Assembly (NCBI GenBank): GCA_039588275.1
Contig: JBDHAC010000021.1
Coordinates: 1 to 58,176, forward strand
Length of the DNA: 58,176 nucleotides
Source of the DNA: Gemmatimonadota bacterium
GTDB lineage: Bacteria > Gemmatimonadota > Gemmatimonadetes > Palauibacterales > Palauibacteraceae
Direction: 5' to 3'
Part shown: positions 1 through 58,176 of the stretch, piece after piece
How positions within the stretch are numbered: the stretch's first letter is position 1
Layout: each line of letters starts with the position of its first letter
Translations under genes and position numbers: made by a program
The notes under the pieces: generated by a model
What the model saw: the letters and a program-made list of their open reading frames with translations, nothing else
What the model was told of the DNA's origin: nothing
The model's database searches: none

Positions 1-273
1 GCCCTACACCCTACGTCTCACCACACAGAGTGGAACCGCCGTCGAACCGACATCGATCGCGGTAGTGGCAGCGTCTGCCCCCTTGCGGCGCTCGCTTTCA
101 TAGGTGAAACGTCAACCACCGATCAACAAATGCGCGAGAGGGATGTGGACGCCTCAGGGCTCCGCGTACTGCTCCAGCAGCGCCTGGAACCGCGGGTGCT
201 CGCGGATCGGGTCCCAGCGGGGGTCGAGGGCGCAGCGTGTGGCGGCTTCGCTCGCGAGTGAAGCCGATGATCT

Positions 274-1503
274 TCACGGCCTCCTGAGCCAGCGCCAGAC
301 CGCGGCGCCGGCCAGCAGTAAAAGAATCCAGTCCAACGGCACTCTGTAGCGGGGCATGTACATCACGACGTAGTAGATGAGCGGGTAGCAGATCAGCGGC
401 GTCATGAGCGCCGCCCGTTGCGGGTGTGTCATCGCCGGCAGGGAGTGCCACGCACCCAGCAGCGCGAGTATGGTGAGGCCTGTGACCGCCAGGGCCGTCC
501 ACGGTCGGTGAAAAGGTCCGAGCCAGAACTGCGTTGTCCGGGAAACCGTCAACCCGAGAAATCGCCCCGGATGCTCTCGTATCCAATCGACCGCCTCGAC
601 TCTGGCTCGTCGCATGTACTCCGCCTCGCCGAGCTCCTGGACCAATCGCGCTTCAACCGGGTGCGTGCGTGGATGCCGATATTCGTGCCACGCGCTGATC
701 TTCTCTATGGCACCGGCTGCGTCGTCGTGGTTCCCCATGCGCAGCTCCAGGCCCAGGTCACTGCGGATGAAGTAGACCTCATCGAAGACCGTGTAGTTCC
801 GCCAGGCCCAGGGGGCACAGGCGATGGCCATCCCCAAGACCATGAACGCTGCCCGATACCACTTCCGCCGATCCCGGTCCCACCACAACTCGAAGGCCAT
901 CCAGCCGAGGACGACGGACAGCAAAACGGGTTGTAGATGATACGCGGCTCCGCATGCTGCACCCAGCAGCAACGAGCCAACGAACGACCCGCGTCCCGCT
1001 GTCCAGCGCCGCAGGAATGCGATCGCCAGCAGGCCGAGAACGATGGCGGCGAGTTCCTCGCCGTTTCCCGGCCGCAGCACGATCAGCGAGCCGACGAAGC
1101 CGGCGAGCACACCGGCCTCTCTACTGATTCCGAACCTCCCGCCAAACCAGGGAAGTAGAGCGTACAGCGCCGAAAAGGCCGCAATGCTGAAAAGATACGC
1201 CGCATAGCCGCCAACCAGACCCATCCCGAACACACTCCACATCAGTGCGAGTACGCCGGGCACGAGCGGTGGCAGATGCGCGGTAGGTCCGGTGGGGATC
1301 ATGTAGGGATCCGCGAATTCCCCGCGCTCGATCAACGATGTCGCGATTGCCGTGTCCTCCCAGCGATCGTGCGGGAGGATATGGCGCTCTGGGATCTTGG
1401 TCAGGTCGTAGACGCGAATCGAGAAGCCCAGCGGGAAGATGATGATGAAGGCTCGGACCGGCGATCGAGCCACCCAAATCACGGCAGTCCGTAACGGTGT
1501 CAT
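274..1503 (-). CDS. Polytopic membrane protein, GT-C (ArnT/PMT-like) glycosyltransferase-like
   Basis: About 409 aa with many TM segments. Motifs PTAHLPPL, PWAWRNY..F and MPRYRVP are typical of ArnT-like membrane proteins. ATG at 1503 preferred. Confidence 0.6.
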   Translation of the reverse strand: MTPLRTAVIWVARSPVRAFIIIFPLGFSIRVYDLTKIPERHILPHDRWEDTAIATSLIERGEFADPYMIPTGPTAHLPPLVPGVLALMWSVFGMGLVGGYAAYLFSIAAFSALYALLPWFGGRFGISREAGVLAGFVGSLIVLRPGNGEELAAIVLGLLAIAFLRRWTAGRGSFVGSLLLGAACGAAYHLQPVLLSVVLGWMAFELWWDRDRRKWYRAAFMVLGMAIACAPWAWRNYTVFDEVYFIRSDLGLELRMGNHDDAAGAIEKISAWHEYRHPRTHPVEARLVQELGEAEYMRRARVEAVDWIREHPGRFLGLTVSRTTQFWLGPFHRPWTALAVTGLTILALLGAWHSLPAMTHPQRAALMTPLICYPLIYYVVMYMPRYRVPLDWILLLLAGAAVWRWLRRP

Positions 1504-1550
1504 GGGCCGGTCCAACGAAGAAGGAGGCCGTTAAGTATCGCTCGGGTTCG

Positions 1551-2330
1551 TCAGGTACCCTTGAACTCGGCTGCCCGCTTCTCCAGGAAAGCGCTCACGC
1601 CTTCGTCCATGTCGTCGGTCGAGAACAGCAGCGAGAACCAGGCGCGCTCGAACTTGAGCCCCTCGTCCAGCGGCATACGACGCGCGGCGAGAACCGACTC
1701 CTTGGCCGCCTGGAGCGCGATCGGACTGCGCGACCCGATGGACCGAGCGAGCTCGAGCGTCTTCTCGCGCAGCTCGTCGGCCGGATACACGTCATCCACG
1801 AGCCCGATATCGGCGGCCTGCTCGGCCCCCAGCATCTCGCCCGTCATGATCATGCGCATCGCGCGTCCCTCGCCGACCAGCCGTGGGAGTCGCTGAGTTC
1901 CGCCTCCCCCGGGGATCAAGCCCAGGTTGATCTCCGGCTGGCCCAGGCGGGCCGTGTCCGCGGCGACTCGAATGTCGCACCCCATCGCGATCTCGCATCC
2001 GCCGCCGAGACAAAATCCGTTGATCATCGCGATCACCGGCTTGGGGAATGTCTCCATAGCGAGGAAGACGTTACCGCGGTGCATGCTGCGGTATTGTTGG
2101 ACGGGCCGCGCGTCTTTGAACTCCCCGATGTCCGCCCCCGCGATGAACGCCTTCTCACCCGCCCCCGTGAGCACGACGACGCGCACGTCATCGTCCGCCG
2201 CCAGATCGTCGAGCGCTCCGAACATCGCGGACCGGACCTCGCCGTTGAGGGCATTCAGCTTATCGGGTCGATTTACGGTCATCACAGCCACGTGGCCGTC
2301 CAGCTTCTCGACCAGAAGCACGTCGCTCAT
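1551..2330 (-). CDS. Enoyl-CoA hydratase/isomerase (crotonase)
   Basis: NRPDKLNAL, AFIAGADI, GGGCE, QPEINLGLIPGGGGTQRL; both catalytic Glu present. Confidence 0.92.
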   Translation of the reverse strand: MSDVLLVEKLDGHVAVMTVNRPDKLNALNGEVRSAMFGALDDLAADDDVRVVVLTGAGEKAFIAGADIGEFKDARPVQQYRSMHRGNVFLAMETFPKPVIAMINGFCLGGGCEIAMGCDIRVAADTARLGQPEINLGLIPGGGGTQRLPRLVGEGRAMRMIMTGEMLGAEQAADIGLVDDVYPADELREKTLELARSIGSRSPIALQAAKESVLAARRMPLDEGLKFERAWFSLLFSTDDMDEGVSAFLEKRAAEFKGT

Positions 2331-2466
2331 GGCGTCCTCGATCGTTGTATGGGTCAAAGCCTGGGGCGGCCTCGCCCACCGTCCAGGCGGACGGGTGCCC
2401 CGCAGTGCGCTTAGGGTAGCACTCGACCTCGGGGGTGGCCAAGCCCGGGAACGCCGCCTGCTGGGC

Positions 2467-2493
2467 CTACCGGGTCTACCGGGTCTACCGGGT
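2467..2493 (-). repeat. 9-bp tandem repeat x3 (CTACCGGGT; minus strand ACCCGGTAG = Thr-Arg-stop)
   Basis: Three exact copies at 2467, 2476 and 2485. Confidence 0.9.
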
Positions 2494-4317
2494 CCAGATG
2501 ACGATCGCGCCGCACCGACCCGAAAGCCCGGTGAACTCCGCCGGGACTGAGGCGGCGCTCGGATACACCTCCATAGCGGCGATCTCGGTAGGTCTCACGA
2601 GCTCGTCGATGCTGACGCCATCCGCCCGCCCTCTGCCGAGCGCCAGCGAGCCGTTGATGAAGACGTCGAGCTGATCGCATCCAACTCCCCGGGTCGACCC
2701 GATCTGGCACCCCCGTGCCGAACCGCGACAGTTGAGCTCGATTCCCTGCACGTCGCCGATGAGGTGGCTGATCCTGATGGGGTTTCGTCGCTCGATCTCC
2801 TCCTGTGACACGAACGCGCCGAGGCCCAGGCGCTGGCCCCACCGCTGGCGATCGTAGAAGCCTCTGAGCTCGAGCCGGCGATTGCGGAGCGTCGTTACGA
2901 CGAGTGGTTCGACCTCGATCGGATTCACGCTCAACTCGACTCGCACGTCCAGCGTGCGGTCCGCGAACACGGAGACGGGACGCACGAGCGGCTCGTAGCC
3001 CAGGTGGCGGATCTCGATCAGGTGGTCGCCGGGGAGGACCTCGTCGAGCGCAAAGTAGCCCATCTCATCCGTGAGAGTCTGGAACCGGGTACCGCTCACG
3101 GCGACCGAAGCCGCCGATACGGGTCTCTTGGTCTGCCCGTCCACCACGCGTCCCAACATCCTGCCCGGTCCCGAAACCGGCAGCTGCAGGTCGCGCCGGA
3201 TCAGGGGAGCGTCGGCGGTCAACTCCTGGAATTCTCTGCTCTCGTCCAGAGCCGAAGCCCGTAGAGTGACGAATCCATCTCGCGGGACATCGCACACCCG
3301 GTACCGGCCCTCGATGTCCGCGAAAACCTCGACTTCGCGCGCGCTCCGCTGCTCCCGAGTTTCGCGAACCCTGGCGGTGACCCTCGCGCCCGGCAGCAGC
3401 ACCTCCGTGAACTCATCGCGAACGACGCCCTCGATCGCGGTACCACCGTCGCGCTCCGGCGTGCAAAGCTCGACCTCCTCGGGATCGATCCGATCGGTCC
3501 GGCCCCGCCACCGGTTCGTCCAGATCGCGATGACTCCGCAGCCGGCGTCGGGGTCGAGCGCGAAGACCGGCGTCCCGCCCGTGCCCGAGTAGGCCTCGAC
3601 GGCGCCGACCTCGTACGTGGACATGTCTGCGAGGAACAGGCGAGACCGCTTTCGCCCATCCAGGTAGATGACGGGTTGCCCCCCGAGGCAGGTCGCGGAG
3701 CCGAACCCGGGCGACATGTCCTCGATCAGCCCCATGAAGCCCCGGCTGCCGCCGACCCCTTCGCGTCTGCCGCCTGATCCGAAGAAGCTGGCGAACGAAC
3801 CGGCGCTCCAGCGCTCCACGAACTGCGGATCGAAGAACGTGCCGATCCCGCGGGCGCGCCGCTCGTAGAAGCCCCGCTCTTCCAGGTAGCGGGGTCGGAA
3901 TTCGATCGCCACGTCGAGCGGTGCGACCTCGATCGCGACGGGTGTCAGACCGAGCGCCACGACCGTCGTGTGGACATCTCGCACCTGGATCTCGGATGTC
4001 TGCTCTCCGTACGCGATGTGCTGGATGTGAACGCCATACGTGCCGGCGGGGACGTCCAGGAAGGTGAAGGTGCCGGTCGAGTCGCTCAGCGCGCGCCGGG
4101 CGAGCGCCGTCAGCTCTACGAGCGCTCCCTCGACCGGTCGTCCGGTCTGGGAATCGACCAGGCGACCCACCAAACGACTCATCTCGACAGGGTCGATCCC
4201 GAGGTCGGGAGCAGGCTCCTGCGCGGTCGCTGAAGGGGGCCCGAGGTGTAGGACCCCGGCGGCCGCTCCCAGGATGAGAGAGGCGGTCCTGAGCAAGCTG
4301 TGGGACGCGTGGCTCAC
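2485..4317 (-). CDS. Secreted protein with carboxypeptidase regulatory-like domains and duplicated TonB-plug-like modules
   Basis: Signal-peptide-like N-terminus. Three GRV/LVD..T..PV-type domains. Two copies of RGFYE/DR...G.G.F and E(V/I)xAxExY...CG.IxIWT. GTG start at 4317 with GAGG upstream. Confidence 0.7.
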   Translation of the reverse strand: MSHASHSLLRTASLILGAAAGVLHLGPPSATAQEPAPDLGIDPVEMSRLVGRLVDSQTGRPVEGALVELTALARRALSDSTGTFTFLDVPAGTYGVHIQHIAYGEQTSEIQVRDVHTTVVALGLTPVAIEVAPLDVAIEFRPRYLEERGFYERRARGIGTFFDPQFVERWSAGSFASFFGSGGRREGVGGSRGFMGLIEDMSPGFGSATCLGGQPVIYLDGRKRSRLFLADMSTYEVGAVEAYSGTGGTPVFALDPDAGCGVIAIWTNRWRGRTDRIDPEEVELCTPERDGGTAIEGVVRDEFTEVLLPGARVTARVRETREQRSAREVEVFADIEGRYRVCDVPRDGFVTLRASALDESREFQELTADAPLIRRDLQLPVSGPGRMLGRVVDGQTKRPVSAASVAVSGTRFQTLTDEMGYFALDEVLPGDHLIEIRHLGYEPLVRPVSVFADRTLDVRVELSVNPIEVEPLVVTTLRNRRLELRGFYDRQRWGQRLGLGAFVSQEEIERRNPIRISHLIGDVQGIELNCRGSARGCQIGSTRGVGCDQLDVFINGSLALGRGRADGVSIDELVRPTEIAAMEVYPSAASVPAEFTGLSGRCGAIVIWTR

Positions 4318-4421
4318 GATGGCCTCGCTGCGCCGAGGTGTTGTGGCGCCGTTCCTCGCCGCCTCCGACGACAGAGGCGGCAAGGAACTCTACCACTTTG
4401 ACGACTGCTACGGCGAGGGCG

Positions 4422-6188
4422 TCACCCCTCGTGCATCGTCACCCCGCCGACCACGGTTCGGGCGACGGGGATCTCCTTGATGCGGTCGGGCTCGGCCTCG
4501 TGCGGGTCCTCCGCCAGCAGCACGAAGTCCGCGAGCTTCCCGGGCGTGATCGACCCTTTGAGACCCTCCTCGAACGAGGCATACGCGCCGTTGAGCGTGC
4601 ATATGCGAAGGGCCTCGCTCACCGACACGCGCTGGTTCGGTCCCCATTCGCGGCCCTGGAAGTCGGTACGGGTGACCATGCTCTGGATCGCCATGAGCGG
4701 CTCGAACGGGCCGGGCGGATAGTCGGAGGCGCCGGCAACGGGGATGCCGTGGTCCAGGAACGAGCGGTGCGCGAACATCCACCGCATCTTCTCACCCCCG
4801 TATTCGGGCCACTTGTTCCCATGGTAATGGACGTAGGTATAGAACGGAGTCGGGATCGCGCCGATCGCCTGGATGCGCCGCAACAGGCCCGGATCCACGA
4901 GCGAGCAGTGCTCGATTCGGAAGCGGGGGTCGCTCTGGGGCCAGCGCTCCTGCGCCCGCTCGTACGCGTTGAGCACCATCTCGATGGTACGATCCCCGTT
5001 CGCGTGGATCCCGATCTGGAATCCGTGCTGCACGGCGTCCTCGACGGCCGCGTGAATCTCGTCCTGGTTCATCGTGAGGATCCCGTAGTCGTCCGGGCGC
5101 CCCACGTACGGGGTCCTCATCGCCATGGTTCGCTCCGAAGCCGAGCCGTCCGCCCCGTACTTGACGGCTCCGATTCGGAGCCACTCATCTCCGAACCCGG
5201 TGCGGATTCCGGCCTGCTTGAGCGCGGCGAAGAAGCCCTCATTTCCGATCCCACCGCGCCCGGACGGGAAGTAGTACATGCGGAAGCGGAGCTCGTCCGC
5301 ATCATACGCGTCCTGGTAGGCGATGAACCCATCCTCTCCGCCCCCCGTCTCGTGCACTGAGGTCAGGCCGGCGGCCGTCATGAGGCGTGAGATCAGGCCC
5401 ACGGCCTCGGCCCGTTGCTCGCGGGTCGTCTCGTTCGGAATCAGCCGGTTGAGGGCCGCCCGCGCCCGCTCGGCCACCTTGCCCGTCAGCTCGCCGTCTT
5501 CGCGGTAGAACCGCCCGCCTTCGGGGTCGGGGGTGTCGACCGTGATGCCGGCGAGCTCGAACGCCATCGAGTTGTAGACGGCGGTGTGTCCACCGCGGTG
5601 CACGACCACGACCGGGTGACCGGGCACCGCCTCATCCAGATCGCGCCGGTGCAAAGGCCGGCCCTCGCGCAGTTTGGTGTCGTCGTACAGGAAGCCGCGG
5701 ATCCACTCGCCCGGCGGCGTATTCGCCGCGCGCTCACCGAGCGCGGATTGGATCGCCGCGACGCTGCGCAAATCGCAGTTGACCTGGAGCAGGTGCCGCG
5801 TGCCCGCGTAGAACGGGTGGTTGTGCGCATCGATGAAGCCGGGTGTGACGGTCATCTCGCCGGCGTCGATGACCTCGGTGCCCGGTCCCACCAGGCCCCG
5901 GACATCGTCGTCCGAGCCCACGGCGAGGAACCGACCGCTCTTGACGGCGAACGCCTCGGCCCGCGGGAAGGCATCATCCACCGTGTACACCTTTCCGTTC
6001 AGGAGGGCGAGGTCGGCCACCTCAGCCCGTCCGGACCGGTTGGCGTTGGGACTCCGCACATCGGGTGCGGACCCCGTTGTGCGCCCTGCGCGTACGGTCT
6101 CGGCCAGCGCGGACCGCGGCCGGCTCACGACGCCGAGCGCGCCGAGCAATCCCAGCTCCACGAAGTCGCGACGTTTCAGAAACGACAT
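4422..6188 (-). CDS. Tat-exported metal-dependent amidohydrolase (YtcJ / Amidohydro_3 family)
   Basis: Tat motif KRRDF; PGFIDAHNH, IHANGD, RIEHCS, GASDYP, GSITPGKLADFV. Confidence 0.88.
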   Translation of the reverse strand: MSFLKRRDFVELGLLGALGVVSRPRSALAETVRAGRTTGSAPDVRSPNANRSGRAEVADLALLNGKVYTVDDAFPRAEAFAVKSGRFLAVGSDDDVRGLVGPGTEVIDAGEMTVTPGFIDAHNHPFYAGTRHLLQVNCDLRSVAAIQSALGERAANTPPGEWIRGFLYDDTKLREGRPLHRRDLDEAVPGHPVVVVHRGGHTAVYNSMAFELAGITVDTPDPEGGRFYREDGELTGKVAERARAALNRLIPNETTREQRAEAVGLISRLMTAAGLTSVHETGGGEDGFIAYQDAYDADELRFRMYYFPSGRGGIGNEGFFAALKQAGIRTGFGDEWLRIGAVKYGADGSASERTMAMRTPYVGRPDDYGILTMNQDEIHAAVEDAVQHGFQIGIHANGDRTIEMVLNAYERAQERWPQSDPRFRIEHCSLVDPGLLRRIQAIGAIPTPFYTYVHYHGNKWPEYGGEKMRWMFAHRSFLDHGIPVAGASDYPPGPFEPLMAIQSMVTRTDFQGREWGPNQRVSVSEALRICTLNGAYASFEEGLKGSITPGKLADFVLLAEDPHEAEPDRIKEIPVARTVVGGVTMHEG

Positions 6189-7684
6189 CAAACCTCCTTG
6201 GGCGAGCGGAACGGACCACCCACCCCTTCGCGTACGCTCCGCATCTCGTCCTCCGCACCCGGGGGAGGACGGGTGGCCAGGCTGACGACCACCGTGATGA
6301 GCAGGCCGCCGAAAAACCCCGGTAGCATCTCGTACAGATCATGGAAGCCGGCCTTGAACCAGACGACCCATACCATCGTGATTAAGAAGCCTCCAGCCAT
6401 GCCCGCGATCGCACCCGCCCGCGTCGTGCGGGCCCAGAAGAGCGAGCACAGGACCACGGGTGTGAACGCGCACGCGAGGCCCGACCAGGCGAACAACACG
6501 AACCAGAAGATCAGACGCACCTCGCCAAGCGCGAGCGCCAGGCCGACGGTCCCGATGATCACCGTGACGATCTTCCCGAGCAGGGAAAGACGACGTTGGG
6601 AAGCCTCGGGGCGGAAGATCTTCTGTACCACGTCTCGGACGACGGACGACGACGCGAGGATGAGCAACGAATCGACCGTCGACATGATCGCGGCGAGAAC
6701 CACGATCAGAAAGATCCCGGTGAAGAGGGCGGGGAAGAGCTGCGAGGAGAGCAAGGGGAGAATCGTCTCCGGGTCGTCGAGGCGCGGAAACAGCACACGT
6801 CCCGCCATGCCGGCGAACACCGCTCCCACATCGAAGACCACGATGCAAAGGACGGCGATCGGAGCCGCGTTCAAGATCTCTCGCTGGTCGCGGGCGGCCA
6901 TGAAGCGTGTCAGGAGCTGTGGGGAACCCAGGAATGCCAGACCGATTCCCACGAACCCCGCGGCGCTCGCCACACCAGCCGGCGTGAAGCCCAAACCGCC
7001 TCCCGGCAGGAGGAGGTCCGGGTCCGCCGCGCGCAGCCCGTCGACGAACGGTTCCCAGCCCCCGACGGCCAGGATGGCCACGATCGGGAGCGTGAACAGG
7101 CAGCCGAACATCAGGACGCCCTGGAGAAGATCGCTGTACGCGACCGCCTTGAACCCCCCGACGCTCGTGTAGAACAGGATCACGGCGAGCCCGATGAACA
7201 CGCCGGCGCGGTAGCCGGTCCCGAGGAACGAGTCGAACGCCTTCCCGGTCGCCGTCAGCTGGGCGGCGGTGTACGCGGCGACCATCGAGAGCACGATCAC
7301 CGCCCCCATGATACGGAACACGTGCGCTCGATCGTGGAATCGCTCCTCCAGATAATCGGGCACGGTGATAGATCGGTACCGATCGGTATACGCCTTGAAC
7401 GGTCGGGCGACCCAGATCCAGGCGGCCGCGACACCGAGCACCTCCCCGAGCACGATCCACAGGGCGTGCACCCCCACCGCATACCCCATCCCGGTCAGAC
7501 CGAGCAGAAGCCAGGCGCTCTCTCCCGTGGAGTTCGAGCTGAACGCGATCACCCACGACGGGAGCTTCTTGCCCGCGACGTAATACCCGGCGACGTCGTG
7601 CGACTCGCGCCCACCCCACACGCCGATGACCAGGAGGACGAGCAGATAGACGCCGAGGACGGCGAGGATGGTGGTGGAGATCAT
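6188..7684 (-). CDS. Sodium:solute symporter, PutP-like (sodium/proline)
   Basis: SAWLLLGLTG, GGFKAVAYSDLLQG, AAIMSTVDSLL; about 13 TM segments. Confidence 0.88.
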   Translation of the reverse strand: MISTTILAVLGVYLLVLLVIGVWGGRESHDVAGYYVAGKKLPSWVIAFSSNSTGESAWLLLGLTGMGYAVGVHALWIVLGEVLGVAAAWIWVARPFKAYTDRYRSITVPDYLEERFHDRAHVFRIMGAVIVLSMVAAYTAAQLTATGKAFDSFLGTGYRAGVFIGLAVILFYTSVGGFKAVAYSDLLQGVLMFGCLFTLPIVAILAVGGWEPFVDGLRAADPDLLLPGGGLGFTPAGVASAAGFVGIGLAFLGSPQLLTRFMAARDQREILNAAPIAVLCIVVFDVGAVFAGMAGRVLFPRLDDPETILPLLSSQLFPALFTGIFLIVVLAAIMSTVDSLLILASSSVVRDVVQKIFRPEASQRRLSLLGKIVTVIIGTVGLALALGEVRLIFWFVLFAWSGLACAFTPVVLCSLFWARTTRAGAIAGMAGGFLITMVWVVWFKAGFHDLYEMLPGFFGGLLITVVVSLATRPPPGAEDEMRSVREGVGGPFRSPKEV

Positions 7685-7902
7685 GGGTCGCCGGGCTGGA
7701 ACGGGCCGCCGCCGGGCTGGGCCGGCCCACCGCTGAGGCCGCCGGGCTCGCCACCGCCCTCGACGCCCCCAGACCCATCACACCTGTCGAGGGGTCGGTG
7801 GTCAGCCCGATGGACGCGGTACGAGACGACCGCGAGCCCGACGCCCGGCGCCACGGCCGCCGCGAGCAACACCCACGCCGTCCACGGGAGACCGCCGATC
7901 AT
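7681..7902 (-). CDS. Small membrane protein coupled to the SSS symporter
   Basis: One TM segment and a Gly/Pro-rich tail. Its stop overlaps the symporter ATG (ATGA). Confidence 0.5.
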   Translation of the reverse strand: MIGGLPWTAWVLLAAAVAPGVGLAVVSYRVHRADHRPLDRCDGSGGVEGGGEPGGLSGGPAQPGGGPFQPGDP

Positions 7903-7953
7903 CGGGTGGTCAGAGCCCCCACCCGAGATCGCGCCTGCGATGCCGCGTACGCC

Positions 7954-9282
7954 TCACGTCCCGTCGACCCGCTGACAGGCGCGTCTGAGGCGCTCGAGGC
8001 CCTCCTCGACCTCGTCCTCGGTGATCAGCATCGACGGGCCGATACGGATGACCTGTCCATGCAGGCCCCCACGGCCCACGAGTACCCCTTCCTCCTTGGT
8101 GGCTTCGAGGAGACGCTCGGCCCGACCGGGGTCCGGAGTCTTGGCCGCCCGATCCGTTACCAGCTCGAGGGCTTGCATGAGACCCATGCCGCGCGCTTCG
8201 CCGACCCACGCGAACTGCTCACGGAGCGTCTCGAGACCTGCACGAAGCTGTCGGCCACGCTGCGCCGATCGGGCCGGCACATCCTCCTCCGCCATGACAT
8301 CGAGAGTCGCCGTCGCGGCGGCCATGCACACCGGGTTCCCGCCGTAGGTGGAGATGGCGGGTCCCTGCCACGCCTCCGCGATCTCGGGACGTGTCACCGT
8401 GACCCCGACGGGGAAACCGTTGGCGACCCCCTTCGCCATCACCATGACGTCGGGCTCGACCCCCCAGTGCTCGATGCCGAACCACTTGTCGCCGGTGCGG
8501 CCAAAGCCGGTCTGCACCTCATCGATGATCAGAAGCCCGCCGTAACTGCGGATCACCTCGGCCGCCCGCCCGAAGTAGTCGAGTGGGGGAACGATGTATC
8601 CGCCCACGCCCTGTATCGTTTCGGCGAACAACGCCGCGGGTCGGCCCGTGGTGGTGGTCTCGATCACCTCGACGAGATCGTCGATGAAGAAGTCGGTGCA
8701 CTCCGGGCCGGCGCCCACGGGGGAGCGGAACGGGTACGGGGACCTCGCGTGCACGACGCCGCTTACGGACCCGGGGAGCGGGCGCCAGGCAGCCTGCGCG
8801 CTCATATGGGTAGCGAGCAGACTACGTCCGGAGTAGGCCAACCTGAGGGCCACGATCTCGCTTCGCCCGGTGAACAGACGCGCCACCGTGATGGCGGATT
8901 CGACGGCCTCCGTTCCACTGTTGGTGAAGCAAACACTCTTGAGGGCGCCCGGTGTGATGGCCTCGAGCCGCTTCGCCGCTCCTATCTGGCCCTCGGTCAC
9001 GTACAGCGTCGACGTGTGCCCGAGCTTGGCCATCTGACGACGGACCGCTTCCTGAACGGAGGGGTGACCGTGCCCGATCGAGGTGGTGAGGATGCCGGCG
9101 AACAGGTCCAGGTACTCGCGCCCATCGACGTCCCGCACCCACACGCCTTTGCCCCTCGCGAGCGCGATCGGCTCCGCGTAATAGGGACGTACCCAGGGGA
9201 ACAGATACTCTCGGTGTGCCGCGGTCAGCTCGGCGGTGCGCCTCACGGTCGCGTCGATGTCTATCGTCTCGGTCGTGCTCAC
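7954..9282 (-). CDS. Class III PLP aminotransferase (AGXT2 / beta-alanine-pyruvate-like)
   Basis: FTNSGTEA, AETIQGVGG, IIDEVQTGFGRTG, AKG, TYGGNP; GTG start at 9282. Confidence 0.88.
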   Translation of the reverse strand: MSTTETIDIDATVRRTAELTAAHREYLFPWVRPYYAEPIALARGKGVWVRDVDGREYLDLFAGILTTSIGHGHPSVQEAVRRQMAKLGHTSTLYVTEGQIGAAKRLEAITPGALKSVCFTNSGTEAVESAITVARLFTGRSEIVALRLAYSGRSLLATHMSAQAAWRPLPGSVSGVVHARSPYPFRSPVGAGPECTDFFIDDLVEVIETTTTGRPAALFAETIQGVGGYIVPPLDYFGRAAEVIRSYGGLLIIDEVQTGFGRTGDKWFGIEHWGVEPDVMVMAKGVANGFPVGVTVTRPEIAEAWQGPAISTYGGNPVCMAAATATLDVMAEEDVPARSAQRGRQLRAGLETLREQFAWVGEARGMGLMQALELVTDRAAKTPDPGRAERLLEATKEEGVLVGRGGLHGQVIRIGPSMLITEDEVEEGLERLRRACQRVDGT

Positions 9283-9360
9283 GTCAATCACCTTTCGGCT
9301 GGGCCGGCCAACAGACTCGGGCGCCACTCACCTCTGGTGCGATCGAGGCGGCGATCCGCG

Positions 9361-10842
9361 TTACCAGCGGCTGATGACCACCCGCTTGTCAGTGTAGAAC
9401 TCGATCGCATCCCGCCCTTGCGCTTTGAGGTCCCCGTAGAAGGAAGCCCGGGAACCGCCGAACGGGAAGAAGGCCATCGGCGCCGCGACCCCAATATTGA
9501 CGCCGATCATGCTGATGCCCGCATGATAGCGGAACTCGCGAGCGGCACGTCCGCTGCGCGTGAAGATGGATGTCGCGTTGCCGTACGCGACACGGTGCAT
9601 GAGCGCCACGGCATCCTCGACGGATTCCGCACGCGTGAACGCGGCAACGGGGCCGAAGATCTCCTCGCACCCCACGGTCATCTCCGGCTGCACCCCCTCG
9701 AGCACGCTGGGGCCGATCCAATGCCCGCTCGGGTAGCCCTCCACGGCGGCATCTCGCCCATCCAGGATGACCTCGGCACCTTCCGAAGCGCCGGTCTCGA
9801 TGAACTCTGCGATCCGGTCCCGATGTCCCGCCGAGATCACCGGTCCCATGTCGGTCTCCGGCTCGAGCCCGTACCCGAGCTCGAGTCCGCGCGCACCATC
9901 CAGGACCCGTTCCCGAATCTCCGGGTACGCCTCGCCCACGCCGACCACCACGCTGCCCGCCAGACAACGCTGGCCGGTGGAGCCGAAGATGGAGTCGAGC
10001 ACGGCCCCGGTGGTCGCATCCATATCGGCATCCGGCAGGACGATCATGTGGTTCTTGGCGCCACCGAGCGCCTGCACGCGCTTCCCCGCCCGAGCCGCCC
10101 TGGCGTACACCTCCCGCGCCGTGGCACTCGAGCCGACGAAAGAGACGCCGCGCACCTCTGGGTGGTCCACCAGCGCCTGCGCGACCTCGCTCCCCCCGTG
10201 CACGACGTTGAGGACTCCCGCGGGCAGGCCAGCCTCTGCGGCGAGATCGATGACCCCCTGATGCGTGAGCGGGTCCTGCTCGCTGGGCTTCAGAACGAAG
10301 GTGTTGCCGGTGGCGACCGCATACGGCCAGAACCAGAGCGGGATCATCACCGGAAAGTTGTACGGGGTGATCGCCGCGAACACGCCGAGGGGCTGCCGAA
10401 TCGTCTCACAGTCGATCCCGCTCGCGATGTCTTCCAGCGTCTCGCCCATCATGAGACTGGGGATACCGCACGCGTGCTCGACGTTCTCGATCCCCCGCTG
10501 CACTTCACCACACGACTCTGCGAGCGCTTTCCCGTGCTCACGCGTGAGGCTGCGACCCAGCTCATCGCGGTGCTCGTCGAGGAGTGCCTTGAGGCGGAAG
10601 AGAACGCGCGCCCGCTCGACCGGCGGGATGGCACGCCATGCGGGAAACGCGTCAGCGGCGGCGGAGACGGCGTCGCCGACCTCGCGAGACGTGGAGAGCG
10701 GCACCCGGCCGAGGAGATCCGCGGTGGCCGGATCCACCACGGGGAGCGAGCGCTGTGTCGGGGACTCCACCCAGCGGCCGCCGATGAAGTTGGGGATTTG
10801 TGAGTCGCTCATCCCGACATCTGGGGGTGTGGCGAGGGTCAT
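9361..10842 (-). CDS. mmsA: CoA-acylating (methyl)malonate-semialdehyde dehydrogenase
   Basis: ITPYNFPVMIPLW, SFVGS, KRVQALGGAKNH, GQRCLA, EEIFGPV, GVNIGVAAPMAFFPFGG. Confidence 0.88.
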   Translation of the reverse strand: MTLATPPDVGMSDSQIPNFIGGRWVESPTQRSLPVVDPATADLLGRVPLSTSREVGDAVSAAADAFPAWRAIPPVERARVLFRLKALLDEHRDELGRSLTREHGKALAESCGEVQRGIENVEHACGIPSLMMGETLEDIASGIDCETIRQPLGVFAAITPYNFPVMIPLWFWPYAVATGNTFVLKPSEQDPLTHQGVIDLAAEAGLPAGVLNVVHGGSEVAQALVDHPEVRGVSFVGSSATAREVYARAARAGKRVQALGGAKNHMIVLPDADMDATTGAVLDSIFGSTGQRCLAGSVVVGVGEAYPEIRERVLDGARGLELGYGLEPETDMGPVISAGHRDRIAEFIETGASEGAEVILDGRDAAVEGYPSGHWIGPSVLEGVQPEMTVGCEEIFGPVAAFTRAESVEDAVALMHRVAYGNATSIFTRSGRAAREFRYHAGISMIGVNIGVAAPMAFFPFGGSRASFYGDLKAQGRDAIEFYTDKRVVISRW

Positions 10843-10862
10843 CGGCACCTCCGGTGTGGCGG

Positions 10863-11720
10863 TTACTCCTCCCAGCGATAGAACCCCTCGCCCGTCTTCT
10901 TTCCCAGCTTCCCGGCAGCCACCATCTCCTCGAGAAGACGCGGCGGCTCGAAGCGCTCGGATCCGATCTCCTCGCGCAGATACCGCGCGATCTCCAGCCG
11001 CACGTCGAGTCCCACGAGGTCTGTGAGGCGGAGCGGTCCCATGGGGTGCCGGTACCCGAGGGTCATGGCCAGGTCGATGTCGTCCGGCGACGCGACGTCT
11101 TCCTCGACCATGCGGATCGCCTCCAGACCCAGAGCGATCCCCAGTCGGGAGGAAGCGAACCCCGGCGAGTCTCTCACGACGATGGGCGTCTTCCCCATGC
11201 TCTCGGCGACCGAGCGAGCGCGCTCCACGCTCTCGTCGGATGTCGCATCTCCCCGAACGATCTCGACCAGCGCCATGATGTGGACAGGGTTGAAGAAGTG
11301 CATGCCGACCACCCGCTCCGGGTGAGTCAGCGGCTCGGCGATCGCGGTGATCGAAAGCGACGATGTGTTCGTGGCCATGAGGGCCGAGTCGGCGGCGTGC
11401 TTCGACGCCAGGCCGAGGATCTCGCGCTTGAGCTCGAGCTTCTCGGGAGCTGCCTCGATGACGATGGTCGCGTCTGACGCGGCATCCTCGAGCGCCGTGC
11501 GAGCCTCGATACGCTCGAGAGCCGCATCCCGGATCTCCGAGGTCACTTTCCCGCGCTCGACTCCTTTGGCGAGGTTCGCCTCGATACGCTCGATCGCTTT
11601 TCCGAGCGTGTCGGGCGCGACGTCGTACAGGCGCGTCTCGTATCCCGCCATCCCCGCGATCTGCGCGATCCCGTGCCCCATCGTCCCCGCGCCGAGGACG
11701 GCAATCGTTTCCTCACTCAT
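10863..11720 (-). CDS. 3-hydroxyacyl-CoA dehydrogenase (Hbd/PaaH-like)
   Basis: GAGTMGHGIA Rossmann motif, TNTSSL, GMHFFNP, HPMGPLRLTDLVGLD. Confidence 0.92.
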   Translation of the reverse strand: MSEETIAVLGAGTMGHGIAQIAGMAGYETRLYDVAPDTLGKAIERIEANLAKGVERGKVTSEIRDAALERIEARTALEDAASDATIVIEAAPEKLELKREILGLASKHAADSALMATNTSSLSITAIAEPLTHPERVVGMHFFNPVHIMALVEIVRGDATSDESVERARSVAESMGKTPIVVRDSPGFASSRLGIALGLEAIRMVEEDVASPDDIDLAMTLGYRHPMGPLRLTDLVGLDVRLEIARYLREEIGSERFEPPRLLEEMVAAGKLGKKTGEGFYRWEE

Positions 11721-11764
11721 CGCATCCCCCTTTGCGGGGTCGCTTCAGCCTCTCCCCGCGTGTC

Positions 11765-12256
11765 TCACAGGCGAAGCGTTCTCCGACGGATGACCGCGAT
11801 CGCATCGAACCCCAACTCCTCCGCGACGGCGTTGGCCATCAGATTGTCGGCTCCTGTGTACAACCGCACGTCCTGCAGTCCCCGCTCTCGCGCCCAGGCG
11901 AACGCGGCCTCGAGGAGGCGCTTGAGGTTACCCTTCCGACGCGCATCTGTGCGTACGAACGGAGCCTGGATCCGGGCATAGCGCGGAGGCATGAAGTAGG
12001 GCTGGTTCTCTTCCTCCAGACAGCTGATCATGCCGTCCAGCCCCCCATCATCGCGCTCGAGCACGAACAGCGCCGCGCTTGGATCGGTGAGCCGCTTGGC
12101 ATAGAGGTCCCTGCGGGCCTGCAGCCCGTCGGGAGCGAGTCGATAGGCGGGGTTCAACGCGTGCGCGCGCATGAAGTGCGCCCACAGCGCGACGACCTCA
12201 TCCAGGTCACGCTCGGTCGCCTGCCGAAGAGCGGATCGCCCACTGATTGTATCCAT
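11765..12256 (-). CDS. GNAT family acetyltransferase
   Basis: LRQAT..D start, FV..DARRKG motif A, N..A...E.LGF. Confidence 0.75.
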
Positions 12257-12281
12257 AAATCGTAGCCGCGAGTTCGATTAC

Positions 12282-13076
12282 TTAGCTGTCGAGCGAGAAG
12301 CTTGGTTCGCGCTTCTCGAGAAACGCTGCCGTCCCTTCGAGCGCGTCCGCCGACTGGAAGCAGGCACGTTGTGCCTCGAGCTCGTACGCGAGCATCTGCT
12401 CGAGGTCCGACGCGAGGCTCTGCTGGATCGCCTGCTTGGCCATTCGAAGGGGGAGCGCCGGCTTGCGGGCCAGACGCTCGGCCCACGAGCGCGTCTCCTC
12501 CATCAGACGATCGTGTGGCACGACCCGGTTCACGAGGCCGATTCGCTCTGCCTCGCGAGCCTCCACCATCTCGGCCAGGAAGAACAACTCCGCCGCGCGG
12601 GCGGGGCCCACGAGGCGCGGAACGACGTACGTGCCGCCCCAATCCGGGTGCAGTCCGATCCGGTTGAAGGTCTGGCCGATCGCCGCGCGATCCGATGCGA
12701 TCCTCAGGTCGCAGGCAAGCGCCATGTTGGCGCCACCCCCGGCGGCGGGTCCGTTCAGCGCCGCGATGACCGGCTTGGGCATGTGGCGGATGGACCGCAC
12801 GACGCGCCGCCCCGCATCCACGAGCGCCGTCGCCTCGTCCAGCTTTCCGGATTGGATCAGCTCCGCCAGGTAGTTGACGTCGGCCCCCGCGCAGAACGCG
12901 CGGCCCTTTCCCGTAACGATCACCGCGCGCACGGCCTCGTCCGTGCCCAGGCTCGCGAGTCCATCCGCGATCTCATCGCGCATCTTCCCGAAGAAGGCGT
13001 TGAGCTTCTCCGGGCGGTTCAGGGTGAGCGTGCCGACCGGCCCATCCCTGTGCACCAATACGTGAGACGTGCTCAG
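12282..13076 (-). CDS. Enoyl-CoA hydratase/isomerase, PaaG-like
   Basis: [42 protein letters not shown]. Start uncertain; CTG at 13076 overlapping the thiolase stop is proposed. Confidence 0.85.
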
Positions 13077-14293
13077 GAGGCTCCCTCCGCGTGGACGATC
13101 GTGGCGATGCCCTGTCCGACCCCGATGCACATGGTCACGAGACCCGTGCGGCCGCCGCGGCGCGCGAGCTCGTGCACGAGCGTCGTGAACAGCTTGGCGC
13201 CCGTGCAGCCGAGCGGGTGTCCGAGGGCGATGGCTCCGCCGCTCACGTTGACGATCTCCGGGTCGAGTCCCAGCTCGCGGACGCAGGGCACCGCCTGCGC
13301 CGCGAAAGCCTCGTTCAGCTCCACGAGGTCCAGGTCCTCGACTCCCAGCCCCTCTCGCTCGAGCACCTTGCGCGTCGCCGGGACCGGTCCGATCCCCATG
13401 CAGGCGGGGTCCACGCCCGCGACGGCCGAGGCTCCTAGACGGGCCATGGGCTCCAGACCGAGCTCGCGCGCGGCGGCCCGGCTCGTCACGAGCACCGCTG
13501 CCGCCCCGTCGTTGATGCCCGAAGCGCTGCCCGCGGTGACCGTACCTCCCGAGCGGAACGCCGGCCGGAGGGCCGCGAGCTTCTCCGCCGTGACCTCGGG
13601 TCGCGGGTGCTCATCGATATCCACGATGCGCGTCTTGCCCGGGCCGGCCGACACTTCGATCGGCACGATCTCATCGCGAAAGCGTCTCCCCTCCAACGCC
13701 CGTGCGGCGCGCCGTTGGCTCTCGAGGGCGAAGGCGTCCTGATCCTCCCGCGACACGCCGTACGTCTCCGCGACCACCTCGGCGGTCTCTCCGAGCGAGA
13801 TGGTCCAGCGCTCGGGCATCGACGGGTTGGTGAAGCGCCAACCCACGGTGGTGTCCGAGATGGGCGGGGCGACGCGCGAGAAGGCCTTCTCGGGCTTCAG
13901 CATCACCCAGGGCGCACGAGACATGCATTCGACGCCACCCGCGATGAACACGTCGCCTTCGCCAGCCCGGATCGCGTGCCCCGCCGACACGATCGCCTGG
14001 AGACCCGAGCCGCACAGCCGGTTCACGGTCTGCCCGGCGACCTCGACCGGCAATCCCGCGAGGAGCGCCGACATGCGGGCCACGTTGCGGTTGTCCTCGC
14101 CCGTCTGGTTCGCCGCCCCCGCGATGACGTCTTCTATCTGGTCCGCCGGCACGCCGGTGCGCTCCATGAGCGCCTCGATCACGCGCGCCAGAAGATCATC
14201 GGGCCTGACGCCGGAGAGACTGCCCGCGTGTCGTCCGACCGGCGTCCTGACGGCGTCGATGACGACAGGATCCCGATCCCCTGATTCGCCCAT
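13073..14293 (-). CDS. Acetyl-CoA C-acyltransferase (3-oxoadipyl-CoA thiolase, PaaJ/PcaF-like)
   Basis: [40 protein letters not shown]. Confidence 0.92.
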
Positions 14294-14552
14294 TACGCTC
14301 TCCTCCCTATATCCGAGCAGTGCCACGCCCGGAGCGGCCGGGTCCTTTGCGGATGACCTCGGCTCAGTCGGTGTGCTCCAGTGCGCCGAGTGGGGTCCCT
14401 TCCGAGCGACCGTAGATCCGCGCTTCGTGGGTGCCCTGCGGACATGCAGGTCGGCGACGCGGTAGCCCGGCCCACCAGGCCACGTCGCGGAGCTTCCGCG
14501 TCGCGAGCGGAGGGACTCCGCCGGCGCACCGCCACACCGAACCGATGATGCT

Positions 14553-16031
14553 TCACCGCAGATCGACCCATACCGACTTCACCTGCGTGTACTGCTCGAG
14601 CGCGTGTCGGCCCAGATCGCGACCGTAGCCGCTTTGCTTGTAGCCGCCGAACGGGCTGGCCGGATCGTACAGGTTGTATGTGTTGATCCACACGGTGCCC
14701 GCCTTGAGGCGCGACGCGACGTAATGAGCCTTCTTGATGTCGCTCGTCCACACCGCGGCGGCGAGCCCGTACATGCTGTCGTTCGCCCTCTCGATCGCTT
14801 CGTCCACATCGTCGAACGTGAGGGTCGCGAGCACGGGGCCGAAGATCTCTTCCTGCGCGATCGTCATGTCCGGCCGTACGCCGTCGAAGACGGTCGGCTC
14901 CACGAAGTACCCCGGCCGGATATCGGCCCGGCCCCCCCCGGCGACGACCTCGGCTCCCTCCTCCACTCCTTTCTCGATGTACCCGAGCACCGTCTCCATC
15001 TGCTTCTCGGAGACGACGGCTCCGATCCGCGTGCCCTTCTCGAAGGGATCGCCCACCTTCAGGCCCGCGGCTCCCTCGGCGACCATCTCGACCATCTGAT
15101 GATGCGCCGTCCCCTCGACGAGGAGACGGCTGCCGGCAGCGCACACCTCGCCCTTCCCGTAGAAAATCCCGTTGAGCGCGCCCTTCGCGGCGATGGGGAG
15201 GTTCGCATCCGCGAACACGATGTTGGGGCTCTTGCCCCCGAGCTCCAGCGAGACGCGCTTGACGGTGTCGGCCGCGACCTTCGCGATGCGCTGGCCGACC
15301 CCGGTGGAGCCGGTGAAAGCGATCTTGTCCACGCCGGGATGAGCGACGAGTGCTTCCCCGGCCGTCGATCCGCCTCCGGGGACGACGTTGAGCACGCCGG
15401 GAGGCAACCCCACTTCGGAGGCGACGTCCGCGAGCAACAACGCCGTGAGCGGGGTCTCGGTGGCGGGCTTGAGGATGACCGTGCACCCGGCGGCCAGCGC
15501 CGGTGCCACCTTCCACGAGGCCAGATTCAACGGGAAGTTCCAGGGTACGATCGCCCCGACGACGCCGATCGGCTCCCGCAAAGTGTAGTTGAACTGGTTC
15601 GGGACCGAGACGGGGATCGTCTCCCCCTCGATCTTGGTCGTCCACCCCGCGTAGTACTCGAACGTCTGGATCGTCATCGCCATGTCGATGCCGCTCTCGA
15701 ACAGGGGTTTCCCGTTGTTGAGCGTCTCGGTCCGGGCGAATTCGTCCTTTCGCTCCTCGAGCCGCTGCGCCATCTGCCAGAGCAGCTTCCCCCGCTGACG
15801 AGCGGTCATCTCCCTCCACTCGCCGCCCTCGAACGCCTCGCGGGCCGCGCGCACGGCGAGGTCGACATCGGCTGCCGCGGCTTCCGCGACCGCCGTCAGT
15901 ACCTCCTCGCGGGCCGGGTCCTCGACGTCGAACGTCGCGCCGCTGACGGCGTCGACCCACTCGCCGCCGATGTACAGTCGCCCCGGAGCCAGGACATCCG
16001 GCACCGAGCGGGTCAGAGTCGCTTCTGTCAT
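14553..16031 (-). CDS. NAD-dependent aldehyde dehydrogenase
   Basis: [41 protein letters not shown]. Confidence 0.93.
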
Positions 16032-16111
16032 CTCCGCTTATCCTCCCGCGTCCACGGTCTCGCCGCGGCGCGTATCGGTCTCGCCCGGCGCGTGCGCCGC
16101 ACGTCGATGCC

Positions 16112-16906
16112 TCAGCGGCCGGCGAACTGCGGGTCGCGCTTCTCCACGTACGCTTCGAGACCTTCCTTAGCGTCCTCGCCCTGGAAGAGGAGCTGCTGGA
16201 GCTCGCGCTCGATGGCCAATCCTTCGGAGAACGGGACCTCGATGCCGCTGCACACGGCCCGCTTGATCCGACCGACGGCGCGGGAGGCCTTGTGCGGGGG
16301 CGTGAACTGGCGGGCGTATTCCATCACCTGCTCGAAGAACGCACCGTCGTCCCCGTCGACCACGCGATTGACCAGCCCCAGCTCCAGCGCCGTGTCGAAG
16401 TCGAACGTGCGTCCCTCGGCCATCAGCTCGATCGCCTTCGACTTGCCCAGCAGGCGCCCGAGCCGCTGCGTGCCGCCCGTCCCGGGGAGCACGCCCAGGT
16501 TGACCTCGGGGAGCCCGATCATCCCGCCACCCTTTCGGGCGAGACGCAGATCGCAGGCGAGCGCGATCTCCAGACCGCCGCCGACCGTGTGCCCGTTGAG
16601 CGCGCCGATGACCAGCTTCGACGTCTGCTCGAGTCGATTGAGGGTCTCGTTGGCATGCAGGCAGAAGTAATACTTGAAGTACGGATCCGAGGTCTGGAGC
16701 ATCCCGATGTTCGCGCCGGCCGAGAAGAACTTCTCTCCCGCACCCCGAATCACGATGACGTGAACGGCCTCGTCGAAGCGCGCCTGCAGGATCGCGTCGT
16801 CCATCTCCCGCATCATTTCGTGCGTGTACGTATTGGCGGGAGGGTCGTCCATCGTGACGATGGCGACGCCGTCCTGGACCTCATATCGGATCAGCTTGTC
16901 AGCCAT
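16112..16906 (-). CDS. Enoyl-CoA hydratase/isomerase family protein
   Basis: FFSAGANI, GGGLE, LPEVNLGVLPGTGGTQRL. Confidence 0.9.
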   Translation of the reverse strand: MADKLIRYEVQDGVAIVTMDDPPANTYTHEMMREMDDAILQARFDEAVHVIVIRGAGEKFFSAGANIGMLQTSDPYFKYYFCLHANETLNRLEQTSKLVIGALNGHTVGGGLEIALACDLRLARKGGGMIGLPEVNLGVLPGTGGTQRLGRLLGKSKAIELMAEGRTFDFDTALELGLVNRVVDGDDGAFFEQVMEYARQFTPPHKASRAVGRIKRAVCSGIEVPFSEGLAIERELQQLLFQGEDAKEGLEAYVEKRDPQFAGR

Positions 16907-17136
16907 TTTCGAGCCTCTTTCTCGACGTTGAATGGATCTTGATCGGGCGAACGAGGGCGTACCGCGGCCCGCGGATTGGGGTGTGGTCCAACCTGCGCCA
17001 CCGGGAGGGCAAAACTATCCGGCGAGCGTGCGACTGGACAAGCATTCTCCGACGCTGCGAGCGTTCGCCGGGGCGAATCCGCCGACGCTCGGTGGGAGCG
17101 ATTTGGACAGTACGTCGCGATCACTACATTCCGATC

Positions 17137-17823
17137 ATGATGACAGAGGTCTCGCTCCGCCGCGGTGTGCGTCACTTATGTGACCGGGACGCGGATCTCG
17201 CACGCGTGGTGCAGCGCTGGGGGGTCCCGCCTCTCTGGGCGCGGACGCCCGGCTTCGCCACGCTCCTTCACATCATCCTCGAACAGCAGGTCTCGCTGGC
17301 CTCGGCCGGGGCCGCCATGGACCGACTCGTAGCTGCGGTCGGGCAACCCGACCCCGCGACGTTCCTGGATCTGTCCGACGAGGAGCTGCTGGCGATCGGT
17401 TACAGCCGCCAGAAGCGCCGGTACGGACGGGCTCTGGCACGGCGCATTCTCGATGGGGAGATCGACCTCCGAGAGTTGGAGGGGCTGCCGGACGCCACCG
17501 CACGTGAGCGGTTGACGGCGCTGACGGGCATCGGCCCTTGGACCGCCGACATCTATTTGCTCATGGCACTCGGCCGGCCGGACATCTGGCCGGTTGGAGA
17601 CATCGCGTTGGCCACGGCGGCCTGGCGACTCAAGGCGCTCCCCGCCCGCCCGCTCGCCGGGGAGCTGGAACGCCTGGGTGCGGATTGGGCACCGTGGCGG
17701 TCGGTCGCCGCCCGCATCCTGTGGCACTACTACCTTTCGGATCCGGCTGCTCGCGCCCGCCCGCCCGACCCCGGCGGGACCGCGGCCGACCCCGGCGGGA
17801 ACGCGTCCGGGGCAGATTCATAG
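17137..17823 (+). CDS. DNA-3-methyladenine glycosylase II (AlkA-like HhH-GPD)
   Basis: ILEQQVS, L.GIGPWTA HhH motif, D.WP.GD, W.PWRS.AA. Confidence 0.88.
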   Translation: MMTEVSLRRGVRHLCDRDADLARVVQRWGVPPLWARTPGFATLLHIILEQQVSLASAGAAMDRLVAAVGQPDPATFLDLSDEELLAIGYSRQKRRYGRALARRILDGEIDLRELEGLPDATARERLTALTGIGPWTADIYLLMALGRPDIWPVGDIALATAAWRLKALPARPLAGELERLGADWAPWRSVAARILWHYYLSDPAARARPPDPGGTAADPGGNASGADS

Positions 17824-17970
17824 ACGTCGCCAATCAGGCCTCGCGCCCTACCGACGGAACCGCAACGTTGTCCCGGGGTCGGGTGTCGAATCCGGGAGCG
17901 CTGCACTCGCTTGTCCTGGCGTGTCCGTGAAAGAGCCATGCATGTCATTGCCTGATCCCGACCCACCGCG

Positions 17971-19251
17971 ATGCTGAAACGCACCGGCCTCACCGTCCTC
18001 GCGGCGACGGTTCTCGTGGACATGATCGGCTTCGGGATCGTGCTCCCCCTGCTCCCCTTCTACGCCGAGGAGTTGGGTGCCAGCCCGCTGGAGGTGACCC
18101 TGATCATCGCCTCCTTCTCGGCCATGCAGCTCCTGGCCGCACCGATCTGGGGGCGCATCTCCGACCGCCACGGACGCCGACCCCTGATTCTGGCCGGGCT
18201 GTTCGCGTCGGCGATCTCCTATTTGATCTTCGCCCTGGCCGATTCGCTCGCCGTGCTGCTCCTGTCTCGAATCGCGGCCGGGGCCGCCGGCGGCACGATC
18301 TCGGTGGCGCAGGCATACGTCGCCGACTCCACCGAGGGGGACGAGCGGACGCACGGGCTCGGTCTGATCGGGGCCGCCTCCGGGCTCGGAATCATGCTGG
18401 GTCCGGCGATAGGGGGGTTCTTCAGCCGCTTCGGGCTCGGGGTGCCCGGATACGTGGCGGCTGCCCTGTGCCTGATCAATGGGCTTGCGGCCATCGTGTA
18501 CCTGCCCGAGTCGCGGCATTTCCGTGACCGACCCGGGTGGGCGGCGGGTGTGCGAGCGAAGGTGGTCGGTGCGGGAGGAGAGGCGGCCAGTCTGCGCGGG
18601 TGGGCGACCGCGCTGACCCGATTTCCGTTGTGGCTGTTGTTCAGCGTGTACTTCCTCTGCATCAGCTCGTTCGCCGCGATGACCTCCGTACTGGCGCTCT
18701 ACCTGGAACGGGCGTTCGCCATGGGTGCCTCCGAGATGGGCCTCATCTTCACCGCTGCGGGAGCCGTCACGGTGGTGGTCCGCGGCGCCGCAGTGGGGAG
18801 GCTCGTGCGCCGGGTCGGAGAGGCGCTCACCGTGCGAGGGGGCACCGTGATCCTCGCCCTCGGCATCTCCACGATTCCGCTCATTCCGAATCGGTGGTGG
18901 CTGGCGCTGCTGGTGCCGATGTGGGCGGTGGCCACCGGCATCCTGTTCCCGTCGCTCGCGAGCCTGATCTCTCAGGCGACGGATGCCGACTCGCAGGGCT
19001 CCATCCTGGGGGGAAGCCAACTGTTCGGGGGACTGGGCCGCGTGCTCGGACCGGTCTGGGCTGGCCTCCTGTTCCAGCACGTGAGCATCGCCAGCCCGTT
19101 CGCGATGGCGGGGATCCTGGTCGGGATCGCCGTGGTGCTGGCCATACGCATTCCTTCGCCGCGCGAGCTGGACGAGGATACGCGACCGGGCTGGAGCGGC
19201 ACGGTGGCCGGCCCCGACCCGGCTGACGCCCCCGAGGGAGCCGGCCCCTGA
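17971..19251 (+). CDS. MFS transporter (TetA/DHA1-like)
   Basis: DMIGFGIVLPLLP, GRISDRHGRRP motif A, AQAYVAD, LGPAIGG; 12 TM segments. Confidence 0.9.
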   Translation: MLKRTGLTVLAATVLVDMIGFGIVLPLLPFYAEELGASPLEVTLIIASFSAMQLLAAPIWGRISDRHGRRPLILAGLFASAISYLIFALADSLAVLLLSRIAAGAAGGTISVAQAYVADSTEGDERTHGLGLIGAASGLGIMLGPAIGGFFSRFGLGVPGYVAAALCLINGLAAIVYLPESRHFRDRPGWAAGVRAKVVGAGGEAASLRGWATALTRFPLWLLFSVYFLCISSFAAMTSVLALYLERAFAMGASEMGLIFTAAGAVTVVVRGAAVGRLVRRVGEALTVRGGTVILALGISTIPLIPNRWWLALLVPMWAVATGILFPSLASLISQATDADSQGSILGGSQLFGGLGRVLGPVWAGLLFQHVSIASPFAMAGILVGIAVVLAIRIPSPRELDEDTRPGWSGTVAGPDPADAPEGAGP

Positions 19252-19922
19252 GTGCCGCGCAGGCCGCCTTCGTCGCCACCGAGCGCTGGGGGGAGGTGTC
19301 GGCCCTGCTCGATCGGCCGCCCGAGGCGCGCTGGCTGCTCGCGCTCGCGCACGGTGCCGGCGCAGGAATCCAGCACCCGTTCATGGAGTCGATGAGCGCC
19401 GCCCTCGCCAGACACGGTGTGGCTACGCTCCGCTACCAGTTCCCCTACATGGAGCGGGGACGGCGGCCCCCGGATCCGCAGCGGATCCTGCTCGAAACGG
19501 TGCGCGCGGCGGTCACGCGCGCCACCGAGGTCGCGGATGGCTTGCCGGTTCTCGCGGGAGGGAAGTCGATGGGGGGAAGGATGACATCGCTGGCCGCCTC
19601 GCAGGAGCCTCTGCAAGGCGTGGGCGGCATCGTGTTCCTCGGATTTCCCCTGCACCCGGCCGGACGTCCCTGTGTCGACCGGGCCGCACACCTGGACGCC
19701 GTCGGCGTCCCGATGCTGTTCCTGCAGGGGAGTCGTGACCGCCTCGCGAGCCTCGATCTGCTCACGCACGTGTGCGCCGGCCTGGGTCCGGGTACGACGC
19801 TCTGCGTGGTCGAGGACGCGGATCACTCCTTCCACGTCCCGAAGCGAACCGGTCGCACGGATGAAGAGGTCCTCGACGAATTAGCGCGCAGGACCGCCGA
19901 TTGGGCGGCGTCCCTGACGTAG
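19248..19922 (+). CDS. Alpha/beta hydrolase family protein
   Basis: AHGAGA, GGKSMGGR nucleophile elbow, GFPLHP, QG.RD, DH. Start is either GTG 19296 or CTG 19248. Confidence 0.85.
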   Translation: MSAAQAAFVATERWGEVSALLDRPPEARWLLALAHGAGAGIQHPFMESMSAALARHGVATLRYQFPYMERGRRPPDPQRILLETVRAAVTRATEVADGLPVLAGGKSMGGRMTSLAASQEPLQGVGGIVFLGFPLHPAGRPCVDRAAHLDAVGVPMLFLQGSRDRLASLDLLTHVCAGLGPGTTLCVVEDADHSFHVPKRTGRTDEEVLDELARRTADWAASLT

Positions 19923-19960
19923 CACAAGCGCCTCTTCCGCTTTTCCGCTAAATTCGACAC

Positions 19961-21418
19961 ATGAGAACGACCGATATCACGGCCGTACAGCGCCGTATGG
20001 GCCCTACATGGGCGATAATGATTCCGGTGGCGCTCCTGCTCCCGAACGCTATCGGTGAGACACCCGAGGCCGCAGGCCGCAGGATCGCGGCGAGTCGGCA
20101 GCAGGCGGACGATGCCGTCGTCGTGCGGGTGCCCATTACCGGTACGATCGAGATGGGACTGGCGCCGTTTGTCGAGCGTGCGTTGGAGGAGGCGGGAGAG
20201 AGTGGCGCGACCGCCGTCGTGCTCGATCTCGACACACCCGGCGGGCGCGTCGATGCCGCCTGGGTGATCATCGACGCCGTGCGTGACGCGCCGGTTCCCG
20301 TCTACGCGTACGTGAATCGGCGAGCGCTGTCGGCCGGCGCGATGATCGCCCTGTCGGCGAACCGCCTGTACATGCGGCCCGGGTCGACCCTGGGCGCCGC
20401 AACCCCGGTAACCGGGGGGGGAGAGAAAGCCCCGGAGAAGATCGTGAGCGCGATGCGCTCCGAGTTCAGGGCCCTCGCCGAGCAGCGCGGCTTCGACCCG
20501 CGCCTCGCCGAGGCGATGGTCGATGAAGCCGTCGAGGTTCCGGGCGTCGTCGAGGCGGGTCAGCTTCTCACGCTGACGACGGAGGAGGCGGAGCGTCTCG
20601 GGATCGCCACCGGGGCCGTGGAGGATTACCCGGCTCTTCTGGACGCCGTCGGCGTCGGGTCGGGAGCAGCGACCATCGATGCGCGCCCGAACTGGGCCGA
20701 GGGTCTCGTGCGCTTCCTCACCAACCCCGTGGTCGCCCCGCTCCTGTTGAGCCTGGGGTTCCTGGGCCTGCTGATCGAGATCAAGACTCCCACGTTCGGG
20801 CTCGCCGGGGCGGTGGGGCTCGCTTCGCTGGCGGCCTTCTTCGGCGCGCACCACCTGGTGCAACTGGCAGGGATGGAGGAGATTATTCTGTTCGGGATCG
20901 GGGTCGTCCTCGTGGCGGCGGAGGTGTTCCTGATCCCCGGCTTCGGCGTGGCCGGCGTGCTCGGGGGGACCGCGATCCTCGGGAGCGCCGTGATGAGCAT
21001 GGTCGGCAGCCTCCCCACCTGGGGCGCGATCCTCGAGGCGGCCGGGCTCGTGGCGCTGTCCCTGATCCTGGTGTCGATCGTGGGCTGGGCGCTCATCCGC
21101 CACCTGCCGCACAGCAGCCGACTCCGTCTGCGGGGGATCTTCCTCGACAGCGAGACGAGTAGGGAAACCGGGTATCTCTCCGCGCCCGAGAGGGAGGACC
21201 TGGTAGGGCAGGTGGGTACCGCGCTCACAGACTTACGGCCCGCGGGGACCGCTTTGTTCGGCGACGAGCGGGTGGATGTCGTGACGGAAGGTCCCTGGAT
21301 CGAGGAAAGCACGAGGGTCGAGGTGCTGCGGGCGGAGGGGTACCGGCAGGTTGTGCGGGAGTCGCACGATAAGGAGATCAGCTCGGAGCTCCAGGAGGAG
21401 GTCGGCGAGATCGATTGA
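19961..21418 (+). CDS. nfeD: NfeD family membrane-bound ClpP-class serine protease
   Basis: LDTPGG, ALSAGA, EK, A.AMVD; TM region; C-terminal OB fold TDLRPAG. Confidence 0.88.
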   Translation: MRTTDITAVQRRMGPTWAIMIPVALLLPNAIGETPEAAGRRIAASRQQADDAVVVRVPITGTIEMGLAPFVERALEEAGESGATAVVLDLDTPGGRVDAAWVIIDAVRDAPVPVYAYVNRRALSAGAMIALSANRLYMRPGSTLGAATPVTGGGEKAPEKIVSAMRSEFRALAEQRGFDPRLAEAMVDEAVEVPGVVEAGQLLTLTTEEAERLGIATGAVEDYPALLDAVGVGSGAATIDARPNWAEGLVRFLTNPVVAPLLLSLGFLGLLIEIKTPTFGLAGAVGLASLAAFFGAHHLVQLAGMEEIILFGIGVVLVAAEVFLIPGFGVAGVLGGTAILGSAVMSMVGSLPTWGAILEAAGLVALSLILVSIVGWALIRHLPHSSRLRLRGIFLDSETSRETGYLSAPEREDLVGQVGTALTDLRPAGTALFGDERVDVVTEGPWIEESTRVEVLRAEGYRQVVRESHDKEISSELQEEVGEID

Positions 21419-21484
21419 GGATGGCGGCCGCGTTCGGCGCGATCCAGACACGAGACAGACACCTATCCCGAGTAAGGAGATACC

Positions 21485-22459
21485 ATGGAAGGCTTGGCAG
21501 CTGGCAGCATCATATTCCTGATTCTCGGCGTAATGCTGCTCATGATCGTGCTGTGGGCCGTGCCGGTGCGTTTGTGGGTCACGGCGCTCGCATCCGGCGT
21601 GCGCGTGGGTCTCGGGAACCTGGTAGGCATGCGGCTCCGGAAGATCCACCCGCCCAGCATCATCTATCCCATGATCAGCTCCACCAAGGCGGGCATCCAT
21701 CTGAGCACCAACGACCTCGAGGCGCATTACCTGGCGGGTGGCGACGTGGAGCGAGTCGTGAACGCGCTCATCTCGGCCGACAAGGCGACCATCGAGCTAC
21801 CGTTCCGCCAGGCCGCCGCGATCGACCTCGCGGGGCGCGACGTCCTTGAAGCCGTTCAGGTCTCCGTGAACCCGAAGGTGATCCAGACGCCCAAGGTGGC
21901 GGCGATGGCGAAGGACGGCATCCAGCTGATCGCGGTCGCCCGCGTGACCGTGCGCGCGAACATCAACCGACTGGTCGGTGGGGCGGGGGAGGAGACGATT
22001 CTCGCCCGGGTCGGCGAGGGGATCGTGTCGACGATCGGGTCCGCGGCGTCACACAAGGCCGTGCTGGAGAATCCCGACAACATCTCGAAAACGGTGCTCG
22101 CCAAGGGGCTGGACAGCGGCACCGCGTACGAAATCCTCTCGATCGACATCGCGGACGTCGATGTCGGGAAGAACATCGGCGCGGAGCTCCAGACCGACCA
22201 GGCCGAGGCGGACAAGCGGATCGCACAGGCGAAGGCCGAGGAGCGACGCGCGATGGCCGTTGCTGAGGAGCAGGAGAATCGCGCGCGCGTCGAAGAGATG
22301 CGGGCAAAGGTCGTCGAGGCGGAGGCGCAGGTGCCGTTGGCGATGGCCGAGGCGTTCCGGTCCGGGAATCTTGGCATAATGGATTATGTCAGGTTCCGTA
22401 ACGTCGAAAGTGACACGGAGATGCGCAAGGCGATCGCGAGCCCGGAAGAGGGACATTGA
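21485..22459 (+). CDS. floA: Flotillin-like protein FloA (YqfA)
   Basis: [37 protein letters not shown]; follows nfeD. Confidence 0.92.
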
Positions 22460-22494
22460 TCCGCGGTAGAGCACGGTAGGTAGAGGCCGGGACG

Positions 22495-23262
22495 ATGGAG
22501 GGGTTCTCCGATCTTATCTGGTTGCTGATCATGTTCCTCGTGATCACGCGCGGGCTGGGTGCAGCGCGGAAGAGCAAGCAGCCACCCAAGCCGCCCGCTC
22601 CGTCGGAGATTCCCGAACGCTCGAGTCGTCCCGCGCCGGCGAGTCGCCCGTCCGAGCCGGCCGTTCGTCGAGCGGAGCAGTCCGTCGACCATGCTCAGTC
22701 CGGCCCGGGCCGGAGCTCGAGGGCTGCCAAGCGGTCCGATCCAGTGACCGAGTTCCGTCGTCGGCTGATGGAAGCCGCGCGAGAGTGGGAGGCGGAACAG
22801 AGGCGTCGCGCCGGAGTCCCCATCGAAGAGCTACCGGAGACAGCGTCACCGCGCCCGGAAGCGACGATCGACCCGAGCCGCCGGGATCGATCCGGCGTCC
22901 CGAGAGATCCGAGCCGCGGGGCTGCCGAGCCCGCCCTGCGCCAGCCTGCACCGTGGGAGACTCGAGACGTGACTCCCGACCGGATGACGGAGCAGTTGGC
23001 GACGCGTGTGGAGGTGCCGACCCCACGCGCGACACGCCCGCAGCCCGAGAGGGCCGAGGGGCCTGCGCCCCTGGCGCCGGCCGGAAGCCCGCAGGTAGAG
23101 GTCCCGTTGACCGATCCCTCGCGGAGCGGGCGTCCCGCTCACGAGCCTCTCGCCCGGCTCGATCGGTTTCAGCCTCTCAAGCGTGCGGTCGTCCTCGCTG
23201 AGATCTTGGGGCTGCCGCGGGCGGTCTCCGACGATCCGTCATCGAAACGCGGGGGCCGCTGA
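22495..23262 (+). CDS. Hypothetical protein, third gene of the nfeD-floA operon (YqfB-like)
   Basis: N-terminal TM segment, Pro/Arg-rich linker, C-terminal LKRAVVLAEILG.P motif. Confidence 0.65.
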   Translation: MEGFSDLIWLLIMFLVITRGLGAARKSKQPPKPPAPSEIPERSSRPAPASRPSEPAVRRAEQSVDHAQSGPGRSSRAAKRSDPVTEFRRRLMEAAREWEAEQRRRAGVPIEELPETASPRPEATIDPSRRDRSGVPRDPSRGAAEPALRQPAPWETRDVTPDRMTEQLATRVEVPTPRATRPQPERAEGPAPLAPAGSPQVEVPLTDPSRSGRPAHEPLARLDRFQPLKRAVVLAEILGLPRAVSDDPSSKRGGR

Positions 23263-23309
23263 GGCCCTCGGGACGCAGCAACCGCTGAAGCTGGGCGCCG
23301 ATCCGAGAC

Positions 23310-23591
23310 TCAATCGCGGAACAACGACGGGCGATCCTTCTTTGGGTACTCCTCGTCGTTTTTGAACGGGGAGGGACGGTCCGGCCGGGCCGGACCCTCC
23401 CCGGTTCCTGCGAGGATGCGCTGCAGCTCCTGCTCGCTCAGCTCGAACGGGTCCTCCGCGTAGAGCGGCGGCTCCACTGTCCGGGCAGTTTCCGGATTCC
23501 CCGGCAGCGGCTCGAACAGCCACTCGTGCCGCGAGCGGACCTTGACCTGCCACAACCCGCCACCCGTGTCCTTGAACTTCCGAAGGCTCAT
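23310..23591 (-). CDS. Small hypothetical protein
   Basis: MSLRKFKD...DPFELSEQEL; ATGA overlap with the SURF1 stop. Confidence 0.6.
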   Translation of the reverse strand: MSLRKFKDTGGGLWQVKVRSRHEWLFEPLPGNPETARTVEPPLYAEDPFELSEQELQRILAGTGEGPARPDRPSPFKNDEEYPKKDRPSLFRD

Positions 23592-24352
23592 CGGCCATGC
23601 TCCTTTCGCAGCAATATGCCCGTGCCTACGAGCGCGATGACCGCGAACGAGAACCACTGGAGCGCGTACGACAGGTGCGGTCCCTCGTCAAGCTCCAGGT
23701 CTCGCAGCGGCGCCAGCCCGGGGCCGGTCGCCCCCGCGGTCGACGCGCGCACGTAAAAATCGGCCACCCGATAGGGGAGAAACTCCCGTGCCAGCTCGAG
23801 ATTGGCGGCTGCGAGCACCGCACGCTCCGCACCCTCGATCTCGATCCGGATCGAGGGCGAAGCCGTCCGGTTCGAACCGGGCACGGCGAGACCCTCCACC
23901 TCCACGAGATCCTCCGAGCCGCGCCCGGGCGATGCGGCCGGCCAGGCGTCGGACAGGCGGGGACGGAGACCGTCCGGAGCCGGCAGCCAGCCGCGCAGGA
24001 CGAGAATCGCCTGGTCGGTCGAGGAGTCCGACCCGATCAGGAACGGTGTCAGTAGCTCGACGCCCGGCGACCCGTCTCTCGACCGCGAGCGGATGATTAT
24101 CTCTCGTTCTCGGTCAAAAAGCCCCGCCACGCGAACCTGCCGCCAGGCGATGCTGTCCGCGGGAGGAACCGGAGCCACACCACCGTCGGACCGCGCCAAT
24201 CGTACGACGGGCATGGCACCGCGAGATGCGCGGAGCGCGTTGGCCTCCAACCGTTGGGCGCGGCGATCCAGCTGCCAGAGCCCGAGCCGAACGAAGAGAG
24301 CGGCCAGAACGACGGCCACGAGTCCCAACACGATGCTGCTTCGCTTCATCAT
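23588..24352 (-). CDS. SURF1 family protein (cytochrome oxidase assembly)
   Basis: LGLWQLDR, LRGW, HLSYALQWF motifs; two TM segments. Confidence 0.88.
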   Translation of the reverse strand: MMKRSSIVLGLVAVVLAALFVRLGLWQLDRRAQRLEANALRASRGAMPVVRLARSDGGVAPVPPADSIAWRQVRVAGLFDREREIIIRSRSRDGSPGVELLTPFLIGSDSSTDQAILVLRGWLPAPDGLRPRLSDAWPAASPGRGSEDLVEVEGLAVPGSNRTASPSIRIEIEGAERAVLAAANLELAREFLPYRVADFYVRASTAGATGPGLAPLRDLELDEGPHLSYALQWFSFAVIALVGTGILLRKEHGR

Positions 24353-24389
24353 CGCCGCCGCCGACACCGGCCCCGCTGCTGCCCGGCCT

Positions 24390-25958
24390 CTACGGACCGG
24401 GTCGCGTTGCGTCCAGACCGACCAGGGCGAAGCCGACCGACTCGATATCGGCCCGGGCGAGATCCTGGAAGATGGCGGCGGCGGTCTCGGCATCCCCCGT
24501 TCCGAGATGCGCCCGACCCAACTGCCAGCGATTGTAGGGATCTCCAAGGTCGGTCCGCTCGAAGTACGACACGGCCTCGCCGAACTCGCCCGCCATCAAA
24601 CTGATCAGACCCAGCACTTCCATAACGGGTTCCAGCTTGCGGTAGCTGGCTTGCTCTGCCACCAGGGAGCCGAACCGCTCGACCTCGGCCTCGGCGCCGT
24701 TCTCGTCTCCTTCGTGGGCGGCGAGGAGAGCGTTCATGTACGCGATCTTCGCTTCCTGCCGCCGACGGAACTCGGTCGACCCCACCCGATCCGCCTGTCG
24801 GCGGAGGAGCCCGGCGCGTCGCTCGAGGGCACGGCCGGCCACCGTCAGCAGCCCGTGGTGCATCGCGATTCTCGCAGCCGGGGTGAGGGCCCGAATCTGG
24901 AACTCCTCCCGCTCCGCCGGTGAGACGCCCAACGTGTCCCATGCCTCCGCGAGGTTGAACAGCTCCTCTACCGTGGCCTGTGGCTCGTCCGCGTACACGT
25001 GGACGAGCGCCCTCGAGACCTCGACCGTCACGCGCTCGTCTCCGTCCGCCAAGCCGATGGCCGCGTCGAAGTTCGCTCGCGCCGAATCGTACTGACCCTC
25101 GAGCGCGAGCATGTACCCCAGGCGAGCCAGAGCCCGCGAGGTTCTCGGCGCCAGACTGTCCGCGCGCTCGTACGCATCTCTGGCTTCAGCGATTCCGCTG
25201 TTGACGAGAAGCACGTCTCCGAGGAGGAGATGGAGGGAGGGCAGGTCGGGGGTACCGGCCGTTGCCCGTCGAGCGAACTCCACGGCCCGCTCGAGGTCGG
25301 ACGGGGGCTTCAACATATGGCTGCGCGCCAGCGCGATGAGCGTCGGGGTGGATTCCGGCTCGAGCTCCTCCGCGCGCCGTAGCGCTTCTCTCGACGCCTC
25401 GATCTGGTTCAGCGCCTCTCGCGCCCCGGCCAGGATACGCCATGCGCGCGGCTCGGTGCGATGAAGCTCTGTCAGCCGCGAGGCGAGATCGAGGCGCGAG
25501 ACCAGGTTGCCCTTCCACCCCTCCGTGGCGATCGCGATCCTGAGTCGCTCGCCCTCCGTGACGCCTTCGGCACCTCGAGCGGCCAGACTCAGGTTGCGGG
25601 CTGTGGCCTCCGGGGTGGTGGCCGTCAGTGCGAGACCCAGGTGGGCGAGCGCGAAGTTCGGATCCGCCTGTGCGGCCAACGCGAAGTTGTCTCTCGCTTC
25701 GCGTCGCCGCTCGATCTCCAAAGCCGCCAGGCCCAAACGATAATGGTACGTCGCTTCAGCGGAGCCCGTGCTCGTAGCGAAGGGCGTCGCGGTGGGGGCG
25801 GGAGCGGAGTCGGGGAGCGCAAAATCAGTCTGACTCACGTCGTGGGGCTCGGTTCCGCACGCGACGACCGTCAGGACGGCTGCGGTAAGGTACGGCGTCC
25901 CGATCCCACCATGGGAGGTACCGTGATCGCTTAGCACGTGCCATGATGTCGCCACCAC
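24390..25958 (-). CDS. TPR-repeat protein, probable lipoprotein
   Basis: Lipobox-like VVAC and many TPR-like helices (DPNFALAHLGLA). Start uncertain. Confidence 0.7.
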   Translation of the reverse strand: MVATSWHVLSDHGTSHGGIGTPYLTAAVLTVVACGTEPHDVSQTDFALPDSAPAPTATPFATSTGSAEATYHYRLGLAALEIERRREARDNFALAAQADPNFALAHLGLALTATTPEATARNLSLAARGAEGVTEGERLRIAIATEGWKGNLVSRLDLASRLTELHRTEPRAWRILAGAREALNQIEASREALRRAEELEPESTPTLIALARSHMLKPPSDLERAVEFARRATAGTPDLPSLHLLLGDVLLVNSGIAEARDAYERADSLAPRTSRALARLGYMLALEGQYDSARANFDAAIGLADGDERVTVEVSRALVHVYADEPQATVEELFNLAEAWDTLGVSPAEREEFQIRALTPAARIAMHHGLLTVAGRALERRAGLLRRQADRVGSTEFRRRQEAKIAYMNALLAAHEGDENGAEAEVERFGSLVAEQASYRKLEPVMEVLGLISLMAGEFGEAVSYFERTDLGDPYNRWQLGRAHLGTGDAETAAAIFQDLARADIESVGFALVGLDATRPGP

Positions 25959-26021
25959 CGGCTGGCATCAAGCGCCGGCCGACGAGCGGTGGCCTGGCAG
26001 CACGTACGAAACGGAGCTGGA

Positions 26022-27599
26022 ATGATCTTTCGTAGCCCTCACCCGGATGTGGTGACTCCCGATGAGGCGTTCACGCCCTACGTTTTCGGTCGGGCGGAAG
26101 AGTTGGCGCACAAGCCCGCGATCATCGACGGTCCTACGGGACGAGCGCTGACTTACGGGGAGCTCGCCTCAGCGATCCGCGGGGCGGCGGCGGGGCTGGC
26201 CGCACGAGGGCTCTCGAAAGGCGATGTGGTCGCGATCTGCAGCCCGAACGTTCCCGAATACGCGGTGGCTTTCAACGCCGTGGCGACCGCCGGCGGCGTC
26301 AACACGACGGTGAACCCGCTCTCCACGGTCGATGATCTCGTCATGCAGTTCAGTGACTCGAGCGCTCGTTTCTTGATCACGATCCCGCAACTGATGGATA
26401 AGGCGAAGGCGGTGGCGGACCAGACGGACATCGAGGAGGTGTTCGTTTTCGGCGCTGCCGATGGCGGGACCTCCTTCCAGGAGTTGATGCTCGAGGCGCC
26501 GGCGCCGGACGTCGCGATCGACCCGCACGAGGACCTGATCGCTCTCCCCTACTCGAGCGGCACCACGGCACACCCGAAGGGCGTCATGCTGACGCACCAC
26601 AACCTGGTGGCGAACATCTGCCAGACCCTGGGGGTCGATGCCGTCGACGAGAAGGACGTGGTGATCGCCGTCCTTCCGTTCTTCCACATCTACGGCATGG
26701 TCGTGGTGATGAGCGCCATGCTTCGCACCGGCGCGACGCTGGTGACGCTGCCGCGATTCGAGCTGCCGGAGTTTCTCGAGGTCATGGCGCGTTACGAGGT
26801 GACGCGGGCGTATCTGGTCCCACCCATCATCCTCGCGCTGGCTAAGCACCCCATGGTCGAGGAGCACGACCTTTCCAGCCTGCGGTACATCTGCTCGGGT
26901 GCGGCTCCGCTCGGGGCGGAGACGGCCCGGGCCTGCGCGGAGCGTCTCGGGTGTGCCGTGGTGCAGGGGTACGGTCTCACCGAAACCAGCCCGGTGACGC
27001 ACTATCGACCGCTCGCCCACGCGGACGAACGCTTCGACTCCGTCGGCCCGGCCGTCCCCAACACGGAGGTATGCATCGTAGATCTGGCGACGGGCGAGCG
27101 GCTCGGGCCACGTCAGGAAGGGGAGGTCTGGTCGCGGGGCCCGCAGGTGATGAAGGGGTACCTGAATCGGCCCGATGCGACGGCTCGCACGATAGATGAA
27201 GAGGGTTGGATCCACACTGGGGACATCGGCTACGTGGACGAGGACGGATTCCTGTACGTGGTGGACCGCGCGAAGGAGCTCATCAAATACAAAGGCTACC
27301 AGGTCGCTCCGGCCGAGCTCGAGGAGGTGCTCATCTCGCACCCGTCCATCGCGGACGCGGCCGTGATCCCAAGCCCCGATGGAGAAGCGGGCGAGGTTCC
27401 GAAAGCGTTCGTCGTCCGCCGGGGAGATCTCGGCGCGGACGAGATCATCGAGTTCGTCGCCGAGCGCGTAGCGCCGTACAAGAAGGTCCGCAGGCTGGAG
27501 TTCGTTGCCGAGATCCCCAAGTCGCCATCCGGGAAGATTCTGCGGCGGCTGCTCGTGGCACGGGAGCGATCCACCCTGGCGAGCGAATCCGGCTCGTGA
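26022..27599 (+). CDS. AMP-binding acyl-CoA ligase (4-coumarate-CoA ligase-like)
   Basis: YSSGTT..PKG, GYGLTE, HTGDIG, IPKSPSGKILRR. Confidence 0.92.
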   Translation: MIFRSPHPDVVTPDEAFTPYVFGRAEELAHKPAIIDGPTGRALTYGELASAIRGAAAGLAARGLSKGDVVAICSPNVPEYAVAFNAVATAGGVNTTVNPLSTVDDLVMQFSDSSARFLITIPQLMDKAKAVADQTDIEEVFVFGAADGGTSFQELMLEAPAPDVAIDPHEDLIALPYSSGTTAHPKGVMLTHHNLVANICQTLGVDAVDEKDVVIAVLPFFHIYGMVVVMSAMLRTGATLVTLPRFELPEFLEVMARYEVTRAYLVPPIILALAKHPMVEEHDLSSLRYICSGAAPLGAETARACAERLGCAVVQGYGLTETSPVTHYRPLAHADERFDSVGPAVPNTEVCIVDLATGERLGPRQEGEVWSRGPQVMKGYLNRPDATARTIDEEGWIHTGDIGYVDEDGFLYVVDRAKELIKYKGYQVAPAELEEVLISHPSIADAAVIPSPDGEAGEVPKAFVVRRGDLGADEIIEFVAERVAPYKKVRRLEFVAEIPKSPSGKILRRLLVARERSTLASESGS

Positions 27600-27614
27600 C
27601 GGCGTGAGGCGCTC

Positions 27615-28502
27615 ATGTCATCTGACCACGGGCCGATGCCTGCTGGCCACTCCATGATCGATCTCGACGCACGCGCCAGCCTGGTCGTGGACGCGCACGC
27701 GCATTTCCACGATGTGTTTCACATGTCTGATGCGCTGGACGCGGCGTGCGACAACTTCGCGGGCGCGCGAGCAGCCGAGCCGTCGGCCGGTCTCCTCTGT
27801 CTGGTGGAGGAGCCCGGCAGAAACCGATTCGATGCCTGGGCACAAGCAGCCGAGCCTGGCCCGGTCCGATTGAGTCGTTCGCCGGGGAGTTGGAGCGCGC
27901 GCCGCACCAACGAAGAAGCCTCGCTGGTGCTCGAGCGAGAGGATGGTGCTCGCCTCTTCGTGATCGGGGGGCGCCAGCTCCAGACCGCGGAGCGGCTCGA
28001 GGTCCTGGCGATCGGGTCCCGGAACGTGTCAGCGGACGGGGCACCGTTGGCGGAAGTCGTGGAGTCTATTCAGGCGCTGGACGGGATCCCCGTCATTCCC
28101 TGGGGAGCGGGAAAATGGGTCGGTGCTCGCGCCGGTATCCTCAGCGCGTTTCTACGGCAGCCTCGCCGGGACGTCGTCTGTTTGGGGGACAGCGGCGGTC
28201 GCCCCGGTTCCTGGCGCCGGCCGCGACCCCTGACTGAGGCCGCCGCCGCTGGCATCCCCGTCCTCTCCGGTAGCGATCCGCTCCCCTTCCGTCGAGAGGC
28301 GACCCGCCTCGGGAGCTTCGGGTTCGTTGTACGCGTGGGCGAGCTCGAGCCCATGGCGCCAGCGGAGGCGCTGTTCCGAGCTCTACGCGAGGGGCGGACG
28401 CTCGTCCCCTATGGGCGTTCGGTGGGCACGTGGCGGTTCATTCTGAATCAGGCGAGTCTTCGCTTGCGCCCTTCGCACCGCTCCGACGATCCGGCTCCTT
28501 AG
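27615..28502 (+). CDS. PHP/metal-dependent hydrolase-like protein of the polysaccharide cluster
   Basis: VDAHAH, LEVL, PWG.GKW, GSDPLP motifs. Confidence 0.55.
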   Translation: MSSDHGPMPAGHSMIDLDARASLVVDAHAHFHDVFHMSDALDAACDNFAGARAAEPSAGLLCLVEEPGRNRFDAWAQAAEPGPVRLSRSPGSWSARRTNEEASLVLEREDGARLFVIGGRQLQTAERLEVLAIGSRNVSADGAPLAEVVESIQALDGIPVIPWGAGKWVGARAGILSAFLRQPRRDVVCLGDSGGRPGSWRRPRPLTEAAAAGIPVLSGSDPLPFRREATRLGSFGFVVRVGELEPMAPAEALFRALREGRTLVPYGRSVGTWRFILNQASLRLRPSHRSDDPAP

Positions 28503-29274
28503 CGACCCGATCCGCCCGCACGATCACGGGTGATCCGAACAGACTCGTCAGCCCGACGGTCCGGGCGAGGCCTTCGCCGAATCGCGACAACCCGGTCAAG
28601 GAGACTCTCCGATGTAGGGCCATCGGCGCCAAGAACTGCGGTCGAGTTGCCGAGACCGAGAAGCCTGCGTCCGCGAACCAGGCACGGATGCTGGTGGGCG
28701 AGCTGGTGCGAAAGGGGCGCGTATCCAGCTCGACTCTTCGCTTCGCGCCAAACGCGGCGCGCCCGAAGAGATTGACGCTCCGCGTGGATGCGTAGTCCAC
28801 GACTACTGTCTGGTCCGCGACCCGGCCCAGCTCCCGGATCAACCGCTCCGGGGACTCGACGTGCGCAAGCAGTCGGAAGGCCAGAACGGCATCGAAGGCG
28901 CGATGATCGAACGGCAAGGCCGTCAGGTCGACCTGTTCGAACGCGCATCGGCCTCCCGACAGCCAGGGGTCCAGACGCCGCGCGCAGCTCGGTGCGCTGC
29001 CCGCTACCGTGACGTCGAATCCCGCATCGACGAGATACGGCGTCAGCTGCGCATGACCGCCTCCGACGTCGAGCACCCGAGAGCCCGGAGGGAGCGCCGT
29101 GAGCAGCGCCAGAGTAGTGGTGCCTTGAATCCGCAGGAACCACTCGCCGACGGGCCCCGCAAATCGCATCGCGTATCGATCGGTGGCGGTCTCGATATCG
29201 GGTGGTTCCACATCAGGTGGCTCGGGTGGGGGTGTGACGGCGTGCGAGCCCCCGGGTGGCCCCGCGGCGGTCAC
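28438..29274 (-). CDS. Class I SAM-dependent methyltransferase
   Basis: VLDVGGGHA, D..ALPF...FDAV. Confidence 0.85.
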   Translation of the reverse strand: MTAAGPPGGSHAVTPPPEPPDVEPPDIETATDRYAMRFAGPVGEWFLRIQGTTTLALLTALPPGSRVLDVGGGHAQLTPYLVDAGFDVTVAGSAPSCARRLDPWLSGGRCAFEQVDLTALPFDHRAFDAVLAFRLLAHVESPERLIRELGRVADQTVVVDYASTRSVNLFGRAAFGAKRRVELDTRPFRTSSPTSIRAWFADAGFSVSATRPQFLAPMALHRRVSLTGLSRFGEGLARTVGLTSLFGSPVIVRADRVAKEPDRRSGAKGASEDSPDSE

Positions 29275-30467
29275 CGGCCGGCGCTGACCGCTCGCACGCG
29301 GTCCTCTATCTCTTCGTAGAACGCGTACAGCTTGCGGCGGAACGCCTCCGGCCCGAACTCCGAGCGAACGAGCTCCGCCGCCGCCCGAGCGATCTGAGTA
29401 CCCCGCTCGGGTCGCTCGAGGAGGGATAGAAGGCCGTCGGCCATCGAACGCGGCTCCGGGTCGACGAGACAGGCCACATCTTCGCGCAAGATCTGAGTGT
29501 GCGAGAGAACGCGTGTGGCCACCACCGGACGGCCCGATGCCAGATACGAGTAGATCTTCATGGGTGTGTTCATGCCTTGAAGGCGAGGCGAGACCAGGAT
29601 GTCGGCGTCGCGCAGCGCACCCTCCAACTCGGAGATCGGTCGTGGGCCGACGAACTCCGTATCCTCCGCGATCCCGAGGCTGTCTGCACGCCTCCGGTAC
29701 TGCGCGATCCGACCTTCGGACCCTCCGATGATCCTCAACCGGGCCCTCTCGAACCGTTCGACGACGTACCGAAAGCTCTCGAGCAGGAGGTCGATTCCCT
29801 GATAGCTCTCGAGGTTTCCGACATACAGCACCGTACGGGTGGCTCCCGGGCCCGGGGCGTGACGGGGAGCGCCAGACCCCGCCGGCGTCGGTTCGGTGCT
29901 TGGGGGAATCAGCGTGATGTCCTCCACGCGCCCGATGTGCGTTCCCTGACCCGCGTGTTTAGCGGCGAGCTCCTCGAGCGCGGGGCACACCGCCAGCACT
30001 CCCATGCTGCGGCGGACTGCCGCCCGCTCGAAACGATCGAGCAACCACGAGGTGGCTCTGAGCACCGGGAAACGATCCACCATCTGCTCGCGCAGAGAAG
30101 AATCCATGTCGTAGACGTAAGGGATCCCGAACAGGCTGCGCAGCGTCATGGCGACGAATACCGACTCCTCCACGGCGTGAAGAAGGTCCGGGCGTAGTCG
30201 TCGGACCAGACGCACCGAGCGAGCGAGGAGCGCTACGTCGGAGGGCAGCTTCTTCCACGAGAAGCCGGGTGGAACGTCACGAACGCCCGGAATACGCATG
30301 ATTCGGTGGATCGTAACGCACGGGATCGCGACGTCCTCGCCCTCGTGATAGGTGAGGACATGGAGTTCATGGCCGCGCGCCGAGAGAGCCTCCAGCAGAT
30401 TGCGCTCGGCGATCGGGGTCCCGCGCGACTGATAGAACGGGTGCGGGAGGAGCAGCAGTATGCGCAT
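29271..30467 (-). CDS. Glycosyltransferase family 4 (GT-B)
   Basis: YVGNL..YQGIDLL, PMKIYSYLASGRPVVAT; GGAGG upstream of ATG 30467. Confidence 0.88.
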   Translation of the reverse strand: MRILLLLPHPFYQSRGTPIAERNLLEALSARGHELHVLTYHEGEDVAIPCVTIHRIMRIPGVRDVPPGFSWKKLPSDVALLARSVRLVRRLRPDLLHAVEESVFVAMTLRSLFGIPYVYDMDSSLREQMVDRFPVLRATSWLLDRFERAAVRRSMGVLAVCPALEELAAKHAGQGTHIGRVEDITLIPPSTEPTPAGSGAPRHAPGPGATRTVLYVGNLESYQGIDLLLESFRYVVERFERARLRIIGGSEGRIAQYRRRADSLGIAEDTEFVGPRPISELEGALRDADILVSPRLQGMNTPMKIYSYLASGRPVVATRVLSHTQILREDVACLVDPEPRSMADGLLSLLERPERGTQIARAAAELVRSEFGPEAFRRKLYAFYEEIEDRVRAVSAGR

Positions 30468-30846
30468 GCCCCCACCTCCTCCCGTCGGGTCGACCGACGC
30501 TCTCACCGAGTCGACCGACTCACCCTCCCGTTCCGCGCGCGGCTCGCTCACCGCTGAAGCCCTCCCCGACGGCGTCGCCGCGGTTCGACCGGGCGCACCG
30601 CGAGCGAATTCTGGATCCGGAATCATCACCCGGCTCGTGGGACCTGCCCCTGAAGCTACGAGCAAAGCAACAACGTAGCCCGGCCGTTTCGGCACCGGGA
30701 GGTCGCCATGATGTCTTCTTCGCGCGAACCGATCAAGCCGGTCCGGACCTTGCAACTCGCGAGGCCTCCCGGAGATCTTCGTGGGGTCGGTCGAACAGAT
30801 CGCCCGGGTCCTCCCGGTTCACGTGGCCCGCACCGTCGGAGTTCTG

Positions 30847-32571
30847 ATGTCCCATCCGAGGACAACCTGGCTCGTGCCATTCGCGCTGGTATCCGTGATC
30901 GGCCTGCACGTTGCGTGCTCCTCGCGGGATCTGCCGGACCGAGACTCGCCGCCCTCGTCCCCCGAGGCGGTGTCGCCGGCAGCCCCGGCGAAAGGGACGC
31001 TCACCGTCACCGCACATGGTGTTCAGGGGGCGACCGAGCCACCGATCCGCCATCGCACGGAGCTCGTTCGCGGGCCGGCCTATGGCGCCATGGAGGACAA
31101 CGATCTGCGGGGGTTTCTGGATGGCACGACGCAGTGGGGCTGGAATCAGCCAACGCAGATGCATGTCCGCGTAGGTCGCCGTACGGGCGGGCTCATCTAC
31201 GGGGAACCCGAAATCTTCCGCGTCCTGTATCGCTGGGACAGGATCCCGCTGCCGCGAGACGCGACGGTGCTGAACGCGAGGATGAAGGTCTTCGTCGAAG
31301 AGGCTCACGAGCGGGTTCGACTGTTCCTCTACAGCGTCAAGCAGGACTGGGCCCCCGGCACCGGGGGAGTGCTCGGCAATAACGTGAGCCCGCCCAAGCC
31401 CGGAGAGGTGTGGTGGAACGACGCGCGCTTCGACAGCCTCTCGTGGGGGCTACCCGGCGTAGGGTACGCATCGGACGAACCAGAGGCGGACACCCCTTCG
31501 ATGCCGTTGGCCGAAGTCGTGCTTCACCCCGGAGACGGGGCGTTCGAGTTGAGCTCTTCCGAACTGGCACGCTACGCGACCGAGCAAATTCGGGCAGGCG
31601 ACGCGCTGAGGTTCCTCCTGAAAGTCTCTGATTTCGACGAGGACGAAGCGGGATCGATCGCGACCCTCTACTCGGGCAACGAGGGCGACTCCTGGAGCGT
31701 GAGCCGGCACCCCCGTCTCGTGCTGGAATGGGAGGCGCCCCGAGCTTCGGCCACCACGGCGCGCCCGATCCTTCTGGAGCACGGTCGAGAGCTCGTACTC
31801 GATCCCATTTCAACACCAGGGGCTCGCTCGTTCGTGGTGTCGTTCAGGGCCGACGAGGCAAGTACGGGGGTGACAGGAGGGGCGAACGCATCACCGTGGA
31901 TCGAAGTGAGAGGCGGAAGCGCGACGGATACCACCGCGTGGCGTCCCGCGCCGCTCCCCTTCGAGGCGTCATGGGACTGGATCCAGGTTCGTCTGCTGGC
32001 GGTCCACCGGCCCATCGAGCTCGGGGAGGACTTCGTTTCCGAGCTGCGTGACACCTGGATCAGGACGGCGGCGCCGCGGGAGCAGATCGTCCCGTGGGTG
32101 TTCGTCTCGCCGAGCGGTCTCGTCGATACCGTAAGGGCGGAATACCGCGGTGACTTCACGTGGGTCGTGCGCTTCCGTCCAGAGGAGTTGGGGCCCTGGC
32201 AATACTCCTGGTCGCACCGATTCGCGGCTGCTCCATATCAGAGCGATGTGGGACGGTTCGACGTCGTGCTGCGAAGTCGCGAAGCCGCGTGGGAGGCCGT
32301 CGAGCGCCTCACAGTGGAGATGGAACGGGCGGCCGAGGCCATGTCGACCGAAGAGATCCAGCGGCGCTTCACGGCGCGGTTCGCACGCCTCGAACGGGCC
32401 GTGCTCCAGTGGGAGAGCCCGCAGTCGTATCGTGACTCCACACGGGCCCGTCTGAGCCCCTGGCTGCGTCGCATGCGGGCCGTGCTCGCAGGGCAGCCGA
32501 TCCCGGACTCGATTCCTCTTCGGGCCTCACCGCCCGCTGAATGGGAGCGGGAAGAACGGGAGTCTGGCTAG
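30847..32571 (+). CDS. Lipoprotein with a DNRLRE-like domain and a DUF5060-like C-terminal Ig domain
   Basis: Lipobox HVAC. The segment LYRWD.IP....V.NA.M...S.E....P.L resembles DNRLRE. W.VRF.P...G.W.Y resembles DUF5060. Confidence 0.5.
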   Translation: MSHPRTTWLVPFALVSVIGLHVACSSRDLPDRDSPPSSPEAVSPAAPAKGTLTVTAHGVQGATEPPIRHRTELVRGPAYGAMEDNDLRGFLDGTTQWGWNQPTQMHVRVGRRTGGLIYGEPEIFRVLYRWDRIPLPRDATVLNARMKVFVEEAHERVRLFLYSVKQDWAPGTGGVLGNNVSPPKPGEVWWNDARFDSLSWGLPGVGYASDEPEADTPSMPLAEVVLHPGDGAFELSSSELARYATEQIRAGDALRFLLKVSDFDEDEAGSIATLYSGNEGDSWSVSRHPRLVLEWEAPRASATTARPILLEHGRELVLDPISTPGARSFVVSFRADEASTGVTGGANASPWIEVRGGSATDTTAWRPAPLPFEASWDWIQVRLLAVHRPIELGEDFVSELRDTWIRTAAPREQIVPWVFVSPSGLVDTVRAEYRGDFTWVVRFRPEELGPWQYSWSHRFAAAPYQSDVGRFDVVLRSREAAWEAVERLTVEMERAAEAMSTEEIQRRFTARFARLERAVLQWESPQSYRDSTRARLSPWLRRMRAVLAGQPIPDSIPLRASPPAEWEREERESG

Positions 32572-33770
32572 GAGCTCGGCTCCCCTTCGGAGTCGCCTGG
32601 GGTACCCTCTCTATCCAATGGAACCCCTTCCGTCGCGCTTGACAGAAGCGCGCCAATCTGCTCGTACAAGGCCTCCGCCGCCCAGGCGTTCCCCGCCCGC
32701 GAGTAGTGCCCCCCGCCAGCGGCGCCGGCCGGGATGAACAGGGTCTCCGTTACCTCGGGGGAGAGCCCTCTGAGGGTCGGGGTCAGATCGAAGAAGGAAT
32801 AGCCCAGCGAATCCAAGACGACGCTCGCCCAGCTGCGCCAAGGGCCCTCTTCTTCCAGGTCCTGCAGCGTCGGCAGGTAGACGAAGAGCACCGCGCTCCC
32901 CTCGTTCTCGCTCGATCGGTATACCTCCTGGAAGATGCGTTTGATCACGGGCTGAAGGCCCTCGAGCCTCTCAGGGGAGGGGCGGTAAGGTCGAGATGAG
33001 AGACGGGTCAGGACACGCCCGGCGAACTCGACGATCCGAAGTCGTTCGGAAAGGCGAATGGAGAAGCGCGCGATCGCTGGCAGGACTCTGGGCACGGGCA
33101 CGTTGGCGACCGCGAGCGTATCGCCGTCGAGCCGGAAGATGGGCTTCGCATATCCGTAGTGGCTTCGCCGTCCCGCCCGGTCGAAGTCACCGCGTATGAA
33201 CGTGAATACATGAACATCGTGGGCGAGGGGCACGCCGTCGCGGACATAACGCAGATAGGACTGGTCCACGCCGTAGCCGGGCTGTCCGAGGTTGACAGTC
33301 TCGATCCGCTCATCGCGCTCGGTAAGCAGATGGCACCACGTGTCCTCGTTCCCGACCCCTTCGCCGAACGCGAACGAATCCCCCGAGCACACGATCCGGA
33401 TCCCACCGGGTGCGACGCCCGGTGCGATGTCGGTTGCCGCCCGGAACCCCTGCGCATTGGTGAGCAGTCCTCTCCGCGGACCCCAGAGGTCGGGCAGCGC
33501 GATGGAGGGAACGTTCACCCAGCCGAGCTCGGCGTCGTATTGGCTGTACGTGAGCTCGGCCGTATCGTCAGGCCCGTCAAACGCCGCCATGACCAGGCTC
33601 GCGCACCCCTCGAGCAGCGCTAACGTAAGCACTGTAATGAGAAGAAAGAGCCCGACGCGCTTCAGTACCTCGACGGGTGTGGCGCGTTGGCCCCGCGGCT
33701 CCCGCCGCGGAGCCCCGGGACCGTGGGGATCTTCCGCGACCCCCTGTTCCGGCTCTGCGGGATCGTTCAT
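32568..33770 (-). CDS. SGNH/GDSL-like membrane-anchored protein
   Basis: TM anchor, N.QGFR, GDSFAFG, NLG.PGYG, HY...GN. Confidence 0.78.
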   Translation of the reverse strand: MNDPAEPEQGVAEDPHGPGAPRREPRGQRATPVEVLKRVGLFLLITVLTLALLEGCASLVMAAFDGPDDTAELTYSQYDAELGWVNVPSIALPDLWGPRRGLLTNAQGFRAATDIAPGVAPGGIRIVCSGDSFAFGEGVGNEDTWCHLLTERDERIETVNLGQPGYGVDQSYLRYVRDGVPLAHDVHVFTFIRGDFDRAGRRSHYGYAKPIFRLDGDTLAVANVPVPRVLPAIARFSIRLSERLRIVEFAGRVLTRLSSRPYRPSPERLEGLQPVIKRIFQEVYRSSENEGSAVLFVYLPTLQDLEEEGPWRSWASVVLDSLGYSFFDLTPTLRGLSPEVTETLFIPAGAAGGGHYSRAGNAWAAEALYEQIGALLSSATEGVPLDREGTPGDSEGEPSS

Positions 33771-34825
33771 GACTCACGCCCGTGCGTCAGTTCGCGCCAC
33801 CACACTACGCCCGGAAGCAGCACAGCGAACCCGACGACCCGTGAGCCCAGCGCGATGGCCAGGGCATGCGTGGGGTCAGTTCCGAGGTGGCCCAGCAGGT
33901 ATACGAGGCCCCCTTCGAACACACCCAGACCTGCCATCGTGATCGGCAGTCTCACGGCGAGCATCGTCAACGGGACGGTCACCAGGAGCGCGACGAACGG
34001 GACCGCGACACCGAGCGACAGGGCGACCAACCAGAGCATGACGACCGGGACGAACTGCTCGATGATGCTGAGCAGCCAAACAGCGTACCATACGGGCTTG
34101 TGCTTGCGATATACCGCGCATGCCACCGAGAACCGGTGGAGCGATTCGCCCAGTCGGTGGTGTCGGTACCGGGCAAAGAAGCGCTCGACCACGCGTGGCC
34201 CCCACTCGGTTACCGGCAGAATGAGCGCGAGTCCGCTGAGCAGTGCGATAAGACCGATCCACGTACCACGCCCGTAGATGTCGAGCCCCGCGACGGGAGC
34301 GAGCGCGAGTGCCACGGCAGCCGCGACGCCCGTCGCCGCGAGCCCCAGTATCCGCTCTGCGACGACCGAGGCGGCGAGACGAGCCACCTGACCCGATCTG
34401 CGTCCGAGTCCCACAGCGCGAAGGAGGTCGGCTCCGCCCGACGCGGGCAGCAGGATGATGCCGACGCTGGCGGCAAAGTAGCCTCGGCCCGCGCGCCCAA
34501 GAGGGAAGTCCGGCACCTGCGCCCGCAGGAGCGGGAACCACTTTCCGAACATGAGCACACGGTCGGCGACCGCGACGAGGAAAGCCAGCGCGAGAAGAAG
34601 CGGGTTCGCGGAGCCGAGCAATTCGAGCAGGGTGCTCCAATCCAAGAGCCGGAGCACGAGCGCCAGCAGTACGGCCGTGAAGAGCCATCTCCACGATCCG
34701 GCGATTCGGCGCGAGGCTCGCTGATCTCCCGCGTCGACGCCCGCGGAGATCGGAACGGCCGCGTCGTTCGTTATGCGCAGAGACATGTTCGTGCCGGCGA
34801 AAGTGATCCGCGGTGATCGAGCCAC
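33767..34825 (-). CDS. Lysylphosphatidylglycerol-synthase TM region (flippase-like, UPF0104) protein
   Basis: LP.SGG.D..R, SV..ER..G, LPIT.AGLGV.EG. Confidence 0.8.
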   Translation of the reverse strand: MARSPRITFAGTNMSLRITNDAAVPISAGVDAGDQRASRRIAGSWRWLFTAVLLALVLRLLDWSTLLELLGSANPLLLALAFLVAVADRVLMFGKWFPLLRAQVPDFPLGRAGRGYFAASVGIILLPASGGADLLRAVGLGRRSGQVARLAASVVAERILGLAATGVAAAVALALAPVAGLDIYGRGTWIGLIALLSGLALILPVTEWGPRVVERFFARYRHHRLGESLHRFSVACAVYRKHKPVWYAVWLLSIIEQFVPVVMLWLVALSLGVAVPFVALLVTVPLTMLAVRLPITMAGLGVFEGGLVYLLGHLGTDPTHALAIALGSRVVGFAVLLPGVVWWRELTHGRES

Positions 34826-35033
34826 GTGGACTCGCGGCCGCGGCCTCGGACGAGCTCGGGATCGGAGCCGATTAGCGCCGATTGGAGATTGCGGGTATAC
34901 ATCCCGCTACCACCCGGTACCCTGAACTGGCGGAGCCTGATGCCGATTCTGATCCAGCCCATCCCCAACCACCATCGAATCACCCACCATCGAATCCGTT
35001 CGCAACACGCCTTTCGGCGTGGGTCGGGATCGC

Positions 35034-35049
35034 TGCAATGGCAGTGCCA
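35034..35049 (-). promoter_or_regulatory. Sigma54 (-24/-12) promoter
   Basis: Minus strand reads TGGCAC-TGCCA-TTGCA, an exact match to TGGCAC-N5-TTGCW, upstream of the gene starting at 34825. Confidence 0.65.
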
Positions 35050-35116
35050 CGACGCGCTTACGTGCAATCTGGCAGACGTGGGCCCTCAGCGGCAGGGTGT
35101 CGCTCCCCTATCGGAC

Positions 35117-35142
35117 CACCTGCTGCATCGATGCAACAGGTG
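35117..35142. promoter_or_regulatory. 26-bp palindrome, candidate enhancer (UAS) or operator
   Basis: CACCTGCTGCATCGATGCAACAGGTG with one mismatched pair, lying between two divergent sigma54-like promoters. Confidence 0.5.
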
Positions 35143-35230
35143 ATCGGCGCCGGGGCGAGCCCGTGGCGCGCCGACCCGGCGCACACGTGTCCGGTCGCGC
35201 CCCGATGACATGAGTGAGGGGTGCAGGCGT

Positions 35231-35246
35231 CGGCACCGACCTTGCG
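35231..35246 (+). promoter_or_regulatory. Sigma54 (-24/-12) promoter
   Basis: CGGCAC-CGACC-TTGCG, about 55 bp upstream of the epimerase start. Confidence 0.55.
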
Positions 35247-35300
35247 AGACGACGTGATCTGCGAGGGCCGACGGGCCACGGACGAGGAAGGTTAGCGGTC

Positions 35301-36284
35301 GTGCGAATACTGGTTACGGGGGGAACGGGATTCACGGGGACCGCGCTCGTCAGGCGGCTCGTCGAGCTGGGCCACGACGTGGTCGCCCTCGACAACAAGG
35401 AGGGTCTCGAGTCGGACGCCCTGCGCGCGCTCGGAGCCGACGTCCGGATCGGGTCCGTGGTGGACGCCGAGGCCGTCGCCGCGGCGATGAGAGGCGTTCG
35501 CGTCGTACACCACCTGGCGGCTGCCTTCCGCGAGCTGGATGTCCCCGACCAGTACTACGACGAGGTCAACGTAGAAGGTACTCGCAACGTGCTGGAAGCG
35601 GCGCTCGAGGGCGGCGTCGAGCGGTTCGTCTACTGCAGCACGTGCGGTGTGCACGGCGACGTCAAGGAACCACCCGCCGATGAGGACGCGCCGATCGCAC
35701 CTGCCGACTACTACCAGCGGACGAAGCACGATGCCGAGCCGCTCGTGGAGGAGTTTGCCCGCCGCGGGCTGCCCGCGATCACCCTCCGACCCGCGGCTAT
35801 CTACGGACCGGGCGATCCAGAGCGGTTCTTCATGATCTTCAAGCGGGTGGCGAAAGGGGTGTTTCCCATGTTCGGCTCGGGTCGGACGCTGTATCACCCC
35901 CTGTATATCGACAACCTGGTCGACGCGTTGTTGCTCGCGCAGGACAGCGAGGAGTCGTCGGGGCGCGCCTACCTGATCGCCGACGAAGACTACTACGCGA
36001 TCGAGACGATCGTCCGGAAGGTGGCAACCGCGTTGGAGGTCGAGGTCAGGATCCCCCACCTTCCGGTCCTGCCACTCGTCGTGGTCGGGCACCTGGTCGA
36101 GAAAGTGTGCAAGCCGTTTGGCCTCACGCCTCCGATATTCCCCCGCAGGGTGGATTGGTTTCGGCAGAACCGGGCCTTCGACATCGGTCGCGCCAAACGG
36201 GAGCTGGGCTACCGGCCACGGATCGATCTGGACGAAGGCCTGAGGCGCACCGCCGCATGGTACCGGGAGAAAGGGTACCTTTGA
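35301..36284 (+). CDS. NAD-dependent epimerase/dehydratase (extended SDR)
   Basis: LVTGGTGFTG, YxxxK (YQRTK), RP..IYGPGD. Confidence 0.92.
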   Translation: MRILVTGGTGFTGTALVRRLVELGHDVVALDNKEGLESDALRALGADVRIGSVVDAEAVAAAMRGVRVVHHLAAAFRELDVPDQYYDEVNVEGTRNVLEAALEGGVERFVYCSTCGVHGDVKEPPADEDAPIAPADYYQRTKHDAEPLVEEFARRGLPAITLRPAAIYGPGDPERFFMIFKRVAKGVFPMFGSGRTLYHPLYIDNLVDALLLAQDSEESSGRAYLIADEDYYAIETIVRKVATALEVEVRIPHLPVLPLVVVGHLVEKVCKPFGLTPPIFPRRVDWFRQNRAFDIGRAKRELGYRPRIDLDEGLRRTAAWYREKGYL

Positions 36285-36324
36285 CCTCGAGTCTCGACCG
36301 CACCCCGCACTCGGACAACACACA

Positions 36325-38262
36325 ATGTGCGGCATAGCCGGCATCGTATCGAAGGACGAGGATCTTCAGCGCCGCATCCATCCGATGCTTGAGGCGCTCA
36401 TCCATCGAGGCCCCGACGACCACGGTGCCGAGTTCCTGACCGGGGCCGCGCTGGGGAACCGTCGCTTGAGCATCATCGACCTCGAGGGCGGCCACCAGCC
36501 GATGTTCGATCCATCCGGCGCGCTCTGCGTCGTGTGCAACGGGGAGATCTACAACTACCTCGAGCTTCGGTCGCGCATGGCGGAGGAGGGGTACGCGTTC
36601 AAGACACGGTCGGACACGGAGGTCCTGCTAGCCCTGTACCAACGCTACGGCGCGGACTGCGTCCATCACCTCGAAGGCATGTTCGCCTTCGCCATCTGGG
36701 ACGAGCCGAAGCAGACGCTCTTTCTGGCGCGCGATCACATGGGGCAGAAGCCCCTCTTCTATCACATCTTACCAGATGGCATCGCCTTCGCGTCGGAGAT
36801 CAAGGCGTTTCTGAAGGCGGGGCTCCTGAATCCCGAGCCGGATCTCGAGGCACTGTATCACTACGTCTCGCTTCGCTTCCTGCCGGACGATGCTACGCTG
36901 TTCGATGGGGTACAGAAGCTCCCCGCCGCGCACCGGATGATCTGGAAGAACGGCGATCGGAGGATCGAGCGATACTGGCAACTGTCCTTCATCGAGAAGA
37001 TGCCCGGAAGCGAGGCGGAAGTGACCGACGCTCTGGAGGAGCGCCTGCAGTCGGCGGTCGCGGCACACACGGTATCCGATGTGCCGGTCGGAACGTTTCT
37101 CAGCGGCGGGATCGACTCGAGCCTGATGACGGCGATGATGGCACGGCAGACCACCGGGCCGTTTCCCACGTTCTCCATCGGTGTCGTGGAACAGGATTTC
37201 AACGAGCTCCCGTACGCGAGGCTCGTCGCGAAACGGTATAACACGGAGCTCCATGAACAGGTGGTCCGGGCCGACCTGGTGCACCTGTTGCCCGAGATGG
37301 TGTGGTACCTGGAGGAGCCGGCCGACCCGTTCGGTGCTGGCGTGTACCTGGTCTCGCGCCTCGCGTCCGACCACGTGAAAGTCGTGTTGAGCGGCGACGG
37401 CGGCGACGAGCTCTTCGCGGGGTATGATAGATTCGTCGGCAGCCGATACGTCGATTGGCTCGCCGTCATCCCCGCCCCGCTGCGACGGACCGTTATCCGA
37501 CGTCTCATCGATCGGGTCCCCGACAGCTTCACGTATAAGAGCCTGGCGCAGAGGCTCCGCTGGGCAAACGAGATGTCACTCCGGAAGGGAGGCGACCGCT
37601 ACGCCGAGGCCATGAGCTTCTTGCGCTTCACCGAGGCCGACAAGAGACGTCTGTTCACGGCATCTGCCCGAGCCGAGTTGGACGATGTGGACTCGACCCG
37701 AAAGATCCTCGACCACTTCCAGTCGGAGCATGCGGAGGAGCTGGTGGACCGCATGCTGTATACGGATCTGATGACACGCATGCCGGATCATCTCCTCGCG
37801 ATCGTTGACCGGATGGCGATGGCGTGCGGACTCGAGGTGCGTCCTCCACTCCTCGAGCATCGTTCGGTGGAGTTCGCGGCCCGTATCCCCCCTTCCTTCA
37901 AGCTCAAGCGTACACGCTTGAAGCACATTCTACGGCAGGTCGCGGAGCGCCATCTTCCAGCCGAGCTGGTGAACCGGAAGAAGCAGGGCTTCGGGTTTCC
38001 GCTGGCCAGGTGGATGCGCGGCGAGCTACGGCCACTCCTGGGCGAGGTGGCCCGGACTTCCCGCTTCGTCGAGATCGGCGCCTTCGATCGGGGATACGTC
38101 GAAGAGCTGATTCAGGAGCACGTCTCGGGGGCTCGAGACCACAACTACCGCCTGTGGATTCTCCTGAACCTGGAGCTTTGGCACCGTCGTTTCATCGAGG
38201 GCCAGTCACAGTCCGAAGTCGCGGGGTGGCTCGCAGAAGCCGCACCGCCCATCTCAGCCTGA
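36325..38262 (+). CDS. asnB: Asparagine synthase (glutamine-hydrolysing)-type amidotransferase, copy 1
   Basis: MCGIAG, RRLSIID, NGEIYN, LSGGIDSS, LSGDGGDELFAGY, K.GF..P. Confidence 0.92.
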   Translation: MCGIAGIVSKDEDLQRRIHPMLEALIHRGPDDHGAEFLTGAALGNRRLSIIDLEGGHQPMFDPSGALCVVCNGEIYNYLELRSRMAEEGYAFKTRSDTEVLLALYQRYGADCVHHLEGMFAFAIWDEPKQTLFLARDHMGQKPLFYHILPDGIAFASEIKAFLKAGLLNPEPDLEALYHYVSLRFLPDDATLFDGVQKLPAAHRMIWKNGDRRIERYWQLSFIEKMPGSEAEVTDALEERLQSAVAAHTVSDVPVGTFLSGGIDSSLMTAMMARQTTGPFPTFSIGVVEQDFNELPYARLVAKRYNTELHEQVVRADLVHLLPEMVWYLEEPADPFGAGVYLVSRLASDHVKVVLSGDGGDELFAGYDRFVGSRYVDWLAVIPAPLRRTVIRRLIDRVPDSFTYKSLAQRLRWANEMSLRKGGDRYAEAMSFLRFTEADKRRLFTASARAELDDVDSTRKILDHFQSEHAEELVDRMLYTDLMTRMPDHLLAIVDRMAMACGLEVRPPLLEHRSVEFAARIPPSFKLKRTRLKHILRQVAERHLPAELVNRKKQGFGFPLARWMRGELRPLLGEVARTSRFVEIGAFDRGYVEELIQEHVSGARDHNYRLWILLNLELWHRRFIEGQSQSEVAGWLAEAAPPISA

Positions 38263-38272
38263 GTCCCCCCCT

Positions 38273-40171
38273 ATGTGCGGCATAGCCGGTGGCGTATTCC
38301 GCGAGCGGGGGCGTCGTTTCGACGCCCGACTGCTCACCCGCATGCGTGAGACCCTCGTTCATCGCGGTCCCGACGAAGCAGGACAGGCGGTCATCGGCCG
38401 AGCGGGCCTCGCGGTGCGTCGCCTGGCGGTCATCGATCTCGAGACCGGGAGCCAGCCCGTCCACAACGAGGACGAGACAATCACCGTCGTCCTCAACGGC
38501 GAGATCTACAACTTCCGGGAGCTCCGGCATGACCTTACCCATCGCGGTCACCGGTTCAGGACGGCAAGCGACACGGAGGTGATCGTACACCTGTACGAAG
38601 AACACGGGGACGCGTGCGTCGACCACCTGCGGGGGATGTTCGCCTTCGCCCTGTGGGACTCGACGCGCCAGCAACTCCTGCTCGCGCGTGATCGCCTGGG
38701 TCAGAAGCCGCTTTACTATCACGAGACGAACGAGCGTCTGCTGTTCGGGTCGGAGATCAAAGCCATCCTGCAAGATGCCGCCGTGCCTCGTGAGCCGGAC
38801 TTCGCGGGGATCGACGGCATGTTCACCTTCGGGCAGACGCTTCCGGGGCAAACCTGCCTCCTCGGGATCTCTGAGCTGCCGCCCGCTTCCACGCTCACCT
38901 ACAACGACGGCATCAGCCGGATTCGTCGGTATTGGGATCTCGTCTTCGAGCCCTCGCCCCGGTACGACGAGCGCGATGCCGAGGAGCGACTTCTCTCGCT
39001 CCTTCGGGAATCGGTACAGATGCGCCTGATCTCCGATGTACCGTTGGGGGCGCTATTGAGCGGGGGGATCGATTCGGCCGTCGTGGTCGCGCTGATGAGC
39101 GAGGTCAGCGAGGAGCCGGTCAAGACCTTCTCGATCGGATTCGACGATCCCTCGTACTCCGAACTGGACGGCGCGCGGCTCACAGCCCGCAAGTACGCGA
39201 CCGACCACCGCGAGCTGGTTGTTCACCCGGACATCCGCGATCTCCTCCCCACGCTGGTACGACATCACGACACTCCCTTCTACGACCCCTCCGCGGTCCC
39301 GACTTTTCTCGTGTGTCAGCTCGCCCGCGAAGACGTCACGGTAGCGTTGTCCGGTGATGGTGGGGACGAGCTGTTCGCGGGCTACAACCTCTATCTGGCA
39401 GGGAAGGTCGCCCCCCTTTTCCGGTGGATTCCCGAGTGGCTCCGAGCCGGAGTGATCAAGCCCCTTCTCGACCTCGTTCCCGAATCCTACGGCTACATCA
39501 ACAGGGGCCGAGTGGCCCGAGAGTTCCTGCGTGGTGCTTCGCTCGATCCGCACGCGCGCTATGCGCGTTGGACGACAAAGGTCAAGCACGAGATGCGTTG
39601 CCGGATCTATCGAACGCGGGAGCTGGTCCGGCAACTCGAGGCGGACGAGAGCGATCATGCGGGCAGCCTGTTCGAGCGTCAGCCCGAAGCGACAACGCTT
39701 GGCCGGACCTTGTACGCGGACATCAACACGGAGCTGCCGGGTCAGATCCTGACGAAAGTGGACAGGATGAGTATGGCCTCATCACTCGAGGTGAGATCTC
39801 CGCTACTGGATCACCGCCTGCACGAGTTCGCGGCAACGCTCCCGGATCAGGCGAAGCTGCGCGGCTGGACCACAAAACACCTGCTCAAGAAAGTGGCGGC
39901 CGATCTGATCCCCGCCGACATAATCGGAGGCCCCAAGCGGGGATTCGGTATCCCGCTCGATCGCTGGTTCCGAGATGAGCTCTCGGGATTCGCGCGCGAG
40001 ATCCTGTTCGATTCGGTGACCGGGGCTCGCGGGGTCTTCGACAAGAGCGCTGTCGAGGGAATCGTCGACGACCATCTGGCGGGTCGCGGACACTACGGAA
40101 GAGAGATCTGGCTGTTGCTCACGATGGAATTGTGGTTTCGCATGTACATCGATTCCTGCCCCGGTGACTGA
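38273..40171 (+). CDS. asnB: Asparagine synthase (glutamine-hydrolysing)-type amidotransferase, copy 2
   Basis: MCGIAG, NGEIYN, LSGGIDS, LSGDGGDELFAGY, KVDRMSM.SLEVRSP. Confidence 0.92.
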   Translation: MCGIAGGVFRERGRRFDARLLTRMRETLVHRGPDEAGQAVIGRAGLAVRRLAVIDLETGSQPVHNEDETITVVLNGEIYNFRELRHDLTHRGHRFRTASDTEVIVHLYEEHGDACVDHLRGMFAFALWDSTRQQLLLARDRLGQKPLYYHETNERLLFGSEIKAILQDAAVPREPDFAGIDGMFTFGQTLPGQTCLLGISELPPASTLTYNDGISRIRRYWDLVFEPSPRYDERDAEERLLSLLRESVQMRLISDVPLGALLSGGIDSAVVVALMSEVSEEPVKTFSIGFDDPSYSELDGARLTARKYATDHRELVVHPDIRDLLPTLVRHHDTPFYDPSAVPTFLVCQLAREDVTVALSGDGGDELFAGYNLYLAGKVAPLFRWIPEWLRAGVIKPLLDLVPESYGYINRGRVAREFLRGASLDPHARYARWTTKVKHEMRCRIYRTRELVRQLEADESDHAGSLFERQPEATTLGRTLYADINTELPGQILTKVDRMSMASSLEVRSPLLDHRLHEFAATLPDQAKLRGWTTKHLLKKVAADLIPADIIGGPKRGFGIPLDRWFRDELSGFAREILFDSVTGARGVFDKSAVEGIVDDHLAGRGHYGREIWLLLTMELWFRMYIDSCPGD

Positions 40172-41333
40172 CACCAGGGAGGAGGCCCGGGTGATGCTGG
40201 ACTGCCGGTTTCGGGAGGGAGCCGGTCCGAATGTCACCATGTTGTACATGCTTGATCACCTCATGAAGCTGAACGAGCGGTTCCGTTTCACCGTCGTTCA
40301 CCTGAAAGGCCAGCCGATTCCGCAATATGAGGGCGTCGAGCGGATTCTCGTCCCGTTCCGGAACCGCTTGCTGGAGTTCCTATGGGTACAGTTCCGGCTG
40401 CCATCATTGATCAAGCGCCACGGGATCTACGTGTATCACAGCCTCAAGCATGTGGGCCCGTTTCGTCCGCGAGTGCCATCGATCCTTCACTTGCGCGAGG
40501 CTGGACATTTCAGACCCGAGGGGCGCGAGGCCTTCCAGCTGAGCAGGGTCAACTCCATTTACTGGACTCAGCTACTCGAAATAGCGCTACGGAGGGTCGA
40601 TCGGGTAGCGAGTGTGTCTGAGTACTGCAAGAAGGTAGTCGTCGACGATCTGGGCATCGCAGGCGAGAAGATCGCGGTCGTGTACCAGGGCCTCGACCCT
40701 CGGTTTCACGTCCTCGACGAGTTTGAGGTGGCCGCGGTACGAGCGAAGTACGGATTGCCCCCCGATTACATCCTTTGCGTCGGTAATCTGTATCCACACA
40801 AGAACTACGATACCGTTGTCAAGATGCTGGCAGCGTTGCGAAGGCGTCGCGCGGACGACACAAGGCTGGTGTTCGTTGGAGACGCGAGGTACGCGACCCG
40901 CGAGTTCCGGGCCTTGATTCGCGAGCTCGAGTTGGAGGAGAGCATCGTCTTCACGGGCTTCGTGAAGCACGACGACCTGCCGGCGATCTACAACGGTGCG
41001 TCGGTCTTCGTGTTCGCACCGATCGCCGCGAGCTTTCCGAACCCGTGCCTCGAGGCGTTCGCCTGCGGTGTTCCCGTCGTTGCCTCGGATCGCGGGGCAA
41101 TTCCCGAGATCACGGCGGGCGCGGCGATCATGCTCGATAACCCCCGCGATGCGGACGCTATGCTCGACGCCGTCGTGGCCATCCTGGACGACGCTGATCG
41201 GCGCGCTGAACTCCGGTCACGTGGATTCGAGCGCGCAAAAAGCTTCAGCTGGAGCGTGAGCGCGCGAAAGCTGCTCGACATCTATGGCGCGATGGGCTCG
41301 GGTGGTGGGGAAGGAAACGCAGTTCAAGGGTAG
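40164..41333 (+). CDS. Glycosyltransferase family 4 (GT-B)
   Basis: VGN..PHKN, F..P.LEA.ACG.PV, FSW..SA. Confidence 0.88.
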   Translation: MTDTREEARVMLDCRFREGAGPNVTMLYMLDHLMKLNERFRFTVVHLKGQPIPQYEGVERILVPFRNRLLEFLWVQFRLPSLIKRHGIYVYHSLKHVGPFRPRVPSILHLREAGHFRPEGREAFQLSRVNSIYWTQLLEIALRRVDRVASVSEYCKKVVVDDLGIAGEKIAVVYQGLDPRFHVLDEFEVAAVRAKYGLPPDYILCVGNLYPHKNYDTVVKMLAALRRRRADDTRLVFVGDARYATREFRALIRELELEESIVFTGFVKHDDLPAIYNGASVFVFAPIAASFPNPCLEAFACGVPVVASDRGAIPEITAGAAIMLDNPRDADAMLDAVVAILDDADRRAELRSRGFERAKSFSWSVSARKLLDIYGAMGSGGGEGNAVQG

Positions 41334-41772
41334 CGATCAACCGGTCGCGACGGGTCCCGTCCGTGGGACGAGCGGCCGCCGAGCGAAGCGGCTGGGATTG
41401 TTCTTCCGTGTCAGCGTCAGCACGCTGCTCCTCGTGTGGCTGGTTCGGTTGGGCGGCACGGCCGAGATCAGACACGCACTGGCTCGAGCCGACATCGCCT
41501 GGCTCGGACTCGTCGCCGTCCTCGCCAACGCCGATCGGGTGTTGATGGGTGTCCTGGCCGTCCTCACCCTGCTCGAAGTCGGGGTGGCGTTCATGGGCTT
41601 CAGCCGCACCGCCACGATTCTGGCCTTGCTGGGAATGGCGGTCTGGAAGGCGCTTCTGGTCGCGCTGTACTTCATGCACCTGCGCTTCGAGCCCACCGCG
41701 GTCCGATTGGTAGCGGCCGCGCCACTGGTACCCGCGGCGATTCTCATGCTGCTGGTCATTTTCGAGTGGTGA
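41284..41772 (+). pseudogene. Chimeric ORF: flippase-like (LPG synthase TM) N-terminus fused to a cytochrome c oxidase subunit IV-like C-terminus
   Basis: The N-part ending ...ADRVLM parallels the 33767-34825 protein. The C-part LT.LEV...KA.LVALYFMHLRFE is the COX4_pro motif. Confidence 0.6.
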
Positions 41773-41847
41773 TGTACACGGCCCTGCAGCAGTCCTGCGC
41801 TGGCTGCATCGAGGGTTCGAGCCCCGGCCGGCTTCCTCGCCGCAGCG

Positions 41848-42750
41848 GTGCTGATCGTGCTGTTCTTCTTCTTCGATCTCGCGCGCGGTGAGCCTCGGGC
41901 GACGCCGACATTCCTGTCAGAGGCTCTGCTCGGCCAGCAGGGGGTGGAAGCCGGAGCGGTCAGGACGGTCCTCTTCACGGTGATCCATTTCGCCGTGTTC
42001 ATCTTACTCGGGGTCTTAGCCGCATTCGTGATCGAGCTCGCGGACGTCCCGCGCAACCTCCTCGTGGGGGCGGCTTACGGGCTGTTCGTCTGTTCGCTGC
42101 TCTTCTACGGAACGTTGCTCGTCTCCGGCGTCCGAATCCTGGACGCCCCCAGTTGGCCCGCGGTCTTCTTCGGCAATGTGCTAGCCGGCGTGGTCATGAT
42201 CACCTATCTGCGCTGGACCGGACCGGATGAAGGAGTGACGGGGGTGCTCGGGCTCCTCGCGGGGCACCCGCTCATCCGAGAGGGGGTGATCGTGGGGCTA
42301 TTGGGGGCCGGGGTCGTCGCGCTGTGGTTCCTGATCGTGGACTCGGTGGCGGGCCGCCCACTGTTCACGCCCGGGGCGCTTGGATCGGCACTACTCTACG
42401 GAGCCTCCGGTCCCGACGCCGTAATCGTATCGGCCGGCAGCGTGATCGGGTACACGCTCTTCCACCTGGCCGCCTTTCTTCTGTTCGGTCTAGTGGTCTC
42501 CGCCCTCGTAGCCCAAACGGAAAAGTACCCGCCGCTCGTGTTCGGCTTGATCATCCTGTTCGTGGTGTTCGAGACCTTCTTCGTGTTCATGGCCGCGATG
42601 CTGGGCGCCTGGCTTCTTCGAGAGCTGGCCTGGTGGTCGGTGCTCCTCGGCAATCTGCTCGCGGCTGTCTCGATAGGTGCCTACATCTGGAAGACACACC
42701 CCGCGCTTCGTGATCAACTCGGTGATGAAGCCGTGTGGGCCCAACCCTGA
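41848..42750 (+). CDS. Polytopic membrane protein with two internal repeats
   Basis: The module FD/VD...G.P..TP..L...F/YT..H..F occurs twice. Start uncertain; possibly ATG 41772 plus a frameshift. Confidence 0.7.
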   Translation: MLIVLFFFFDLARGEPRATPTFLSEALLGQQGVEAGAVRTVLFTVIHFAVFILLGVLAAFVIELADVPRNLLVGAAYGLFVCSLLFYGTLLVSGVRILDAPSWPAVFFGNVLAGVVMITYLRWTGPDEGVTGVLGLLAGHPLIREGVIVGLLGAGVVALWFLIVDSVAGRPLFTPGALGSALLYGASGPDAVIVSAGSVIGYTLFHLAAFLLFGLVVSALVAQTEKYPPLVFGLIILFVVFETFFVFMAAMLGAWLLRELAWWSVLLGNLLAAVSIGAYIWKTHPALRDQLGDEAVWAQP

Positions 42751-42794
42751 GCCGTGACCCGGTCACGAGCACCCCTCATTGTGGAAAGGCAAAC

Positions 42795-43568
42795 ATGAAC
42801 CCCAGCACCCACACGTCGGATCCCACGAGTCGAGTCGAGCTGGTCGAAGGCCGAGCCAGGGCTCGGCTGAATGGCGAGTTGAAGGAGTTCGAGGTTGCAG
42901 AACTGCCGGAGCCCTTCGTGCGTTGGCAGCTCGACTACAAGCGACGCATCTATGACGCCATCGAGAAGGACGAGTACATCGCGTTCAACGCGGCTCACCT
43001 GCCGGTCGTCGGGACCTGGAACCGTGAGTCGACGGTGCCGAACCTCGCCAACAAAGGGGTCGGATTCACGCCAAAAGACGAGTACATCGAGCACTACGTC
43101 GATCTCGTCGAGAGGGCCGTAGACGAGATCAGCGGCCTGCCCACGCACGCCGTCGATGAAACGAGAAGCCTTCGCCTGGCCACCGCGCGGGAGCTGTATG
43201 GCCACCCCGAACACATCGACTGGAGACGCTTGGGACTCCTCGAGATCTTCGAGGGTACGACCTTCCGCAATCTCACCCGGAACCCCCTGGCCTCGGTGTT
43301 ATGGACCGGGAACTCGCCGGTGTTCATCAGCTTCCAGGTGGATTGCGTCGTGGAGATCATGACGCCGGAAGACCCGAGATACCGCTTCTGCTGGGCGATG
43401 CGGCGTTTGTTCGAGTACGAGCCTTTCCACGTGGTCCAGACGCTGTTCCCGTACTCGTACTGCTTCTGGGTCGTCAACTACGCCGACAAGACCCCGAAGC
43501 GCCGTTACCCGCACGCGAAAGACGGCGGCGCGACGAGCGAGGAAGCGGGGAACTGCCCGAGCCACTAG
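42795..43568 (+). CDS. Pyridoxamine 5'-phosphate oxidase-like (FMN split-barrel) protein
   Basis: LEIF...T..N...NP.ASV.W...SFQV pattern of split-barrel flavoproteins; ATG 42795 with AAAGG upstream. Confidence 0.5.
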   Translation: MNPSTHTSDPTSRVELVEGRARARLNGELKEFEVAELPEPFVRWQLDYKRRIYDAIEKDEYIAFNAAHLPVVGTWNRESTVPNLANKGVGFTPKDEYIEHYVDLVERAVDEISGLPTHAVDETRSLRLATARELYGHPEHIDWRRLGLLEIFEGTTFRNLTRNPLASVLWTGNSPVFISFQVDCVVEIMTPEDPRYRFCWAMRRLFEYEPFHVVQTLFPYSYCFWVVNYADKTPKRRYPHAKDGGATSEEAGNCPSH

Positions 43569-43597
43569 CTCGACGCCACCTTCGCCGGCTCATCTTC

Positions 43598-44173
43598 ATG
43601 TCTCCCGCGTTCGTCACCCATGACTCGATTCGTGGGCTGCTCGCTGCCGTCGAGGGCTCGTTGCGGGTACCGGCTCGCGCGTATCTCGTGGGCGAGACAT
43701 CCGCGACGTGGGAGGGCTGGCGGCCGTGGACAGATCGCGTCCTGCTGTTCGGCGAGTCCGCTCCCTCGGAAGACGTCTCTCTCTCCGAGATGCTCGAGGG
43801 GGCAGCGGCCGATCTCGGCATCGCCCTGGTGCAGGAGTCTCCCGCCGACGTGATACCGCTCCCGGCCGGTTACGAGGCTCGGGCGCGACCCGCGGGCCGC
43901 GTGGGCGAACGTCTCGAGGTCTTCCACTTCGATCCGTACAGCCAATCCTTTCGCTTCTTGGCCCGCGGCGATGAGCGGGATTACGAGCTCGTGCTGGCGT
44001 TTCTGGAGCACGGGTGGGTCACGCTGGAAGACATGGACTCGTTGTTGCGCGATCTGCTTCCCCGGTTCTCGATGGACACGATCCAACAAGACCCGGCGGA
44101 GTTTCGACGCCGCTATCGGGGGCTCGTCCAGATGTGGCGAGCGCGCAGCCCGTCACGCCCACGCGTGACCTGA
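43598..44173 (+). CDS. DUF6036-like nucleotidyltransferase-fold protein with degenerate motifs
   Basis: YLVG.TS....GWR..T, SP.D.IPLP.G...R, H.DPYS, RG...D. Confidence 0.55.
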   Translation: MSPAFVTHDSIRGLLAAVEGSLRVPARAYLVGETSATWEGWRPWTDRVLLFGESAPSEDVSLSEMLEGAAADLGIALVQESPADVIPLPAGYEARARPAGRVGERLEVFHFDPYSQSFRFLARGDERDYELVLAFLEHGWVTLEDMDSLLRDLLPRFSMDTIQQDPAEFRRRYRGLVQMWRARSPSRPRVT

Positions 44174-44312
44174 CCGGAGGCGCCCGCGCCTTTGATGGCA
44201 GGAACCGACGGACAGCGGGTACGAAGTCGAGAGCGGAGATCCGCGAGAGCCTCGAGAGCTAGCAGAGCGGAATCGAGTCGAGACCACGGAGAGCGAGGAA
44301 GGGATCTCGAAC

Positions 44313-44888
44313 ATGACGGAAGCGGGTGAGCGGATTCAGGCCGTCGGATTCGCGGGCAGCCTGCGTCGAGGGTCGTTCAACCGAGCCCTGTTGCGAGCCG
44401 CCGTCGAGGTGGCGCCGGAAGAGCTGGAGCTGGAGGTGTTCGATCTGGCGCCCGTGCCACTTTACAGCGCCGATGTCGAAGCAGCCGGGGACCCCGAGTC
44501 CGTGGCCACACTGAAGGGCGCGATCCGGGCAGCGGATCTGCTGTTGATCGTGACGCCCGAGTACAACCAGGGTATCCCCGCCGTGACAAAGAATGCCGTG
44601 GACTGGGCCTCGAGGCCGCCGCGTCCACACGTCCTCGACGGGAAGCCGGTGGTCATCCTGGGTGCCACCCCGGGGCGCCTCGGCACCGTGAGCGCGCAGC
44701 GTGCGCTTCGCGAATCGCTATCGGCGCTCAGCGCCCATGTCATGCCCCAGCCGAGGATGTTGATCGCGGGCGCGGGCAAACTGTTCGACGACGACGGTAA
44801 TCTCGTGGATGAAAACACGCGCGAGCGTCTCGCGAAGTTCATGAACGCGGCTGTCGCGTGGGGCGGCCGCTTCCGCACCGACGGATGA
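44313..44888 (+). CDS. NADPH-dependent FMN reductase (ChrR-like)
   Basis: GSLRRGSFN, VTPEYN, KNAVDWASR. Confidence 0.92.
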   Translation: MTEAGERIQAVGFAGSLRRGSFNRALLRAAVEVAPEELELEVFDLAPVPLYSADVEAAGDPESVATLKGAIRAADLLLIVTPEYNQGIPAVTKNAVDWASRPPRPHVLDGKPVVILGATPGRLGTVSAQRALRESLSALSAHVMPQPRMLIAGAGKLFDDDGNLVDENTRERLAKFMNAAVAWGGRFRTDG

Positions 44889-45304
44889 TCATGGTCGAGG
44901 CGGGGGCCGGGCCTGCCGAGCCCAAGCTGAGAGTCCTGTACGATGGCGGGTGCAGGTTGTGCGTCCGCTCCGTGAGAATCCTCCACGGCCTCGATTTCGG
45001 GGGCGCGCTGGAATACCTGGACCTCGAGGATGAGGCGCAGGCCGCCCGCGTGCCGGGCGTGACTCGGGAGCAGGCCCTCGCCGCCATGCACGTCGTCGAT
45101 GCCGATGGCGAGCTGTATCGGGGCTTCTTCGCGGTTCGCCGGCTGGCGCGGAGCCTGCCGGCCCTGTGGCCGCTGCTGCCGGTCTTTCACGCTCCGCTAT
45201 CGAAGCGAGTCGGGCCCAGAGTGTACGACAGGGTAGCCCGGCGTCGCACTCGCGGAGGTTGCGGCCCCTCTGTCGGCGAGCGGACCGACCGCGGGGCTCC
45301 GTAA
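44885..45304 (+). CDS. DCC1-like thiol-disulfide oxidoreductase (DUF393)
   Basis: LYDGGCRLC (DxxCxxC) and Y..VA.RR; ATGA overlap with the upstream stop. Confidence 0.85.
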   Translation: MIMVEAGAGPAEPKLRVLYDGGCRLCVRSVRILHGLDFGGALEYLDLEDEAQAARVPGVTREQALAAMHVVDADGELYRGFFAVRRLARSLPALWPLLPVFHAPLSKRVGPRVYDRVARRRTRGGCGPSVGERTDRGAP

Positions 45305-45393
45305 CCCTCAGTAGATGATCCGGTCGATCTCCAGTGAGCGATCGGTTCCCAGCGGCGGGCCGTTCAGGCACGTCGGCCACCACAGGTTCCACA

Positions 45394-45512
45394 CCCCGGC
45401 GTATTTCGCTGAAACGCCATACGCCACGCGCTTTCATGCGCCATTCTGGCGTACTACCCGAACTCTGATACGCCGATCTAGCGAAACAGAACCCGCCCAG
45501 AAACTCGCCCAG
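45394..45512 (+). repeat. 119-bp conserved element, copy A
   Basis: Ungapped 101/119 identity, counted by hand, to 49157-49275. Confidence 0.9.
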
Positions 45513-45652
45513 CGATTGGTCGAGTGGAGCTTTCGAGCCCGTCCCCTCGCCTCGACGGCCACACGGTGCTGATCTACGTTCTATCGAACTAGCCCCGGAA
45601 TCTCGTTCTCACCCAAGTTGACGCCCCTGGCCGGAGAGCTTGCACGAAGTCG

Positions 45653-48600
45653 ATGGACGCAACGGACTGGGAACCTCTGAAACGGCTGTTCGAGCGCGCG
45701 AGCGCGTTGCCTGCCGAGGAGCAGGCCGCCTTCCTGGAGGACGCCTGCTCGGACGATCCGAGCCGCCAAGCCCAGCTCGCGTCCCTACTGGCCGCCGCGC
45801 AGGAGGCCGACCCCTTCTTCGATAGTCTCGCCGACGCCGTTCTCTCTCTCTCTCCGTGGGACCACGACGAGCCCTCACCGCCGACCCCGGCCCCCGACCC
45901 CTTGATCGGCACGTCGATACGCCAATACCGGATCGAGGAGGAGCTGGCCCGAGGCGGCATGGGGGTCGTGTACCGGGCGCACGACGCGAGCCTGAACCGA
46001 ACGGTCGCACTCAAGTTCCTCCCCCGCCGCATGACGGGGGACAAGGCCGCGACGGAACGCTTCCGCTTCGAGGCCCAGGCCGCTGCCGCCTTGGACCACC
46101 CGAACGTGTGCACGGTCTACGAGATCGGGGAGGACGAGCAGGGCCGGCTGTTCATCGCGATGGCTCACTACGAAGGCGAGACGCTCCAGCAGAAGCTTGA
46201 GCGCGGAGCGCTCCCCATCGACGAGGCGCTGGACTACGCCCGCCAGATCGCAGCGGGATTGGAAGCCGCCCACGCGCAGGAGATCGTCCACCGGGACATC
46301 AAGCCGGGCAACGTGATCGTGACCCCCGACGGCGTCGCGAAGATCCTCGACTTCGGGCTCGCCAAGCTGACCGACGTAGCGCTAACTGGCACCGGCATGA
46401 CGCTTGGGACCGTAGCCTACATGTCTCCGGAGCAGGTCCGGGGCGCGACCGTGGATCACCGGACGGACCTCTGGTCGCTTGGGGTCGTGCTGTACGAAAT
46501 GCTGACGGGCGAGCGCCCGTTCAAGGGCGAACGGAGTGCGGTCGTCATCCACGCAATCGTGCATGAACAGCAGAAACCGCTGCGCGCTCTGTGCTCCGAG
46601 GCCCCGCCCGCCTGGGAGTCGGCGGTCACGCGCCTCCTGAGCAAGGAGCCTGCGGATCGCTACTCCGACGTCCGCGACTTCGCCCGAGTGCTGGACGAGC
46701 TCGCTCGGCCCGCCCCCGCTCACGGCCCTCTGGCTAGAGTGGGCACCGCTGTCCCGCTGGTGCTCGGCCTGTACGCCGCCGTGACGTGGATCGTCCTCCA
46801 GGTGACCGACCGATTAATCGGACGCTACCTGCTACCGACCTGGGTGTCGCGCGGAGCTCTGCTGCTGCTGTTGATCGGCTTGCCGGTGATGTTGGCCGCA
46901 ACGCTCGTGCAGACGGGTTGGCAGGGACGACCTCACTCGAGCCTACGAAAGGTCAGGCGCTTTCTGACATGGCGCCGAGCTCTCCAGGGCGGTGTCGCGG
47001 CGTTCGCGCTCCTAGGCGGCGTGACGGGGACCTACTCGCTCTCTCGCGCCCTCGGAATCGGCCCGGCGGCAACGCTCGTTTCCCGGGGAGTGCTGGAAGA
47101 ACGCGCTCTCTTGGTTCTGTCGGACTTCGAGTCCGCAGACCCCGACATGGCGAGGTTGGCCACGGAGGCCTTCCGCATCGATCTCTCCCAGTCGCGGCTC
47201 GTCAGGCTGGCCCAGCGGCGCTTCGTCGGCGAGGCCCTCGGACGCATGGGCCGAGAGCCGGACGCACCCCTCAGCCTCACGCTCGCGCAGGAGGTGGCTC
47301 AGCGCGAGGGGGCCGCGGCCGTGGTCGGTGGCGAGATCCACGAAGCAGGCGGACAGTACCTGGTGGCGGTCCAGCTCTTCACGCCTGGCGGGCTCGAAGC
47401 ACTCGTATCGGGTCGGGAGACGGCGAGGGATTCGACAGAGATCATCGCTACGATCGACAAGGTCTCTGCGCTGCTTCGCGAGCGGATCGGTGAGTCCACT
47501 CGAACCCTGCGCGCCGAACCGCGTCTGGCTCGAGTAACCACGTCGAGTCTCGCAGCGCTTCGGAAGTACTCGCAGTCGAGCGAGGCGTGGCGAGCCCGCG
47601 ACCTCGAACGCGCGCTGCCGCTTCTCGAGGAAGCCGTCGCGCTGGATTCGACCTTCGCGATGGCATGGCGGCTCATCAGTCTCCGGTTGGACAACCTGGG
47701 CCGGGACCCCTCCCGGAGACGATACGCGATCACCAAGGCGTTCGAGTACCGGGACAGGCTGCCGGAGTACGAACGCTATTCCCTGATGGCCACCTACTAC
47801 CGGCTGGTGACGCACGAGCCGGCCAAGGTGATCGCGGCCTGGGAAGGCCGACTCTCACTGAATCCGGATGACCGCGGAGCGCTCAACAACCTCGCTGAAA
47901 TGGCCCTGCTGACGAGGGATTACGAGCGGGCCGAGACCTATTACAGGCGATGGCTAGAGACACAGACACGGCCGGTGGCGTATGCGAACCTCGCTTGGGC
48001 GCTGGCCGACCAGGGCAAATTCGAGGAAGCTCGGCGGACGATGGCCCCGGGGGACCCGGACGACCCCCTTACTAGGCGCTTTACCGGCATCATAGAGTCG
48101 GCGGCCGGTGACTACGCCGCTGCCAGAGCGCACTTCGAGGCCGTGCGGAACGAGCTGGCAGGAGTCTCGCCGGCGCAGCGGGCCTACGCCACCCGCGATC
48201 TGGCGGGTCTGTCGGCGGTTACCGGGAAGCTGACCGAGGCCGCTGCCTACCAGCGGGAGGCTATCAACGGGTTGGAGGAGCTGGGGTTCGCCCGTGATGT
48301 GCTGCGGGACGCGAGTCGCCTGGCCTACCAATACATCCTCGTGATGGAGGACCCGGCCAGCGGGCTGAGGACTCTGGAGGCCGCACTGGAACGGCACCCG
48401 CTCTCCGCCCTCGCACCGCTCGACAGACCCTATCTGGATGTGGTGGCGGTGTACGCGTTGGCCGGTCGACCGGACCGGGCACGCGCTCTCATGGGGGATT
48501 TCGAGAACGAGGTCGAGGCCCCGGACCGTCAGACCTGGGAAGAGGGTGACAGCGGGCTGCTTCGCGTCCACGGCCTCATCGCCGTGGCCGAAGGACGATA

Positions 48601-48973
48601 CGAAGACGCCATCGACCTCTTCCGACGTTCGGGTAAGAGGGGTTGCCTTCTTTGCGGGATGCCGGAGTTAGCCGCGTCGTTCGACCGGATCGGCCAACCC
48701 GACTCCGCGATCGCCGTTTACGAGCGCTACCTCTCCACGCCGTCCAGCGGCCGCGTCCAATCGACCTATCCGGCGCCAGGCGGCGACCGATACTACCTGG
48801 CGGCAGTCCTCGAGCGCCTCGGGCAGCTGTACGATGAGCGGGGCGATCTCGAGAACGCGGCGAGACACTACGGGAGGTTCGCAGAGCTATGGGCCGAGGC
48901 GGACGACGCGCTTCAGCCCCGCGTGCGCGCCGTACAGCGACGGCTCGAAGAGATCGTGGCAGAGCGGGGGTGA
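45653..48973 (+). CDS. Hanks-type Ser/Thr protein kinase with TM segments and a TPR region
   Basis: GGMGVVY, VALK, HRDIKPGN, DFG, GT..YMSPEQ, DLWSLG; hydrophobic segments; C-terminal TPRs. Confidence 0.93.
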   Translation: MDATDWEPLKRLFERASALPAEEQAAFLEDACSDDPSRQAQLASLLAAAQEADPFFDSLADAVLSLSPWDHDEPSPPTPAPDPLIGTSIRQYRIEEELARGGMGVVYRAHDASLNRTVALKFLPRRMTGDKAATERFRFEAQAAAALDHPNVCTVYEIGEDEQGRLFIAMAHYEGETLQQKLERGALPIDEALDYARQIAAGLEAAHAQEIVHRDIKPGNVIVTPDGVAKILDFGLAKLTDVALTGTGMTLGTVAYMSPEQVRGATVDHRTDLWSLGVVLYEMLTGERPFKGERSAVVIHAIVHEQQKPLRALCSEAPPAWESAVTRLLSKEPADRYSDVRDFARVLDELARPAPAHGPLARVGTAVPLVLGLYAAVTWIVLQVTDRLIGRYLLPTWVSRGALLLLLIGLPVMLAATLVQTGWQGRPHSSLRKVRRFLTWRRALQGGVAAFALLGGVTGTYSLSRALGIGPAATLVSRGVLEERALLVLSDFESADPDMARLATEAFRIDLSQSRLVRLAQRRFVGEALGRMGREPDAPLSLTLAQEVAQREGAAAVVGGEIHEAGGQYLVAVQLFTPGGLEALVSGRETARDSTEIIATIDKVSALLRERIGESTRTLRAEPRLARVTTSSLAALRKYSQSSEAWRARDLERALPLLEEAVALDSTFAMAWRLISLRLDNLGRDPSRRRYAITKAFEYRDRLPEYERYSLMATYYRLVTHEPAKVIAAWEGRLSLNPDDRGALNNLAEMALLTRDYERAETYYRRWLETQTRPVAYANLAWALADQGKFEEARRTMAPGDPDDPLTRRFTGIIESAAGDYAAARAHFEAVRNELAGVSPAQRAYATRDLAGLSAVTGKLTEAAAYQREAINGLEELGFARDVLRDASRLAYQYILVMEDPASGLRTLEAALERHPLSALAPLDRPYLDVVAVYALAGRPDRARALMGDFENEVEAPDRQTWEEGDSGLLRVHGLIAVAEGRYEDAIDLFRRSGKRGCLLCGMPELAASFDRIGQPDSAIAVYERYLSTPSSGRVQSTYPAPGGDRYYLAAVLERLGQLYDERGDLENAARHYGRFAELWAEADDALQPRVRAVQRRLEEIVAERG

Positions 48974-49061
48974 GCGGTTGGCGTCAAGCGAGGCCACCGC
49001 CTCGACGTTCACCACCCAGCCAATCGGCTCACGAGCCATTCCCCGAGTTCGCACGAGCCCT

Positions 49062-49090
49062 GTGCCGTGCCGCGGCGTACGGGGTAGCTT
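49062..49090 (+). promoter_or_regulatory. Sigma70-type promoter upstream of the tRNA-Leu 5' fragment
   Basis: GTGCCG-17 bp-TAGCTT, homologous to the promoter at 52020-52048. Confidence 0.55.
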
Positions 49091-49106
49091 TACCCGGACG
49101 CTACAC

Positions 49107-49145
49107 GCCGGGGTGGCGGAACCGGTAGACGCATCGGACTTAAAA
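49107..49145 (+). repeat. 5' half of tRNA-Leu(TAA), att-like fragment
   Basis: 39/39 identical to 52065-52103, ending exactly at the end of the anticodon loop CTTAAAA. Confidence 0.93.
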
Positions 49146-49156
49146 ACGGCCCGCTG

Positions 49157-49275
49157 CCCCGGCGTATTTCGCTAGATCGCCATACGCCGCGCGCCTTCTT
49201 ACGCTATTCTAGCGTATCTCCCAAGCTCTGATACGCTGATCTAGCGAACCAGAACCCGCCCAGGAACCCGCCCAG
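49157..49275 (+). repeat. 119-bp conserved element, copy B
   Basis: Homologous to 45394-45512. Contains internal inverted repeats and the 12-bp-period direct repeat GAACCCGCCCAG x2. Confidence 0.9.
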
Positions 49276-49320
49276 TGGGTGGACCGTGCCCACGCGGAGG
49301 GTCGGCCTCTAAAGCCTACG

Positions 49321-51795
49321 TCAGGAACGCCCGCCGCCTGCGAGGCCTCGCCGCCGCGCCTCGAGGAAGACCACACCGATGCCCCTCGGATACTCTCCAA
49401 CGTCCTCTTCCGCGCCCTGGGAAACGGGCGTGAACGTCACAGGGCCTCGCACGGTGGCTGCGAGCTCGGGCGGCAGTCGATCCGGCTGCTCGCCCAACAA
49501 TAGAACGAACGAGAAGTTACCTCCCACTCCCTCGTGCACTCTCGGCCTGAAGTAGGCTGCGTCGGCCCAATCTCGGGTCCACTCACTGAAGGTGTCCACG
49601 CCGTCTCCGTCCAGGAAAACAGCCAGTGACTGAACCAGGGCGGCGCCCGGCTTGAAGCCCATCCGCATGTAATCGGTATAGGTGTCATCCCCAGTGACAT
49701 CGATCAAGAACCCCACCCCGAGGTCCCACCCGCTTCCCGAGGTAGCGCCCCCGCTGTAGAGATCGTCCCCCGCGCGATCCAACACGAGGCCGGTGCCGTG
49801 GTGAATCCCCTCCCCGAGGCCGCTGTGATCCTCCTCCTCCCTTTTCATCGCGATGTAGACGTCATCGCCTGCGCCATCGATCAACGCCCCAATCCCGGCC
49901 GAAAAACCGTTTCCTAGCCCGAACGTGCTCCCGACGTAAAGGTCGTCGCCTCCACCGTCGCTAACGAACCCGAAACCACCGACATACGCGACCCGGTTAG
50001 TGTGCGACGTCCACGCTTCGCTTCGCCAGCCGGATCCGACGCCGATCCCAAAACCTTCGAACCCCCGATCCGGACCGTCCGCCTGCTGGTAGTGGGACCG
50101 GTACACGCCCCAGGACTGGTAGACGTCTTTCCCATCCCCCTGATCTCGAAGGAGTCCAACGCCCTTGTTGAAGCCGATGCCGATGGACTGTATGGCTGCT
50201 ATGTACCAGTCGTTTCCCGCCTCGTCGCTCAAGAGTCCGACCCCCGGTCCATACGCCGCTCCGAGGGCCCACTTGTCGACCAGGTAGGTGTCGTCGCCCG
50301 CTCGATCGATATGCATCCCGATGCCGAAGTACGCCGCTCCGTATGAGAATCCGCCGTCCAGGGAGGCAGGATTCTCGCCACCGTAGACCCGGGTCGGATG
50401 GACCCACCGCGCCTCTGACTCGGCGTCACGAGTCAAGAGCGTCTCGCGCTCCCGGCCGCGTTCTGGGTCCATCCCCTGCGAGTAGATGTCGTCGCCTTCT
50501 TGATCGAGAAGTATACCCAGCCCGAAGACGCCCGCGCCCGGACCGAAGGGTGTGCGGTGGCCGTATACGTCGTCTCCATGAAGGTCGATCAGGATTCGGA
50601 GGGGGTACCGACCCAAGCGGGTCAGGTCGTGCTCCACCTCATAGGTATCGTTGCCGCCCACGTCGACCAGGATCGACGCCTGGACGTCCATGTAGCGATT
50701 GGCACCGGGGCCACCGATGAGCAGGTCTCCGTACGGGGTCTCTCGATAGAGAAGGACGTCACCATCAACGCCGGGTACTCGCACCGTTCCACTCGTGTTG
50801 GCCGCTTGGGCGAATCCCCGCTCCAGGCGATCGAGGAAGGGTGTTTCGAGAACCGGGGCTATGGTGAGAAAGGCGCGGGCGACCGCGGCCAGGTCGATTT
50901 GCCGACCCGTGAAAGGGGCGTGCTGCCCCTCCCACTCCTGCTCGGCGTCTGGCCCGCTCAGGCCCTCCGTGGTGAAGTCGTCCCCCGCCAGAGAGCGGAA
51001 GAGATGGTAGGCAGAGGTGACGCTCGGCAGGGTCGCCGGAACCCTCAGTCCTTGGGGGGTCTTCTCCGAACCCGGTTCAAAATAGCGAGCGTACTTTACG
51101 ACGCCGTCCTCGAGATACGCGTCGGTTAGACCCCAGTTGTAGGCCGGTGCATCGAGGGGGTTGGACGTGTAGGTGCCTCCGGTCGTCGTGGTGAAGCGCA
51201 GCAGGAAGCCCAGCAGAGCCCGTTCCTCGCTCCCGAGCGCCCCCAGCGCTTCTTCGTCGAGGATTCGGTGCGCCGCGCGAGCGGCGGCATCAAGCATATC
51301 CACGGCCGGGCGTTGGGCAGCTTGCATCGGCATCTCTGGACGGGGGATATCAGCCGCTTCGAGCGCAGTGACCATGAGCTCCAGGGGAGTCTCCGCGCCC
51401 TCCACCCGACGGGCCAAGCGCTCCAAGATTGAGGGAACACTCAGAGGATCTTCCGCCATCCGCTGTTTGAGCTTAAGACGACGAAACCGATAGCGCTCGT
51501 CTACGGATGCCTCGTATCCGGCTCGATAATCACGCCAAGCCGCATAGTCGGCGGCCACGCCGAACTGCGCGTGGAGGTAGCCGTCACCGATTGCGAGCGA
51601 GGGCTCATACCGCTGGAGCGTGAGGGGATCGCGCAGCGTCTCTCGTATCATGCCCAGGCCCCGCCGCAGGACATCCTCCGTCGATTCGAAGCGGTCCGGG
51701 CGCTCCTGGTCGGTGTGAGGCTTCGCCGGGTCGGTAAGGGCGACGGGGAGAGCGATCAGCCCGATAACCGGGGCAAGTGCAAGGAGCCGCTTCAC
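49321..51795 (-). CDS. Secreted protein with about 11 Gly/Asp-rich hhxDxxG(N/D)DxY repeats
   Basis: Signal-like N-terminus (KRLLALAPVIGLIALP). Repeats include ILVDVGGNDTY, ILIDLHGDDVY, LLDQEGDDIY, HIDRAGDDTY, LIDGAGDDVY, VLDRAGDDLY, LIDVTGDDTY. Confidence 0.8.
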   Translation of the reverse strand: MKRLLALAPVIGLIALPVALTDPAKPHTDQERPDRFESTEDVLRRGLGMIRETLRDPLTLQRYEPSLAIGDGYLHAQFGVAADYAAWRDYRAGYEASVDERYRFRRLKLKQRMAEDPLSVPSILERLARRVEGAETPLELMVTALEAADIPRPEMPMQAAQRPAVDMLDAAARAAHRILDEEALGALGSEERALLGFLLRFTTTTGGTYTSNPLDAPAYNWGLTDAYLEDGVVKYARYFEPGSEKTPQGLRVPATLPSVTSAYHLFRSLAGDDFTTEGLSGPDAEQEWEGQHAPFTGRQIDLAAVARAFLTIAPVLETPFLDRLERGFAQAANTSGTVRVPGVDGDVLLYRETPYGDLLIGGPGANRYMDVQASILVDVGGNDTYEVEHDLTRLGRYPLRILIDLHGDDVYGHRTPFGPGAGVFGLGILLDQEGDDIYSQGMDPERGRERETLLTRDAESEARWVHPTRVYGGENPASLDGGFSYGAAYFGIGMHIDRAGDDTYLVDKWALGAAYGPGVGLLSDEAGNDWYIAAIQSIGIGFNKGVGLLRDQGDGKDVYQSWGVYRSHYQQADGPDRGFEGFGIGVGSGWRSEAWTSHTNRVAYVGGFGFVSDGGGDDLYVGSTFGLGNGFSAGIGALIDGAGDDVYIAMKREEEDHSGLGEGIHHGTGLVLDRAGDDLYSGGATSGSGWDLGVGFLIDVTGDDTYTDYMRMGFKPGAALVQSLAVFLDGDGVDTFSEWTRDWADAAYFRPRVHEGVGGNFSFVLLLGEQPDRLPPELAATVRGPVTFTPVSQGAEEDVGEYPRGIGVVFLEARRRGLAGGGRS

Positions 51796-52019
51796 GAAAT
51801 CAACCCTCTGCCGACGAAGGGTACCGTGCGCCTGCCGCACCCGTCACGCCTTGAGAGGACGCGGCGTGAGGCATGACGAACGCTCATGGTCGTGACGTGT
51901 TGTCGGCGATGTCACGTCATGGCTCATTGGGAAGGTAGTAGGGGGTGCGCACGATGCCAGACACCCGTTTTGTCAGGGGGAGAGTTAGCCGGTTCAGTAT
52001 CCTCGAACACTCACCCCCT

Positions 52020-52048
52020 GTGCCACCTCTCGGCGATTGGGGTAGCTT
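52020..52048 (+). promoter_or_regulatory. Sigma70-type promoter of tRNA-Leu
   Basis: GTGCCA-17 bp-TAGCTT, ending 16 bp upstream of the tRNA. Confidence 0.55.
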
Positions 52049-52064
52049 TGTGCGGACGCTACGC

Positions 52065-52150
52065 GCCGGGGTGGCGGAACCGGTAGACGCATCGGACTTA
52101 AAATCCGTGGAGACGCGAGTCTCGTGTGGGTTCGAATCCCACCCCCGGCA
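52065..52150 (+). tRNA. tRNA-Leu (anticodon TAA)
   Basis: Acceptor GCCGGGG/CCCCGGC plus A; D-loop GGTAGAC; anticodon loop CTTAAAA; long variable arm GAGAC-GCGA-GTCTC; T-arm GTGGG-TTCGAAT-CCCAC; no encoded CCA. Confidence 0.96.
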
Positions 52151-52212
52151 TGTTGTTCCACAAGCACTTGCGCCGTTCGACCCCCTTTCGGTGTCGGCCC
52201 GAAAACAGGGTC

Positions 52213-52242
52213 CGGTCACAAACCCGGTCACGGCTCGGTCAC
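52213..52242 (+). repeat. Three direct repeats of CGGTCAC (11-12 bp period), candidate integrase arm-type sites
   Basis: CGGTCAC-AAACC-CGGTCAC-GGCT-CGGTCAC between the tRNA and the integrase stop codon. Confidence 0.6.
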
Positions 52243-52261
52243 GGAAAAGTCCCATGTGCAT

Positions 52262-53439
52262 TCAGGCTGTTTGGCCTCGGAGGTCCAGCACGTTGACTTC
52301 CCCGTATTGGACGACAGGGCTCCGATGCCGGGTCTGGAGCAAGTGACCGTACGTGCTCTCGATCAACTTCAGATCCCGGTGACCGAGCTCCCGCATCACC
52401 GTGTAGGGGCTCACTGGCTGGCCGTGGTCCAACGTCTGGATCCGGGCCGCAGCGTACGTGTGCCGGAAGGTATGGTGCGTGATGTGCTTGTCGATCTCGG
52501 CCTGTGCTGCCAAGGCCCTCATGGAACCCCGCACGTCCCTCAGCATCCCACCACCAGATGCAGGGAAGAGAAGCCCGTCCTCGCGTTCGAAGAGCATCCC
52601 ATGTAGCGTGCTAGGATCTCACGGAGCTGGGGCCACAGTGGCACCCAGCGGGGATGGTGTTCGCGCTTGAGCCGACGCCACGCGTTGTGGCGGAAGTGCA
52701 CGACATCGTTGTCGAAATCGATGTCGCGAAGTTCGAATCCAAAGACCTCGCCCCGTCGCCCACCGGTGAGGAGAAAGGCTGCGAACAGGGCCTCGAGATA
52801 CGGAAGCGCCCGGGGGCTCGGATCCGCATCGGCATCACGCGCCTTCTCAAGGTACCTGGCAGCTTCACCGATCTCGAGCCAGGTCGCCTCGGCATGAGCG
52901 ACGCTCGGTTTGTCTGGGAGCATAGCGACCGGATTTGCCACCGCCTTCTTCTCCGCCACCGCGCGTTTGTAGAGGCTCGACAGGGCATGGAGTTCGTGAA
53001 GGATCGTCTGGGGAGCAGTCTTCGTGCCTTCGCGCTTACCCGGCTGCCGACTCCGCCGGAGGACGTAGTCAGTCAGCCGCTCCACGGTCACCTGGGAGAG
53101 ACGGACGTCCTCACCGAAATACTCCAGGACATGACGAAGCGAGAGCTCATCACGGGCGACGGTTGAGGCTCGCCGATACTGAGCTTTGATCTCAAGGTGG
53201 CGTTTCGCGTATTCACGCAAGAATGGGTCAGACGCTGAGCGACCGGAACGCAGTTCCTTCAACTCTTTCAGCCGTGCGGCCAGGAGCGTCGCTGCTGTGT
53301 CGCGGTTATTCGTCGCGAACCGATCCCCTGGCGGGATCATGGCCTCCTGGCGCCCGCCGACATCCCGAAAATCGCGGAAGTCGCCGTACCAGCCGCGCCC
53401 TTCGCGCAGGTAGAGTCGATCGCCACGCTTCTTAGCCAT
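52262..53439 (-). pseudogene. Tyrosine recombinase/integrase split by a frameshift near 52600
   Basis: Frame 1 (53439 to about 52600) has LLTGGRRGE (catalytic R) and LK. Frame 2 (52597-52262) has HTFRH, LGH and Y. Confidence 0.88.
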
Positions 53440-53788
53440 GTTCCGGCTCCCAGAGTCTCGGTGTCTTCGGGTGCCCGTTCACCGGAGTCCCCCGTATTGT
53501 ATAGACCTCGACGACGGGGATCCGCCATTCCCCCTTCTGCCCGCTCGTCTTCCACGCTCCGGCGAAGCGGCCCGCCTCGCAATACCGGCGTACCGTCTTC
53601 GCCGAAAGCCCGAGGATCGCGCCGGCCTCCGCAGTCGTGACCGCGCGGTCAACGGTTTCAGTCCCGTCCAGCGTACGGAGGTCCTCGAGGAAGATGCCAA
53701 ACGCCTTCGCCAGCGGAGCCAACGTACGTAGCTCGGTCGCTTCGGCGCGTAACCGCTCATACTTCTCGACCAACTCGGCGACTTTCAT
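53432..53788 (-). CDS. HTH (MerR-like / HTH_17) excisionase-like protein
   Basis: TTAEAGAILGLSAKTVRRYC..G.F..A.K....WRIP; overlaps the integrase start. Confidence 0.8.
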   Translation of the reverse strand: MKVAELVEKYERLRAEATELRTLAPLAKAFGIFLEDLRTLDGTETVDRAVTTAEAGAILGLSAKTVRRYCEAGRFAGAWKTSGQKGEWRIPVVEVYTIRGTPVNGHPKTPRLWEPEHG

Positions 53789-53794
53789 TCCTTG

Positions 53795-54166
53795 TCAGGG
53801 AGCGCGAGCGCATCGCCGCGCCATTCTTCGGTCAGGTTCCAGCGTCAACGCGACCCTCGAACGTCGAGGGTACCGCGGCGGTCCCCGGGACCGCCGCGAC
53901 GCTTCGAGCTGGGCGGTTGGAACTTCGACGTTGGGATCACCGCCGCCCGGGCCCGGCCACAGCTCCCCATTACTCAACCTCACGACCTCGAGTATCGCTC
54001 GCCCCTCCCGTTGCCGCCGAAGGCGCTCGGCGAACCTGAGGAAGTCAACCCAAGCGAGAGCGCGACGCCGCTTTTCCTCCCAGTAATCGCCGGCGCTTGG
54101 CTCTCGCGCAGAAGGTCCAAGTGATGCTGAACGGGCGGTGTGTCGAGAACACAGCTTGGCGCTCAC
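53795..54166 (-). CDS. Hypothetical protein of the integrase-bearing element, possibly degraded
   Basis: Co-oriented ORF directly upstream of the xis-like gene; no motif recognised. Confidence 0.35.
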   Translation of the reverse strand: MSAKLCSRHTARSASLGPSAREPSAGDYWEEKRRRALAWVDFLRFAERLRRQREGRAILEVVRLSNGELWPGPGGGDPNVEVPTAQLEASRRSRGPPRYPRRSRVALTLEPDRRMARRCARAP

Positions 54167-54303
54167 GGAGAGGCCTGCTCTCCGCTCAACTCTTCCTCGA
54201 CAGCGGCATCCACCAGTCGCCGGATTAGCTCAGACTCAGGGAGCCCGCGGGGGTGCTCCCAAGCCGTGATCGCCCCCGCACCGCCGTACCGCAGGAGGCC
54301 CCC

Positions 54304-54776
54304 ATGTCCCGCAAGTACCTCACCATGTTCCTTGGCTTCATGCTCCTTTCCGCAGCTCACGAGACGTTATCGGCACAACAGCAGGAATACGCGTCGCCGG
54401 AGCTGAAGGCCGCCATCGCGGAAGCGAACGAGACCTGGCAGGCGGGTTGGAACGCCGCCGATGCTGCCGCCATCGCGTCCGTGTACGCGGACGATGCGAT
54501 CGTCATGCCCCCCGGAGCCGAGCCGATCGAGGGCCGCGAGGCGTTCCAGGCGACCCTCGTGGGCTGGCTCGAAGCCGCGCGGAGGGGAGCCAAATGGCCT
54601 TCGGGCCGCCGGAGATCTTGGTCTACGGCGACGTGGCGGTCGAGGTGGGCTCGTTCGTCGAGACGGCCGCCGGCGGGTCGCACAAGGACCACGGGAAGTA
54701 CATGACGGTGTTGAAGAATATCGACGGGCACTGGAAGATCGTCCGCGATATTTGGAACAGCAGCATGACGCCGTAG
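54304..54776 (+). pseudogene. DUF4440/SnoaL-like (NTF2-fold) secreted protein, frameshifted near 54580
   Basis: Signal peptide plus WNAADAAAIASVYADDAIVMPPGAEPIEGREA in one frame. GDVAVEVG...GKYMTVLK...WKIVRDIWNS continues in another frame. Confidence 0.8.
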
Positions 54777-55082
54777 CCCGAGCCGGTAGGGGCGGACTCA
54801 GCGCCCCCCCCCCCGGTTCAGCGGAGGGTCGCGAGTGAGAGCTGCGGCCGCTGACGCGGTCCTCATTCGTCGCGAGCTCCCCGAATCTCACCGCCCCGAT
54901 TAAGGTTTTGAGAAGCGCGGACCGCGATAGGGTCCATATGAAGTCCGATCGGTCCTAACTCGCGGTCGTGTTCTGACACCGGCCGACCCGCTGCCTAGCT
55001 GGTGAGAACTCGCCCAGCCGGGTTACGTCCAGAGCCCCCCCTTTTCGCGGAAACGGGGGGGCGGCTCTGCGTGCTGTCGATG

Positions 55083-55116
55083 AAAAAGGGGCCGCCCGAT
55101 CGATTCGGGCGGCCCC
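55083..55116 (-). terminator. Rho-independent terminator of the cold-shock gene
   Basis: 12-bp stem GGGGCCGCCCGA/TCGGGCGGCCCC followed by T5 on the minus strand. Confidence 0.85.
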
Positions 55117-55145
55117 TCCTCCTTCGTGATTCGGTTAGCCAGAGG

Positions 55146-55355
55146 TTAGCTGACCGGAATCACGTTCTCCGCCGCGGGGCCCTTAGTGCCTTCGACGACG
55201 TCGAATTCCACCTGAGAGCCCTCCGCGAGCGTCTTGAACCCCTCGAGCTGAATGGCCGAGTGGTGCACGAAGCAGTCATTGCTCCCGTCTTCCGGCGTGA
55301 TGAAGCCGAAGCCCTTTTGGTCGTTGAACCACTTCACGGTGCCTTTGCTACGCAT
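55146..55355 (-). CDS. cspA: Cold-shock protein
   Basis: GTVKWFN..KGFGFI, FVHHSAI, GFKTL.EG..V.F, KGPAA.NV. Confidence 0.95.
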
Positions 55356-55867
55356 AATCCAGTTTCCTTCTGCTCATTTGTCATGGTCGGAGCATGGATT
55401 ACCCGTACCCTCGACACACTGACACTCGCGCGGAATCCCCCGCGCCGGGGTAGTGAGCCGACGGACAAAAAAATGGGAAGCCCGTGTTGATAAAGGCTTC
55501 CCGCCCATCACGATCGCTCACTGTTCGGCACTTTGCCGAGCCCGAATATCATCGAACCCACGCAGGACGTCAAGCCCCGCGAGCCGCACAGGCCCCAACG
55601 GTCCGATGACGACCGACACGACCACCCGAACGGGAGCTTCCCCGCGTCCTTCAGCGAGTGCTTGCCGTGCGCCAGTCAGCGCCCACGAGCGCCGGAGCCC
55701 CATGAGACGGCATTCCTTCAGCGCTGACTCGCGCGTGACTCGGGCCTGATACGCGTGAGGTCGGTGGCGCCCTCGACGTCCGGGCGCGAACCATGTCCTG
55801 GACTGACGACCGGGTGCGCATCACCGGGCTGGGGCCAGGACGAGGCTACGAAGAGTCCGGAAACGAA

Positions 55868-55930
55868 CTGTCACGCTAGCTGTCACAGAGTGTGCAGGAG
55901 TGTACCGAGGTGTATCGAAGTGTACGGACG
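55868..55930 (+). repeat. Phased direct repeats: CTGTCAC x2 (12-bp period) and GTGTRY x4 (10-bp period)
   Basis: CTGTCAC at 55868 and 55880; GTGTGC, GTGTAC, GTGTAT, GTGTAC at 55890, 55900, 55910, 55920. Confidence 0.7.
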
Positions 55931-56053
55931 CTGCGCCGGTGAACTTCCTGAGTCTGGTCGGGATACTATTGGCAGGGCCGTTCGCCCGGTCGTTGCCCTA
56001 GGCGAATCGTGCGGAGCGATCCCGGCGAGCGGAGTGAAACGAAGGAGCGTCCA

Positions 56054-56296
56054 ATGTTTGGCTTGAGCCCGTGGGAACTTATGATCGTGTTTCTCGCGAT
56101 CCTTCTGCTATTCGGCGCCAAACGCCTGCCGGAGATCGGCAGCTCGCTCGGCAAGGGAATCCGGGAGTTCAAGGACTCCATTTCGGACGTCGAGGGGGAG
56201 ATCGGGGGCGAGATCACCGGGTCGAACGACACCTCCGCACCACAGGCGGCGCCTAGCGAGCCCGCAAAGACGCAGGAATCCGCCGACACCCAGTAG
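56054..56296 (+). CDS. tatA: Twin-arginine translocase TatA/E
   Basis: MFGLSPWEL...LLLFGAKRLPEIG.SLGKGIREFK; AAGGAG RBS. Confidence 0.95.
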   Translation: MFGLSPWELMIVFLAILLLFGAKRLPEIGSSLGKGIREFKDSISDVEGEIGGEITGSNDTSAPQAAPSEPAKTQESADTQ

Positions 56297-56622
56297 TTTT
56301 GCAAACCTCGAGGACTGCGGTTCGCGAACATCTCGTGCTCCTGACCGCCCCGCGAGCCCCGTCAGTCCGCCGAGGCCACGAGTTCCGGTGTCACGGCCCA
56401 CCTCATCAGCGACCACTCCCCGTCCTCCCGGTTCAGGCAGAGGATCCCCGACATCCTGAAGCGGACGACTCCGGCCTCAGGGTCCCCGGCCAGCAGGAGG
56501 GAGGCCAGGCGACTCATGAAGACCGGGCGGGATGTTGTCGTTCGGCTTGAGTCCCGGGACGCCCATTAGGAGGTGCTGCGGCGTGCTTCTGTGTGGCGTG
56601 GAGTTGGTGCATGTACCCGCCA

Positions 56623-56853
56623 TCAGGAGAGTTCGCCCCAGGGCTCCAGGGGAGCATCGGAGGGCCCGACGTTAGCCGCGTTGAGCACGCTGGGCGGTGC
56701 CGGTGGGGCATTGAATACGGAGCGTATCGGCGGGCCACCCGTGACCCAGGCGGAGCCGTCCCAGGTCTCGACCCAGGATAGAGGGCCGTCCGAGACCACG
56801 CGGGAGATCCCGCCGGCCACCATCGAGGGTGGTGTGCGGACCACTTTACCCAT
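56623..56853 (-). CDS. Small hypothetical protein
   Basis: GAGGAG RBS, ATG 56853, 76 aa containing WVETWDGSAWVTGG. Confidence 0.45.
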   Translation of the reverse strand: MGKVVRTPPSMVAGGISRVVSDGPLSWVETWDGSAWVTGGPPIRSVFNAPPAPPSVLNAANVGPSDAPLEPWGELS

Positions 56854-57098
56854 AATCGACCCCTCCTCCGGGCTCGTCAGGTTCCAGCCCACGAGCGACC
56901 CCGCCTCGGCAATGACTTCGTTTGGGTGGTGCGATAGGGTTCCTCCGGGCGGGCTCGCCAGTGGCCGGGCGGTTAAGAGATAAGCCAGCTGTTACTTTCA
57001 CGTCACCTTCGCCTCCCTGATCACCACAATCGCGTCAACCGGCGGTTCAGGCCAGCACTCTCGACAATTTCGACAGCCACGAGGTGAGAAAGGCCAAC

Positions 57099-57560
57099 TC
57101 ACGACTGCGCGAGGTCCTCGAACGTGATGACGAGTCCTCCCCCGGCCCAGCGGGCGAGCGTCTCCTCTTCGGGCTCGAGGCCCAGCCCCCAGGTGGCGTC
57201 CCGGACCGCAACGGTCCGGTAGCCCCTCGCCTGTATCCCGTCGATCGCCTGCGTCATGCACACGTCCCGCGCTACCCCGACCACGACGATCTCCGGCTCG
57301 CCGCCGAGCTCCGTCGCGAGCACCTCGAGCAGCGCCTCTGCGCCCGGGTTCCCCTCGAAGACATCGAATCGGTTCTTCTGGATAAAGATCGGTCGACGTT
57401 CCCGGAGCGCAGTGCGGGCAACGCGTTCTGCCGCTTCGGGCCCCGCTCCCCGCTCGAGCACGACGGGGTCGTCGGGCCGGATCGACTCGATCACCAATGC
57501 TCCCTCGCGCTCTTCCGGGTCCTCGGATAGCCCCAGGCAATGCGGCGGGTAGGTTCCAGG
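57099..57560 (-). pseudogene. 5'-truncated nicotinamidase/isochorismatase (cysteine hydrolase)
   Basis: YPPHC, K..FDVF, GVA.DVC and D.T.G are present. The N-terminal VDxQxDF and metal-binding D/H motifs are absent. Confidence 0.7.
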
Positions 57561-57697
57561 CCCCACAGCTGGAGGATCAAACACATGAAGTCTGAGAACC
57601 TGTCGAGGGAATGTTCGCGCGCCCGCACACGCGGTCTTATTCAATACCATGCAGGGTGAAGACCTGGTTGCATACGACGAGCACGGGAGTTTGCAGA

Positions 57698-57979
57698 ATG
57701 CTGATTGCCCTTGATTGGGACGAGACGTACACGTGTGACCCGGCTTTCTGGCAACGATTCATCTCGCTTGCTCTGAACCATGAGCATGACGTGGTGATCG
57801 TGTCTGCCCGTTTCCGTGATGACATTGAAGAGATACGAGACGAGGTGGATCATCTACCAGTCGGGGTTAGAGCGACCGGGCTGCTGCCAAAACGCGCATA
57901 CATGGAGTCAAAGGGTGAGCACGTGGATGTGTGGGTCGATGACTGGCCCGAGTGGATATGCGGGTGCGCTAGTGGCTAA
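57698..57979 (+). CDS. Small HAD-superfamily protein (mobile/phage-type)
   Basis: IALDWDET (DxDxT), VSAR, K, WVDD motifs; 93 aa; lower GC than the flanks by eye. Confidence 0.7.
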   Translation: MLIALDWDETYTCDPAFWQRFISLALNHEHDVVIVSARFRDDIEEIRDEVDHLPVGVRATGLLPKRAYMESKGEHVDVWVDDWPEWICGCASG

Positions 57980-58176
57980 CGGCCCGAGCACCCCCGAAAC
58001 CGATACGCTTCACCGGTCAGGTGCCCCGCGCGCGCGTAGGTGTCCAGCGGTGTGCTTCTGTCGAGGGGGCACCGCGCGTTATCACCCCACTCCTGTGCGG
58101 GGCCGGGCCGCTGCTTGACTCTGTGCGCCCCCCCCTCGGACCGTCCCGCGCTGTGGGTAGTGCCAGCTGCAACGCG

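Follow-up and report, generated by a model that had tools for sequence, protein, structure and literature searches.

Tandem integrase-less units on the 5′ side of a Gemmatimonadota tRNA-Leu gene: probable remnants of tyrosine-integrase islands

The tRNA-Leu(TAA) gene in the window, as we call the whole stretch of 58,176 nucleotides analysed here, is preceded by two consecutive units without an integrase, and the second unit is a real insertion with a 39-nt copy of the first half of tRNA-Leu at each boundary. Both units are probably CIME-like remnants of 5′-side tRNA islands that accreted in tandem and descend from Gemmatimonadota tyrosine-integrase islands. Islands of this architecture are rare but already catalogued, and the window contains a small, partly decayed example.

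Unit 1 (approximately 45394-49145) and unit 2 (49146-52103; 2,958 bp) share one layout, consisting of a 119-bp element, a cargo gene, a promoter-like segment and a tRNA-Leu 5′ half. The element copies at 45394-45512 (E1, forward strand) and 49157-49275 were identical at 101 of 119 positions, and a spaced pattern built from both copies matched twice in the window and in 0 of 100 shuffles. The second copy is part of E2 (49146-49275, forward strand), a putative island left arm that comprises a 13-nt inverted repeat of tRNA nucleotides 1-13 (49151-49163), three near-palindromic boxes and a repeat pair (49252-49262 and 49265-49275). E1 has a CGCCCAG repeat pair and is what remains of a left arm that now stands alone, its tRNA half missing. 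The repeats at 49058-49145 and 52016-52103 were 86% identical; their last 39 nt, ending at the anticodon loop, were identical, and the 49 nt upstream matched at 37 positions. The displaced 5′ half of tRNA-Leu(TAA) (nucleotides 1-39; 49107-49145, forward strand; 39/39 identical to 52065-52103) is the presumed attL core. It lies upstream of, and in the same orientation as, the intact tRNA-Leu(TAA) at 52065-52150 (forward strand; ARAGORN, Rfam RF00005), whose nucleotides 1-39 presumably came with unit 2 (attR). The alignments and the intact tRNA call thus bear out the two-unit layout, the 39-nt identity and the 37/49 upstream match of the preliminary description. It had also stated that unit 1 lost its left tRNA fragment, in agreement with our search left of E1, which detected no decayed tRNA half and gave only background-level scores (61% of 2,000 random windows scored equally high).

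Each unit contains one cargo ORF. Integration and transfer genes are absent from the units, no conjugation genes were seen, and no Pfam integrase was found in 45394-52064. The cargo of unit 1 is a Ser/Thr kinase with TPR repeats (45653-48973, forward strand; 1,106 aa; PF00069, E = 3e-49, plus TPR families), which is 85% identical and syntenic in a relative of the same genus (G001). Unit 2 carries a repeat protein of about 824 aa and unassigned function (49321-51795, reverse strand; ORF extendable to 51840). This protein matched no Pfam or NCBIfam family, its closest Atlas clusters are unnamed, and its N-terminus is hydrophobic as judged by eye. The cargo was missing from all 113 other genomes searched in the source family and present in 5 of 10 genomes of one genus of another family, where no tRNA adjoins it.

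The preliminary description had expected an empty-site allele, and G001 provides it for unit 2. On its contig C46, kinase, promoter and an intact tRNA-Leu(TAA) are contiguous and form a precise empty site; window positions 45644-49145 align to G001 at 85%, and the alignment runs on into the intact tRNA. Unit 1 is shared with G001 at 85%, like its flanks, which shows that it is old and does not support its being a recent mobile unit. No empty site was found for unit 1, and E1 is missing at the orthologous place in G001, where the block just downstream is kept. Unit 1 probably dates from an earlier round of the process that gave unit 2 and was already in place in the ancestor shared with G001.

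It is highly improbable that unit 2 is an assembly artefact or a two-strain chimera joined at the 39-nt repeat. The source genome is a metagenome bin, and neither unit 2 junction is fully spanned by any read-run contig examined, as such an error would have it. However, there are 12 differences within the flanking 49 nt, and the same junction type recurs at a second tRNA of the source genome and in many other genomes. Moreover, pieces from run X1, possibly the source sample, are identical to the interior and flanks of unit 2, and positions 51943-52093 are without differences in a run from another study. The low-depth contigs of runs X1, X2 and X4 contained neither a circle nor an empty-site joint, at a depth too low for this to carry weight.

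The promoter-like segments are P1 (49058-49106, forward strand; predicted -35 at 49062-49067 and -10 at 49085-49090) and P2 (52016-52064, forward strand; predicted -35 at 52020-52025 and -10 at 52043-52048), the latter brought by unit 2. P1 is orthologous to the segment before the intact tRNA in G001 (40/49 identical, with homology extending upstream). P2 matched P1 at 37/49 and G001 at 35/49 positions; farther upstream the figure is 15/51, and the likeness of P1 and P2 ends just upstream of the -35 box. The proposed sigma70-like promoter in each unit stands in part: the -35/17/-10 spacing is present, but the candidate GTGCCA-17 nt-TAGCTT matches the consensus weakly (7/12) and received no call in a sigma-70 scan. 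A TANNNT hexamer occupies the matching position before 15 of the 55 tRNAs called for the genome, versus 4.8% of random sites, and TAGCTT also precedes tRNA-Leu(TAA) in G015 and G376. Judged by their sequence, P1 and P2 resemble the usual tRNA promoters of the host, which counts against the island-remnant reading. The 49-bp promoter was probably retained because the assembly has a single called tRNA-Leu(TAA), which would rely on this promoter.

E can be aligned to the left arm of a 30.7-kb island of another family (G366), which lies on the 5′ side of tRNA-Leu(TAA) and encodes a full-length, frameshifted integrase. This homology was recognized by multiple alignment and shared motifs, and blastn from E misses the G366 arm. 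The source genome has E directly behind a tRNA-Leu 5′ half at two tRNA loci. The second locus (C17) is a 3,812-bp island on the 5′ side of tRNA-Leu(CAA), with E after a 39-nt 5′ half and, before the tRNA, the same repeat pair and a 54-aa C-terminal integrase remnant that is 73% identical to the G366 integrase. As predicted, different cargo was found behind the same left end; the competing possibility of a dispersed repeat did not hold up, the element being tied to tRNA-Leu 5′ halves. Among 401 genomes of the phylum, searched with a 169-nt junction query and two candidates scored per genome, full E was present only in the source genome (G000) and G015. The spaced pattern matched three times in genome contigs, always at previously known loci; three matches in JGI metagenome contigs did not align to E and were taken as chance. 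The predicted fold of E is more stable than those of its shuffles (z about -3). It matched no Rfam family, and 45200-52400 gave only the tRNA and one sub-threshold snoRNA match. A protein-coding remnant was rejected as well, six-frame searches returning E copies only, save for a weak C62 match (E = 0.002).

The integrase family of these islands is often located directly upstream of tRNAs and is often decayed. In a sample seeded from 5′-side members and hence biased, 33 of 88 distinct C-termini had a same-strand tRNA at most 200 nt downstream, spanning 14 tRNA types, and 17 of the 33 are short frames away from the locus edge. Intact integrases occur in a 17.7-kb island at Val and a 6.0-kb island at Pro, the integrase gene lies within the island in the relatives G366, G379 and G319, and decayed 5′-side islands of 0.6-10 kb were found at Met, Gly and Leu(TAG). 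The DNA examined for G079, G214, G212, G030, G326, G219 and G038 contained no left 5′ half, and one family locus from a viral collection had no 5′ junction.

We propose that a circle carrying the promoter, tRNA nucleotides 1-39 and arm E would recombine with the tRNA gene of the chromosome, crossing over within the anticodon loop, presumably through an integrase of this family. The old promoter and 5′ half would be left fused to E, and the tRNA would be rebuilt behind the incoming promoter. The integrase and the right-hand arm repeats have probably been lost through deletion, whether ahead of integration or later. The original suggestion that integration took place on the 5′ side, and supplied a new half-tRNA and promoter-like segment, is supported. 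Unit 2 retains both 39-nt cores and the left arm. Several observations count against the island-remnant reading. Unit 1 is without the left core; the right ends of both units are without the arm-repeat pair carried by integrase-bearing relatives. For this pair, the fraction of 2,000 scoring as high was 0.49 for unit 2 (background) and 0.022 for unit 1 (weak), compared with 0/2,000 for C17, G068, G059 and G366, all four of which helped to build the matrix. The core symmetry is poor right of the anticodon loop. Furthermore, the window showed no trace of a family integrase in 44001-58176 (best E = 0.5), so that decay in place is hypothetical.

Arrays without integrase exist in a related genus (g15; G059, G047 and G493), which has seven Leu(TAA) 5′-half junctions. 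Six of the seven carry a shared right end (85-94% identical over the aligned part), the cargo differs, and none of the 11 stretches (94 kb) gave an integrase match; integrase-less arrays with conserved ends and varied cargo, as anticipated, are thus real. Intact family integrases are encoded elsewhere in G493. Together with the well-preserved E2 and tRNA half, these arrays are consistent with dedicated non-autonomous cassettes that form an array on the tRNA 5′ side and are still excised and integrated in trans by a family integrase whose gene lies elsewhere, which is the view of the preliminary description with a different helper. For the window we regard this as unlikely: there are two units only, one of them old, both are without the right-arm repeat pair kept by g15 units, unit 2 is in no other genome searched, and in the source genome (assembly 86% complete) the family members at more than 55% identity to the G366 piece are remnants only (70% and 73%), none of them intact. 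As both right ends in the window are without the arm-repeat pair, decay of ordinary 5′-side islands explains it at least as well as the minimal non-autonomous element family first suggested. Broader, and in our view fairly unlikely, is a live tRNA-front cassette system in Gemmatimonadota, in which packets that have conserved arms but no integrase, and that supply a tRNA promoter and 5′ half themselves, would be moved in trans by a family integrase whose polarity on the tRNA flips easily; the leftover Leu half-tRNA would fold into a 13-bp hairpin, and crossover may occur near the D-loop. The covariation count of this hairpin was reached by 181 to 330 of 500 shuffles, with most rows lacking the 5′ arm. 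If such a system exists, the g15 arrays, not the window, are the place to show it.

Displaced E copies also occur within other tRNA islands (G000, G001, G002 and G015). They mostly retain the tRNA from nucleotides 16-22 onward, not only the loop, which crossover in the anticodon loop leaves unexplained. Such copies would suit a capture of genes, in which a displaced E and partial tRNA half end up on the left of a gene that adjoins a native tRNA promoter, recombination between tRNA halves frees a circle, and the circle re-enters a related chromosome. P1 and P2 would then be host promoters; both are host-like and without arms, and unit 1 shows the pre-circle layout. We nevertheless consider gene capture quite unlikely, since it requires several rare steps, promoter selection is a simpler account of the 49-bp homology, and no tRNA promoter lies beside the cargo homologues in any of the five genomes holding them (flanks up to 1.5 kb).

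The window also contains a separate 3′-side element. It comprises three GGTCAC direct repeats, read from the sequence as likely arm sites (52214-52242, forward strand), a split tyrosine integrase (52262-53439, reverse strand; two ORFs, with PF00589 on the short one) and an excisionase-like HTH_17 ORF (53432-53788, reverse strand; PF12728, E = 1e-8). The split ORFs are 41% and 39% identical to an intact integrase on C8. Mobilisation of the units by this neighbour, as once envisaged, was rejected: the enzyme belongs to another family without meaningful similarity to the 5′-side integrases (best BLASTP E = 0.037), its arm repeats differ, and it is convergently oriented and faces the 3′ side of the tRNA.

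The reading of the units as island remnants connects a tRNA array that has no integrase with one particular integrase family. It also lines up, within one phylum, the stages that lead from an intact island to one with an integrase remnant and on to a bare cassette. In a quick tree, near-sister integrases occupy either side of the same tRNA, offering a testable system for polarity switching of att sites. Island finders that require an integrase would overlook units like unit 2.

The first case of an island with a 5′ tDNA fragment was reportedly that of Zhao and Williams in 2002, cited in PMC6563490. The Islander catalogue lists 159 5′-fragment islands among 3,919, requires an integrase inside the island and covers lengths of 2-200 kb (Hudson, Lau and Williams, PMC4383910). 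The window resembles this class in its intact tRNA with a same-orientation 5′ fragment upstream, the identity ending at the anticodon loop, the tyrosine integrase family at the same position in relatives, the precise empty site and the 2,958 bp within the length range; it differs in that unit 2 is without an integrase. Thus, 5′ polarity accounts for 4% of catalogued tRNA islands (159/3,919), yet is common in our biased family sample (33/88 loci, 14 tRNA types).

CIMEs are decayed integrase-less elements that come to lie in tandem at one attachment site via successive site-specific integration, keep both att sites, and have been described next to conjugative elements at 3′ ends (Guedon et al. 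2017, PMC5704250). A further trait of CIMEs is mobilisation in cis by an adjacent related element; the integrase adjoining the units is split and of another family. The window is alike in its tandem stacking at one site of units without integration and transfer genes, and in their probable descent from an autonomous relative at the same tRNA (E versus the G366 arm; the C17 integrase remnant). It is unlike CIMEs in its 5′ side, the missing right arm repeats and the lack of any conjugation genes seen.

A vesicle route is known for tycheposons. In Prochlorococcus, they integrate successively at one tRNA, with cargo elements parted by partial tRNA copies and with decayed integrases (Hackl et al., bioRxiv 10.1101/2020.12.28.424599). 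The window shares the separation of neighbouring cargo elements by partial tRNA copies; tycheposons differ in being identified as integrase-carrying and in having replication modules, and the likeness drawn here is one of layout.

Integrons hold tandem one-gene units without their own recombinase, and in this the window units resemble them. Integrons also have an IntI integrase with an attI site, and attC sites that close cassettes without promoters. The earlier notion of an integron-like array gained no support, and nothing integron-specific was found: the only integrase in the window is the split PF00589 protein beside the excisionase-like gene, and no IntI or attI was seen. In contrast to integrons, the junctions here derive from a tRNA and have arm sites in direct repeat, and every unit carries a promoter-like segment that would serve the host tRNA.

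The repeats at window positions 49058-49145 and 52016-52103 contain an identical 39-nt tRNA 5' half that ends at the anticodon loop, upstream of which they match at 37 of 49 nt. The tRNA-Leu(TAA) at 52065-52150 is intact. An empty-site allele had been predicted for a relative, and it was found in the same-genus genome G001, where the sequence corresponding to window 45644-49145 (85% identity) runs directly into an intact tRNA-Leu(TAA). The structure is confirmed, and unit 2 (49146-52103, 2,958 bp, one repeat-protein gene) represents a genuine insertion 5' of tRNA-Leu(TAA). Homologues of its cargo were not found in any of the 113 other genomes from the same family, but one genus of another family has them in 5 of 10 genomes (58-63% identity), with no tRNA within the fetched flanks and, judged by eye, a histidine kinase-like neighbour in three of the five. 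Given the empty site and the missing cargo in family genomes, the simplest reading of unit 2 is that it was gained in the lineage of the window's own genome, G000.

The preliminary description had regarded units 1 and 2 as two of one kind. They indeed share their layout and the 119-bp element E, whose copies E1 (45394-45512) and E2 (49157-49275) are identical at 101 of 119 positions. Unit 1, the kinase-TPR unit ending at 49145, is however old, since G001 carries it at the identity of its flanks (82-87%). At the place of E1, G001 has other genes but retains the block immediately downstream; neither an empty site for unit 1 nor a tRNA remnant left of E1 was detected.

The promoter-like segment of unit 1 (P1, 49058-49106) is orthologous to the segment upstream of the tRNA in G001 (40/49 nt), with homology extending further upstream, whereas that of unit 2 (P2, 52016-52064) matches it at 35/49 nt and is unrelated farther up. 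The predicted promoter before the tRNA is a weak consensus match that a sigma-70 scan missed, and a TANNNT hexamer occupies the same position before 15 of the 55 tRNA calls in G000, compared with 4.8% of random sites.

Two additional E copies in G000 both lie on contig C17. One follows a 39-nt tRNA-Leu(CAA) 5' half, with the tRNA itself 3,812 bp further downstream. Immediately before this tRNA lie a C-terminal tyrosine-integrase remnant of 54 aa and two CGCCCAG repeats like the pair ending E. A genome of another family, G366, carries an island of 30.7 kb at tRNA-Leu(TAA), whose integrase is full-length but frameshifted; the left arm of this island has the inverted TTCGCT and AGCGAA boxes found in E and the same kind of terminal repeat pair, although blastn gave no link between E and this arm. 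E is tied to 5' halves of tRNA-Leu and also to an integrase family that occurs upstream of tRNAs; the coincidence of the 5' halves, the C17 remnant, and the G366 boxes and repeat pair makes it likely that E is the left arm of the family's att site. The first nucleotides of E repeat tRNA nt 1-13 in inverted orientation and vary with the target tRNA: the CAA version is fully complementary, the TAA version in the window has two G-T pairs, and one compensatory change separates them. This repeat is missing at the G366 junction, and in a covariation count on the 13-bp hairpin, where most aligned rows lack the 5' arm, 181 to 330 of 500 shuffles scored as high.

Six E copies in four genomes (G000, G001, G002, G015) lie away from any 5'-side junction, each with part of a tRNA half that in five cases starts within nt 12-22, mostly at 16-17, and in the sixth is almost whole. 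Another, in sequencing run X1, starts from nt 23. At least four displaced copies sit within other tRNA islands. One belongs to a MerR-led cassette that two genera share at 90% identity across 2.4 kb (L016:1-2382, L019:1320-3699); in G015 the cassette is flanked by two tRNA-Pro-like att scars. On C17 (L001:6060-9184), the island 3' of tRNA-Leu(CAA) contains an inverted block made up of a kinase-TPR gene, E, and an incomplete half of that same tRNA; comparable E-kinase blocks are present in G015 and, in broken form, in G002. The displaced copies would fit crossover in the D-loop at secondary sites, but no matching right ends were found.

Starting from the C17 remnant, we reached a PF00589 integrase family, of which 111 loci were examined, giving 88 distinct C-termini. 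In this sample, which was seeded from 5'-side members and does not give phylum frequencies, 33 of 88 were followed within 200 nt by an intact tRNA on the same strand (5'-side), 26 had a convergent tRNA, and 29 had neither kind; of the 22 with 55% or more identity to the reference, 17 were 5'-side and none 3'-side. Short frames clear of the locus edge made up 17/33 on the 5' side versus 7/26 on the 3' side. Complete 5'-side islands were mapped with intact integrases at tRNA-Val (17.7 kb) and tRNA-Pro (6.0 kb), and with remnants at Met, Gly, and Leu(TAG) (0.6-10 kb). In a quick tree, 5'- and 3'-side integrases were intermixed, with sisters at opposite sides of tRNA-Val, and close members at tRNA-Gly lie 3'-side in G493 and, in one case, 5'-side in G015 (Val and Gly: L112/L113; L172, L173/L065). 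Such close relatives on opposite sides of one tRNA type suggest that att polarity flips easily. The closest members in G000 (86% complete) are remnants on C41 and C17, 70% and 73% identical to the G366 piece, and an intact member (41%) lies 3' of tRNA-Lys. Family C-termini at C41:551-1031 and C83:5-442 lie immediately upstream of tRNA-Leu(TAG) and tRNA-Pro(TGG); the left ends of these islands are beyond the contigs.

The neighbouring integrase, previously proposed as one possible helper, is probably not the helper of the units: it is split into two ORFs, lies 3' of the tRNA and points towards it, adjoins GGTCAC repeats unlike those of E, and shares no meaningful similarity with the family integrases (best E-value, 0.037). 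No trace of a family integrase was found in window 44001-58176. Displaced 3' parts of tRNAs (scars of att sites from 3'-side islands) have a T-loop split by the same 35-55-nt GC-rich insert starting GGGAGCTGCGGCCGCTG (five copies in G000, one in G001; window 54800-54900, C17 41822-41875, L014:13939-13992, and three places on C70). In the window, a lone CGCCCAG arm-like repeat (55003-55018) and tandem direct repeats with a tRNA-Pro-island-like end (55860-55945), which enclose a gene resembling a cold-shock protein by eye, are probably further island scars. Elsewhere in the window, the segment 36325-41333 holds two asparagine-synthase-family genes in tandem, separated by 1,957 nt and 71% identical across the best 153 nt, which precede a group 1 glycosyltransferase, the latter part being common to G001.

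The proposed array of minimal elements with varied cargo is better exemplified in a related genus. Integrase-less cassette arrays lie 5' of tRNA-Leu(TAA) in G493 (C27, C55, C286), G059 (C173, C188, C64), and G047 (C106, C240; all in L192-L198, L024, L025), with three 5'-half junctions plus an intact tRNA, three junctions, and one junction plus an intact tRNA, respectively. Six of these seven junctions carry a common right end, 85-94% identical between copies over its aligned part; most copies keep the arm-repeat pair, and cargo varies; neither integrase query matched any of the 11 stretches (94 kb in total). With ends conserved across three species, these arrays are a cleaner example than the window, where the right ends of both units lack the arm-repeat pair, and they are the best evidence for the cassette-array idea, albeit on short contigs of another genus and with a different promoter segment. 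E-like arms also follow tRNA-Val(TAC) 5' halves in G047 (L073) and G059 (L026), and at this tRNA G047 has a 2.7-kb integrase-less unit in tandem after an integrase remnant.

Unit 2 is best regarded as a remnant, without an integrase, from a family of 5'-side tRNA islands. A circle bearing the promoter, tRNA nt 1-39, and E would have recombined within the anticodon loop, and the integrase and right arm were likely lost, before or after arrival. The promoter would have been retained because the tRNA would depend on it, which fits the end of P1/P2 homology at the -35 box.

In our search, to which subscription journals were mostly closed, neither this integrase family nor arrays of integrase-less units on the 5' side appeared as the subject of a paper. 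Integration at the 5' end is described as the rarer form, attributed to Zhao and Williams 2002 (PMC6563490), and upstream D-loop integration is reported for Klebsiella (bioRxiv 10.1101/2020.11.02.365908). Islander lists a 5' fragment in 159 of 3,919 islands (PMC4383910); its islands must encode an integrase, whereas unit 2 has none. PMC5704250 gives the definitions of CIMEs and tandem accretion, and stacked elements with partial tRNAs are described for tycheposons (bioRxiv 10.1101/2020.12.28.424599). Rather than the integron-like system initially envisaged, the array in the window is better taken as a variant of this known tRNA-island biology.
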